A stretch of DNA of 64,000 nucleotides. Origin: Octopus sinensis (taxonomy: Eukaryota). This document shows, piece by piece, positions 1-64,000 of this stretch (position 1 is the first letter of the stretch; the number at the start of each line of letters is the position of its first letter). The position numbers and the translations under genes were made by a program. The stretch lies in assembly GCF_006345805.1 (NCBI RefSeq), contig NC_043006.1, forward strand, positions 6,634,001 to 6,698,000, given 5' to 3'. The notes under the pieces were generated by a model. The model saw only the letters and a list, made by a program, of their open reading frames with translations, had not been told where the DNA came from and made no database searches.

Positions 1-241
1 TTGACGAAAACCGTAAGAAGCCCGTCTTATATATGTATATGTATAATTATAGTATTTTCTGTTAAGAACATAGTAGAATACAATATAAAGCTCGCTCGTC
101 CACTTTCACATTTAAACTGTGCTTTCCAGTAGTAGTATTATATGTATTTCCAGGTTTGCATTTGGGCATCTCTCGTGTGTGAATACATAATTGAAAAAAT
201 TGGAGTCAACAAGAAAGGTACGGTTGGACATTTATTTTTTA

Positions 242-347
242 ATCACTACAATTGTTTGCACGCAACGTAGTTCTCCAGATGTGCAGGTACTTGATTAAGA
301 AACTATTTCCCTGCATTATGAGGTCTAGTTGTGTTTCCTCAGGTGAT
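242..347 (-). ncRNA. Degenerate type I hammerhead ribozyme motif
   Basis: Minus strand reads AUCAC-CUGAGGA-A-long stem II (ACACAAC...GUUGCGU, inner UGCAGG/CCUGCA)-GCAAAC-AAUU-GUA-GUGAU. Stem I AUCAC/GUGAU is perfect and stem III ACAAUUGU is palindromic. GAAA is disrupted by an extra C. Confidence 0.55.
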
Positions 348-721
348 ATGTAAATATTGTCTCTGTAAATTTAAAATGCTCGGCTTCAAGAATATTATAT
401 TTCTCTGTCGGGACCTTAATTTAGTAGTAGTCACAAAGCCTATTTACGTATTCAAAGTGCTTTGAATACGTAAATGTAGTGGGATGGTGATTCTCGTACC
501 CTTAAAGTGGTTGCCGTTATAAAGAGATTGATATTTTATTTCTTTATACTGTTGATTTGTTCTTCATGGTTGGTTACACATATGATTCTCCTTAGCTGGC
601 TTTTAAGATTCAACACTCGGACACATACACGCATATATGCGCGCGCGGGCACACACACACACACGCATATATATACATTCACATACATACACATATAGAA
701 AATCTACACACGCTCACATAT

Positions 722-1250
722 TGGGGAAAAATTTTTGGTGAAAATTTTCCAAAAATTTTTGGGTAATATTTCCTGTGAAAATTTTCGAAAAATTTTTGGG
801 TAAAATTTTCGAAAAACTTTTGGGGAAAATTTTCGAAAAATTTTTGGGTAATATTTTCTGTGAAAATTTTCGGTCAAAATTTTCGAAAAATTTTTGGGTA
901 AAATTTTCGAAAAATTTCTGGGTAAAATTTTCGATCAATTCTGTGAAAATTTTCGAAAAATTTTTCGGTAAAATTTTCGGTGAAAATATTCGAAAAATTT
1001 CTGGGTAAAATTTTCGAAAACTTTTTGGGTAAAATTTTTTATGTGAAAATTTTCAAAAATTTTTGGGAAAAATTTTCGGTGAAAATTTTCCAAAAATTTT
1101 GGGGAAAATTTTCGATAAATTTTTGGGTAAAATTTTCGGTGAAAATTTTCGAAAAATTTTTGGGGGAAATTTTCGCAAAATTTTTGCAGAAAATTTTCGG
1201 TGAAAATTTTCCAAAAATTTATGGGGCAAATTTCGAAAAGTTTTGGTGAA
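722..1250. repeat. Minisatellite of A4T4/A5T5 palindromes (~24-bp unit AAAATTTTCGAAAAATTTTTGGGT)
   Basis: Tandem degenerate units built from GAAAATTTTC and AAAAATTTTT. It explains the repetitive ORFs at 714-1249. Confidence 0.9.
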
Positions 1251-1379
1251 AAATCGAATCTACTTGTAAAAATCGTAGGTAAATTCCAATTGAAGAAATT
1301 CTATATTGTAGAATTGTATTAAAAAGGAACATGGGAACAGGCAGAGAACATCTGCTTTTTATCATACACACACATATTT

Positions 1380-1423
<44 letters not shown>

Positions 1424-3061
1424 TATATATATATACATACATACACATACATCTATATGTATATATATATATAAATGCATGTATGTGTATATATGTATAT
1501 ATATATATATGCATGTATATATATATATATATATATGCAAACGCACACATACATATTTATACGTCGAGAAAGGCATAGGTTAAGATTAAAGTCCTTCAAA
1601 TTAATGCACACGTTAATCTAACCAACGTCCTATATTTTATCAATATAGAGTCACTGACATTATACTATTCTGCAATTACTGCTATCTCCGACTGGCCAAT
1701 GTGAGGAAAAAGGTAATGCCCTTAGAATAACTTATTTCGAAATTCATCCCCAATTTATATAAATAGTTTAGAATTATCTGAACAGCTTAGGCTATATTAT
1801 CAATAGATTTTAAGGTCGAATGCATGCCATAAGAATATACACCATTTTGACAATCAGTTTCGTTTTCATAGTTTCTTCGTTTACCCTCTCAGTGTCCCAC
1901 TCTCTAAAACGTAATAAGCCGAGTACTGATAAGGCATACTGACGTCAATTGGTTGAGTGTTGCCTATAGATTGGGGAATTACTGTCAATAGGCAACTTCT
2001 CCCTTACTCATACTGAAAACATGAATTGATCCGTTGTCATTCATACCGGTTATTGTTATCAATATATGAAGGTCTTTGTATCGTTTCATTTAAACTAGCA
2101 ACTTCGAAATGAATTAGACCAATGCGGTTAACCTCTCTCTTGAAAATTTGCAGATTTTAACATAAACTATTTGGCGTGGATCAATGTAGATCTGTCAGGA
2201 AAAGTATATGATGCACAAAGAAAAAATTCAATAGACGTTGGGTGGTATGATAATGAAAAGTGAGTCGAGTGTGACTAAGTAAATGTGACACGATGCCAAT
2301 AATCTCAGACAAGTTGAGATAGTAGCAGCAGGATTGATAGCGGTAGGACACAGTACACCCATGGGTAACACTTGATTGTGACTTCATATCAATCAGTAGA
2401 TTTGTCTTTCTTTGGAAGTTGTGTGGGATGAAAATTCGAAGATCTAATTTGGGCGCGAGAGAACCTCACTGGCAGTGAGAACCATGAAGTCTCTGATGGC
2501 ATGTTATTTATAAATGAGGGTATTCTTTTTTCCCCACTTTATTCATACATATTTCTGCCGATGCGTGAAGTGAGCGACTCTGTACTACAAAGGAAGTTAA
2601 CACTGACATAATTCTATTGCGAAATAGGCAGAGAAGTAGGAGATTTGGGTCTGAGGTTTCTAGTTTAGAAGAGGATGACAATTGGTTGGGAGAAATTCAT
2701 GAGGATTGACAGGCAATATAACTTGAACAGCGGTGAGTTTTGTTGGAGGCCACGGCATCGTACATGACGATACGGACGTGAGAGTCTTGAAAATATAGAC
2801 AAACACTGTCGCATACCAATTTCATAGTATGAGTCTGTAAATATCTGCTTGAGATCATGTCGGAATGGAGCAATATCACAAAACTTCGTATTCAAAATAT
2901 CAAAAGAGTTATCACGTACGTTTTTCTGAGAGCGAGAAGTCAAGGTAATGGAAATGTAGGTTAACATAACACCTGCCTTCTGAGACCCCTTTCTTGAGAT
3001 CCATAAAGAGCGAGAGAATGAGAGAGAGAGAGAGAGAGTGTGTGTGGTAGTGAAATAGTTA

Positions 3062-3456
3062 TCTTTATATATAAAAGTGAGGTTGTGTGCTGTCTGTCTC
3101 CTACGATTTAGATTCCTAACTACTCCCACATTTTGCGGTGCAGTTTAACCAAAACCGGGTATCTTATAGTCGTGATTCATATCGAGCCCTTCTGGGTATT
3201 AGTGCGCGTCTACGATGAGTCTACCATTTAAAAAAAATTACCATCAATTTTTCCCATTTTTAATGCATTTTTGGCATATATAAGGGAAGTAACTCTCTAA
3301 AAATTTATTATTAAATCTCAGAACGTAAAAAGCTACAGTAACCCCCCCCCGTTTGTGGTTAGCCATATTGAGATGGCTATTATACTTTACATCTCTAAAA
3401 ATGCTTATATAGTTATTTCCCTTACAAACCCGAGCAACGCCGGGCGATACTGCTAG
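3062..3456 (+). mobile_element. Non-autonomous Helitron, copy 1
   Basis: Starts A|TC(TTTATATATAAAAG) and ends with hairpin CCCGAGCAACGCCGGG then CTAG. No TSD. Homologous copies at 41964-42357 and 43420-43820. Confidence 0.8.
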
Positions 3457-4142
3457 CTTAATATAACGGAGAAAGTGTTTTTTAATTCTTTACTCTATCG
3501 CGTAAGAGACGCTGGAAGTGAACGTAGTAGAACGACTGATTTTGGAAATGATAAGCAGCGTCAAAGAGTTTAAACTTCATTCAAAAGTGACACACAGTCG
3601 CCTACTTGCAAATGGCAGAATGTCGGAATATCAAAATATAATAGTAGAATATGAGTGGGGAGATATCAATTGAAAGAGAGTGAGGGAGTAAATTAGGAAA
3701 TTGAGTGTAATACAGTTTGAATCACAAGGATTGTGATTTGGAGGATATTGCATGAAAAATGTTCAAGAGAGTTAGCTAACTTGTTTTAAAAGTGTGTGTG
3801 TTTGTGAATATGCATGTGTCGTTGAGGTGGAGCGATTCACATGATTTCAAATAACATATGTAATAAGTAGTTGATAAAAAATATTTTCCTGCTTAAAAAT
3901 ATTGGTTTATGTTGATGAAATATTATGTATGTTTGAATTAATATTGATATTTGTGTTTTCAACGTTTGAAGATACATAATCATACCTATTGATTTTCTCA
4001 GATTCTTCAAATGGAAAACCGTAAGCTGAAAAAAAATTAGCTGAACGTTCTATGATTAAATATTTGATTGAGATATTGGATATGGATATGATTAACTTAC
4101 GACGAAAATACTTTTGTTTTTCGAGAGGCGTGTTGTACGCCA

Positions 4143-4281
4143 TGTGTGTGTTTGTGTGTGTTTGTGTGTGTGTGCGTGCGTGTGTGTTTGTGTGTGCGTG
4201 TGTGTGTGTGCGTGTGTGTGTGTGTGTGGTGTGTGTGTGTGCGTGCGTGTGTGTTTGTGTGTGCGTGTGTGTGTGTGCGTG

Positions 4282-4319
<38 letters not shown>

Positions 4320-4386
4320 CGTGTGTGTGTTTGTGTGTGTGCGTGTGTGTGTGTGCGTGCGTGTGTGTGTGTGTGTGCGTGCGTGC
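4143..4386. repeat. (TG)n/(TGCG)n microsatellite
   Basis: Direct inspection. Confidence 0.95.
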
Positions 4387-4812
4387 ATGTCTAACTTGTA
4401 TTATTAAATCTCACAAGCCCCACTCTGCACTAACTTAATACTGAATGATCATCCAACACAAATAATTCCTTAGTAAAACATTCATAATTCTCCGGTAAAA
4501 GATAAAAAATACTACATGTAGCTGTAGAACTAAAATTGAATTTACTGGAACGGAGACAGTGAAGAGAGACAACAATGAAAGAATGAAAATACCTTATAAT
4601 AACAACATATTTTAGCTAAATCAGTGTCTTCATGCTTTCTATGATGGATACCACTATATCCTATATTGACAACAGCGCACCACTATTGCATTTTAATGTT
4701 CTTTAGCAACATAGAATCGAAACCCATGAGACAAAGCAAAATGCAAAGTCTAAAAAATGACATATGGGATAAAACATATTGAAAACTGAATGAATAAAAG
4801 TCCGAACGTATA

Positions 4813-4863
4813 AACACATACACGCACACACACACACACACATACACATACATACACACACAG

Positions 4864-4896
<33 letters not shown>

Positions 4897-5000
4897 CACA
4901 CACACACACATACACACACAGACACACAGACACACACACATACACACACAGACACACAGACACACACACACACACACATACATACACACACAGACACACA

Positions 5001-5039
<39 letters not shown>
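4813..5039. repeat. (CA)n compound microsatellite
   Basis: Direct inspection. Confidence 0.95.
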
Positions 5040-5040
<1 letters not shown>

Positions 5041-5236
5041 ATTCTCAGATCAATTCCTCCCTTATTTTAGAATCTAAAAAGTGAGTGTTATATACCCATC
5101 CAGCATAGGAGAGAGTTAGAAGTGATGAAAGAGAAGAGAGAGCCTGCCACACAATTTATCTGACAGAAGGGGAATGCACGTAAGCAGCAGAGGATAAAAA
5201 GCGCAAAAGAAATAGATACGCTTCGTTGCACAAAAT

Positions 5237-5454
5237 TGAACGAGATGTAAACAGTAACTGCACGACAACGTAAAGTATACTAGCCATCTCAATATGGCTA
5301 ACCACTAAGGGTGGGTGTTGCTGCCTAAAACCAGCTGGAGACGATGATCTCCTGGGGCTACAAGCTACAGTAACACCCACCCTTAGTGGTTAGCCATGTT
5401 GAGATGGTTAGTATACTTTACGTTGTCGAGCAGTTACTGTTTACATCTCGTTCA
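5237..5454. mobile_element. Foldback/MITE-like palindromic element
   Basis: Inverted arms of ~85 bp (TGAACGAGATGTAAACAG...GGGTGGGTGTT and its complement) surround a ~50-bp spacer. Confidence 0.75.
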
Positions 5455-5724
5455 GAGATTTATCATTGCTTAAATAATGATTCGTTTTTAAAAACGAAAT
5501 CAATGAGGAATATTGCTGGGATTTATAGAGATTCAAATATAATAGAAATTAGACATCGTCTATATTATGTACTTTCAGTATTAGGTATCACTACGAAACT
5601 TCATCTCACAACATAATTGCAAGTCTGAAATAACACCAAGCACTAAAAATAGATTAAGGCACAGTGTGTCAAGTTTCTGTTTGTTATACATTGAGTGTTG
5701 GTGATCAATGTTGCGAGTAGTATT

Positions 5725-5892
5725 AAGGCGGTGGCCTGGCAGAGTATTTCGTATGCAGAGCAAAATGCTTAGTGGCATTTTGTCCGTCTGTACGTTCTGA
5801 TTTCAAATTCTGCCGGGGTCGACTTTGCCTTTCATCAGTTCGAGTTTAATAAGGTCAGTACCTGTTGAACACTGGCCTCAACGTAATCAACT
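5725..5892 (+). mobile_element. Degraded SINE family C, interrupted by the palindromic element
   Basis: Similar to 44896-45125 (AAGGCGGTG..CTGGCAGA...GTCGACTTTGCCTTTCATC). Confidence 0.65.
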
Positions 5893-6315
5893 GTATACTA
5901 GCCATCTCAATATGGCTAACCACTAAGGGTGGGTGTTACTGTAGCTTTTAGCCCCAGGAGATCATCGTCTCCAGCTGGTTTTAGGCAGTAACACCCACCC
6001 TTAGTGGTTAGCCACATTGAGATGGCTAGTATACTTTACGTTGTCGTGCAGTTACTGTTTACATCTCGTTCAGAGATTTATTATTGCTTGTAGACAGTTT
6101 TTCGAAATCAGTGACGAAAGTTACTGGAAAAACAATAAATAAGGATTTGCAAACGGTCTCCCTTCATCGAAAACAGGTGATTGCCGTACGCCGAAGACAG
6201 GCGTACAGAAAGTGTGCCTAAAGCCAGCTGGAGACGATGATCTCCCGGGGCTACAAGCTACAGTAACACCCACCCTTAGTGGTTAGCCATATTGAGATGG
6301 CTAGTATACTTTACG
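5893..6315. mobile_element. Two further copies of the palindromic element
   Basis: 5893-6090 repeats the 5237-5470 element with the spacer reversed. 6216-6315 is a half copy. ACGTAATCA occurs on both sides (5881 and ~6313). Confidence 0.75.
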
Positions 6316-7715
6316 TAATCATTATTTACCTTTCCCAGAAACAACTGAGAATACCATAGATATTTCTTGGACACTCAAACACCTCGGTCACTTTTCGCAG
6401 GTATTATTATGATATCCATTATAATAAATGCGAATGTCATTCCGAGAACCAGTGGCCCAACATATTATACCATTTTAGAAACGGGCCGAATTTGTGAGTA
6501 AAATAAAAACATTCCGAGCCGAATCCGGTCTCCTCGAAATCCTGAAATTTTGGATTCCCAAATTTTCATTACTGCGATTGTTTTCGCTGATTTTTTACGT
6601 GATTTTTTGCAACAAATTGTTTCGTACGATAACAATTTTTACGATAACAATTTATTTGAACGATAACGATTTTTACTAGCTGGATCTGTAAAAACTTCAC
6701 GGAAAATATAAAAGCTCTAAACATCTGTAAACAGTGATTTCATATAATGATTATAGAATAATTATGGGCAAAACTACAGATGCATACCCCGCCTACTTTG
6801 TTGCCTTTGAAATTCCATAAATAATCGTTTAGATCTTGTTGCCTGGGCGTATGTTAAGATTTGTTGGAAAATTTTTTTTCCAAGGAGCTAGGGTGAGGAG
6901 TCTCGGAAAATTCATTCACAGAACCTGACATTTTCCAACCCATAACTTTCAGGAAAATTGATATTTTTTAATGAAATTTTATACAGATAACCTTTCAAAC
7001 ATCATAGAATAACTGTCACAATGGCTTTCTCATATATCGTCCAAGACGCAATGCTTTCCTGCGTTTTCTCTCTGAGAGTAGCTTCATTCTCTATCCGCTC
7101 CTTTCGTTCACTCACTCTATCTCTCTAAATCTCTTTCTCTCTCCCCCTCCCTCCTTTCTCTCCCTCCTTTATGTCTCCATGCTTCTAACCTTCCTCCTGT
7201 GTTTAACACAGTATATTTCTATTACCTCTCAGTGCTATCAACGTCCTCTCTCTTTCCCTCTCTTTCACTCTCTCACTCCCTCTTACTCTCTATTCTTTGC
7301 CGCTTTGACTCTTACTTCAACTATGCTTTTGCTTAACAAGTTTCAGTTCTCTCTTTTTACCTCTTCCTTTCAACTAAGTGTGACACGCACCACAGGTACA
7401 TACATATCTACTTAAGTATTAGCGTATTAATATAGCAATTTTTATAACAGGGAAATCAATTTGAGAATAATCGAAATAAATCGTGAAATCCAACGAAAGT
7501 CACCCATGAAATAGAAATAATTATTTGTACGAAAAGTAAGAACCTACGTACATCAAATTGTCTTTAAATCAAGTGGCGGCGGAAGAATTATCGTTGAACT
7601 TTTAAAAGGTAGGCTTAATTATTAGTGTAATACTTCAATGCAGCGACCAATTTTCAGTTCTTCTGTAGTTTAATTTTGCCTATCGTCATCAGAGGACCAG
7701 ATTGCAATCAAAAGA

Positions 7716-8012
7716 ATGAAGGCTGCAGCGAGGAAAAGAAAATACAGTGCAAATGAAGAACCAGATAAAACGGCAGCCAGGAGGGCTTCCAATGCTGAAA
7801 ATATGCAAATACTTAGGAACTCTCAAACTCCTGAACAAGCTGCATCCAGGAGAGCATCAAATACTCTTACCAAGTGGAGAGAAAGGGCATTGGAAACACC
7901 TGAACAAGCTGAATCTAGGAGAGCTTCCAATGTAGCCAACATGAGAAGAGTTAGGGATTCATAATCACTAGATCAATCAGAAAACAGAATAGATTTCAAT
8001 GTTGTACGGGAG
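7716..8012 (+). pseudogene. STPR-like 23-aa repeat coding remnant, probably the N-terminus of a Helitron Rep/helicase
   Basis: Three 23-aa repeats: EEPDKTAARRASNAENMQILRNS, QTPEQAASRRASNTLTKWRERAL, ETPEQAESRRASNVANMRRVRDS. A TAA then falls at the E position of a fourth repeat (*SLDQSENRIDFN). Confidence 0.65.
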
Positions 8013-8041
8013 GTGTATCTGTATACCTATATGCCTATATA

Positions 8042-8373
8042 AAAAAAAAAGACTCCGCCGGTTACGACGACGAGGGTCCCAGCTGATACGATCAACGGAA
8101 CAGCTTGCTCGTGAAATTAACGTGCAAATGGCTGAGCATTCCACAGACACGTGTACCCTTAACGTAGTTCTCGGGGAAAATCAGCGTGACACAGAGAGTG
8201 ACAAGGCTGACCCTTTGAAATACAAGTACAACTCATTTTTGCCAGCTGAGTGGACTGGAGCAACGTGAAATAAAGTGTCTTGCTCAAGGACACAACGCGT
8301 CGCCGGGAATCGAACTCACAACCTTACGATCATGAGCCGAATGCCCTAACCACTAAGCCACGCGCCCTCACCC
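8042..8373 (-). mobile_element. tRNA-derived CORE-type SINE with the family A tail
   Basis: Minus strand has A box GTGGCTTAGTGG, B box GTTCGATTCC and CORE-like GTGTCCTTGAGCAAGACACTTTA...CCACTCAGCTG. The 3' part is homologous to 9350-9520. TSD TATGCCTATATA at 8030-8041 and 8374-8385. Confidence 0.8.
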
Positions 8374-9146
8374 TATGCCTATATATATATATCTTAACTG
8401 AATATGCTGAATATTCTTAACTATTTATCCCCTGGCACATTCCTATAAATTCGGTATTAGTTATCACTCTGAAATTTTCTCTCGCAGCATATTTCCAAGT
8501 ATGAAATAACAAATTTATTGAAAATGTCACAATAAATACCAAAGCTACGTTTAAACTCTTTAAGAACTTGGTATGTTATCACTGCCTAATTATTTGCTCT
8601 ACTAGAGAATTTAGTTTATACATAAATGAATCAAACAAAAATTAAACGCTTTATTAATCTTCCGTAGCTTAATTATCTCGAAGAACAAAAAGGGTATGAC
8701 CCGAATTAACTGATGCATACCCGAATACGCAAAGCATTATTGTAAGATCAAAATTTATTCCGCAGACGTTAATGTGGACATACACACGCACACAGTCACA
8801 GATTATATGTGTCTACATATGCGTGTCTATAGAGTGGTGACCTGAAGTGCTAGAAATAGTTCTCACACAAATAATGCACTATATACTTCAAACCGGAAGG
8901 AGATACAGAATAGGTTAAAACTGATAAAAAATAACAACAGGAAAGTCACGAGTGGGGCAAATTTTATTACATGCCCGGTTGATGAAGACAAATAGGTTGA
9001 CAAACAATATAAGCAGTCACATGTCTTTCCTTTCAGGAAATGACAGTCTGGTACCTATAAAACATAAAAACAAAAATATTACTCGAAGTGCACCCCTACA
9101 TTTACGAAATAGTAGCACATATTTGACAATGAGGTTCATAAGATGG

Positions 9147-9535
9147 GGAGGCGAAATGGCCCAGTGGCTAGGGCAGCGGAGTCGTGGTCATAGGATCGCA
9201 GTTTCGATTCCCAGACCGGGCGTTGTGAGTGTTTATTGAGCGAAGACACCTAAAAGCTCCACGAGACTCCGGCAGGGGATGGTGGTGATCCCTGCTGTAA
9301 TCTTTCACCACAACTTTCTCTCACTCTTACTTCCTGTTTCTGTTGTACCTGTATTTCAAGGGGCCGGCCTTGTCACTCTCTGTGTCACGCTGAATATCCC
9401 CGAGAACTACGTTAAGGGTATACGTGTCTGTGGAGTGCTCAGCCACTTACACGTTAATTTCACGAGCAGGCTGTTTCGTTGATTCGGATCAACCGGAACC
9501 CTCGTCGTCGTAACCGACGGAGTGCTTCCTATCCC
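9147..9535 (+). mobile_element. tRNA-derived SINE family A
   Basis: A box TGGCCCAGTGG, B box GTTTCGATTCC. TSD TCATAAGATGG at 9136-9146 and 9536-9546. Near-identical copies at 58841 and 61378. Confidence 0.9.
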
Positions 9536-9868
9536 TCATAAGATGGAAGTCGTATATGCATATACATGTATGTGTGTGTATGTGTGGTGGGGATGAGCCT
9601 TTATATCTATAATTACCAAGGTTTCCTTGACAAATATATGCCCTGCTCCGCAAGACACTATTAAGCCAAATTACTAATTTACATTCCTGTCTAATTCCTG
9701 TATATTTCAGTCTCTACGACTTCCCATAATATTCCCTAGTGACTACATTTTTAAGAACTAATCTTCACTTAGCTTTCCCTAAAAGAACTGAGAATATCGC
9801 AGATATTTCTGGGGAATTCAAGAGCCTCGGTCACTTTTGCGGGTACAACATACATCCTATTTTATTAT

Positions 9869-10032
9869 CATATATATATATATATGTATGTATATATATA
9901 TACATATAAATATATATATGTATGTATATATATATACATATAAATATATATATGTATGTATATATATATATACATATAAATATATATATGTATGTATATA
10001 TATATATATACATATAAATATATATATGTATG

Positions 10033-10066
<34 letters not shown>

Positions 10067-10134
10067 TATATACATTTATGTATTGTATATACACATACAT
10101 ATACATACATATATATATATATGCATATATATGC

Positions 10135-10165
<31 letters not shown>

Positions 10166-10187
10166 TACATATATACATATATATATA

Positions 10188-10232
<45 letters not shown>
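9869..10232. repeat. (TA)n-rich compound microsatellite
   Basis: Direct inspection. One of many TA tracts in the window. Confidence 0.95.
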
Positions 10233-10234
<2 letters not shown>

Positions 10235-11239
10235 AGCATGTATAGGGGAATTAATACAGATCAACACGTTCATTCCCTAATATTTGGACATATCTAAACA
10301 TAAACGTGAATGGCTGGCTGCATTCATCGTTGTTCTGATGCATGTATATATAATGCGTGTTTGGTTTCCAAGCATCAACCGTAATTTTTCACTGATCTGA
10401 CTATATTGATTTTCGTTTTCGAATGACATCAAAAGAAGTTTTGATATGTTCTACGTTGCTATGGTGAAGAAGTAGTCTTTGTGTAAATATATACATGAAA
10501 TCGCAGATAAATTTGTCCAATGTAACCCTAGCGTTATGTATTGATCTAGCTAAAGGTTAGAATATTTCACAGACAATAGGATTGAGTATAATGAAAGCGT
10601 GAGAAATAAACGAATATTATAGAAAATGTTTATGGTCGACACATTATTGTAAACTCGAAGATAAGTCTCTCGTCTGCTATTGATTCAAAGTTATAACCGC
10701 TCCACGTTGTTTTTATTATTCATGTTAGTCCGTTTGTGATCATATTTCTCAAGTTACTACCACCCTAATTTGAAGTTTTGCACTAACTGTGTCAAAAGGA
10801 ATTTGGATTCCTCTCTGGAAAATTTCGGTAAAACGGTCCCGTTCATGAACTTATGTCTTGCGACAATAAATAAATAAACAATCCGTTTTCTTTACTATGG
10901 AAACATGTTAATATTAGTTCTATATTTTTACTTAGTTCTGTTGAAAAGTTTTATCAAACTAATCTTTCGACATTATTATAGCAACACCTTGGCACAACTA
11001 TGTTTGATATTTATCTAATTGTTTATTCCATGAAATGGTAACTACATTGTGGAGTAGGCTGATACACATCTGGCATATTCACTGATTCTCATCACAACAA
11101 ACGCTCCTTTCAAATACTAATATTTAAACATAATTTTGGGGGTACTAGTTAGAGTTTGATGTGCAATATCTTAGCTGCTATTTACTGTGTTCTTCAAATT
11201 ATAAGAATACAAAAAGCAATATATTGCATCTATCACATA

Positions 11240-11985
11240 CTAGCAGTATAGCCCGGCTTTGCCCGGGATTAAGTTAGGATTATTAAGCTAATCAAGTTCT
11301 TTATTTCAAACCAAACTTAGTAACATCGACGTCAAATTCGGGCGAAATCCATTCAAATTGGTAAACTTTTGTTTGAAAATGAGTTGCAGACAACTTGATT
11401 GGGTAATCCCATAAGGAATCGATTTATTGATTTTTTCCAATCATCGATTTTGTTTTCGTTTTTGGAGAACTTAAAGCATTCAAAGATCCCATGAGTCCTA
11501 AGTAATGCTGGCTTCAAGTTTGAACAAAATACATCAAAATTCGTAAAAGTCATGGTTGAAAATGTGGTGTAGCCCATTTTATTGGGCAATCCTATAAGGA
11601 TTCGGTTTATCGATTTATTTTGACCCGATTAAATGGAAAACCCCATAAAGAATCAGGTTATTGATTTTTCAACCCAAATAGGACATAACCGAACACAATA
11701 TTGCTGATACAAAAACATCTATATTTATACTTTAAAGTTGCTTTTCACACCCAACCCAGTTCTGCAGAATCAATGCCGCGATGGGAGCGCATTGGTTGGG
11801 AGTTAGATCGGCAGAGGGGATCAGGTTGCATATGCCAGTCCTTTGAAAACACCATCCCCATCATCTAACTCAATTTGCCCATGGATTGGAAACCTTTCCA
11901 GCAAGGAAAATAGAATGCCCAAAAGGGCTCCCGATTCTCTGTGTCAGAAGCGCTTATGTTCAAATCACAAATAATTCTTAAGTAT
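11240..11985 (-). mobile_element. Second non-autonomous Helitron family (3' end clear, 5' end approximate)
   Basis: Minus strand ends CCCGGGCAAAGCCGGG-CTATACTG-CTAG|T. Internal subrepeats resemble CCCATAAGGAATCGATTTATTGATTTT at ~11408, 11590 and 11642. Confidence 0.6.
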
Positions 11986-12002
11986 ATATATATATGTATA
12001 TA

Positions 12003-12040
<38 letters not shown>

Positions 12041-14168
12041 TATACATACATACATAGATACATACATACATACGTATATATATATATATATGCGCAGCAC
12101 ACACACTCACACACACATACACACACGTATGTACGTACACCTATTGCATACATGTATTTTGTACACGTAAATGTTCGTGTTTGTGTGTGTGTTGCCCGTA
12201 TATCAACAAAACACTTTTTTCCTCGATGAAAGAAAAGCAAATAAAATCTTAACAAAAACTTACTCGTCACTAGAAGGGGACTTAACTCTTGTTTGTAAAC
12301 AATGGTGATTTCTCCGACTTGAAAATTGTTAAAAGTTTTGGTTGAAAAGTTATTATTACTGCTATTCGCTGGTGCCTCTGGGGAAAATAAGTTGGACGAA
12401 ATACAGCTAGAGCCATGACGAATGTCCTTCTAAAATTGGAGCGACAGTCGTGCTTATTTGTGGATGTGCATAAATTACATTCACGTGCACACACACACAC
12501 ACACACACACCACATACACACACACATCCTGCCTTTTATATATACAGATAAATGGGAGTATTTCCACTCAATATACATTTGCATAATGCATTCTTGCAAA
12601 GTTAGGCCACATAGATAAATGGTATTAGTTTTGCCGCATTTTGAACAAGAATATAATCAAAGACATTACAACCATAACCAACTGAGGCCCAAAACTGATG
12701 CTCAAATAGTTAGGACCCCATTCTACGTTGAAAGGTAGGCAAATTGATGCCAGTTCAAGTTTAAATGTTCGGTAAAATACACTGGAATACCCGAACATTG
12801 AATTAGAACACGAGATATTTGACTACTATTGTATCTAATCAGTAGTTCGATTCTCCATTCATACAGAAACCACGTGAATCATCTCAACTCACAGGTGAAC
12901 TGATGATTATCTTCCGAAGCATCAATGTCTTTTGTTGTGGCAATTTAGCCGTAATTAATTTTGTAATATCCAGGTAAAATTTGGATATAATAATGCTATT
13001 ACAGAAGCCAATGTTAAAATGGTAAATATTATTTCCAAGTTATAGACGTAAATATATGTTTTTATATTATATTGGTATTTAACATTCTTTCAGAATATTC
13101 CAGAGAACTATTTAGGCGGAAAACAGTATTAGCAATATCTTCTGTGTGGTTCTTATTTACATTTCCTTTACAAATTAGTAGTTTTAGCTGAAACACTTGT
13201 CATAAACAGCGAATAATTTAAAATACATGAAAATAAAATATAAAGTGTACTTTAAAAAGGTATGGCAAAATTATTTATATTTGTAAATTAATTCCTGGAT
13301 GTTTACTTTTCTTCTTTCATATTTTCTTTTCCTTGATTTCTTTCCGCATAAATAGATGACGTAAATTGACAATTTGAATAAAGTAAAAACAGGAAGCACA
13401 TAGAACCGAGCAAAACAATTTATTTTTAGAAAAGTATATTCTGTTATAGAGTTCATATGTTATATTTTATTTCATAAATTCTGTACAGATGTTGCTTTTT
13501 AAGATGGTGTTTTCAATGAGTAGTAAGAAATACGCCAGCTGCTTTTGACTTATTAGAGAAAAATTTGTAATCGCAATAAATAACAGAGAAGCATTAGACG
13601 TTTGATAATACAAAATATTGATATATGATAAATTTTACTTGGAATTTATAAGATATTTTCACACGTCTTGCATGGTTAATACTTTATATCAAATCTTTTT
13701 ACTTGCATTCTCCTTTGCATTGTTTACTACAGCATTTGAAAAGACGAAAGACTACTTTATTTGTTCATGCTATATTCCTTAATAGAATGGATGATCTTTT
13801 AAAAATAGTCTGTATAAGAGAACTGTGAAATAAAAATTTCTATATGCACATTATGTCTTCCTTTTGTCTTCTCAAGCATTTTGAAGGTTAAACCTAGCGA
13901 AAACAAGCACAACAGAGAATAGACGAACTATTGTCTCCTTCAGTGAATAACTAAATTCTTTTTTATTAATTAGAAGTATATTGCTGCATACAATTAATGA
14001 ATCATTATTACATCACGAGCAACACACTCTACATAACCGTTTCTATGCAACCGGTTCACTGAATACTGGTTGATAAACAAAGACTGAAGGAATTAAGATA
14101 CCATACCTGGATCTTTCTAAATGTTGATGAGATCACACAAGAACAACGTAACGTCGATTTCAATATTA

Positions 14169-14716
14169 CTTACTTACTTGTACTTGTGGCGACATTCGCC
14201 TTGAGTGGGTTGAGTCGGCTTCTTCTACCACCCTCGAGGCATCTCGAACCATGGCAGCCCACGCACGACGGTCCTGCGCCAGTTCACTGGAGATAGCGAG
14301 CCAGTCACGGTTCCATCGGCGCAGGCCGACCACCTGCGGTTCCGTGAGCACGGAGAGGTCCTCCTTGATCGTCGTAACCCAGGTCTTCAGCTGCTCACCC
14401 GCGCGTTTCCGCCAGTTGGGAGAAGGACATCACGGCTCAGTTCACCCACCGAACGCCTACATGCATGGCCAAACCACCGCAAGCGCCGTTGCAGAAGGAC
14501 AGATGGAAGGAGCCGCAGAGACAGGCGAAGTCGGAGATTGGCGGTGGGAACTCGATCCACCCGACGGCAGCGAAGAATGCAACGGAGGCAGTCATTGTCG
14601 AAGACTTCCAGCCTTCGTTGATCGACCACCCGCATAGGCAACGTTTCACAGCCATAGAGAAGTACTGTACAAACAACAGCCTGATATATTCACCCTTTGG
14701 TCACCGATGAGATCTC
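14169..14716 (-). mobile_element. RTE-clade LINE 3' end
   Basis: Translation IYQAVVCTVLLYGCET...RRLRWFGHACRR...LAQDRRAWAAMV, ending in a CAAGTA/AAGT repeat tail. Contains a stop and a frameshift. Confidence 0.85.
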
Positions 14717-14942
14717 CCTTCGGGAAGAGGGTGTGTCGATCAAATCCTCAACCTCCGGCGTGTTCTGGAACAACGGTGGGTTTACCAGCAGCCTACTGTT
14801 CTATGCTTCATCGACTTCGCTGCTGCCTTTGATTCGGTAGTTCGGGAGGCCCTGTGGCGCATAATGCAGGCGGACAGTATCCAAGAGAAGCTGCTCCCCC
14901 TCATACAAGGCTACTACTACCGATCGACTCGAGCACGCGTCA
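14717..14942 (+). mobile_element. RTE-clade reverse transcriptase fragment, inverted relative to the 3' part
   Basis: The + frame from 14717 reads PSGRGCVDQILNLRRVLEQRWVYQQPTVLCFIDFAAAFDSVVREALWRIM. It is absent from the ORF track. Confidence 0.85.
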
Positions 14943-15543
14943 GATTGCAATATTAGCCACATGTGGTCTACTGTTAAATTATAACTGCAAAAATAAGGGA
15001 AACATGTAAAGTTATATCAATATGTTTAATCAACGGAATATAAAAGATATTTTTACATTCCTTCAAATAGTATTGTAGTACTCTTCGACGATTTAAACCG
15101 ACTAGACATAATACTATATGGATATAATGAAAACGAAACTAAAGAAATGAAAATAATCTATGCAGAGTTAACTAGCCTATGACGAAAAACTCTATTTAAT
15201 ATCGTAAATATATCTAAAGACTAATACAAAATTTTATATATTTAATCCAGTGCTGTATATTTTATATCAGAATTGCCTGTCAGTATGGAACGTGATTATG
15301 TAGTACTACGGAATGCTTAATAAATTGGATTGCACAACAAACACTGACCATTATTGATCGCTAAATGCTGATTAAATATATCTGATGATAATGGAGATTT
15401 AAAGTTTGTAAAACACTCTAGAAATTTTAAAAAATACAGGAATGTTTGTAAATTCAAACAGTTGTCTTGCAATAGCGTCTCCCAAATGGAAAGTAAATAG
15501 CGTGAATAAATTTTGCGCACAGATACAAATACATTCACACACA

Positions 15544-15599
<56 letters not shown>

Positions 15600-15696
15600 A
15601 CACACACACACATACTCATATATATATTTATATACATATATATAGGTGAGAGAGTTGGTGTGTGAAAGCACGTGGTTGGATGTATAAAAAATAAAA

Positions 15697-15998
15697 AAAA
15701 GTGAAAAAACTACAGAAGGCTTGTGTTATAAGGTGAAAGAATATATTTAAGTCGTTATGTTAGAAAAATGTTATAAAATTTTGTGTATAGTAACATAGCT
15801 TTTGGGGAAATAACCGATTTCGTATGACACGATGTAGGTAAAGAAACCTGAGACATTTGAAAAGAATATACGAAACCGGTTATTTCTCCCAAAACTAAGT
15901 TACTATACACAAACTCTTATAGCATTTTTCTAACATAGCGTCTTAAATATATTCTTTAACCTTATAATACAAGCCTTCTGTAGTTTTTTCACTCTTTT
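15697..15998. repeat. ~300-bp imperfect palindrome with a possible decayed hammerhead at its centre
   Basis: AAAAGTGAAAAAACTACAGAAGGCTTG... is mirrored by ...CAAGCCTTCTGTAGTTTTTTCACTCTTTT. The centre reads AGAAAC-CTGAGA...GAAAC-CG-GTT-ATTTCT. Confidence 0.7.
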
Positions 15999-16018
15999 AA
16001 AAAGTTTTTTATACATAT

Positions 16019-16092
<74 letters not shown>

Positions 16093-16676
16093 TATATAGA
16101 TAAATGCATATATATATATATATAGAGAGAGAGATAGATAGATAAATAGATACATAGATAGATACATGCATACATACATACATACATACATACATAGGTT
16201 GATACATATTTAGATTCAGATGAATATGGTACTGAAGTCGAGGCACCAGAATTTAGAACGGTATTATCCATAAAATTTCAAAGTAAGAGAGAGAAACATC
16301 GTGACGGAGGAAATATCTTCATTTGTATAGATCAAAAATAAAATCACAGATATCAAAAAGAGAATTGGACACGCAATTCAGCGAGAAAAGTACTAAAAAT
16401 AACCGTTAACAGATAAGGATGTATAAATGCCCGCGGGCAAGTTGCATGGCGCGAGTACAGTCGCTCATACAAGCATCCGCAAAAATGAGACCATACGCAC
16501 ACGTGACGTTTGGTGCACTCATGATCATAAAGCGAGTTAGTAATCTACTTGGTGTTCAGAAGAATGGGGAGGTTAAAAGTAAACTTTAGTCATCCGTACC
16601 TTAATGTAAATTAATTTAAGTTAACAGTTACTGAAAATTCACTCTCACTGCATTGTGCGAAAATACATTCATTTAC

Positions 16677-16740
<64 letters not shown>

Positions 16741-16741
<1 letters not shown>

Positions 16742-17103
16742 TAAATTAGAGATAAAACCACTATTAGGCAAATCAAACAGTGAAAATCATAAGCCAATAC
16801 ATAGAAATAAAATTAATTAAAAAATATAAAATATAAAAATCCAATTAAAATATTTAAATTAAAGTTTAAATTTAAAAAAATTATTTAAATTAATAAATTA
16901 AACTTATAAATTTTAAATATATATATATATATATATTTTTATTATTATTTTATTTATTTATTTATTTTTTAACATTTTAAACTATCAAAAAGTATTAAAA
17001 GTTTAATATAAGATAAACAGTAAAAACACTACGATCGTTTCATGCCCGTAACCAATTCGAATAACAATAATAATAATTTAAATTCAATTAATAATTCGAA
17101 TTG
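16741..17103 (-). mobile_element. AT-rich element between TA tracts with a hammerhead 3' half
   Basis: Minus strand GAAAC-GAUC-GUA-GUGUUU at ~17025-17041. The CUGANGA half is absent (truncated). Confidence 0.4.
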
Positions 17104-17116
17104 TATATATATATAT

Positions 17117-17477
17117 TGGTAAAAACGGTAAGATAACAAAAGAAAGAAAAAGACTTCAATATTATGTAAATAGTGGAAATTTATCTGTAAAATAAAATGT
17201 GACAATTATTCAATAGCCAAGATAAAAACTGAGTTTCGGGTGCCGAGGTAGAAATCCACAACACCCTCTCTTCGGTTATCTGGCCATCTGAAAACGCCTT
17301 TATATTGTTGTGTAAGAGTTGTAAATATTTGCTGTTATCAATCAGGTACAAGTTCTTGGTATTATCCGAAAAAAGTGCCAGATAACCGAAGAGATGGTGT
17401 TGTGGATTTCCACATCGGCATCCGAAACTCAGAGTTTTATCTTGGCTATTGAATAATTGTCACATATTATTTTACAG

Positions 17478-17480
<3 letters not shown>
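17117..17480. mobile_element. Hammerhead-bearing short element with inverted duplication
   Basis: Arms 17182-17284 and 17377-17480 are inverted copies, flanked by (TA)n. A homologous element lies at 47365-47590. Confidence 0.75.
17377..17446 (+). ncRNA. Type I hammerhead motif, U4C core variant
   Basis: GCCAGAUAA-CCGAAGA-GAUG...GUGG AUUU CCAC...CAUCC-GAAAC-UCAGA-GUU-UUAUCUUGGC. Stem I is AGAUAA/UUAUCU. A mirror copy lies on the minus strand at 17216-17284. Confidence 0.65.
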
Positions 17481-17510
<30 letters not shown>

Positions 17511-19686
17511 GATATAATATGATATACTTGTCTATTAAAGCAACAAAGGCATCACGAAAAACACATACACACACATGTATATATATTATGTGTGTATGTG
17601 TGTGAATTATTTCTACCAAGAACACGTATGTACAACTATATATACTCAAATAATTGTTAATGCTCATTTTTATGAATTAATAGGTTTTGTAATTATTAAA
17701 TTTTGCGGTCGAAAGCCTCCTTTTGACTATTTGGTGTTGAGCTTGTTGCACCTCCGAAATTTGAATCTTATTTTCGCAGCTTGTGAACGAAAAATTACTT
17801 CAATTAAAATTTCTTACATATCATTTAATTCATGAACCGAGGTTAATTTAAATTTAGCTGAAAGAATATTTGTACAAAACAGCCACTTTACATATACACA
17901 ACTACACAAAGAGTATCGTAAACATAAACGGAAGTTAGTTTACTAAGAAATATATTTTAATGGCTATATGTGTATGTCTGTGTGTGTGTGTCTCAGTGTG
18001 TGCACGCATGTGTGTGTGTCTGTGTGTGTCCATGTGTGAGTCTGTGTGTTTTTGTGTGAGTGTGTATGTGGGTGTGTACTTTGTATATCTACGTATTGCC
18101 AACTTTCTATTTAGGGTACTGCCATAAATTACATTCCAATAACATTTGTTTTCTAAACCAGTTTAAATATATCCTAGATGTAAGCTATTTAAATTTATGT
18201 CACTAACGTTCGGCATTAAACTGTAAACTCTAAACGACTACATGACTATTTTTAAATTACAAAGTATTTCCTTGCAAAAACCTATTAATTCATGCATGAT
18301 GCTCTACATTTGACCAAGTAGTGTGATATCAATAAAATATAAGATAGCTTTATAGTACACATGGTATAGGTCAAGAAGCTGTTCCATCGCGGGGAAATAA
18401 GATTACTATTAGCTAAAGATACTTGTGTATTAAACATCTTTCTTTTATTCTGATCTTGCCACGCATATTGCTACGATGTCATAGCTACTGGAAACTATCT
18501 CTCATTGATGGACACAACGTATCACCATTAAGTAGCTAAGAATTATCGAAACGATTAGAATAGTTATAGTACCGTGCCTAATCAAATGGAGTTTGTAGTA
18601 TTGGTGTTTACAATGACGGAAGGTCTAGTCAATTGACATCGAGTTAATTGTACATTTAAATTCAATGAGCATTTGGTGTTCATAAAGCTGCCGAATCTTT
18701 TTCCTATATTTGCAATTGAATCACAGTGAATAAGAAATGTTTTTCTTTAGCAGTCATAATTATGTAATCAGAACAGAGTTGTGATTTATTTCTCCTTTTT
18801 ACAATTTCAGGGGATGCGAAATGAATTCCTTCTCCTTCTCCACAGAACACCAGGAGGCGGGTGTTTTATTCTCAGTAGAACTTATTCTTCGTGATAGCTA
18901 AATAAACTTAGACACAATGATTTAAGAGTTTTATTAAATTATACTACGAAACACAGGAATTCAAGAAACGTGATAACTTTGCTCAATATCATATTCACTT
19001 TAACAATTCACCTCTATTTTTAAAGATATATTGAAATGATAAATAAAAATACAAATAATTTTTTTATCATAGATTTCACAAGTAATATTTATTATATTCA
19101 AACCAGTAAAATGTCACGAATTTGAGATTTCTATTTTGTTCAATATTAGTTTAAAATCTATCAATCGATAAAAGAGGCCGAGTATAATCTATTTTTTTCC
19201 GAACAAAAATAATAATAATATCAAAGTAAAAATATAATCGTGTTATCTCAGATTCTACAGCAAACAGGATTTAACGCAATATTCTCTGATTCAATTCAAT
19301 TCCTTTGCTGATCTACCGCACAACAACCGTAAACATGCGAAATATTTTAGCAGAATTTTCTTATTTGGAAATATCTATAGCATTTTTGTCTTTATATCTC
19401 GCTCATGCATTGTGTTTCTGCATATCTCTACAGCAGAAGATTTCTTTTGCAGGAGGAAGGGGCAGTGATCGGTTGAATATGATGCACATTATTATCGTGT
19501 AAACAGGAATGCATACCTTCCTGGAGATAATGGTGTTTATCCCTGTTTTTGAAGTAAGTGGCATCAACATGAATATACCCAATATATAGCTATGCAAAAT
19601 ACCTTATTTCAGCTGATATACATATGTATGTGTGCGTGAGTGTGGGCACATGTGAATGCGTGTATATACGTGCATATATATATGTA

Positions 19687-19720
<34 letters not shown>

Positions 19721-19766
19721 CAAATATATATATATATAATATATATATATATATATACAAATATAT

Positions 19767-19798
<32 letters not shown>

Positions 19799-21496
19799 AT
19801 ATGTATATATATATGTATATATATGCACGTATGTATATGTAGAGATGTAGAGTAAAAGCGACAAAAGGACAATGCGAAAAAATTAAATAGAATGCGGAGG
19901 TGGGTGAGTAAAATGCGTATTAGAAAAAAACAAAAAAACAAATGACAAATTCGTAGAAGGTTTATATCTCAGAAGATAATCTGTTTTCTGATTTCTGTAA
20001 CTCATTCGTTCATTCACTGGAAGGAATAATGAACATCTGTTTTTGATCTATTCAAATACAAATTTAAATTTCGAATTCTAAAGCACCCGGCGGTGGTTTA
20101 TTCGTTTTATTGCTCAGTGACAAGAAAGGCATGCATTCATATCGTTCGGTGGACCCTCAAGAGTAGAGAGATTAATACGGTTTATGTCAAATATTGCAGT
20201 GAAAAAAGATAGCACGAAGAAAGATCAAGAAAAATGACATAACAAGGCGAAAAGAATTTAACGCATGGTTCGATGACATCAGATACGGTAGAGTTTATGA
20301 GAAGAGGAAAGTTGAGTGTGTGTTGCGTCGAATTCGAATTAGATTTATGCAACAAATATTATCAGAACAGCAAACGCCGAAGAGATAGTAGTGGACCTTC
20401 TGTCAATGTCATCGAAGAAAATAGGACATTCTATCAATATAAATATCAACTGGCTATTTTAAAGGAGTGCAGATGCCTGAATCGGCGGAAGGAAATAGAT
20501 AAAAGCACGTTCGTTCTAGGTGAACTTATATAAGTTTAATGCTACAGAAGTAACAACTCAACATACATCGTTTTATGTAATCAAATCTTTAAGGTATTAA
20601 AAACTTACAAATTGTGTTTATATATTCAAGTGAAATGAATATAAAGGTAAACAACCGTAATATATATATACACTTGTATATATTTTTGGCATTGATACAT
20701 TTTGTTATACGATTGGGTACCAAACACACCACATATTGAGACGAAAATATCCAATTAAATGGGACGATTCGTTCCAATATAAGAAATGTTTCATACTTGC
20801 GGTGCTTAGCATCTAGAAACAACATGCATGAAACTATTAGAGCATAATCCTAATAAGATTGATAAATAACCGTTGATATTAAAAAGAAAATATATATGCC
20901 ATTTGGAGTTGCGTAAGGCGATATTGCTAAAACATTTTAAGAGTTTTCAAGAATGCTAATTACAATATATTTTCCTTTTTATACGATGTCAGCATTTAAG
21001 GAAATCTTTAATTTCCAATACCAGTCAAGGAGAGAGATGGAAAGGAAATTTTGCTTATTCTCTTATTTAAACTGTTAGGAAAATCCAGTGAAACAATTCA
21101 CTTGATCAAAATAAATTATCACAAAATCAGGACATTTTACATTCTTTCATTCACAATAATCATATAGGATTTTATTAAATTCTCTGCAAAACTTTTGAGC
21201 ACAAAACCGATTGTCTTAAATACTAAGACTTATAGGGTCTGTCGTTTGTGAAACCAGTTACAATACGTTTCGTGTAACAAGAGATGTGAGTGTAAAGCCG
21301 ATACCTACGAAGGCAGAAAAGAAAATCACTCGCAGAAAACGGCCACCGTCTATATCAATATACGAATAACTATACGCATACACACACACACATATATATA
21401 TATACACATATCTACATACATACACATTTATAATTGTCCGAATAAGATTGATTTTGTGACGATCAATTTGCATTATTGTATGCATATTTCTTGTGT

Positions 21497-21654
21497 GCGT
21501 GGCTGTGTGGTAAGTAGCTTGTTTACCAACCACATGGTTCCGGGTTCAGTCCCACTGCGTGGCACCTTGGGCAAGTGTCTTCTACTATAGTCTCAGGCCG
21601 ACCAAAGCCTTGTGAGTGGATTTGGTAGACGGAAACTGAAAGTAACCCGTCGTA

Positions 21655-21687
<33 letters not shown>

Positions 21688-21917
21688 GCGTGTGTGTGTT
21701 TGTGTGTCTGTGTTTGTCCCCCTAGCATTGCTTGACAACCGATGCTGGTGTGCTTATGTCCCCGTTACTTAGCGGTTCGGCAAAAGAGGCCGATAGAATA
21801 AGTACTGGGCTTATAAAAGAATAAGTCCCGGTGTCGAGTTGCTCGATTAAAGGCGGTGCTCCAGCATGGCCGCAGTCAAATGACTGAAACAAGTAAAAGA
21901 GTAAAAAAGTAAAAGAA
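21497..21917 (+). mobile_element. tRNA-derived SINE family B with internal (TA)n(TG)n
   Basis: A box GTGGCTGTGTGG, B box GGTTCAGTCCC. Homologous to 25958-26378 and 48408-48828. Confidence 0.9.
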
Positions 21918-22248
21918 TACAGTACCATTGAAGTAGGGAGTATTATAGAAAGGCAGATTGAACATTAAGGTAATTCGAAATAGATCACCACCAGAATCAT
22001 GATCATATCAAAAGTTATACGTGTTTGGTAGAGCAACTTTTAATTCAATGTTTTAACCGTGACGTACATTCCTATAAAATACAGTCTGCGTGTTTGAGCT
22101 TTTATTGCTATAATCTTATGGGTTATCGGTTAGAGTTGATAGTGCTTACTTCATGACTGCATTATTACATATATGCTTTCTTGAAATTTTTTTATTCTGT
22201 ACGGGCTGATACACACACACACATACACACACACACACGCACACACAC

Positions 22249-22279
<31 letters not shown>

Positions 22280-22481
22280 TTATATAAATTCCTCCATGAG
22301 ATCGGCACCAAAAAATTGTTGGTATGTTAAGATATTTCATCATATGAAACCAATGATAGACTTCATATACAAATAATGAAATTTTAACAAAAATGCGGTA
22401 TTGAGCACGTATTCTCATATATTTGACATTTACGTATACGTGTGTGTAGGTGGGTGCTTTGGTGTGTAATATATATATATA

Positions 22482-22641
22482 TACGGCCATATCACTTTGA
22501 AAACACCGGTTCTCGTCCGATCACCGAAGTTAAGCAAAGTCGAGCCTAGTTAGTACTTAGATGGGTGACCGCTTGGGAAACCTAGGTGCTGTAAACGTCT
22601 TTCTCTCTCTACTCCATTGTCTCCCGAGACAAAAAGGATGC

Positions 22642-22650
<9 letters not shown>
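22482..22650 (+). mobile_element. 5S rRNA-headed retroposon (SINE3-like or chimeric retrocopy)
   Basis: 22482-22596 is a near full-length 5S-like sequence (TACGGCCATATCAC...AAGTTAAGC...TTAGTACTTAGATGGGTGACCGC...TGCTGTAAAC). It has no T4 terminator and is followed by a tail identical to 57134-57168(-) and CAA repeats. It lies within (TA)n. Confidence 0.8.
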
Positions 22651-22674
<24 letters not shown>

Positions 22675-23316
22675 CACTTATTCAACCACATGTCATCCCG
22701 AGGGTTACTGCAGTTTTGCACCCTTCATCATGTGATGAGTTCGATATATAATAAATTGTGTTTATATGTCAGCACTGATAAGCATTCTGATTTAATGCAT
22801 ATAAACATGTATGTTTATATGCATTATAAACATACATGTTTACAAATCAGTGCAGATCAACAAAGTTAGCTCAACAGATCACCAGAGTATCGTGCTTAAA
22901 CCAATGTTGCAAACGTGAGAGATGTGTAATGCTTTGCATGCATATGCTTGTATACATATAAACATAATTTACTATACAACAAAATTGCGATTGCATGATG
23001 AAGGCTGCGAAACAACCGTAAGCTCAAAGAAGATATGTGGTTAAATAAATGTATTTACCTCTCATACCTCCTGAAAATTTATTGTTTATAAACCCTCCGT
23101 GAAAGTCTCTCAACGACAGATTCTCTTGGATTTCAGAGATCTGCATTATATTCCTCCGTATTAGATTACTATGTAATGTGCTAACAGAGTCTGCGAAGTA
23201 GCGGGGTGGCTTTCTGTGACTGCCAAACGATTTTATAAATTCACATGCTATGCACTACAAAACGTATAAATATATAGATAGATAAAATGACAGACACATA
23301 GACAGACAGACAGATA

Positions 23317-23773
23317 TGTTTCTTTATTAGCCACACAGGGCTGCACACAGACGGGATAGATTATAAAGTAGAACTTTTCTTTTTTGGGGAAAGAAAAAAA
23401 TAGGTGGGGTAGGTTTTCGATCAAAAGGGATCGTAAACGGGAAAGAAGGAAAAAGAAAAGAAAGGAAAAGAAACAAAAGAAAAAAAACGATAAATAGGGA
23501 TCGTGTTTCACAGAAATGTCATGGTGTAAAGTGTAAAGGGGGAAGCAAATAAGGTTTATCCGTGGGAAGAAGACCTACGGAAAAGACCATTATTGTTACA
23601 TGTTAACACATTTGTTTGCAAGTAGGTAACCCTCTGTCTTAAATTTTCCGGGTTCATAGGATTATTCTGAAGGTGGCTTCGTCATTCATACGTGCCATCC
23701 TTGCTACATTCACCCATCTTTTTTTGAAACATTCGCTAGACAAAACATTCGCTAGACAAAACATTCGCTAGAC
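23317..23773 (-). mobile_element. Tx1/L1-like LINE 3' end in a (GATA)/(GACA) repeat
   Basis: Minus strand encodes ...SSECFKKRWVNVARMARMNDEATF, then a 3' UTR ending GTGGCTAATAAAGAAACA into TATC/TGTC repeats. Homologous to 41093-41590. Confidence 0.7.
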
Positions 23774-23805
23774 AGACAAACAGACACACAGACAGACAGA
23801 CAGAC

Positions 23806-23885
<80 letters not shown>

Positions 23886-25957
23886 CATACATAGGTAGAT
23901 AGATATAAGATCGTTTTAAGCGGAGGAGTTTGCAGCAGCCTTCTAAGTGTAACATTTTGGTCTAAGAGTTTGTTGATGAGAAACATGGTGCTCTTGTAGA
24001 AAACACTTTAAAACCTTCATGGGCTGTAATGTCAACCTCTGTTTTGACATAATAATGAGAAATTGACATCGAAAACTTCAAGATCAGTTCACGATGGCAA
24101 ACAACTGCTACACACACACACACACAAACACGCGCGCACACACATGCTATAATTTCTCATTTGAAACTACCTTACCTCAGAATGAATATTTATTAATGCA
24201 GAAATAAGTCTAGCGAACACCCATTGTCAAAGAAAATAGAATCTGATTCGTGTCGTAGATATCTAATAACTCTCACGGACACATACACTCACAGACAGAT
24301 ATACATGCACAAACACACACATAGACAGACACAACTGTACTTAGAAACACATACATAGACACATGCTTATACATACAGTTTGATTGCAAATGTATTTGAA
24401 CACATGATATCTTGTTGAGTTTTACAATATTCTAATTAACTGAAAATTTTATGTTGGGCAATATCATTGATTAGTCGACAGAAAATACATCAAGGGATTT
24501 ATTTTTATGGCTATTTTATAGAAATAACTTTGATAGTCTTCTGTATGTTATCAATAAAATTAAGGAATTTATAATTCATGATGACGCCGGGAGATTTTAT
24601 TATTTGAAATAAAGAAACAAGACGCAATTTTTTCAACTTAAATAGCTTTAATGAATGGATACATTGGATCTAATCATTGTGAGAGTAATGCTCACTGCTA
24701 TGTAAGCGCGAATACCAGCAACCATTAAAATCTTTTCATTCAATGCAAACTAATCAATGACTGCATGCAAAATTGCAGTTTTCGAATCGTTAATTATCTT
24801 CCGACATTTTTCTTTCCAGTCATTTAGTATATCACCTTTGATTAACAGTCATGTATTTAAAACATTAAAACATTAGTCTTGCATCGAAATTAGCATTTGT
24901 AGCACGGAACAATGCTATGAATATTACTGGCGGTTTCATACATCAAGTCCTTTTTTGTTTTTAATCAGCCCGATGGTAGAAAAAGTTTTGAAATGTATTA
25001 AATAATTAATTATATTAAATGTGAACTATCTCAAACATCTGCATGTGGTCTCTCAGTATTTAAGCTCAGCAAGAGAAACAACAATTTGAATCTCATTGAT
25101 CATCTTCATCATGTACAACTAGAGTTGGAAGAGAAAGAAACGGTGAATTGTAACAATTGAAAATTATACATAAACTATTAACAGGTATTGTTGTGAAATT
25201 ATGAATATTTCATGTTGATGATGAACAGAATAAAATTAGTCTATTAACACATCAGTATACTATACACACGTATAAAACAATAACAAGAGAGTGAACCGAA
25301 GTTGAAATCATGATAGACGCGTTGATTGTTTTATTCTTTAATAACATCAGAATTTGAATACGTACACACACACACATTTATATATATGTGTGTGTGAGAA
25401 TAACGATCTTCTTAGATTGCCTGCTAAACTCCACTTAGCAAGATAGAGATATTGTTGATATAAAAATGATCGTTGATATCGGTTTGAAGAGAAGTGTTAA
25501 CGAAAACCATATAACATTTATGTGTTTGTACACATGTATACGCGTGTGCATGCATATCGTTATCAACATATAAGCCAGTGTACTTATAGCGAAGTATTGC
25601 ATAAAGTTATTTGTGAAGCTTACATGAGATGATAAAGAGCATATACATATACGAGGTATTGATCAAAGTATCAGCTTTTCAATGGAAATTGGCCAAAGCG
25701 TACACATCTAATTGTATAAGTATGATAATCTGTCCTATTGCTGACATCGTGCGTATGATTATGTTTACACAGAATTTTGTACAAAGGGTGAGGTCTTGTT
25801 AGAGTAACATATGTCAAACGGCGCTGAAACTATAAAGAGCCGCTACTCTATGTGATATTACTATTGGTGTAAGATATACCACTATCGTAGTCTGTGGTAT
25901 TATTATAACGAGAGCTGCCTCAGATGCGCTAATAAACCTTGCGTTTAATATTTAATA

Positions 25958-26378
25958 GGCGCAGGAGTGGCTGTGTGGTAAGTAGCTTGCTAACCAGCCA
26001 CATGGTTCCGGGTTCAGTCCCACTGCGTGGCATCTTGGGCAAGTGTCTTCTGCTATAGCTCCGGGCCGACCAATGCCTTGTGAGTGGATTTGGTAGACGG
26101 AAACTGAAAGAAGCCTGTCGTATATATGTATATATATATATGTGTGTGTGTGTATATGTTTGTGTGTCTGTGTTTGTCCCCCTGGCATTGCTTGACAACC
26201 GATGCTGGTGTGTGTTTACGTCCCCGTCACTTAGCGGTTCGGCAAAAGAGACCGATAAAATAAGTACTAGGCTTACAAAGAATAAGTCCCGGGGTCGATT
26301 TGGTCGACTAAAGGCGGTGCTCCAGCATGGCCGCAGTCAAATGACTGAAACAAGTAAAAGAGAAAAGAGAAAAAGAGA
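25958..26378 (+). mobile_element. SINE family B
   Basis: Full-length homolog of 21497-21917. Confidence 0.9.
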
Positions 26379-28371
26379 ATAGCTATGATGTTTGATAGAG
26401 TAGCATGCAAAATTTGTTTATTCGTTTAGAAGTAAATTAAATAGATGAAGCAGCATTGATTAATTGTTGAGAATAGGATTCCCTGTTTGTGAGGAAAGTA
26501 TCACTAGGGATTTATCCAACAAAAGAATTTATACTCTTATAAAGCATTATTTTTTATTTTATATCTTGTGTTCTCTACTCCAAGCATCATGATTATATCT
26601 ATTAACAGTAATTTAGGATAGTAACATGAATTTAGTGTAGGTCTTATCCCACTGCAGCTATCACCATGGGAAATATTCGACCAAGCTTATTCGCCATCGC
26701 GACACGTCATGGCAATTTTTGAAGAATTCTTTTAAAACGAAGAGATTTTAAGCACAATGGGTGACTGGAATTTTTAGAACTTTTATATCTATAATATAGA
26801 AAGATACAGAAAATTATTGAGAACACAAAAAAAGGAGTGTTTTGTTTTAGTCTTCTAATAACTAATTTCTTCAACACCACATTATTTCTCGTTGGATAAA
26901 CGAAAATGTGAATCGCTTAGTTTTCTTGTTTAACCACAATGACACTAAAAATATAAGTATATATCAAGTACTGTAGTGAGAGGTGTATATCTAGGAAGGT
27001 CATATCATGTGGCTGAGGTGGTGATTCTCCCCGCGTGACACTCTTATAAGGTCAGAAACTGCGAGTCTTCTGTATAAGCATATACAGATTTGGGGACATG
27101 CTTGGTGCCATAATCAAGAGCTATCCCGAGCAGCATAACTTAACTATGCCATGATATATATCTATAAATCTCTCTCCAAATTTTATGCTAGATAAGCAAT
27201 TGTATATGCAAAGAGAAGGAGTGGGAGAAAGATATAGACAGACAGGCAGACAAACATTTAGACACACAGCATTAAAAGTATAGCTACGTAGATGAGCACG
27301 TGTATGTGTGTGTGTGTGTGCATGTATATATTTGTATGTAATTATAATTATTCGCTATATGTATGAGTGTGTTTGTGTGTGAGAAAAATTAATTTACTTC
27401 AGGTTTTAGATAAACCAAATTAATGCAGATTAAAATACCGTATGTAGATCATGCAGTCTATATGACGGCATTAATGGCATCAAAGATGCCTATCTTAGAA
27501 CCTTGAAAGTTAGGTATCTTAGCGTATATTCCTGGGCAGAAAACTTAACATTAATTCCTTAAGTCTTTAACCTCTAGTCCAGAATTCGGTTCGGCTTATG
27601 ATATGCATTAAAGAACGTGGGAAAATCAAGATGGAATGCAATGAATGAAGGCTAGTCCCGAGTTATTTGTATTCATCTTTCGAATGAATGTTGCATTGTA
27701 AATATTTTTAACTCTGATGAACACGCACATCAAATGCATTAAACGGAAAACACATGCTTTACCTAACTATAAAACATTTAACAAAGGAGAAAATTGATGA
27801 TGTTCTTTAAAACATTGTATTTACATTGTACAAGGTGCTTAACGAATCCGTAATATGCATTTTTGCGTATTAAAATAAAATAACAGTTTTATACATGTAT
27901 AATGGTAACATGCTGAAATTATTGAAATATATTCTCGAAGATATAAAAGTATGTATTTCCGAAATGTTGCGAGGAGAAAAATCTCGTATATTTTCAAATT
28001 ATTAAATTGCTAATTTCTAAACGAACTGTATAAAATCAAACCATTAATAAGTTAATGGCACGAAAACAAAATGGCTAATTATCGTTTGTAAGATTTCAAA
28101 CTGCTACATTCCATTCAGCTCATGTGCATAATACCAGTGTTTTGTAAATAATGAATGAATCACATAATATGACCTTCCTAGATATGCAGAAAATAATGTT
28201 CAACTATTATTACATATACAAGAAAATTAGTTAAATTAAAACTGACAGCCAGAAATAATTTGTTAACTTAACGACTTTGTTATCAGCATGATAACATATT
28301 TATAGACAAATCTACAACCAGGCATATGTATGTTAAATCACTGACACACACGCACACACACACACACACTC

Positions 28372-28430
<59 letters not shown>

Positions 28431-29949
28431 CGCTCTCTATACCTCTCTCTCGCGCTCTCTATATCTCTCTCTCGCGCTCTCTATATCTCTCTCACAGCAT
28501 GCATGCATATGTATGTGTGTTTGTGAGTGTGAGCGCGAGTGAGGGTGTATGCGAAGCATCAAAGAGGAGAAATGGTGAGACAATTAGACATAAATATCTA
28601 TACGTATTTAAGATTGTATTATGCTCGCACAGAGAGAAGGACAGATAGGGAAGGGAGAGAAAGGGGGAGATTAAATTATTGTATTCATCATATTTCAGAT
28701 TATTATCGTATATTTTCCATACTTCCATACGTTATAAACTGTCCGTAGATATGAACAGTAATTATATTGATTGGCATTATCGGTAGGTAATGTTACCCTT
28801 TAATTAAATGAATAGAAAGACAGTATCATCTTCTGAAACATGAATTGTATTCGACTTTGATAATTATTTATTACAAGAGGAAGCAATTTAATTTGATATA
28901 TCGAAACTGTATACTAAAAGCATCTCGCGAGAGTAATTTCATTCTTTCATATTGAGAAACATTGTCTACTTTTCCATGCATTTTTTCATTACTTCTGTAA
29001 AAGTTTACCTTCAAAACATACTCACAATTCTTAGAATATACATAAGATAACCACAATCTTTTGTTAACGCCGTATCTATGTATTAATTGCGATTCAAAAA
29101 GGTTTGTTTCAAAGTGATAGGTAGCTGCTGTCATATTCACGCCAGAAATAACGTTCATAGCTCATATAACTAATGTAAGGATAAATACCATACCAAGACG
29201 TACAGATAATACGTTCTGACTGTTCGTATTACAAACTTGGCTAACATCCGACGCTTTCAGGCGTTATAGCATGTACAGTGTCACAAACCTTCATATCCCA
29301 GTCTTATGACACTCTTACCCTATTTTGATATGATTCAACGAGATACTTGGCTTTCGTCTCGAGTCATTTAATTCTAACTGCGACACGAGTGAAGAACGGC
29401 TTTATCTGAAAAATTTGTTTCTTCTTTCGTTACATGACACACCGCAATAGTATTCGAGCCTATACACACTTAATCATTTTGGACATTCAGTTATAAATAC
29501 ACGTATCGAATTATAGGAAAAAGGAGATAACTTATCAATCTATCGCGGAAAATGTTTCAAAAATACATTCATTCAGTAATATTGATAAAGCGCATATGAT
29601 TATTTAGATCTACTTCTAGTGTATTTTAGTACTCAATTTCTTTGTGTTGCAGATCTCTTCGTGGAATCGCGTCCAAAATCTTTTAGGCTTTGATTTAGAA
29701 TTATCCAATATCAATGTTATAACAGCAAGTTCTATACTACCTGCGTAGAAAAGCAACGCCACTGTTGATATGACGCAGCCTATTACACCTTATGGACGTC
29801 CTGACGAGATGTTGTGAGATATGAAGTGAAAAACGTCTGTTTTCATGTAGAAATGCAAATACCAGTTTCTGCACCAGCTGCCATTGAAATTGCAAATAGT
29901 TATGATTTCGTAGCTGAGAAGGAATGTCTTAATGTATGTGGGTGTGCAG

Positions 29950-30006
<57 letters not shown>

Positions 30007-30023
30007 GCATACATACATAACAC

Positions 30024-30096
<73 letters not shown>

Positions 30097-30980
30097 GGAA
30101 GTGGAAACTGATCGTCTATCTTCAACTTCAACGTGACCTTTTAATATTTCATAAACACGTATACATTAATCATCTTAGTTTCCTGAATAATTAATAATAT
30201 AAAATGTTTAAGAATTTTGTTTTTGAATGGCTAAAATAAAGTCTTCTGCTCTCGAAATATTTTATTTTCCGATGAAAGTTAAGTCAACAGTGATATGTTT
30301 GTGATCATGTGAGGATCACAGAAGCAATACAGCTATAGCACAATAAGTTCAGGTTTGTTAAACTGCAATCGCTTAAAACTGACTTTATTATGTGTCCCTG
30401 CCTTGATGAGACTCGAGGAAGCAACACTGCATCTGGATTCTGCATATCTTCGAGAGCGGTACAATTAATGTTGTTTCACTTAAATAGTTGCTGTTTGATA
30501 ACTGCAAGGAAAATATTAGTATGGATGAGATACCAGAGGAACAGACGGATGAAGAGGATAGTAGGTTTCAGCCGAGTAGCGAGTGTGATGACTGCCGAAT
30601 AAGAGATCGGGCGTAGCAAGTGCAACAACAAAAGAAATGGTAAATGAAGAGTCTACATTTTCAGCTACTTCCAAGCAATAAAAGACATTGATTGTTCTTG
30701 GAATAGAAATGTCAAACAAATATGAAACCATCCCTGGGGCGTCTTTTATTAAGTGGTTTAATGCCAGTAATCTGAGTGGCCTTACTCTGGACTCCGTCTT
30801 GAATGTCGGAATATGTAATATTCCTCAACTGATCATTATAGGATGGCAGTAGTTGCGATGTCCTGCCTTAAATTCTATAAGATAATAATCTGTTACGATA
30901 TCTCTGAATAATAATAATAATAGTAATAATAATAATAATAGTAATAATAATAATAATAGTAATAATAATAATAATAGTAA

Positions 30981-31036
<56 letters not shown>

Positions 31037-31275
31037 AATACTTTGGCCAGTCAGTCTTCTACAAAATTATTTTGTGTCTGGGATGGCATTAGTCAATCTG
31101 CTTGTATTTGTCATAAACGGATCGCATTTTGCTTTGAAAGAGACAAGTTTTGAATGTCTAAGAGGCCCCGTTATTATATTTGTTGTTTTTGATTACGATC
31201 GTTTTGTTGTTGCCGAAATATCTATATAAATATTAAATTAATATTCTTAGTTTTCTTTTCAAATTTAAACTGTAA

Positions 31276-31450
31276 GTGGCTGTGGTAAGATGATTGCTTA
31301 ACAACCATACGGTTTCGAGTTCAATCCAGCCGCGTGGCACCTTGCACAAGTGTCTGCTTCAAAATCCTTTGTCCAATCGAAGCTTTGCGAAGGGTTCTAC
31401 TAGACGGAAACTGAAAGAAGCCTGTTCTATATATCTGTGTATGTGTGTGC
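31276..31450 (+). mobile_element. Degraded SINE family B 5' half
   Basis: GTGGCTGTGGTAAG...GCGTGGCACCTTG.ACAAGTGTCT...AGACGGAAACTGAAAGAAGCCTG. Confidence 0.7.
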
Positions 31451-32164
31451 GTGTGTTCATATATATACACATATATATATATATATATGCTTGTGTATGT
31501 ATATATATATATATATATAAATATATTTATCTCTCTCACACACACACATATACACATCGAGAGAGAGGTGACGGACAGACAGTCACTGAGATTCTCCTCG
31601 TCATTTATACATCAACATTTCTCTTGTACACACAATCATATCTATGTCTATCAGTCAATCAATCAATCTCTCTATTTATCAAGGCATCCATCAATCTAAC
31701 TGGTCCGTATCACCCACCAATGACCATTATCAAGACTTCTATTCAGTCAATATGAATATAGCGTACAAGGAAAACGCGGACCGATGATTATTAAAATTAG
31801 TTATTAATAAAATAGCAACAGTATTAGTAACAATTTTGGAGTTTCGGAGAATTAAAAGGAAAATATTGAAATTTCAAGACTTTTATATATATAAGATTTA
31901 ACAAAAAATTGTTTGTGTATGTGTCTATGCGTTTGCGCGTGTGTTAGATACATACACAAACACACACGCATATGTGTGCATGAGTGTGTGTGTGTATGTG
32001 TGTGTGTGTGTTGGAAACATTTTATTGTAGCACTGTAATATTTAATATGATGATGTGCTAGACTGTAGGAATATTATTTTAGAAACTATATAAAACGAAA
32101 GCAAATATATACGCAATATTATATTTCGAATAAAATCCTGCCATTCAAACAAAGACGTGTAGCT

Positions 32165-32325
32165 TTGGCATATTTTCATGTTTGCAGACTTGTCCCAGTC
32201 GTAGATTGTAGTTCATTGTGTTTGTCAAAAGGTGATTTAGAGAGCTGCTATGAATCCAGCATCAGTTGCCTCACCAATGTTTTCCAGTTTAAAGGTCGAA
32301 GATATCGACAGTTTGGCAACCGGAG
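32165..32325 (+). mobile_element. Possible Penelope-like RT remnant
   Basis: CLTNVFQFKGRRYRQFG resembles the PLE RT motif CL.N.F.F.G..Y.Q..G. The match is short and degraded. Confidence 0.4.
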
Positions 32326-32780
32326 CAACGTATCTAAAAAGAAAGTCAATCTTCGATTTTCTGTTGTATTTTAAGAATTCTATATTATCTGCTTTGATGT
32401 TGAAGCGTGGTCCGGCTCTTATAAACTTGTGTATTTCAATGTATATTGAGAAAATTTCTTTGAAGAATTCTAGATCCGAATACGATAACATAAAAAATAA
32501 AACCAAGTAATCGCAAAATGCGTATATTAAATATTTGTTATATAGAATAATATTTAAACGTTTTACATAATGTATAATTTCCAATAAAAACTTTCTTATT
32601 TAACAGAAACAGTAAATATTAGTCTTCAACTTTGCCCTGTAGGAATCACAGGGAAGAAAAATCGCTCACAGATCCAGTATTTATGCTGTAAACATCTACT
32701 AAACAAGAAGAATCGCTTGACAACAACTGGATAATATATATTTATGTATACCAATACATACCTATGCATACGCATATCTA

Positions 32781-32783
32781 TCC

Positions 32784-32873
<90 letters not shown>

Positions 32874-32875
32874 AG
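32781..32875. repeat. (TATC)n microsatellite
   Basis: Direct inspection. Confidence 0.95.
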
Positions 32876-32884
32876 ACTATATAT

Positions 32885-32917
<33 letters not shown>

Positions 32918-33074
32918 TTGTTGAAATAGAAAGATGAATTTTCTGTAACAGATTATTCAAAGGTTTAACCGATACCTGGGTAGCAAAAATCACACCGGAA
33001 AACAGCACGGTTGGAGATAAGACCATTTGGTGTTGCAACCGTGCGTTGGAGCGGATAATTGAAGTTTAATATTA

Positions 33075-33107
33075 TTAGGGTTAGGGTTAGGGTTAGGGTT
33101 AGGGTTA
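33075..33107 (+). repeat. Interstitial (TTAGGG)5 telomeric repeat
   Basis: Five perfect TTAGGG units plus TTA. Confidence 0.9.
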
Positions 33108-33151
33108 TATATATATATAATTCAATATATAATCATTTATGATTATAGTAT

Positions 33152-33258
33152 TCTACGCTGAAGAGAAAAGAAGTTTCGGTAAGATAGAATTATTTAATAT
33201 TTAATATCTAATTCTTATGCTTTCCTTAAAACTTGATTTCGAAACGTACGTCCGTGGA
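33152..33258 (+). ncRNA. Type I hammerhead ribozyme with intact core
   Basis: UCUACG-CUGAAGA-long stem II (GAAA/UUUC, AAGUUU/AAACUU, GAAUUA/UAAUUC)-GAAAC-GUAC-GUC-CGUGGA. Stem I is UCUACG/CGUGGA and stem III ACGUACGU is palindromic. Predicted cut after C33252. Confidence 0.75.
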
Positions 33259-33611
33259 TAACTAAAAAAATGTATGATAGATTGCAGTCAATTCATTCTC
33301 TCTTACCTGTTTGTGTCTGCCTTCCAATGCTGTTTTTACTGAGATCTCCCTTTTTAGTAGAAGAAATAGCTATAACCCTTTGACTGCTATTTCTAAATTC
33401 GGTATGTGGTAAGGCAACTCGTTGCTAAACCCTTATTGCTTAGTATATATATTATATATTATATATATATATATATTATATAATATATATATATATATAT
33501 AATATATATAAAGCCTTGCTAGGTTTTAAAAGGGAGCATTTATTTTATTTTTATGTATATATATATATATATATCTATATATATATATATATAATAATAA
33601 TATAAAATGAA

Positions 33612-33855
33612 TGTGCCTTTTTAAAGCCTAGCCAGGCTCATGGGCCTGATTTCGCGGTTCCAATGGGGTATGTGTTCCCCAGCTTGACGGAACGCCAGTC
33701 CATCGCAGCGTTACTCATTTTTGCCAGCTGAGTGGACTGGAGCAACCTGAAATGGTTTGCTCAAGAGCCCAACGCATCGCCAGTTCCAGGAATCTGAACC
33801 ACAATCTTACGGTTATGACTTCTGACACCCTAATCACTAAGCCACGCGCCTCCAC
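33612..33855 (-). mobile_element. CORE-type SINE with an alternative 3' tail
   Basis: Head and ACTCATTTTTGCCAGCTGAGTGGACTGGAGCAAC block are shared with 8042-8373. The tail differs. Confidence 0.75.
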
Positions 33856-33899
33856 TATATATACATACATACATACACATATATACATGTGTGCATGTA

Positions 33900-33967
<68 letters not shown>

Positions 33968-33968
33968 C

Positions 33969-34035
<67 letters not shown>

Positions 34036-35135
34036 TATATAATATATTTGCTATTATGCAAAAGTGTCGTATGTTCAAAAGCTTGCTTTTTCAGCAAACA
34101 AAAAACCTAGTTTCACCATTCCATAGCAAAACCGTTGCACTGCACTTTGACAATTTTTGACATCTTTGTATCCGAAGCACCTGCAGATACGATAGTTTGA
34201 CCAAAAGAACCAGCTATCGCAAGAAAAACAAATACTGGAAAAAAAAAATCGCATTTGGCCAGATTTGGACCTACGAAAGTTTAACATAATAGCAACGATA
34301 TGTGTGTGTATGTTTTTTATTATATCATTCCCATGCTGGTTTTCTGGCTTACACTGAATATAAGTGTTTGCCTATATTTTGATTCTGCTAATACTTATAC
34401 GTTTAATATCAGTTGTTTTAGCTTAATAGACGTTTGTGTATGTTTGATACTGAATCTTATGTTTGAGTTTGATTTTAGTATACTGTTTCAGTGGCTCTCT
34501 AAGATAGTTTTTATGTTGTATAATTCTATTCCGCAATCATTGCTCTAGCATGTTATTGAATGCTTATTTATTTATTTATTTATTTATTTATTATTTAATC
34601 ATTTATTTTATTTTCATGAATGCATTGGTTAAATGTATGAAATACATTTTGTGTGAGTATGGATATGATCCTGAGTACAGAAATGTTTTCGCGTCTTTGA
34701 TGAAATTTTATCTATTGCTTTTCTTTGTGGCTTGTAAAATTTTCAATACTATCTTTATTGAAAAACGCGAGAGTTGAGATTATAATTGGTGGCTGGTCTG
34801 AACAAAATGGAGGACATGTAAATTGTAATAGACAAGTGATGAGATATGTGTGTGTGGGTGTGTTTGTGTGTCTGTGTATGTGTCTGTGTCTGTGACTGTG
34901 TGTGTCAGTATAGGCTCTTGTGTGTCTGTGTATGTGTCTGTATCTGTGACTGTGTGTGCCAGGATAGGCTTTATTTAGTTGTTTCTATTGCAATGATAAT
35001 TTCTGTATTGCATATGATTTGCGTATATATTTGGCGAGTCGGTGAAGATGGGGTGGATTGGTAGAAGTTAGAGAGCGTGTCTATTTTTATCTTTGTTTTA
35101 CTTGCAATGCAGATGTGATGTTTATAGAACCTCAA

Positions 35136-35204
35136 GCATTATAATCGTTTCGATAAAGGTTAGACCTGATTCCGCTAATCTGAAACTTTAGGCTCCTCCG
35201 ATGC
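35136..35204 (-). ncRNA. Decayed hammerhead motif
   Basis: Minus strand reads GCAU-CGGAGGA-G..UAAAG...CUUUAUC-GAAAC-GAUU-AUA-AUGC. Stem I GCAU/AUGC is intact but the core and stem III are mutated. Confidence 0.4.
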
Positions 35205-35479
35205 GGATATTGAAGCACTCGGCAGTGTGGATGTCTGCGACCTCATAGGTTTATAAATCCTGGAAACTTTTACGAAGGGATTCCCGTCATTCCTTTTCGA
35301 TCCTTACAGAGATGGGTGTTTAGCCATCTCTAGAAGTGGAAATGGACTTACGTAGTATATACTTCTGTCGCATACCTCAATTGGTCTTAAGATTACAGTT
35401 GAGACCAATCTCACCATTGCTAGTGTTTTAGGAGTCATGCTAGATTTGGGTGCCGCAAATCAGCATATTATCATGAATG

Positions 35480-35804
35480 AAAGCGAAAAGATTCATAATT
35501 ATGGAGACCTTAGAATTGAGATCGCCAAGATGTGGCAGCTACGATAGTCAAACACAAAATTTGTCCCTGTTGTCATCGGAGTATTGGGTTCTATAACACC
35601 CAAGCGGAAAAAAAAACATCTGGAAAATTTAGAAAAACCCTAGTATCTAGGTATAATGCAAAAATCAGCATCATTTGGAGATGTACGCGCATTGTATAAA
35701 GTATTGTCTATTTGAGGTTCTTGTTGTGACTTCATAGACTGTACAAAGCCCTAGTGGACACAAAATATTTAATATCATGATATTAGATATTGTGTGACGT
35801 CTTA
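35480..35804 (+). mobile_element. Degraded R4/Dong-like LINE 3' end
   Basis: NYGDLRIEIAKMWQLR*SNTKFVPVVIGVLGSI...MQKSASFGDVRALYKVLSI*, followed by (AAT)n. Confidence 0.65.
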
Positions 35805-35820
35805 AATAATAATAATAATA

Positions 35821-35882
<62 letters not shown>

Positions 35883-35889
35883 AATAATA

Positions 35890-37010
<1,121 letters not shown>

Positions 37011-37011
37011 T

Positions 37012-37809
37012 ATATTGCTGTCTGTGGAGTCATATCTTTAGTTAAAGGAATTAGCTGTCTTTGACTGCTATTCTTAAATTTTGGGTATGTGGTGAAGCAA
37101 CTTGTTGCTAAACCTTTAATTATATTTATAATTATAAAAACATTTTGTATAACTTTTTTACCGATTATGGTTTTTTTCCATACCGAAACTACTTGGTAAA
37201 ATTTATTAATTATTAAATTAATAATTCTTTACCCTATATCTGTAATAATTATTTCACTCCCTGATAGCAAACTGCAGTTTTTGTTTTCCTGCGGTACTAT
37301 CTTGTGACGCACATGGTAATCTTGGAGGCAAAATATGAAATTACTCTTCTATATAGGTTTGGAAATGCAGATTACCTTATGCCAAGTTTCGATGTCTCTT
37401 GGTCGAGGATGCAGAAGGTAAGTTTCAAATTTCAAATGTATAATTCGCGAAATATTATGCTGATGAAGGAAAGGAATTTTACAATTCTAATTCCGAAACG
37501 CGTACCTAATTAATCGGGGACTGATTTCGTTATTTATTCTTCTTTTGCGTATGTGAGTTATAAATATTGCTGTCTGTGAAGTCATATTTGTAGTTAAAAG
37601 AATTAAGTGTCTTTGACTGCTATTTCTAAATTTTCGGTATGTGGTGAAGCAACTTGTTGCTAAACTAAACTCATAAATATATTTATAATTATAAGAAAAA
37701 AAACCTTTTTCTATAAGTTTTTACCGATAATGTTTTTTTTCCATACCGACACTACTTGGTAAAATTTATTAATTATTAAATTAACAATTTTTTGCCCTAT
37801 ATCTGTAAT
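37012..37809 (+). mobile_element. Non-coding partial tandem element with hammerhead (retrozyme/PLE pseudo-LTR-like), period 552 bp
   Basis: Direct repeats 37012-37246 and 37564-37809 flank a hammerhead. A ~50-bp block is shared with 33379-33431. Confidence 0.7.
37454..37510 (+). ncRNA. Type I hammerhead motif
   Basis: AUUAUG-CUGAUGA-A-GGAA...GAAUU/AAUUC...UUCC-GAAAC-GC-GUA-CCUAAU. Stem III ACGCGU is palindromic and stem I has one mismatch. Confidence 0.65.
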
Positions 37810-37821
37810 GCGTGAGGAGTG

Positions 37822-37852
<31 letters not shown>

Positions 37853-37923
37853 TCCTCACGCATTACAGATATATTATATAAATATATTTACTTTATTTAA
37901 AGCAGCAGAAAATTCAACAAAAC

Positions 37924-37961
37924 CTGTTACTCTGAGTTTCCCGTTGCCGTTCATCGGACAG
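37924..37961 (-). ncRNA. Minimal type I hammerhead motif, U4C variant
   Basis: Minus strand reads CUGU-CCGAUGA-A-CG GCAA CG-G-GAAAC-UCAGA-GUA-ACAG. Confidence 0.6.
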
Positions 37962-38121
37962 TTTTTGCTATAATGGAACCGATATGTTTCACATTTATGT
38001 GTTTACTCCGGTATATATATATATATATGTATATAGTGTGCATTTTTCTTTTTCTGCTGTATGTTTTTATTACAACTCATAACATGCTGAGGATCTTTTG
38101 AATGACGCGATAGATAGATAG

Positions 38122-38377
38122 GTTTCTTTATTAGCCACGCTGGGCCGAATACTGTGTGTGTGTGGGGGATACAATGTAGAACTTTTATTTTGAAAAGAAA
38201 AACGATCAACACATTCGAAAGCGTTTAGGAGGTGTATAAGGCGAAATAACAATGTTCCATTTATAATAGAATTCCCAAAAAGTGGAGTAAAAATGTTATG
38301 CAGATTTACCATGGAAAGAAAAGCCTACGACAAAGATCACGGTAACCTCAGGCAGGGAAAGAACATCTCTCTCTCTT

Positions 38378-38432
<55 letters not shown>

Positions 38433-40351
38433 GATTTACAGGATCATGCACAAAGTGGTTTCATCACTCAAGCGTACCATCTTTTCTATATTCACCAACT
38501 TTCTATTGAAATGTTTCATGAGACAAAAAATCCCGTTTTATTCTCACCATCTTTTTCAGGTGGTACTTGAAAAAGTTGATGAGCGATTGGCCAGAGAGGA
38601 AAGTGTTTGTCTCTAAACCTTTCGCACGAGTCCACCACACACATCATTTCATCATAGCCACCAGTACAATGAAAACTCCCTTGTCTTCCCGGTTAAAGGA
38701 AGGTAGCGGAGGCAATATTCACGACAGAACTTTTGTACATATTTTTGAGAAGTATTTTTGAAAAAAACCTACTGCATTAAGGTAAAGAGATTTCAGTGTA
38801 TTGTGTGTGTTTTGTGTCACGTGTAAAATTTCTTTGTGTTGTGGTGGTGTTGGGTCTGAGTGATTTTTTTGTTTTGACATTGTCGTTTGTTATGGTGTTG
38901 TTTGACATGCATAAGATCTGGTCATCAAATCTAAGTAGAGACTTCAAACTTGAAATCTTCAAAGCCACAGTCGAACCAAGTCTGCTATATGGCTCAGAAA
39001 CCTGGACGTTATCAAAGAAGCTTGAGAGGCGGTTGGATGGAACCTACACTCGCCTCCTTATGAGAGCTCAAAATCTCCCGTGGAAGCGCCATCCAACCAA
39101 AATGCAAATATATGGGAAACTACCACCTGTGTCATCTCTTGTGAAAGGTAGAAGAGTCCAGTTTGCTGGACATTGTTGTAGAGCTGAAAAAGAGGTAATT
39201 TCTACTCTTCTCCTCTGGAATCCATCTACTCGCAATACCAGAGGGCGCACAATCTCCTACCCTGATGTAATCTCCAGGGATACAGGCATCCAGCAACAGG
39301 ACCTCCGTAATGCCATGATGGACCGTGAAGTCTGGCGTAGCATGGTAAATTCCATTGTCTCGACAACAGTCAAACAATGATGATGATTGACCTACTGTAT
39401 TGCATAAGGTCTGACTTGTTTGTGTTTATTACTGTCAGCATTGTGAATTCCTTGTGTCTTTCTGTGTTTGTGTCAATGTTTTCGTTTTATGCGGATGTTT
39501 TGGTTTCTGGAGTGGTAAATCTCCCCGCTTTGTGTGTTTGTTTCTCTATTCATTTTTCCACTTTCTCTCCTCCCCCCTGTGGCCACTTGCCCTTCTTCTG
39601 TGTTATCCTCGTCGGAGGACATGTCGGAGGAATCAGAAAGTAGGAAGGGGATGGTATTGGGTCTATTTCTTAGTCTGTTAATGTTCATTTTTTGTTGGTG
39701 CTGGTTGATGACGGTTGGGATGGGGTGTGTGTGTTTTGAGGGGATGGGGTATGATTCCTTTTGATTTTGGTCCTTCTACAGTTGTTGTTGTTGGTGGTGG
39801 TTGTGGTGATGGTTTTGTTTCTTCTGTTCATGGCTCTGATGGTGGAGTCGTTTGGTTGCGTTGGCTTGTTGGTTGCTCATGCCCTTCCATTTGTTGGTAG
39901 AGAGGTTTTATCAGCTGTGTATATGGCGATGTGGGTTGCAGTGCTGGTTTTCATTTGTGTTTTTGGTTTTCTTGTTGTAGATTTTGTTGTTGTTGTTGTT
40001 GTTGTTTTTCGTGTTGTTGTCCTTGTTGCTGTTACTCCTTCAATATTGTGCAATCAACTTTTAAGTGGTTTTTGCTGCCACAGAGGTGACAGCGTGATCT
40101 TCTGCCATCAACGGTGACATGCATGGTGGTACTGTCTAGCAGTTTTATAAGATTTGGAATATTTTCTATCGCTTCTTGATTTGCTTAAACCAAGATTTTG
40201 AAAGCCTGGCCTATCCAGTTCTGTTGAGCTAGGATGGCAATTTCCAAGATGTTAATAACTTCTTCAGAATTGTAGCTGATGGCTGACAGCAGCCATTGTG
40301 CTTCAATTTCAGGGGGCCCATCTTTGATTTTAATTTTGTGATCCTACGACC

Positions 40352-40352
<1 letters not shown>
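38122..40352 (-). mobile_element. Internally deleted Tx1/L1-like LINE (ORF1 zinc knuckle, ORF2 C-terminus, 3' UTR)
   Basis: At ~40050-40130 the minus strand reads MHVTVDGRRSRCHLCGSKNHLKVDC (CX2CX4HX4C). At ~38520-38700 it reads FIVLVAMMK*CVWWTRAKGL...SGQSLINFFKYHLKK. The 3' end is GGCTAATAAAGAAAC. GATA/GACA repeats lie at both ends. Confidence 0.7.
38907..39385 (+). mobile_element. 5'-truncated RTE-clade LINE nested in the Tx1-like element
   Basis: KIWSSNLSRDFKLEIFKATVEPSLLYGSETWTL...RRVQFAGHC...MDREVWRSMV with a (TGA)n tail. TTGAC occurs at both junctions. Confidence 0.85.
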
Positions 40353-40391
<39 letters not shown>

Positions 40392-40418
40392 TACATAGAT
40401 AGATAGATAAAAAGATAG

Positions 40419-40470
40419 ATTTCTTTATTAGCCACGCAGGGCCGAACTCAGAGGGTACAATACAATGGAA
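40419..40470 (-). mobile_element. Tx1-like LINE 3' terminus in a GATA repeat
   Basis: TTTCTTTATTAGCCACGCAGGGCCGAA lies directly after (GACA)n(GATA)n. Confidence 0.6.
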
Positions 40471-40846
40471 TGTGTTTTCAGTATGTGTGTTGACGTTGTT
40501 CAACTATGTGTGTGTGTGTGTGCGTGTGTGTGTGAATGTAATTCAACACTTTCCCACTTCTTTACAAAGTTCAATAATACCGGGAAATTAATATCCATGA
40601 AAGACGATGGAACGCTGGCCGCTTCAGCCAAGTTATCCATTCTTCAGGAGAGATTGAATTTTTAAATGAAATTTAAAGAGCGAAAATACACCCTAGCATG
40701 TAAATTTTTTGTAAGAGCGATTCACTGAGTAGAAAGGTGATGTTCTTAACCAACTGTTGACAAAAATTCAATATAAACAAACATATATAAAATACGAGAA
40801 ATTGTTTAGACTTAGGCAGACGAAAGCGAGGACAGCCAATGACATG

Positions 40847-40847
<1 letters not shown>

Positions 40848-40914
<67 letters not shown>

Positions 40915-40940
40915 TAGATAGATAGATAGATAGATGGATG

Positions 40941-40974
<34 letters not shown>

Positions 40975-41092
40975 CAGACAGATAGATAGATAGAGAGATA
41001 GATATATATGTAGATTGATAGACAGATAGATAGATAGATAAATAGAAAGAAAGATAGATAGATAGTTAGATAGATAGATTGATAGATAGATA
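40848..41092. repeat. (GATA)n/(GA)n/(GACA)n compound microsatellite
   Basis: Direct inspection. Confidence 0.95.
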
Positions 41093-41590
41093 TGTTTCTT
41101 TATTAGCCACACAGGGCTGCACACAGATAGAACAAATTACAAGGTAGAGCTTTTCTTTTGAAGGTTTAAAAAAAAAAGGAAGGGGGAGTTTCGATCAAAA
41201 GGGATCGTAAAAGGAGAGAAAGAGGACAAAAAAAAGGAGGGTTAAAAAAAAAGGGGGAGAGGAAAAAAAAAAATTGATCAATAGGGATCGTTATCACAGA
41301 AATGTCAATATGAAGTGTAAAGGGGAGGACAGGTGAGGTTTACCCGTGGAAAGAAAAGCCTACGGAAAAGACCACGGTAACCTCGGTCAATGGAGTCACA
41401 TGTTATATTTCTTTTTTTTTTTGCAAATAAGCAACTCTCTGTTTTCAATTTCTGGGTTCATAGGATTATGCTCAAGGTGGCTTCGTCATTCATACGTGCC
41501 ATTCTTGCTACATTCACCCATCTTTTTTTAAAACATTCGCTAGACAAAACTTGCCTCTCTACTCTCACTTTCCTTTTCAAGTGGTACTTA
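41093..41590 (-). mobile_element. Tx1/L1-like LINE 3' end in a GATA repeat
   Basis: KYHLKRKVRVERQVLSSECFKKRWVNVARMARMNDEATLSIIL* plus a UTR with AATAAA. GATA repeats lie on both sides. Confidence 0.75.
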
Positions 41591-41625
41591 AGATAGATAG
41601 ATATATAGATAGATAGAGAGATAGA

Positions 41626-41657
<32 letters not shown>

Positions 41658-41963
41658 TATGCAGCATATTAAGCAAATTATAGAAACATTAAATATAAAT
41701 TCATCCAAAACTTCATAGACTGTCGACATCATAGAAGAAGAGCAGACCGATAGTGCCTGTGCACTACAGAGATAATAATGTATATTATAAGTTTGCAATA
41801 TCGGACATTGAACACATGAATCAGCATTATTACTGTTCTGTCACGGGTAACCTCTGTGCTTTCAGTGTTCAAATCCCACAGCTTCTACTAGAAATGCTGA
41901 CAATCTGTGAAGTGCATTAAAGTCTCTAGAAATAAACTAAACTTGAGCAGGAAAATTATGACA

Positions 41964-42357
41964 TCTTTATATATAAAAGTGAAGTTGTGTGTCTGTCTCC
42001 TACGATTTAGATCCCTAACTACTCCCACATTTTGCGGTGCAGTTTAACCAAAACTGGGTATCTTATAGTCGTGATTCATATCGAGCCCTTCTGGGTATTA
42101 GCGTGCGTCTACGATGAGTCTACGATTTAAAAAAAAATTTACCATCATTTTTTCCATTTTAATGCATTTTTTCGCTATTACATAAGGGAAGTAACTCTCT
42201 AAAAATGTCTACGATGAGTCAACGATTTAAAAAAAAAATTACCATAAATTTTTTCCATTTTTAATGCATTTTTTTGCTATTTCTTGGCTATAACTCTAAA
42301 AATACTTATATAGTTATTTCCCTTACAAACCCGAGCAACGCCGGGCGATACTGCTAG
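41964..42357 (+). mobile_element. Non-autonomous Helitron, copy 2
   Basis: A|TC...hairpin...CTAG|T, with an internal duplication of the TCTACGATGAGTC...TTTAATGCATTTTT block. Confidence 0.85.
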
Positions 42358-42712
42358 TACCAAATAAATCTACACATGAAATTTCAGTCAACCAATGCAG
42401 AGTGATTTTATGTGTGACTGTGCCAGCTGCTAATTGCAATATCATGCGTATAGATAATTACATTATTGACCACCGTACCAAATCGAAATATCACCACATT
42501 GTAAAGAACATATTGAACTTCTTTTCAAAAGAAAAAACAAAAAATTTTGCTTGACAAATGACCGGAAAATGACTGAGTTTTTAATAAAACAAGCAAGAAA
42601 AAAAAACATTAAGTCAGCCAAACACTAGAACACAATAATAACAAAAATAAACAGAACAAAAAGAAGAGCGACAACAACAAAAACAGGAATAACAACAACA
42701 TTAATAATAATG

Positions 42713-42789
<77 letters not shown>

Positions 42790-43419
42790 CAGTATGATGA
42801 AGACGACGACGACAACATAAACAGAAATAACAACATTAATAATAATAATAATAATAAATAATATAAATTGTGTTAATGTAAAGAAAGAATAAATGATATG
42901 AGAAATGTCCTCAAACAGACCAATAAATATTTAATGCATTCTGTTACCAAAACAACATAAAACCTGTTTTATAAAATGCGAAGAAAGAATAATAATAATA
43001 ATAATAACGGCAATGATGTCCGCCAAATGGAAAAAGTAAATCGCAAATAAATGAACACTTCAAAAATAAGTCTATAGAAACAAAAACCAAAAAAAAAAAA
43101 AATAACAACAAATGAAAATAATATCCAATGAAACAACGGAAACCACCTCATGAATTAAAACTAAAGCATCAGTCACCCTCGACACGTGACAAAAAGAAAG
43201 AGGACCCAACCGACAGAAACAAGTTGCATAAAAATATTATGGAAACATCAAGGGTTTCATACGGTGTGATGCTTAAGATGTTTCAAAACAGCATATTTGA
43301 AATGAAGCAATACATTACATCATAAATTATGCATTCTGTATTTGGCTACAAGAAAAATTTTCCATGTAAAATATACGAACATATATAGAGGCAGGCACAC
43401 ACACACGTTTATACCTCTA

Positions 43420-43820
43420 CTAGCAGTATCGCCCGGCGTTGCTCGGGTTTGTAAGGGAAATAACTATATAAGCATTTTTAGAGGGTTATAGCCATAAAAT
43501 AGCAAAAAAACGCATTCAAAATGGAAAAAAAAATGATGGTAAATTTTTTAAAAAATCGTTGACTCATCGTAGACATTTTTAGAGAGTTACTTCCCTTATG
43601 TAATAGCGACAAAAATGCATAAAAATGGAAAAAAAATGATGATAAATTATTTTAAAAATCGTAGACTCATCGTAGACGCGCGCTAATACCCAGAAGGGCT
43701 CGATATGAATCACGACTATAAGATACCCGGTTTTGGTTAAACTGCACCGCAAAATGTGGGAGTAGTTAGGAATCTAAATCGTAGGAGACAGACACACAAC
43801 TTCACTTTTATATATAAAGA
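43420..43820 (-). mobile_element. Non-autonomous Helitron, copy 3
   Basis: Reverse complement of copy 2 with A|TC and CTAG|T junctions. Confidence 0.85.
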
Positions 43821-44048
43821 TATCTTTTATTTTTTGCTTAGTTCTTGTAACTGAGCCGCGGCCATGTCCGAGCATCACCTGGAAGGCTTGAAAGATATCC
43901 CAGAGTTTACGTTTTCTCACGTCGGTCACTTATTGTAGCACGCACTCTTTCCGAACCGCTACGATGTAGGATCGTCATCGAACGAAAACGGCTTGCCAAG
44001 TGGCTGTGTCTGAAAATATAGACACAATTGCACACACGCGCGCACAAA

Positions 44049-44107
<59 letters not shown>

Positions 44108-44215
44108 CACACACACACACAACACACACACACACACACACACACACATGCACACACACACATCTGTATACGAAGGTTTTCCTCGCAAATTCCGGATATC
44201 AAATTTGGTACTTTT

Positions 44216-44455
44216 AAGGCGGCGAGCTGGCAGAAACGTTATCACGCCGGGCGAAATGCTTCGCGGGACTTCGTCTCTGCCGCTACGTTCTGAGTTCAAA
44301 TTCCGCCGAGGTCGATTTTGCCTTTCATCCTTTCGGGGTCGATTAAATAAGTACCAGTTACGCACTGGGGTCGATATAATAGACATAATCCGTTTGTCTG
44401 TCCTTGTTTGTCCTCTCTGTGTTTAGCCCCTTGTGGGTAGTAAAGAAATAAGTAT
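44216..44455 (+). mobile_element. SINE family C
   Basis: AAGGCGGCGAGCTGGCAGAA...GAGTTCAAATTCC (B box)...CCTTTCATCCTTTCGGGGTCGAT. Homologous to 44896. Confidence 0.85.
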
Positions 44456-44895
44456 TTGTCAGCTTGGAGCTATAGAAAACGCTACTTGTCGAAGATTCGG
44501 TGTGGTGAGGTTGAGTCTGAATCCACGTCGATGAAAATCAAGATTCTAAATCACACAATCATACCCTATCTACGATACACCCATGTTTATCTTTTATTAA
44601 CTTAATTACTAACTCATCTTCTCATCGACTTAAATGGATCTAGCTTTCATCTAAATAATTAATCATGAAAATACTTGATTTTACGTAACAATGCTAACCG
44701 CCGAATGAGATAGAATTATTAGAAATGATTGATTTAATAAATCAATAATTATCATATTCAAAGAATTCGACTCATATATCAAACTAATCACAAATCATGA
44801 ACTTTTATACTTTCCAGAGATCGCAGTCAAATTATACAAACTTTAATATACTCATCTACCAATTAATGGAAGAAATGTTTTACAAGAACGAAAAA

Positions 44896-45125
44896 AGGCG
44901 GTGAGCTGGCAGAAACGTTAGCACGCCGGACGAAATGCGTAGCCGTATTTCGTCTGCCGTTACGTTCTGAGTTCAAATGCTACCGAGGTCGACTTTGCTT
45001 TTCATCCTTTAGGGGTTGATAAATTAAGTACCAGTTCACTGGGGTCGGTGTAATCAACTTAATCCGTTTGTCTGTCCTTGTTTGTCCCCTCTGTGTTTAG
45101 CCCCTTGTGGGTAGTAAAGAAATAT
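44896..45125 (+). mobile_element. SINE family C
   Basis: 15-bp TSD TTTTACAAGAACGAA on both sides. Confidence 0.88.
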
Positions 45126-47159
45126 ATTTTACAAGAACGAATATTCATCTTTGTCATAAAGAAAGCAGCAGATTTTATAGTGAGACACCGAGTGCAATTG
45201 CTAATATACAATATGAGACATAGCCTTATCAGCATGTGGATTTATTTCAATAAAGTACATGAAGCAATCTACACCAAAATTTACACAAAATGTACATAAA
45301 GTACTTAGAGAAATATAAATGAAATTTTGCATGAAATGTAGGAAGTCGCTACTGCCTTCCTTATAAGCTGATATTACCCTCAAATTAAGCAAATGCTTTC
45401 CAGTTGTGGATAAAACGCTTAAGCTTCCCGGCATCGTATGTGTTTATCTTTCAGAAAAAATAAGTTTGTATCCAGCTACTACTGCCTTTGTAATATAAAC
45501 ATTCAAATTTCCCATGCATATATATTAAAATCCCAGATATTATAAACTATCTGAAGAACACATTATCCGAAAAACAGTTTGGAATTTCAGAAATCCACTA
45601 AATAGTGGTTTCAATAAAACTGCGTATATAGCGCTACAAAGTAAATAGCAGCTTGTGCGTGAATAAAACGAGCATTATACAAATAAATATACCTTAATGA
45701 TTACTGTTCGCTTCCTTTGTAGAATAAATTTATCTAAATTGGGAACCCTTAATTTGCATAAGATTTCTATCGTAAGCAATGGGGATATTTCAGTAAAAGA
45801 ATTAGAAGTTGTAAATTGGGATTGAGAATGAGAGTATAATCTGAACACAATGCTAAGAACATAACATTAAACTGAAATCTTTATGCTATAAGATATCAAT
45901 TATTTCACATAACATTATTAATTATAAGATATCAGATATAAGACATACACACTACATTAAAAGGAACACTGGACCTGAGCGTGTTATAGTCGAAAACTTC
46001 AGTGATCACCATTATTCAAACAATAAATACGTAAAAGAAATGTTGCTAATGAAAATAACAAATTGTAAATCTGATAAAATAGATGATTAACATTCACAAC
46101 ATGAATTGGAAACCTCAGTATAATTTCGCAAGTAATTTTCAAATGAAGATTGAATTGTGTTCAATACTATAAGAATTGATGTGAAAAGAGATTTAAAAGA
46201 AATATTTGATTATAGTTGTCGCATACAAGACTGTTTTCACGTGTATGAAGTTAGACTGAACTTGTTAACCTAACTATTGAGTGAACAAGTTATATTTAAA
46301 TCTCACCATTTAAAAGAGTATGTTGAAAATAATAGCTAAAATACTTCGAGAGATGTGTAGGAGTAGGCAAAAAAGGGAGTCAAGAGGAAATGGCAATAAA
46401 AGAGCATACTGAATTAAGTGAGTATCTATTGTTTAGTGTATATAATTTTATGTTGAAGATTTCTTTCGATACATTAGCAAATGTCACTATCAGAAAGAAA
46501 AGTTCTACTTTTAATCTTTCAATTGCATTTTCATCTTACAATACGAACAAATGGAATTTAAACATCTTTCTAGTTGATTTATGTACACACACACACACAC
46601 ACACGCGCGTGCGCGCACACACAGACAAACGTAGTTTACTGTTCGTTAAGGAAAGATCAATAAAAAAGTATTCCATCAAATGAGATATATATATCATTTA
46701 ATGTACAAAGCAGAAAGGTACGAGCTAATATTTTCTTGCTTTGGACATGCGCACCTTGGTAGGGTTATATAGCACGCCTTGTGTTCACAAGCTATTTCTT
46801 GGCTCTGATCACATGATCTATTTAATTTGCAAATCAAGTAAAAAAAAAAAAAATTCACGGGGAAATAACAGTAAGAAAGTGCATGCAAAATAGGGGTGGG
46901 CGAAGTATTCACCCATTAAGTGTAAAGCTATGGTTAAGCTAGTTGTACAACAATTCAATGCAGAAGGGTCGAAAGACTGCGAGATATCTGCACAATTTCG
47001 AGAGAGATCTGTTCCTCATTCTGCCAAAAAGAATTTGCCCATATGCTTGCATATACTAAAAATGTCGGATCTAGATTTCAGTAATGCGGTGCATTTCTGA
47101 GATCCGTTAATATATGGCATGGATTTCTCAATAATTCCCCATTCGATTATATGTACTGT

Positions 47160-47352
47160 GCATAAACCTTTTTTAGTTTCTCTCTCCATTTTTATTTTCT
47201 CTCCCTGTTTATTTCTGTGTTCCTTTCTGTTGAAGAGCGTAGGCTCGAAACGTAAAAGACTTTCTCACTTCCCGAGCGTTAAACTAATACATCTGTTTGT
47301 TGTTTACACACCCGTCTTCGTCTTTTGATTTTTTTTGGTAAATTCCAACTAT
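47160..47352 (+). mobile_element. Short element with minimal hammerhead-like motif (A6U core)
   Basis: 47223-47258 reads CUUU-CUGUUGA-A-GAGC GUAG GCUC-GAAAC-GUA-AAAG. An inverted copy lies at 47651-47773 and a homolog at 63720-63888. Confidence 0.65.
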
Positions 47353-47364
47353 ATATATATATAT

Positions 47365-47590
47365 TGGTAAAACGGTAAGATAACAAAAGATAACAAAAGA
47401 AAGAAAGAGACCTCAATATTATGTAAATAGAGGAAATTTATCTATACAACAATATGTTACATTACTCAATAGTCAAGATAAAACTCTGAGTTTCAGATGC
47501 CGAAGTGGGAATCCACGACATCTCTTCGGTTATCTGGCTATTTTCAAATAGCCAGATATCTTGACTATTGAGTAATGTACATATTATTGT
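47365..47590 (-). mobile_element. Homolog of the 17117 element with U4C hammerhead (47476-47535)
   Basis: Minus strand reads AGAUAA-CCGAAGA-GAUGUC GUGG AUUC CCAC UUC GGCAUC U-GAAAC-UCAGA-GUU-UUAUCU. Confidence 0.7.
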
Positions 47591-47602
47591 ATATGTATAT
47601 AT

Positions 47603-47650
<48 letters not shown>

Positions 47651-47655
<5 letters not shown>

Positions 47656-47773
47656 GGAATTTACAACAAAAAAAGACGAAGACGGGTGTGTAAACAACAA
47701 ACAGATGTATTAGTTTAACGCTCGGGAAGTGAGAAGGTCTTTTACATTTCAAGCTACGCACTTCAACAGAAAG
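47651..47773 (-). mobile_element. Inverted, decayed copy of the 47160 element
   Basis: Reverse complement of 47222-47352 with substitutions in the ribozyme core. Confidence 0.75.
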
Positions 47774-48140
47774 TTTTCACAAATCACATGCTCTTAACAT
47801 CGGAGTCGGTATTCTTGGGATTATCACAGTATAGTTCGTTTTATCCTTGGGCATCCGGTTGATCATCATTGATTCATTTCATCAGGCAATACTGCATTAT
47901 TGGATGATTCACAGACGGATGTTTCTCCTTTCTTGCCAGTATGAAGAGCCATCTGTCTATGTGGGTATTTCTGTATGTACTCGATAGGGGAGGTAGAGTA
48001 CGGGAGCAGAAGAAGGAACAGTAGTAATATGAGGATTGAGGCGGGTTTGGTGTTGTTGGACTTCTCCGATCTTAAGGATAAGATTTCACTCAGCTGATTT
48101 AAGGATGGCCGTATATTTATTATTATTATTATTATATATA

Positions 48141-48178
<38 letters not shown>

Positions 48179-48407
48179 CACAATGGAGGCGAATAGTAAT
48201 CATTAAGATATATTTATTTGTACAAAGGAATTTGAAGATGGGAATGCAGTTCATGTGAAAAGGTGTATTTCAGAGAAGAAATCCATGTGAAGTTGTGGCA
48301 ACGATGCAGTTCTTAGAAATGGGATTAAAAAAAATATTTTAGTATTATTGTGTCATTAAGCATTGCCAAGTAGTCAATTTTTCACTGACTGGAATGTATA
48401 TATATAT

Positions 48408-48828
48408 CTCTTTCTCTTTTCTCTTTTACTTGTTTCAGTCATTTAACTGCAGCCATGCTGGAGCACCGCCTTTTTTTTAGTCGAGCAAATCGACCCCGGG
48501 ACTTATTCTTTGTAAGCCCAGTACTTATTCTATCGGTCTCTATTGCCGAACCGCTAAGTGACGGGGACGTAAACACACCAGCATCGGTTGTCAAGCAATG
48601 CTAGGGGGACAAACACAGACACACAAACACACACACATATATACATATATATATATACATATATACGACGGGCTTCTTTCAGTTTCCGTCTACCAAATCC
48701 ACTCACAAGGCATTGGTCGGCCCGGGGCTATAGCAGAAGACACTTGCCCAAGATGCCACGCAGTGGGACTGAACCCAGAACCATGTGGTTGGTTAGCGAG
48801 CTACTTACCACACAGCCACTCCTGCGCC
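48408..48828 (-). mobile_element. SINE family B
   Basis: Reverse complement of the 25958 copy, flanked by (TA)n. Confidence 0.9.
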
Positions 48829-48851
48829 TATATATATATATAATATATATA

Positions 48852-48889
<38 letters not shown>

Positions 48890-48906
48890 TATATTATATA
48901 TATAAT

Positions 48907-48940
<34 letters not shown>

Positions 48941-49087
48941 ATATATATATAATATATATATATATATAATATATATATATATATACATACACACAAAAAT
49001 TCAAAAACTAGAGTAGTGGGGAGATATATGTACAATGATGGGTATGTAATAGGGAATTAAAATGTAGAGAGAGAGACCAAAGTTGGT

Positions 49088-49760
49088 TATGCGTGCATAT
49101 TTAGACGTGTTCTCTGTTCTTCGATGAATAAAGTTTCTTTATATTTTCTTATATACACCAGTGCAAAGAAATTGTATCTTTGCACTGATAGAAGGGGAAC
49201 ACTGTGAAATTTGGTTTAATGTTACCTGCACATCTCTCTATCTGTTCACTTAAAGGAATGTCTCTGTATTGCGGAAATCGGCTCTGCTCTTTATGTAGAG
49301 TGGTGGTTCTCCGTCTCAATGTCATACTACTCTGTCCTATATAGTGATGTCCACAGCACGAGCAGATTATTACATAAACTAGATTCTCAGAGGCACAAGT
49401 GAAGTTGGTTTTAATTGTGAACTTCTCTCCTTGTTTGAAGAGGAAATCCCAGCCTTCAAGTAGGCTGGGGTGTGTTCCACAGTTTGGGCGACGATAGTTT
49501 TTAACCGTTGGTTTCGTAGTTGCTATGTAAAGCTTCACACTTGTTAGAAGTCTCTTTAGGGATTTGTGTTGCTTTTTGCATTTGATGAATGTATGTGCTT
49601 TCAGGATGTTGTTCATTGTTGGGTCTGTAGTTAGTAAAGGGAGATTTTGCACAATAGTGTTGTACGCCTCATTCTTTCTAGGGTTGTGAGTTGGTATATA
49701 CAGTGGTGTTTTGATATTGTCTTTCATTTAGTGTTTTTCTGAGGTCTAGAAGACGAAGGT
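49088..49760 (-). mobile_element. Penelope-like element, GIY-YIG endonuclease region
   Basis: THNP...FTCASENLVYVIICSCCGHHYIGQS...LRRR. The frameshifted end reads RKYKETLFIEEQRTRLNMHA*. Confidence 0.85.
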
Positions 49761-49869
49761 CCCGAGGAGTTCTATCAGACACTATTGATCATCAAGATTT
49801 TACACTATTGATCAAGATTTTACCTGATCAACTGACAAATCGAAAAATGATCATTGCCGCAACATATCA

Positions 49870-50380
49870 AGCAGTAACAGAACGTTCAGAAGTTGATTAG
49901 AAAGAATCGGTCAGATCACAGCCGCCCTTCTTTGACAGCAAAGGATTCTGAATTGATAACGGTTTCATCAAACAGTGAATCTGAAAAGGGATTAGCAGGC
50001 GGAGATGAAGTTTTTCCAATTCCGTTTTCCATGAAACGAAAGGTATTTCCAAGAACTAGCTTCTGCCTGAGACCGCACCGGTGTCTCAATCATGTTGTTG
50101 CTCTTCATACAAGTTCGGTCATCGCGACTTAACGGAAAGTACATATAGTGAAAATTCTTTCGTTATAGACAGATCAAAGGTAAGGTGGGAACGATCCAGA
50201 AAACATAAACCCCTGCACCAGGAAGGTAAGCCACGTAAGCCACATAAACCACTGGCTGCCTGTGTATTTTGATGGAAGGAGAAGAGAACCCTCATAAGTG
50301 AACAAATAGAAAAAAAACAACATTTTCCTATTTCAAGAATAACACATTTCATTGATAGTTGTGAAATCGGAAGATGCCGG
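49870..50380 (+). mobile_element. Degraded hAT-like (hATm-type) transposase remnant
   Basis: Frameshifted motifs DRTGVS, VIDRSKVRWERSR and VYFDGRR occur in the expected order. Confidence 0.5.
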
Positions 50381-50504
50381 TTGGTTCATAAAGAGATTTG
50401 TTATTTCGTTACATTGTTTTTACTGTCGTCTGGTTATCTTATTTATTGTACGTAACAAATTACGTTACAACAGTATTTTATATTATTTTTGCTCCTTTTG
50501 TTTT

Positions 50505-50720
50505 AAGCGACGAGCTAGCAGAATCGTCAGTACGATGGACAACCTTTTTAGCTGTATTTTGCCTGTCGCTTCGTTCTGAGTTCAAATTCCATGGATGTTG
50601 TCTTCGCCTTTCATCCTTTCCGGGTCAATAAAATAAATACCACTTGAACACTGGGGTCGATGTAGTCTATTCATCTCCACTTCCCCCAAGCTGCCCTTGT
50701 GACAAAAATCTGAAATAATA
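50505..50720 (+). mobile_element. Degraded SINE family C
   Basis: AAGCGACGAGCTAGCAGAATCG...GTTCTGAGTTCAAATTCC...CCTTTCATCCTTTCCGGGTC. Confidence 0.7.
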
Positions 50721-51507
50721 TCATTTTTGTTCCTTGCTTTAGTTAAAATATTATACTTGCTAGTATCCATAATTCTTCTGCATCCAACAATGAAATCGTG
50801 ACTTTGTGTTTTATTTACTTATGTAGTTTTTGTACATTTGTACTTTTGCTGTGTCAAAATAGTTAAATATAATTGTTTGTAACCATCATTCAAATTTAGC
50901 GCGTAATGATGTTTGTATGTTTGTAACAGTGTATGGGTAGGAAATACAGTATGCTTATGTTTAATTGTGTACACGAACACACGAATACATGCGCACATAC
51001 ACACACGAATACATTCATACACATGCATACTCACTCAGACATACGCCTGCAAGTCTGAATATCCTCTCACTTATGTGTATCGTTATACACAAACACGTTC
51101 ATATACATGCACAACACACCGACATATGCATGTACGTGCCTACGCTGTAGTGCTTACACACATGTATAAGCAATACATACATATACATTGGTATCAACAT
51201 GCACATACAGATATACATGCATACAGATAGCCACATACATGCATTTCTAACTATCTCAGCATACATGTGAGTGTGTTCTGATACAGATACATCTATAGGC
51301 ACAACTGTCATGCTCGTGCATGACAGTAGTGTATACACAGTGCACGAAAATGTACGCATGGGTACTCACGCATTTATTATTATAGCTGGCATGCACGAAC
51401 ACATGCATTGCATGAAAGTGCCCGTGCATAAGTCCAAACATCACACACACACGCATGCACACATACGCGTATATATATATATATATATATATATATGCAT
51501 ATATATA

Positions 51508-51539
<32 letters not shown>

Positions 51540-51551
51540 CTATATATATAT

Positions 51552-51584
<33 letters not shown>

Positions 51585-51633
51585 GCATATATATATATAT
51601 ATATATATAATATATATATATATAATATATATA

Positions 51634-51693
<60 letters not shown>

Positions 51694-52297
51694 CATGTGT
51701 GTGTGTGTGCACTTACATATACACACACACACACACACATTCCTACGCAAATAATTTTGAGAACACTCGCTATGACAGCGGCTCCAACAATAGATGTATA
51801 AGAAAATAATTCATACGTTATTGTAATATTTCCATTTTGAAATTTTGAAGCATTGAAATGTACTTAGTTTATACGTAGGCATAGGATAAATGATTCTTCA
51901 TATTCGTTTATATGCTTGCTCTTTGAATTTAATATTTCCATACATTTTAATAGATATAAATTTCGAAATTTGCAACCTGGCTTACAGTGAATGGCATTTC
52001 TTATAATAGACCAATATATTGAGTATTCTATATATTTGTTTAACTCCCATATAAGCGTGGTCAAAGATATATTCGTAGATCTTCTCCAATAAGATATGTG
52101 GTTGTAATAATCCCAAATTCAATTTAGTAGAAACAGGGTCTATATATCGGTATGTCTTCCCTAGAACACATTTAGGTTTTAAAGTGCTAGGCGATTTAGT
52201 CGACAATTATATAATTGAATTATATATGGTCTTATAATGTTACAGTTATTGTTATTGCGTTATTTTATCCATTTTGAAATATAATCCTTATCACATC

Positions 52298-52415
<118 letters not shown>

Positions 52416-52826
52416 ATTATTATTATTATTATTAACATTATTATTATTATTACTAGTAGTAGTAGTATTTACTTTTAATCTGCATATTCATTACAGTAAC
52501 TTGCCGAGACACACCTAGCGTCCTAGGGTGAGTGAAGGATAAGAGATTTTACAGTATGACTGAAAGCTTGGGGAGGGGAAGTTGCTGGAGTGAAATATCT
52601 TCATGTCTCTGAGACATGGTTCTCTTGGAATATTATCTAGATGTTTCTGACAGCCAGAAGTTAGGAATCCAGTCCAGACCTAGGGTTTTCCATTTGTGAG
52701 ACTGTCCAAGAGCATATATTAACTCTATTACTCATATTGCACCCCATTTCTACTCTTCAACTTCATCCATTCTCACTTTGTCACGTTCTATCCAGTGAGC
52801 TTCAGCATTATATTCTTTTTTTGTTA

Positions 52827-53057
52827 TTAACGATAAACACCCATAAAGGTTGATCTACATTTAATTCACTTCCTTTTGGGACAAAAGTGGCACCTAGTAT
52901 TTTCTAACAGGTGATGGACACTATACTTGCAGATACAGATTTCGCTATAGCTTTCTTGGATAACAAACTCATAAAAAGTGAGATTCGAGGGTAGCACGAG
53001 GAAAATATTAAAAAGGTTTCTGAAAAAATAAAGAAGCATAAATATAAAGTTTGTGAG
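52827..53057 (+). mobile_element. Gypsy LTR-retrotransposon RT remnant
   Basis: LTINTHKG*STFNSLPFGTKVAPSIF*QVMDTILADTDFAIAFLDNKLIKS, a decayed LPFG...YLDD region. Confidence 0.75.
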
Positions 53058-53079
53058 AATCATAAAATCTGAAAGGTTC

Positions 53080-53875
53080 TTTGCATTATCATTTTTGATG
53101 ATGACTTCGCATGCCAAGTCCATACTTCTTGCAAAGTGTCCAATGGACAATCCTTGGTATATTGTCATGCTGCCTCTCCTTTTCTTCTGGGTTAGTGGCT
53201 TACATTGACTGGTGATATACCACACGTTTCACCATTTTGTCCACAAATTCTGCACTTATCACTTTCTGATGTATTGTCTATTTTGTATTTGATGCAATTT
53301 GTTCTAAGTGCTTGCTCTCGGGCAGCACAGACTGGAAACTCCGTTTCTTATTCTAAATTAATTCTATTCATCGACAGCCATCTTTTTCCTCTGTCTGTCT
53401 TATCTTCAATATCCCTATGAAATTGTCCATGCATTCTTTTCTTTATCCAACTATTTTCAGTTTCTTTCATTCTCAAGTGCTTGTACCCTGCTTTATCTTT
53501 TCAATCTTCCAACCTACTCAAGCCTTACACATACTCGCTTCCAATAATAGTGGCTCTGTGGCATTTTTTACCTAGCATGCTATGTTGTTGTTTTTTTCTG
53601 CTCTAATGCTGTGTTTGCATCCAATCAGTCCTTTTCCTCCTCTTTTTCTTGATATATACAGTGTGTGTGACACTTTTTGGGTGAAGTCTCTCATATCTAC
53701 TCAGCAACTTCCTTGTCTTTCTGTCTAAGCTGTTTAGTTCGTCTACTGTCCACGCGTTTACCTTGCTCCATATCTCAGTTGAGAAACCGCCTGTGTTGAT
53801 AGCTTCTATCTTATTCCGTCTGTTTAATTTCGACTTATGGATCAGTCTCAGTTTGCGCAAATACTCCACTTCATA
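53080..53875 (-). mobile_element. R4/Dong-like LINE internal fragment
   Basis: EYLRKLRLIHKSKLNRRNKIEAINT...LDRKTRKLL...LHPKS; MHGQFHR; AAREQALRTN...DKCRICGQNGET. Its 5' end abuts (TCA)n(TTA)n. Confidence 0.75.
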
Positions 53876-53876
53876 C

Positions 53877-53916
<40 letters not shown>

Positions 53917-53941
53917 TATTATTATTATTATTATTATTATT

Positions 53942-54370
53942 GAGTGAGAGAGCAGTTCATGCCATCAAAGTGACACTGGGGTAAAATATACGAAGCCCAA
54001 TATACCCATCATGACTACCCGTCTGATAAGGGTGCACCAGGCACATGCATCACAACCATATGTGCGCGACATGGTGATCTCATATCAAGATAAACAGCAC
54101 ATGACCTTGCAGGTGGGGCCCAGTTAGAATTTTCTTCAGGTTGAGTAGCCCATCCCGCTCAAACGGTCCCTGAATAAGGGTTGTTTAAGGATGTTGAAAG
54201 AACCACCCATGTTTCCAGAGGTGAATTATTCAAACTCCAAAGAATCCCTCTCAACACATGGCTATGATGCTCCCCACTACTTCTGCTCGTGATCAGAGAT
54301 GCACATATCGTCAGCCACTAAGGGACATGCTCAACTGGTTAAGGTCAAACAACTGACAAGCAAATCTGTG

Positions 54371-54371
<1 letters not shown>
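53942..54371. mobile_element. 430-bp non-coding insert bounded by (ATT)n on both sides
   Basis: Complex sequence of higher GC content with sharp edges inside a TAA microsatellite. Single copy in the window. Confidence 0.5.
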
Positions 54372-54426
<55 letters not shown>

Positions 54427-55316
54427 CATCATCACTATTATCACTATTATTATTATCACAGCTATTATTATCATTAGATACGTATAATATGTATTATAAT
54501 GTAATGATGCATATTATGATAATTATTACAATAGTTGGTCCCGTAATTATAACCAACCTTGCTAATATTAGTATTATTAGTATTATTAAAATCGTAGCTG
54601 CCACCATTATCATTATCATTATCGTCTGAAAGAAAAACTATCAACAGCTATATTTTGATAGTTGCTCAGCTCATTAGTTATTTTCCACCAAAAATAATTG
54701 TCTATACTGTGGTCAGTTATTTTCCGAAAAGCCACTGTCTGTACTGAATGCCCATACCTTATTTTAGAACGAATTGCTGGAAATATTTTTAAAGTGTTCT
54801 TTCTTCTCTCTGTTTGTGCGTATGTCTGCATGTCTGTTAGATTCTGTGCATATGAGCATCTTTCTTGTCATATTGAAAATATTACTGTAACCTCTTCAGA
54901 AAATCAGGATTTCAAGTGTACCAACGAGAGGGAAAAAGAACCATTAACGTGTGTGCAGAAAAATTAGAAGTGACAAATTTTAGAAATTGACAGATATGTT
55001 TTTTTTTAAAATGCGCTAATCACTACTTCTAGTGACTTCTACAAGCCTTTGAAAATGATGAAAGTACACTCTAGTTGTTAACTACATGGCAACGGGGGAT
55101 TTACTCTTATAAAAAATAAATAAGCTTTAATTGAATTACAAATATGAGCGAAAAGATTTTTGCGAACTTTTATTTAAGTAGTATGTAGGTTTCTCTAATT
55201 CGTCTGCAATAAGTTCTATGTATATAACTAATACGAACTCACGCACACACACAAAATTTGTGTGTGTATGTATGTGTGTGTATTTGTATATGATTTTAAA
55301 AGAATTCAGGTATATA

Positions 55317-56074
55317 CAGGGTACTGTGAATAAACTGTCGACTAGAGTACGAAAAAATGAAAATAACATTGTCATCTCATTTTAACAGATATATTTACCA
55401 AAATTACATAAAAATTGAAATACTAAAGAGTAAATTTATTCAAGAAAATCACCGTTAGTTTCAACATGGTCCCCAGACGACATTGGAATCTCCTGTAACT
55501 CTTTCGGAAGGTCTCCATGTTAAGTCGGTCAATGCTACCATAATCTGTGCCTTCAGTTCATATTTCCTATTACAAGTAATTTTGCTGGTCTCTCTCAACT
55601 GCGCCCCACATATAATAATGAAGGGGCCATGATTGGGTTCTGCTACTTGTGTGGCATGCTGCCGAGTCCTGTTGCTAGACATAGGGTCGTCCACCAGCCA
55701 CCATCTTGAGTCTAAAGCCGTGTGGGAAGATGAATGTAGGCGCAACGTCGCCATCACTAGTGATCGCTCCATGATTGTGACTGGATGCTTGATTTTTACC
55801 ACTCTAGGTACATGCCCTCAGATTGCACTTTCCTTAGAGTGACACTCAAACACTCTGAAATGTTCGTATTGGAGCTTCTGGCGGGAATTCCAAACAGTAC
55901 AGCATGTTCTTTCCAAAATTCTGGCAGAATGAGCTGCGTCATGGTGCTGATTCTCTCACAGACGGTGCAGAAATGTTCCTACTATGTTGTGTAGTCGACA
56001 ATTTCAAAAGCACACAATACTCATGCGCGAAATTGAAAATATAAAACGGCAACAATTTACCCATCATGCACTGT
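55317..56074 (-). mobile_element. Internally deleted Tc1/mariner (maT-like) transposon
   Basis: Minus strand has N-terminus MTQLILPEFWKEHAVLFGI, then PYV*QQDSAACHTS and ELKAQIMVALTDL...GDFLE*. Decayed TA|CAG...CTG|TA ends. Confidence 0.7.
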
Positions 56075-57120
56075 ATATATGCACTACACGCTGTATATAG
56101 AACAACGTTTGAGTACATTTTATATAGTTAAAGTAATTCCGTGGAATATTCTTTATCTTCTCACGCAGAGAAATATAGAAGATTACAGTAATGTAAGCTT
56201 CAAATTTGGGATTCATATGTAGTAGTTTCCAAGTATTTCGAAACTGTCAATGTAACCCTACCCTAAACACTTTCTCGAATTACAAGATGCCCGAAATGTT
56301 TTTTCTCCCCCTTCTTCCCTGTGGTTGCAGTATATTTTGATTATGATTCCACTCAGAACCTCTTTCCAACACTCAAACAATATATTCGCTTTCTCTCCAA
56401 CGCACTATTCTCACAACTAACCATGAATCCATCTCAACTGCCCTTACTGCAACCTTTATTTTAGCATCACTCCTAGAATGTGCGATCTGCGCCAACGTAG
56501 ATTCTACACTTCCTGTGTCTTATCTCGCTTACTGGAATATCAGCGATAATTATTGAATTCACTCTCTTTCGCGCTCCCTCCCTCAAAATCCTGCATAAGT
56601 TTCCACCGCTCTTCTAACACATGGTAACATCAGCATTTGTTAGACGTCAGATTGTCCTGTATTCTATACAGATTTATTCTCCTCTCGTCTGCACGCTGAT
56701 CATCACTCCTTATCTCCAACTACAAAACTGACTCTGACGATGCGAATCATGGAAATCTTGAAATGTCCTTTCATCAAACTTCCTCTGAAATGCGTGGCAG
56801 TTCGAAACATATTCTTGAAACATTCTTGATATGTCCCCACCTCTGAAAGTAATATCTTCGAATCTATAACTGTCTCGACGCCGATCGGTTCTGTCGATCA
56901 CAACCTTATTTCCCGTTATACAAGAATTTTTATCAGAAGCAGTTTCTTCTTCTGAAGTTTATAAAAGCTGGTTAATACAAATTTAGTGACGCAATTTCGG
57001 AGACATAGGATAAGACGAAATTGCTGAAGGACCTTTGCCAATGAGAATAGTGCAAGTTCCAATTTGAATAGTTGCTTTCTGACTGAAACGTTTTCAATCT
57101 CGTAATCCACCACATGGAAT

Positions 57121-57253
57121 AGGTTGTTGGTTGGTTGGCATCCTTTTTGTCTCGGGAGACAATGGAGTTGCGCATAAAGTAGTCTAGTCCGGCTTTTACA
57201 TTTCATGTCCTGATACATTTCCTGCTGTGGCTGTGTAGTCCTATCCTGGACAA
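57121..57253 (-). mobile_element. 5'-truncated LINE-like 3' terminus sharing its tail with the 5S retroposon
   Basis: TSD ACATGGAAT at 57112-57120 and 57254-57262. Ends ACTCCATTGTCTCCCGAGACAAAAAGGATGCC followed by AACC/AAC repeats. Confidence 0.7.
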
Positions 57254-58840
57254 ACATGGAATGAGAATCTATGAAATCAGAGCTTTTGCAAACCACGATT
57301 CCTCGACCACATAGCTACATGAACGATTGAAACTATATCATAATTGGAACTAAAGAATAACAGTGAAGTGAATTACTAACTCTCGACTCATAAATATACT
57401 CGCAAAGCAGATATGTCTGGCTTTCCTTTTCATTAGTTCGGCTAAAAAATCTATTTTCTATGTATTAATGTATGTATCTATCTACATATCTGTCTGTCCC
57501 CCCTCTCTCCCTCTCTCTCTCTATATATATATATTTGTCTTTCTCTCATTTCCTACTAATCGACCTATTGATATGTGTGTGTGCTTATGTTGTGCTGTTA
57601 AACACTCATAAAACAAATGCTGAGCGCAATTCATATTACGAACACAAAATAAATAATTTTTAAAACTCTAACCGCAAATTGGCTAATTAAAAATGCTAAA
57701 AAATGTAGCAAAGATTATCTCTTTAAACCACATTTACTACAATAGATTCATTACTATTCGTATTACATTATGTAATATGTCTAAACGCGAGTGTATGTGC
57801 GTGGGTGCGCATAAGAATAAATTTTCTTGGGTTATGAAAAAAAAGTATTACGCGTCTTATAATTATCATCTGGAATATAGGAAACCTTATAATTCCAGCT
57901 CCCTTGGCAACGAAATACGTTTTCTTGGAGTAATTAAATAACAGAGACAATCCAATGTAAATTGTTTGCCAACCTTGAGACGAAACCATTTCGATTCAAT
58001 AGCAGTATTTAGATTAAAAGCTATACTTGTCGCTTCTTAACGTAGCCCATCAAAGATATTTTTAATTAGTTTAATGTGAGCCTCGAGTAAAATACTGTTA
58101 TATTTAGAAATATCAATTTTTAGTCCTCACCAATACTGCTAAGCTATTCCGTTACAATAAAAGCAAGCGATCAGATTTTTACATTTTATTCAAAATTCTA
58201 ATTATTTCTATTCATGTAAAACAGCTATTAGTGGACACGAAGTAGGCATTCAGTTGAAAAGTTAATTTCAGTAGTTTTGTTTTCGCCAAGCAATGAACGG
58301 TGGATTTGCGTGCATAGTCCCCATTACTGACTCATAAGTCATTGCTGATTCTATGAAATCAATATTCAGAGATATAAAATACCGTGATTGGAACTTTATT
58401 AAAGAAACCTATGTTAAACACATTTTCACGTTAATTCAGATTGATAAAAGCCTATTTTATTATAATAAAGATATGCCTACTAATGTAGGATAAAGAACGT
58501 ATTATTTCGAGAAAGGCGAGGCATATCAACAAAAGGCGATATTAGTGGAATTAATAAAATCGAGAACAACCCTAATATTTACTATAACTGTACACTTGGA
58601 ATGTGACAAAACCAAGACAGGACTTTTTCTGATTGAACCATTAGTGATAGATGAGTGAAGTAAATACAGCATCCTGTACAAGGGTCAGCCATTTCAATTT
58701 TGTCCTCTTGGAGACGATAACTGGTGTTTTGCATGAATGAAAAATGGTGGTGGTGGTGGGGGTATTATTTATTGAAACTGCTTCAGCTTATGTTTTCTAG
58801 AACAGAATTCACAATCAGTAAAGCAGTGCATCAATCAGAG

Positions 58841-59215
58841 TGGAGGCGCAATGGCCCAGTGGTTAGGGCAGCGGACTCGCGGTCATAGGATCGCGGTTTC
58901 GATTCCCAGACCGGGCGTTGTGAGTGTTTATTGAGCGAAAACACTTAAAGCTCCACGAGGCTCCGGCAGGGAGTGGTGGCGATCCCTGCTGTACTCTTTC
59001 ATCACAACTTTCTCTCACTCTTACTTCCTGTTTCTGTTGTACCTGTATTTCAAAGGGCCGGCCTTGTCACTCTCTGTGTCACACTGAATATCCCCGAGAA
59101 CTACGTTAAGAGTGCACGTGTCTGTGGAGTGCTCAGCCACTTACACGTTAATTTCACGAGCAGGCTGTTCCGTTGATCGGATCAACCGGAACCCTCGTCG
59201 TCGTAACCGACGGAG
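58841..59215 (+). mobile_element. SINE family A
   Basis: Near-identical to 9147 and 61378. Imperfect TSD AGTGCATCA(A/G)TCAG. Confidence 0.9.
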
Positions 59216-59447
59216 AAAAAGTGCATCAGTCAGGGAGACTTTCAGCTAATGAATGTTGCGTAGCACGTGGAAACAGAATAATAAACTATTAAAACATGGT
59301 CGAAATATACCTCAGGCATTATCATAAAGGAACAGGAAAGAAAAATCAAATACGCCAAAAACCCGTTCTTTCAATACTAAATTTAATTCTAAAATTCCAC
59401 TAAAATTTCAGTCTCGTCTTTGTTTTTAGGTAAGTTGTACTCTTATC

Positions 59448-59461
59448 TTCATCATCATCAT

Positions 59462-59493
<32 letters not shown>

Positions 59494-59712
59494 TCATCAT
59501 CATTATCATCATCAACATCAACATAATTATCGTCTTCATCGTTGTCGTCGTCATCATCATCATCATCGTCGTCGCTTCTTCTACTTCTTCTCTTCTTCTT
59601 CTTCTCTTCTTCTTCTTCTTCTTCTCTTCTTCTTCTTCTTCTTCTTCTTTTCTTCTTCTTCTTCTTCTTCTTCTTCTTCTTCTTCCCCTTCGCCGCCGCC
59701 TTCGTCGTCTTT
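59448..59712. repeat. (CAT)n/(CTT)n trinucleotide microsatellites
   Basis: Direct inspection. Confidence 0.95.
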
Positions 59713-60479
59713 CTCTTTCTCTTGTTTGCCGTTATCTTTCTTCACTGCTATCTCTTTACTTCTAATTTTATTTTTATTCCTTAAGGTGGTGTTTACAAAT
59801 TAAAGTTGTAAATATTTCGCCACTAGTCTCTGTCCCTGGAAACTTTATCAAGCTTTACTAAATCTCACAGTGTGTCTGACTAATTTACCATTTACATTGG
59901 AATTTTCTCTCTTCGCCATTTTTTTTTATAGATGATAAGATACTATAGCTTTGTTCATTCATTCAAGAGCGTACTCTAATTTATATATTAGATCTTAAAA
60001 TTAATCTGTGTTGACAGAAAATGTTATGAGACAAGAATCTCAACGCTATTACAAACAGCCGATTTGGAAAATATACGAATTTTTGTATTTTTGTAAATAA
60101 AAACATTTCAAGAAATCGAATACTATAAGTGGAGCATAGGTGAGAATGTTCTGAACAATTTATTTCTTTAACTATTTGTTCTATAGAGAAGGTACTAAGG
60201 TGAGAGGTCTCTGTCATTTACTGGCTGTTTTGTCAAGGGCTTAATCAGAGGAAGAAGGAGCGATTTTAATTTTGCTTTGGAGATATCGGTGAGTGATGCG
60301 ATGATGGGTTAAATTTCTCATCAGACCGGAAACGCGATAAGAATGATTCCATAAAAGGCAGGAAATGAACTGACACTGCTATTCATGCTGACTGATGCAT
60401 CTTGTATAAAATGACAAAAATATACGAGAACATAATCGGCATCTAATAAGGTTTGTTAAACAGAAACCTTTAACTGTTA

Positions 60480-60890
60480 GTTTCAAATTTTGGCACTAGG
60501 CCAGCAACTTATATTGACTTCAATACTTTATTGGTTCTTATTTTACGGAGCCTGAATGGATGAAAGGTAAACTCGACCGCAACGTGTTTTGAACTCTCAA
60601 AGAGGGACGAAATACTGCAAATAATTTTGCCCGACGTGCTAACGATTCTACCTGCTAGTCGACTTTAAATATTGATTTACTATGTTATCACAAGGCCAGA
60701 AAGTTTGTGGGAGAGATTGACATGATTACATCGACCCCACTGCTTAACTGGTACTTATTTTTCCGACACGGAAAGGATGAAATGCAAAGTGTAACCTCGG
60801 CAGGATTTGAACTCAGGACGTAAAGACGGACGAAATGCCGCTAAGTATTTTACTCGGCGTGCTAGCAATTCTGCCTGCTCATCACCTTAG
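60480..60890 (-). mobile_element. Two tandem degraded SINE family C-like copies
   Basis: GGATGAAAGG...TTTGAACTC...GACGAAAT...CGTGCTA..ATTCT occurs twice. Confidence 0.6.
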
Positions 60891-61377
60891 AGTTTGCTGG
60901 ATGTTACAAACTGTTTTTGTGATAACATTTTGACAAATTGTAATATATCTGAAGATGAGAAATTCCCGTTAGGAATCAAATGAGGTAAACTTTCATTCAG
61001 GTAAACATTGGAAATTATCCAGGAATACTCGCCAGAACAAAACAAAGAAAAATATCAAAAGTGAGTAATTAAGAAAACTAATTACGATAAAATGTAATAA
61101 CCTTATAACATAAATACTGAATTGAGAATTCAATGTTTGTTTAATTCTTTCAAAATTTGTTTCCATAACATTGACTGGTAATGAACAAGTTTGAGGGCAA
61201 AATGCTTTTCAGTTTCTAGGAATCAAGAATTTTTTTTTTCCTTGATCGTTTTTACAGCTTTTAAGTTATAGGTGTAGGTGTTTAAGTCAGGATTTTAGAT
61301 TGAGCTAATTAGATTCAGCTAATACTGATCTGAGCAGCACTGCATTATGGAAACGTGAGTCGTTATATATCACTTCG

Positions 61378-61765
61378 TGGAGGCGCAATGGCCCAGTGGT
61401 TAGGGCAGCGGACTCGCGGTCATAGGATCGCGGTTTTGATTCCCAGACCGGGCGTTGTGAGTGTTTATTGAGCGAAAACACCTAAAAAAGCTCCTCGAGG
61501 CTCCGGCAGGGGATGGTGGTGATCCCTGCTGTACTCTTTCACCACAACTTTCTCTCACTCTTACTTCCTGTTTCTGTTGTACCTGTATTTCAAAGGACCG
61601 GCCTTGTCACTCTCTGTGCCACGCTGAATATCCCCGAGAACTACGTTAAGGGTACACGTGTCTGTGGAGTGCTCAGCCTCTTACACGTTAATTTCACGAG
61701 CAGGCTGTTCCGTTGATTCGGATCAACCGGAACCCTCATCGTCGTAACCGACGGAGTGCTTTCAC
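61378..61765 (+). mobile_element. SINE family A
   Basis: TSD ATATATCACTT at 61365-61375 and 61766-61776. Confidence 0.9.
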
Positions 61766-62177
61766 ATATATCACTTTGAATACAAAATTTCATAATATTC
61801 TAACTTTTATCCTGTTATCGTTTTAGTCATTTCCCTACGACCATGCAAGGGAACTGCCTTGATGAATTTTAGTCCAACGACACGACTCTAGAACTTATTC
61901 TCTTCACAGAAAATACCAAAACCCGCGTGGCTTATGCAGCTACTATACTTCACATATAGAAGTTTTATCACTAGAAACAGCAGCCAAATTGTATCAAATT
62001 ACACAATCCTATTCTAGAATTTAAGGGTATTATCGAAAATGTGCTCCAAAATATTAAATAAAACTGGATGAGTCTGACTTGAATATATGTGTGTGTGTGC
62101 GTATGTGTGTGCGCGTGTCAGCCTGTGTGTGTGTGTGTGTGTTTGTATATAGATAAATAAATAAAAACACACACTCA

Positions 62178-62220
<43 letters not shown>

Positions 62221-62238
62221 TATATATATATATATATA

Positions 62239-62300
<62 letters not shown>

Positions 62301-62502
62301 TTATGAGAGGTAATGGTATCAGTAAGACCCAAAGGTGTCAGGTAATGCTGAGTAAGTGCTATGGATAGACCATAGTTAAGCTCCAGGTTCGGTGATTATG
62401 CGAATAAGGAGTCCAACGTAGGTCATATATCGGCGTGTGTATATAACAAAAATATTTTTTTCAGAATGAGATAAAAAAACCAAGGCCGTGAAAATTTTAG
62501 AA

Positions 62503-62551
62503 CGTTTACAGCTGTTTCCAGAATATTTATTATATCCCTTCATCGGAGACG
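62503..62551 (-). ncRNA. Type I hammerhead motif, U4C variant, inside an inverted-repeat element (62460-62647)
   Basis: Minus strand reads CGUCU-CCGAUGA-A-GGGAUAU AAUAA AUAUUCU-G-GAAAC-AGCU-GUA-AACG. Stem III ACAGCUGU is palindromic. Confidence 0.6.
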
Positions 62552-62811
62552 GTGTGAGAAAATGGTTAAACAATAGTTAAGATAAGATTATTTTATCTAA
62601 ATTAACTATTGCTCAACCATTTTCTGTTTTTTTTATCTCATTCTGAATATATATATATAGTAATAATATAAAATGCTCCGAGTTGAAACAACCTCATATC
62701 ACATACCCATAACCCACACTTCTCTTTCTCTGTTTTTTTCCCCTCTGTCTCTGTCAGTCTCTCTCTCTCTCTCTCTCACTCTCTTTTTCTCTCTCTCCCT
62801 CACTCTCTTTT

Positions 62812-62846
<35 letters not shown>

Positions 62847-63566
62847 ACTCTTCTCGCCCACTCATTCTCTTCTATGAAAATTTGGCAGAAGTACATTTCG
62901 TTACCAAGACAATAATTCTACGGTCCTCGCCTTTAATTTACGTTTATTCACTTCTTCAATGAAATCAAATGAAATACCATTTCCTATCATTTTAAGTTAT
63001 CCACAATTATAAAAACACAGAACAGCTTCAATACTTTTTCCTCACAAATAAGACACAACATAAAATAGGATACGAATACATACACATTGTTTCGAAATAC
63101 AAATATGGATTTACACTGGATATGTGCCAGATCATTTATTTCAATGACTTTCAGGAGGATAATATGAGACCCTAGAGCTTTTGTTGCATATGAAATCACA
63201 GCTGATAACAATCATTATAGAGAAACCAAAGGATGCACAGAATATTTTAAGCAATTGAATTCCTGAAAGCCATATGTGACTTAAGCTTTAATTGTTCGGA
63301 GAAAGGTTGACCGATAATTCATGAGTGATTTAGGTTGTAGGCGGCTCTGATGTATGGAAGCGAATGAATGAAGGCAACGCTCTATTCAGTTATGCGTAGT
63401 CTTGAAAATGGAATGAATTCTCGAAATGGAAATATATGGGTTAGATTCAAACTGTAGAAGTATAGTTATTTTCTTTCTTAACAATTGAACTTTGTTTATC
63501 AAAACAAGCTCATACTTGCGCGCAAAGAAAAAAGATGCGGACATACATATTCGTACATATCCAAAT

Positions 63567-63610
<44 letters not shown>

Positions 63611-63719
63611 ACGGGCATGTTCTAGTATATATGTAATCTCAATTCCATACACACACACATACATCGATGTAACGTACATATATAATGCTTCTATATTATA
63701 CATATTAGCCACTACACAC

Positions 63720-63983
<264 letters not shown>

Positions 63984-64000
63984 TCCTATGAATTTGTGGA

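What the first reader, a model, noticed from the sequence alone, without database searches (positions are those of the whole stretch)
22482..22650. 5S rRNA-headed retroposon with a LINE-type stem-loop tail (candidate cephalopod SINE3)
Seen: a near-complete 5S with recognisable internal promoter boxes, lacking the first ~3 nt and the oligo-T terminator (only TTT). It is fused to a 35-bp tail ACTCCATTGTCTCCCGAGACAAAAAGGATGCCAAC containing the hairpin TTGTCTC-CC-GAGACAA, then CAA repeats. The same 35 bp end a different, TSD-bounded insert at 57121-57253. Established: SINE3 elements combine a 5S head with a partner LINE 3' end. Inference: a very compact (~170 bp) 5S SINE, or a 5S-LINE template-switch chimera, with its partner's tail in the same window.
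Basis: partly seen in the sequence, partly recalled or inferred. Interest (0 to 1): 0.75.

Follow-up and report, generated by a model that had tools for sequence, protein, structure and literature searches.

The report
One-off 5S RNA–retrotransposon fusion copy
This is a single-copy fusion of a 5S ribosomal RNA sequence to the last 40 bases of a jumping gene, likely made when the jumping gene's copying enzyme hopped onto a 5S precursor RNA; it is not a new SINE family, but nearly all scattered 5S copies examined in this genome are similar fusions, almost every one with its own junction.

Summary
The junction was found only once.

Genome-wide, 146 of 162 examined loci with an exact 5S 3' end are sense-oriented 5S copies, mostly full-length and often keeping the trailer. 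Each is fused to the head or a 3' piece of one of at least seven SINE/LINE families. Only one junction recurs at unrelated sites (two copies). Long target-site duplications enclose the whole composite (8 of 49, control 16 of 580), never the partner alone (0 of 49). Dispersed U6 copies behave the same way (18 of 23).

Best reading: recurrent reverse-transcriptase template jumping onto pre-5S RNA, like vertebrate U6/LINE chimeras. Human 5S/L1 chimeras differ in being mostly antisense and truncated. This is a new variant of a known kind. One look-up of this genome's earlier scan notes showed no such finding.

The parts
22468..22483 (.). Left (AT)n run; likely the left copy of the target-site duplication (overlaps the first 2 nt of the 5S match)
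   Evidence: 14-16 nt exact match to 22649-22664; low complexity, so not diagnostic alone
22482..22597 (+). 5S rRNA copy lacking the first 3 nt; internal promoter region intact in sequence
   Evidence: Rfam RF00001 108.9 bits; 114/116 identical to gene-type L005
22598..22610 (+). 5S gene 3' trailer up to the start of the terminator T-run (pre-5S end; inferred to be transcribed)
   Evidence: Same 13 nt precede the T-run in 5S-cluster copies L062-L064
22611..22645 (+). Last 35 nt of the 3' UTR of an RTE-type LINE, containing a predicted stem-loop
   Evidence: 35/35 to 57134-57168; 704 exact copies of its first 30 nt in G000; upstream in other copies lies an APE+RT ORF; fold
22646..22650 (+). LINE terminal AAC repeat
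   Evidence: Same end in other copies
22649..22674 (.). Right (AT)n run (likely target site and right TSD)
   Evidence: TRF row 22650-22674; at least 8 of 24 assessable sampled copies of this LINE have (AT)n on both sides, counted by eye
57121..57253 (-). Independent 133-nt 5'-truncated copy of the same LINE (end of ORF plus 3' UTR) with a 9-bp TSD; not part of the chimera

Best explanation
This locus is a single-copy fusion of a 5S rRNA copy, with its gene's 3' trailer, to the last 40 nt of an RTE-type LINE, likely made in one retrotransposition event when the LINE reverse transcriptase jumped from its own RNA onto the 3' end of a pre-5S transcript. Inferred steps: (1) the LINE protein bound its 3' stem-loop RNA and primed reverse transcription in an (AT)n run; (2) it copied about 40 nt and ran off the template just past the stem; (3) it continued on the 3' end of a not-yet-trimmed 5S transcript and copied it to within 3 nt of its 5' end; (4) the composite was sealed in. 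Shown: the anatomy, the junction found only once, the identity of the partner LINE, and the same architecture at 146 of 162 examined 5S-3'-end loci with at least seven partner families, and at U6 copies. The copy is most likely inert. It carries a 5S internal promoter and a LINE tail, so it could be a SINE3 prototype, but it has no detected progeny.
For: Junction found once. Partner is a ~3.85-kb element, 95.5-96.7% identical among three near-full copies, with endonuclease and RT domains; 704 exact tail copies. 5S type 1: all 64 places with an exact 3' 23-mer (62 distinct) gave 58 fusions, 2 gene-type and 2 others, with 57 distinct 26-nt junctions. 5S type 2: the first 100 of 178 places gave 88 fusions (79 by motif, 9 by eye), 8 gene-like and 4 unclear, with 99 distinct 24-nt junctions. 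Selection control with a 5' 23-mer: 30 of 34 distinct loci are fusions, 2 genes, 2 are 3'-truncated. TSD >=12 bp round the whole composite in 8 of 49 against 16 of 580 mismatched pairs; a duplication >=8 bp round the partner alone in 0 of 49. Stand-alone SINE copies have similar TSD rates (1 of 18, 4 of 10). Trailer of >=7 nt kept in 39 of 58 by script; several trailers match specific gene-like copies. 33 of 58 join at a SINE head, at or near where stand-alone copies begin. RtcB ligation is reported to be strongly reduced by a 5' triphosphate (PMC6789731, passages), which Pol III SINE RNAs are expected to carry (established knowledge). U6: 18 of 23 dispersed copies examined are fused to the same partners. 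Apparent double jumps: L118 (5S half + 5S + tail) and possibly L026 (tRNA-like + 5S + tail).
Against: At this locus the only candidate TSD is (AT)n, so one-step insertion is inferred from sibling loci, not shown here. 41 of 49 siblings have no TSD >=12 bp, and only 4 of the 8 long ones are clearly non-microsatellite. 9 of the 58 type-1 fusions had no scored end and were left out of the TSD count. No empty allele was seen. DNA cannot separate template jumping from RNA ligation before reverse transcription; for this locus (internal LINE 5' end) ligation stays possible. The SINE start sites were placed from 23 and 34 stand-alone heads, not from RNA data. That the trailer is transcribed in this species is inferred.
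Confidence: 0.85

Rival explanations
1. A compact SINE3 family: a 5S-headed, RTE-tailed master gene is transcribed by Pol III and copied by the RTE LINE.
For: The parts are right: near-intact 5S head and a LINE stem-loop tail. 5S-headed, RTE-tailed SINEs exist (CoeSINE5, HaSE3; PMC5786205, passages). An O. vulgaris annotation lists one recently active '5S' SINE family of 7 insertions, 42 kb in total (PMC13282606, table passage).
Against: Junction found once; no other 5S fused to this LINE among the other 161 loci examined. The one junction shared by unrelated sites has 2 copies genome-wide even at 2 mismatches, and their shared SINE variant is common (12 of 50). The other repeated junction has identical flanks, i.e. 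a local duplication.
Confidence: 0.04
2. Ligation first: pre-5S RNA was joined to a LINE RNA fragment by an RNA ligase such as RtcB, and the joined RNA was then reverse transcribed, as shown for human U6/L1.
For: Demonstrated for U6/L1 (PMC6789731, passages). U6 fusions here end in the U-tract as there. The window's partner end is internal, so it could be a cleaved 5'-OH end.
Against: 5S junctions scatter along the trailer (0-15 nt kept). 33 of 58 type-1 fusions join at SINE heads, whose expected 5' triphosphate is a poor RtcB substrate. PMC6789731 says small RNAs such as 5S normally lack a 2',3'-cyclic phosphate (passage).
Confidence: 0.08
3. Two steps: a dispersed 5S copy existed first and the LINE tail later inserted into its trailer (or the reverse).
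For: No diagnostic TSD at this locus. This LINE and the local SINEs are abundant and favour simple repeats.
Against: No partner-only duplication here (3 nt) or in any of 49 siblings. Lone dispersed 5S copies are rare (2 3'-truncated of 34). Whole-composite TSDs of 13-18 bp in L002, L007, L009, L065.
Confidence: 0.03

Closest known systems
U6/LINE and U6/SINE chimeric pseudogenes of platypus (L2, Mon-1) and Anolis (L1, L2, RTEX-2, AnolisSINE2); PMC4476161, section 10 read whole plus passages
   Same: Small Pol III RNA at the 5' end of a short LINE or SINE piece from non-L1 clades, short or missing TSDs, and dispersed copies being mostly chimeras (40 of 47 in platypus).
   Different: The RNA here is 5S with its gene trailer, as well as U6. 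The host is an invertebrate. The small RNA is mostly 5'-complete (50 of 58; 78 of 100 type-2 loci), whereas almost all platypus U6 segments are 5'-truncated.
Human 5S/LINE-1 chimeric insertions; PMC13174262, passages
   Same: 5S joined to a LINE 3' piece in one insertion, each an independent event.
   Different: The human set has 27 cases, typically antisense and truncated at about nt 46 or 90. Here the 146 cases are sense and 3'-complete; the 3'-end patterns select for that, but the 5'-end control gave the same picture in 30 of 34. Partners are RTE-type, CR1-like and SINE elements rather than L1.
Human U6/L1 chimeras made by RtcB ligation; PMC6789731, passages
   Same: Full-length sense small RNA ending at its oligo-U, joined to a variably truncated retroelement.
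   Different: Junction on a variably trimmed 5S trailer; over half of type-1 partners start at a SINE head, which fits ligation poorly.
SINE3 families with RTE-derived tails (CoeSINE5, HaSE3); PMC5786205, passages
   Same: 5S head plus RTE 3' end.
   Different: Those are amplified families with one fixed structure; this junction was found once.
Tripartite chimeric retrogenes of Magnaporthe grisea; PMC2104539, search listing and start of abstract only
   Same: Double template jumps, as suggested by L118 and L026.
   Different: Fungal LINE and a different captured RNA.

Membership tests
SINE3 | Head derived from 5S rRNA with internal Pol III promoter sequence | tested here: met
   Rfam full-model match; 114/116 to a gene-type copy. 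Promoter activity itself not tested.
SINE3 | 3' tail shared with a partner LINE | tested here: met
   35/35 to the 3' end of an APE+RT LINE
SINE3 | Many dispersed copies with one fixed head-tail structure | tested here: not met
   Junction found once; no second case among the other 161 5S loci examined
SINE3 | Transcribed as a unit by Pol III | not testable with these tools
Small-RNA/LINE chimeric retrogene (U6/L1 type) | Small RNA copy at the 5' end, same orientation as the LINE piece | tested here: met
Small-RNA/LINE chimeric retrogene (U6/L1 type) | 5'-truncated LINE 3' end with its terminal repeat | tested here: met
Small-RNA/LINE chimeric retrogene (U6/L1 type) | One TSD round the whole composite, none round the LINE piece | tested here: inconclusive
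   Here only (AT)n on both sides and no partner-only duplication; clear in siblings L002, L007, L009, L065
Small-RNA/LINE chimeric retrogene (U6/L1 type) | Independent events, each with its own junction, no self-propagation | tested here: met
   57 of 58 and 99 of 100 distinct junctions
RTE clade (partner LINE) | Single ORF with AP endonuclease and RT, short 5' UTR | tested here: met
   ~3.85-kb element; Exo_endo_phos and RVT_1 in one interrupted reading unit, about 0.55 kb upstream of it. Feature as described in PMC13174262 (passage).
RTE clade (partner LINE) | RT phylogeny groups with RTE elements | not tested
   No tree built; the clade name rests on architecture and a recalled C-terminal zinc-finger motif
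5S rDNA orphon (DNA-level copy) | Gene spacer retained upstream and downstream | tested here: not met
   Flanks are unlike the spacers of gene-type copies

The most novel reading that the evidence does not exclude
In this genome, untrimmed pre-5S RNA is a routine landing template for reverse transcriptases of at least two LINE lineages. The result is several hundred independent 5S-headed, LINE- or SINE-tailed inserts, more than half of the first type joined to SINE transcription starts, where RtcB-type ligation should fail. That would be a large natural case for end-to-end template jumping in vivo, a fossil record of pre-5S 3' trimming, and a standing pool of SINE3 prototypes, none of which has yet amplified.
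Probability: 0.55. Interest if true: 0.62.

Novelty: new variant of a known kind. Interest (0 to 1): 0.45.

Why it matters
The locus alone is an inert insertion. The class matters for three reasons. (1) SINEs are proposed to arise when a template switch adds a small-RNA head to a LINE tail (PMC5786205, passage); here well over a hundred such one-step intermediates can be counted, with promoter and tail in place. (2) Template jumping versus RNA ligation was decided in favour of ligation for human U6/L1; fusions to SINE 5' starts make the alternative testable. (3) Automated annotation may call these loci '5S SINEs' or 5S genes, which would inflate both.

Tried and rejected
The repeat finder and TRF on the window gave mostly microsatellites. 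A naive TSD search over 1.5 kb was swamped by chance (6 of 41 against 302 of 1640 at >=8 bp) and was replaced by an element-aware search. Nascent amplification of the L002/L065 junction was rejected. Empty-site test with Logan contigs was inconclusive. One contig of run X4 (organism C) runs from the left flank 15 nt into the 5S, a hint that the insertion is shared, but below the tool's 31-letter bridging rule. A diverged orthologous contig of run X10 (organism E) ends in the (AT)n run. Expression was not tested: no raw RNA reads were offered. ARAGORN found no tRNA in 7 loci; Rfam gave only the L026 tRNA-like match, so the SINE heads are called tRNA-like from recalled A/B-box motifs only. Microhomology at the window junction: none with the main LINE variant (27 of 30 sampled copies), 2 nt with a minor variant (L071, L072). 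The translated stop-to-stop frames of the window showed nothing that looked like a host gene near the locus (by eye; no family scan). Literature: five full-text searches listed no report of 5S-retroelement chimeras in cephalopods. Subscription papers, Repbase, Dfam and supplements were not seen and may hold one.

Full report
OBSERVATION. The window carries a 5S rRNA match at 22479-22597 (Rfam 108.9 bits). Identity starts at 22482, with ATA where gene-type copies have GTT. Then come 13 nt (22598-22610), a 35-nt stretch (22611-22645) identical to the reverse complement of 57134-57168, AACAA and an (AT)n run. An (AT)n run also precedes the 5S. The insert at 57121-57253 has a 9-bp TSD. The tail folds into a modest stem-loop with a 4-nt loop (z -2.2 for 40 nt, -0.7 for the 76-nt LINE end). 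The window lies at G000:C10. Earlier scan notes call this an octopus genome; I did not test that.

THE TAIL. Searching G000 with 57121-57253 gave 40 scored near-identical hits. In most of the 30 fetched copies the upstream sequence continues into shared coding sequence. Three near-full copies share about 3.85 kb at 95.5-96.7% identity, with Exo_endo_phos and RVT_1 domains and a C-terminal Cys/His motif. I call it RTE-type from this architecture; no tree was built. Its first 30 tail nt occur exactly 704 times. The first 30 of these are variably 5'-truncated, often sit in (AT)n, and one is as short as 40 nt. L078 is a stand-alone copy starting at the same base as the window's piece, also in (AT)n. 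An RTE LINE is reported as potentially active in octopus (PMC9115989, passages); whether it is this family was not tested.

THE JUNCTION WAS FOUND ONCE. A 76-nt junction query returned the window as the only spanning hit among 40 scored of 547 candidates. The 13-nt linker equals the sequence between the 5S end and the T-run in 5S-cluster copies L062-L064. The RNA copied therefore likely ended at the Pol III terminator, as a precursor would.

THE CLASS, TYPE 1. All 64 places with an exact 5S 3' 23-mer were examined; they reduce to 62 distinct loci. 58 are fusions: SINE head S1 19, S2 8, S3-type 6; short stem-loop tail 12; internal pieces of two other repeats 6 and 2; internal S1 3; another SINE tail 1; the window 1. 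Two are gene-type (4 places) and 2 are other. Family labels are mine, 17 loci were set by hand and one more. There are 57 distinct 26-nt junctions; 50 of 58 start within 8 nt of the query's 5' end; 39 of 58 keep >=7 nt of trailer by script.

THE CLASS, TYPE 2 AND CONTROLS. A second 5S type has 178 exact places. The first 100 listed gave 88 fusions (79 by motif, 9 by eye), 8 gene-like copies with T-run terminators and 4 unclear. They have 99 distinct 24-nt junctions, and the one repeat has identical flanks. Gene trailers reappear in fusions, e.g. L322 with L373 and L005 with L235. Because 3'-end patterns select 3'-complete copies, I repeated the census with a 5' 23-mer: 36 places, 34 distinct, of which 30 fusions, 2 genes and 2 3'-truncated. 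The 12-locus short tail belongs, in stand-alone copies, to a second LINE with an RT domain (CR1-like by recalled motifs) and to SINEs. About 8 of 30 stand-alone copies begin at the same base as in the fusions, so the foot of the stem-loop is a general drop-off point. For U6, the Rfam search listed 48 scored places, 22 of them in one array. Of 23 examined outside it, 18 are fused to the same partners. In four other sequencing runs, loose ends at the 5S 3' end read trailer followed by SINE-like letters.

ONE STEP OR TWO. With element ends set by motif (49 of 58 scorable), a duplication >=12 bp encloses 5S plus partner in 8 of 49, against 16 of 580 mismatched pairs. Four are clearly complex (L002, L007, L009, L065). 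A duplication >=8 bp round the partner alone occurs in 0 of 49 (control 6 of 290). Stand-alone SINEs show comparable rates (1 of 18, 4 of 10), so missing TSDs are normal here. At the window the duplication is (AT)n, which fits but is not diagnostic. Contig data gave no empty allele.

MECHANISM. Shown: anatomy, orientation, junction diversity, and TSD placement in siblings. Inferred: target-primed reverse transcription from the LINE's 3' stem-loop, run-off after about 40 nt, and a jump to the 3' end of a pre-5S RNA. I favour jumping over ligation because the 5S end varies across the trailer and 33 of 58 type-1 partners begin at a SINE head, near where stand-alone copies begin. RtcB needs a cyclic phosphate and a 5'-OH, and is strongly reduced by a 5' triphosphate (PMC6789731, passages). 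L118 (partial 5S + 5S + tail) suggests two jumps. The near-absence of lone 5S retrocopies fits the 'stringent LINE' explanation given for platypus U6 (PMC4476161, section 10).

COMPARISON. It works like vertebrate U6/LINE and U6/SINE chimeras and passes three of four membership tests, with the TSD inconclusive at this locus. It fails the multi-copy test for SINE3. Kojima draws this same line between SINE families and sums of independent chimeric retrocopies (PMC4494074, passages). Human 5S/L1 chimeras number 27 and are typically antisense and truncated (PMC13174262, passages), unlike these. Five searches listed no cephalopod report; Repbase, Dfam, subscription papers and supplements were not seen. 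PMC13282606 (passages) lists '5S', 'U' and 'U-L1' SINE rows for O. vulgaris without describing chimeras in the main-text passages found.

VERDICT. Real feature; a single template-switch chimera, not a SINE3. It is one member of a large class of pre-5S and U6 fusions in this genome that the searches did not find described. New variant of a known kind; interest 0.45.

Noticed in passing
L118 (G000:C12:23863657-23863770 and about 70 nt upstream): 3' half of a 5S with 4 trailer nt, directly followed by a full 5S and then a repeat piece: apparent double template jump.
   Followed up: partly
L026:1418-1616: tRNA-like sequence (Rfam 44.7 bits), about 10 nt, then a full 5S and a minimal tail: possibly a three-part chimera, or an insertion just behind a tRNA copy.
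   Followed up: partly
L005, L014, L015, L062-L064: 5S clusters hold two different 5S sequence types on opposite strands about 750 bp apart, each with its own trailer.
   Followed up: partly
L321-L325, L327 (G000:C4:131.8-135.8 Mb): Loosely clustered gene-like 5S copies with a shared AT-rich upstream motif but different trailers and spacers.
   Followed up: no
L177-L196 (G000:C1:141.83-141.95 Mb): Tandem array of about 22 U6 snRNA copies at 1.1-1.4 kb spacing.
   Followed up: no
L280-L309: A stem-loop tail (4966 exact 30-mer copies) shared by a LINE and SINEs; about 8 of 30 sampled copies consist of the ~50-nt tail alone, all starting at the same base.
   Followed up: partly
L256, L258, L260, L262, L263, L272, L274, L278, L279: 9 of 30 sampled copies of the partner LINE are followed, after the terminal repeat and a short AT run, by the same SINE-like sequence: a preferred target inside a repeat, or a 3'-transducing subfamily.
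   Followed up: no
window 724-1252: Degenerate 12/24/61-bp satellite of A/T-run units.
   Followed up: no
window 33075-33107: Interstitial (TTAGGG) run of 5.5 copies.
   Followed up: no
window 5237-6316: Cluster of 95-200-nt inverted and direct repeats at 85-98% identity (arms 5237-5416 and 5893-6072).
   Followed up: no

What the first reader, a model, noticed from the sequence alone, without database searches (positions are those of the whole stretch)
37012..37809. Retrozyme-like 552-bp unit present as about 1.4 tandem copies
Seen: ~235-bp direct repeats 552 bp apart, no credible ORF, and one hammerhead per unit with canonical CUGAUGA/GAAA/GUA. The repeats have visibly diverged, so this copy is old. 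Established: non-LTR retrozymes are tandem non-coding units processed by hammerheads into circular RNAs. Inference: a greater-than-unit-length, permuted copy is what reverse transcription around a ~550-nt circular RNA would leave.
Basis: partly seen in the sequence, partly recalled or inferred. Interest (0 to 1): 0.72.

Follow-up and report, generated by a model that had tools for sequence, protein, structure and literature searches.

The report
Non-coding Penelope-type hammerhead retroelement
This is one old, cut-short copy of an abundant non-coding jumping repeat that carries a hammerhead ribozyme motif and ends at one of two fixed points beside TA repeats; it likely borrows the enzymes of Penelope-type retrotransposons and is likely copied from a small RNA circle, which no experiment here has shown.

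Summary
The repeats are real (37012-37246 and 37564-37809, 86% alike, period 552), but the insertion holds one minimal hammerhead, not two, so this copy cannot release a unit-length RNA. It belongs to a dispersed non-coding family with two sister families (583 and 566 nt; 1,111 exact matches to one 33-mer). Copies are not randomly permuted: 95 of 99 unselected arms end at one of two fixed 3' sites about 90-115 nt apart, mostly at (TA)n. 5' ends are scattered with no pile-up at the ribozyme cut, and 46 of 47 classifiable head-to-head pairs join one long and one short arm. That is Penelope-like (PLE) insertion anatomy with an unusually long tail. Hammerhead stems covary. No protein-coding partner and no array of two full units was found (longest 1.71 units of 48). 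A circular template is the simplest way to keep such a closed unit going, but a linear over-length transcript is not excluded, and there is no RNA evidence. The retrozyme-PLE link is in print, and the scan noted similar PLE stubs in other genomes (91 notes, at least 28 genomes). Verdict: new variant of a known kind, modest interest.

The parts
37012..37810 (+). Whole insertion, 1.43 units of a 552-nt non-coding unit; 5'-truncated, ends at 3' site B
37012..37246 (+). First repeat (pseudo-LTR-like, truncated at its 5' end)
37564..37809 (+). Second repeat, ending at site B
37452..37512 (+). Minimal type I hammerhead motif: stem I 37454-37459 with 37505-37510 (mismatch at 37506), core 37460-37466 and 37495-37498, long stem II, palindromic stem III 37498-37503, predicted cut after 37504
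37120..37150 (+). Site A: first fixed 3' end of family copies (inferred reverse-transcription start); read through in this copy; equivalent in the second repeat about 37680-37700
37137..37252 (+). Tail between sites A and B, about 115 nt (about 90-105 nt in sister families)
37257..37291 (+). Segment just 3' of site B, conserved across three families (63% of columns against 20-29% in the spacer); candidate protein-binding signal (inferred)
37292..37431 (+). Poorly conserved non-coding spacer
37798..37873 (.). Hairpin at the 3' junction: last 12 nt of the element, 12 extra nt, (TA)n, then their reverse complement; seen only in this copy
36730..37011 (-). Left neighbour, not part of the element: 3' fragment of a high-copy LINE ending in (AAT)n (R4/Dong-like by recalled motif)
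33331..33437 (+). Second, short family stub in the window, ending at site A before (TA)n

Best explanation
The stretch is an old, 5'-truncated copy of a dispersed non-coding 552-nt repeat unit with a minimal hammerhead motif and two fixed 3' ends at (TA)n, likely moved by the reverse transcriptase and GIY-YIG endonuclease of a Penelope-like element acting in trans, and likely copied around a hammerhead-cut RNA circle. Steps: (1) shown: closed unit in the order cut site, A, B, conserved post-B segment, spacer, hammerhead; (2) inferred: a master copy with two hammerheads is transcribed, cut hammerhead to hammerhead and ligated; (3) inferred from PLE biochemistry: the PLE protein binds near A/B, nicks both strands of a TA-rich target and starts cDNA inside the RNA at B on one strand and at A on the other; (4) shown: cDNAs stop at scattered points (median arm 190 nt), 28 of 99 pass the cut site and 7 of 99 reach 552 nt or more; this copy ran 1.43 units; (5) shown: the two repeats are now 9% apart and stem I is damaged, so the copy is probably dead. 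I put about 0.9 on the PLE-type, non-autonomous part and about 0.6 on the circle given that.
For: Family: 340 and 2,672 first-look candidates for the middle and the 3' part; 1,111 exact matches to a 33-mer, 0 for the control. Fixed 3' ends: 59 A, 36 B, 4 other of 99 arms from the first 100 listed places; 18 A, 8 B, 4 other of the 30 loci. Head-to-head pairs: 46 A+B, 1 A+A, 0 B+B, 10 unclassified of 57 (P about 2e-14 if independent). These match PLE anatomy (PMC8557442, PMC3846280, passages) and the two internal start sites and two-strand nicking of PAc (PMC11167929, parts 1-2 of 4). Hammerhead: 94.5% of cells paired, four pairs with double changes, slid controls 21-43%; A8 occurs only with U3, 7 of 7, a covariation reported in PMC4209133. 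Closed unit: 14 of 15 post-B motifs run on into hammerhead or repeat anchor, none into a frame over 97 codons. For a single-unit template: repeats within a copy are closer than between copies (9.3 vs 14.0% in F1, 4.5 vs 7.3% in F2) with no separate first-unit and second-unit types; longest copy 1.71 units of 48. Copies with two hammerheads exist (L002, L017).
Against: No autonomous PLE sharing sequence with the unit was found in 70 partly overlapping PLE loci. No RNA evidence for a circle or for cleavage. Only 20 of 56 copies keep a fully canonical core and 13 of 57 carry U4C. In PAc the ribozyme is not needed for insertion and uncut RNA is the main template (PMC11167929); 8 of 9 Xenopus dimers did not cleave in vitro (bioRxiv 2026.07.22.740005). 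The window's own two repeats are no closer to each other than to other copies (18 of 56 others closer), so this copy alone says nothing about the template. Long arrays could be collapsed in the assembly or missed, since only 40 candidates are scored per search. The window copy has no inverted arm. Covarying cells count sequences, not events.
Confidence: 0.55

Rival explanations
1. Same non-autonomous PLE-type family, but copied from linear, uncut transcripts of a master longer than one unit (a 1.5-1.7-unit copy or a hidden array); no circle is involved and the hammerhead only trims transcripts or helps folding.
For: Uncut RNA is the main PAc template and ribozyme mutants still insert (PMC11167929, parts 1-2). 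No 5' pile-up at the cut, so cut linear monomers are not a visible template. All copies seen are at most 1.71 units, which a finite linear master would also give. Many copies have altered cores.
Against: Copies of a linear master can only keep or lose 5' length, and only 7 of 99 arms reach a unit, yet three diverged families keep the closed unit. No array of two units among the 48 longest copies and no first-unit/second-unit types. The segment 3' of site B is conserved; if needed in cis, a master that ends at B could not start there.
Confidence: 0.33
2. The unit is only the end of a protein-coding PLE (Hydra or Neptune type) that was not found; most copies are its truncated stubs, and over-length copies come from an internal deletion in a few masters.
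For: Most arms are short 3' stubs (median 190 nt). Neptune-like and Hydra-like PLEs ending at (TA)n are present in this genome.
Against: None of 15 post-B motifs continues into an ORF; 14 continue round the unit. No similarity between the unit and the ends of the PLE families fetched. All three families are closed non-coding units.
Confidence: 0.09
3. A local tandem duplication of part of an ordinary repeat, with a chance hammerhead-like motif.
For: The window's two repeats are 9% apart and no closer than other copies; Rfam finds no hammerhead.
Against: 13 of 23 F1 and 24 of 25 F2 longest copies exceed one unit by more than 40 nt with the same seamless unit order; motif absent from shuffles; stems covary.
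Confidence: 0.03

Closest known systems
Metazoan non-LTR retrozymes (Cervera and De la Pena 2020, PMC7229834, passages and Discussion read; Li, Clavereau and Pollet 2026, bioRxiv 10.64898/2026.07.22.740005, parts 1-3 of 5 read)
   Same: Non-coding unit with a type I hammerhead, low GC (31%), size within the reported 51-972 bp, proposed PLE-driven mobilisation through circles.
   Different: Minimal rather than canonical hammerhead; no dimers or arrays of full units found (at most 1.71 units); dispersed 5'-truncated copies with two fixed 3' ends and inverted arms; circle and cleavage untested.
Insertion units of endonuclease-bearing Penelope-like elements (Craig et al. 2021, PMC8557442, passages and a supplement search; Arkhipova et al. 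2013, PMC3846280, passages)
   Same: Partial tandem forming pseudo-LTRs, adjacent inverted 5'-truncated copy, tail at only one end, (TA)n targets, hammerhead in the repeat.
   Different: No RT/GIY-YIG ORF; tail about 90-115 nt instead of 30-40; no coding partner identified.
PAc Poseidon element of Anolis (Frangieh et al. 2024, PMC11167929, parts 1-2 of 4 read)
   Same: Two internal start sites that define the tail; both target strands cut and extended; AT-rich target; RNA 3' of the start sites required.
   Different: PAc is autonomous, its sites are adjacent, and its template in vitro is linear uncut RNA.
[quoted passage not shown]
   Same: Long helix II, unpaired base at its 5' end, palindromic minimal helix III predicted to act as a dimer, U3-A8 variant.
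   Different: Here it sits in a stand-alone non-coding unit; stem I is 6 bp in the family.

Membership tests
Non-LTR retrozyme | Type I hammerhead in the unit | tested here: met
   Minimal type I motif with covarying stems; canonical loop 1-loop 2 contacts not evident
Non-LTR retrozyme | Tandem repeats of two or more units, each with a complete hammerhead | tested here: not met
   Window copy: 1.43 units, one motif. Longest of 48 best-scoring long copies 1.71 units; a few copies hold two motifs. Search scores only 40 candidates per query.
Non-LTR retrozyme | Non-coding, a few hundred nt, GC under 45% | tested here: met
   552 nt, GC 31%; frame open in 1 of 17; no Pfam hit
Non-LTR retrozyme | Self-cleavage and accumulation of circular monomer RNA | not testable with these tools
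   Only contigs of runs not on record as RNA were available
Penelope-like element (autonomous) | RT plus GIY-YIG ORF | tested here: not met
   No ORF in the unit or after site B
Non-autonomous PLE derivative | Partial tandem with pseudo-LTRs | tested here: met
Non-autonomous PLE derivative | Adjacent inverted 5'-truncated copy | tested here: met
   57 head-to-head pairs in 87 loci; absent from the window copy itself
Non-autonomous PLE derivative | Two fixed 3' ends, tail on one arm only | tested here: met
   95 of 99 arms; 46 of 47 classifiable pairs; tail longer than the reported 30-40 bp
Non-autonomous PLE derivative | Insertion at AT-rich microsatellites | tested here: met
   Junction listings, read by eye: most ends abut (TA)n
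Non-autonomous PLE derivative | Shared terminal sequence with an autonomous PLE of the same genome | tested here: inconclusive
   None in 70 partly overlapping PLE loci; the genome's PLE families were not sampled in full
Plant LTR retrozyme | Type III hammerhead in each LTR, PBS/PPT, 4-bp TSD, fixed both ends | tested here: not met
   Type I order; repeats lack the motif; 5' ends scattered

The most novel reading that the evidence does not exclude
A retrozyme caught without arrays: three sister non-coding families persist only as RNA circles that a Penelope enzyme enters at two fixed sites about 100 nt apart, one per DNA strand, and reads round for up to 1.7 turns. The genome would then record how PLE machinery copies circular RNA, a step proposed but not shown, with a tail three times the usual length.
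Probability: 0.4. Interest if true: 0.62.

Novelty: new variant of a known kind. Interest (0 to 1): 0.38.

Why it matters
That animal retrozymes ride on Penelope-like elements is already proposed in print from co-occurrence and pLTR similarity. This family adds junction-level support: a purely non-coding unit with the full PLE insertion signature. It also gives a compact test system (about 550-580 nt, two mapped start sites) for whether PLE reverse transcriptase uses a circular template. The single window copy is old and has no evident function.

Tried and rejected
Rfam at gathering and E-value thresholds: no hammerhead; only sub-threshold microRNA-type hits on the 3' hairpin. Local folding of the motif is no better than shuffles (z -0.4 to -0.6). 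Circular monomer folds gave z -4.6, -5.9 and -3.0; two controls gave -0.7 and 0.3 and the third (-4.1) overlaps the element, so I give this little weight. Coding remnant in the 81-codon frame: rejected. Partner search among Neptune-like and Hydra-like PLEs by blastn, tblastx, tblastn and nhmmer: only family copies inserted beside them. RNA: no RNA holder listed; contigs of guessed RNA runs cover mainly 3' parts and cannot show level, strand or a circle. 5' ends at the ribozyme cut: no pile-up, 2 of 99 within 5 nt; an apparent cluster at unit 511 is an alignment edge caused by a small deletion in the window copy. Fold-back hairpin as a family trait: 1 of 44 contexts, this copy. A direct genome-wide count of two-motif copies by spaced pattern could not be run, so arrays were tested only through the longest BLAST matches. 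Five family motifs had 0 hits in the supplement of PMC8557442; I did not check that the file holds all consensus sequences. The look-up of earlier notes by sequence found nothing.

Full report
Observation. The repeats are real: 37012-37246 and 37564-37809 align at 86% over 247 columns, offset 552 nt at the start and 563 nt after an insertion in the second repeat. One hammerhead core lies at 37460-37504; it occurs once in the window and in 0 of 100 shuffles. It is in the part that is not repeated, so the 1.43-unit insertion has a single motif and cannot be cut to unit length. It is a minimal type I motif with a long stem II and a palindromic 2-bp stem III, as described for PLE terminal repeats (PMC4209133, part 1 of 4). 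Rfam does not report it. The 81-codon frame has no Pfam hit and is open and in phase in 1 of 17 anchored copies, with 8 of 25 not anchored.

Family. The genome is 2.7 Gb; I take it to be octopus-like from recall of size and repeat make-up, which I did not test. The middle of the unit has 340 first-look candidates and the 3' part 2,672, a 3' bias typical of truncated retro-copies. Two sister families share the layout: F2, 583 nt, and F3, 566 nt. A 33-mer shared by them has 1,111 exact matches and its control 0.

Ends. I fetched all 100 places listed (87 loci); the anchor lies upstream of both candidate ends, so the sample is unselected for them. Of 99 arms assigned, 59 end at site A, 36 at site B and 4 elsewhere. 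The 30 loci give 18 A, 8 B and 4 interrupted or other. A and B lie about 185 and 300 nt downstream of the predicted cut in the window's family and about 90-115 nt apart; most abut (TA)n. 5' ends are scattered: median arm 190 nt, 28 of 99 pass the cut by more than 10 nt, 7 of 99 reach 552 nt, 2 of 99 lie within 5 nt of the cut. There are 57 head-to-head pairs: 46 A+B, 1 A+A, none B+B, 10 unclassified (P about 2e-14 for 46 of 47 if independent). The window copy ends at B and has no inverted arm.

What this resembles. Partial tandems, an adjacent inverted truncated copy, a tail on only one end and (TA)n targets are the described anatomy of endonuclease-bearing PLEs (PMC8557442, passages; PMC3846280, passages). 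The PAc protein nicks and extends both strands of AT-rich DNA and starts cDNA at two internal RNA sites that define the tail, and it needs RNA 3' of those sites (PMC11167929, parts 1-2 of 4). Sites A and B are therefore inferred start sites, one per strand. The tail here is about three times the reported 30-40 bp.

Ribozyme. Across 41 distinct rows from F1 and F2, 94.5% of cells pair, four of 11 pairs change on both sides, and slid controls give 21-43%. These rows were picked by a core pattern and are related, so they show a kept structure, not independent events. A8 appears only with U3, 7 of 7 among 57. Against activity: 20 of 56 copies have a fully canonical core, 13 of 57 carry U4C, and the window copy breaks the second pair of stem I.

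Non-autonomous. The genome has Neptune-like and Hydra-like PLEs (clade names by recalled motifs) with long ORFs. None of 70 partly overlapping loci shares terminal sequence with the unit. Of 15 exact post-B motifs, 14 run on into the hammerhead or the repeat anchor and none into a frame over 97 codons. The unit is a closed non-coding loop; the partner is unidentified.

Circle or linear template. Among the 48 longest best-scoring copies analysed (50 loci fetched, 2 duplicates dropped) the maximum is 1.67 units in F1 and 1.71 in F2, with no array. Repeats inside a copy are closer than between copies (9.3 vs 14.0%; 4.5 vs 7.3%) and there are no first-unit and second-unit types, so both repeats come from one kind of unit. 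A linear master can only hand on equal or shorter 5' extent, and the segment 3' of B is conserved across families (63% of columns against 20-29% in the spacer), which a master ending at B would lack at its last B. A circle solves both points, and two-hammerhead copies that could release it exist. Against: PAc uses uncut RNA and does not need its ribozyme; arrays may be collapsed or unscored; the window's own repeats are uninformative (9.0% apart, 18 of 56 other pieces closer, 2 shared derived sites); no RNA evidence could be obtained. I put the circle at about 0.6 given the PLE route.

Known or new. Non-LTR retrozymes with circles are described in coral, mussel and axolotl, with PLEs proposed as helpers (PMC7229834, passages and Discussion), and a 2026 preprint calls them non-autonomous PLE sequences (parts 1-3 of 5; supplements not seen). 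This family fails their array criterion and has a minimal ribozyme, so it works like one but I do not file it as a member. Searches for retrozyme with octopus, hammerhead with cephalopod and retrotransposon, and Penelope with twin priming (listings only) showed no description of it; an octopus repeat annotation has no passage on hammerheads or ribozymes (PMC13282606, passages). The scan's earlier notes hold 91 similar findings in at least 28 genomes, several with the long-arm/short-arm rule; I had noted that rule before reading them. One note prompted the Hydra partner test.

Verdict. Real, explained in kind, modestly new in detail: a non-coding PLE-type unit with a long tail, no arrays and a possible circular template. 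Interest 0.38.

Noticed in passing
window 37798-37873: Near-perfect hairpin (z -13) made of the element's last bases, 12 extra nt, (TA)n and their reverse complement; unique to this copy among 44 contexts; possibly fold-back synthesis primed by the self-complementary TA run.
   Followed up: partly
window 35787-36420 (+) and 36730-37011 (-): Two 3' fragments of related LINEs (R4/Dong-like by recalled motif) meet tail to tail at (AAT)n/(ATT)n; C-termini 56% alike over 27 aa.
   Followed up: partly
window 37875-37995: Another high-copy repeat abutting the same TA-rich site, often found as inverted pairs in other loci; may be another PLE-type end.
   Followed up: no
window 49155-49724 (-): Broken GIY-YIG fragment of a Neptune-like PLE of another family.
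   Followed up: partly
window 22479-22597 (+): Lone full-length 5S rRNA match (109 bits) between TA runs, followed by about 55 nt of other sequence; could be a 5S-derived SINE or a retro-copy.
   Followed up: no
L038, L047, L099 (3' of the GIY-YIG stop): An autonomous Neptune-like family carries a minimal hammerhead with the U3-A8 core about 90 nt before its (TA)n end, read by eye.
   Followed up: no
L007, L017, L189, L295, L318: Family members insert next to the TA tails of earlier members, building small clusters of mixed subfamilies.
   Followed up: partly
L196-L225, about 400-450 nt after the ORF end: The Hydra-like family's 3' region has hammerhead-like core pieces that did not fit my type I pattern; earlier notes describe permuted hammerheads in this genome.
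   Followed up: no
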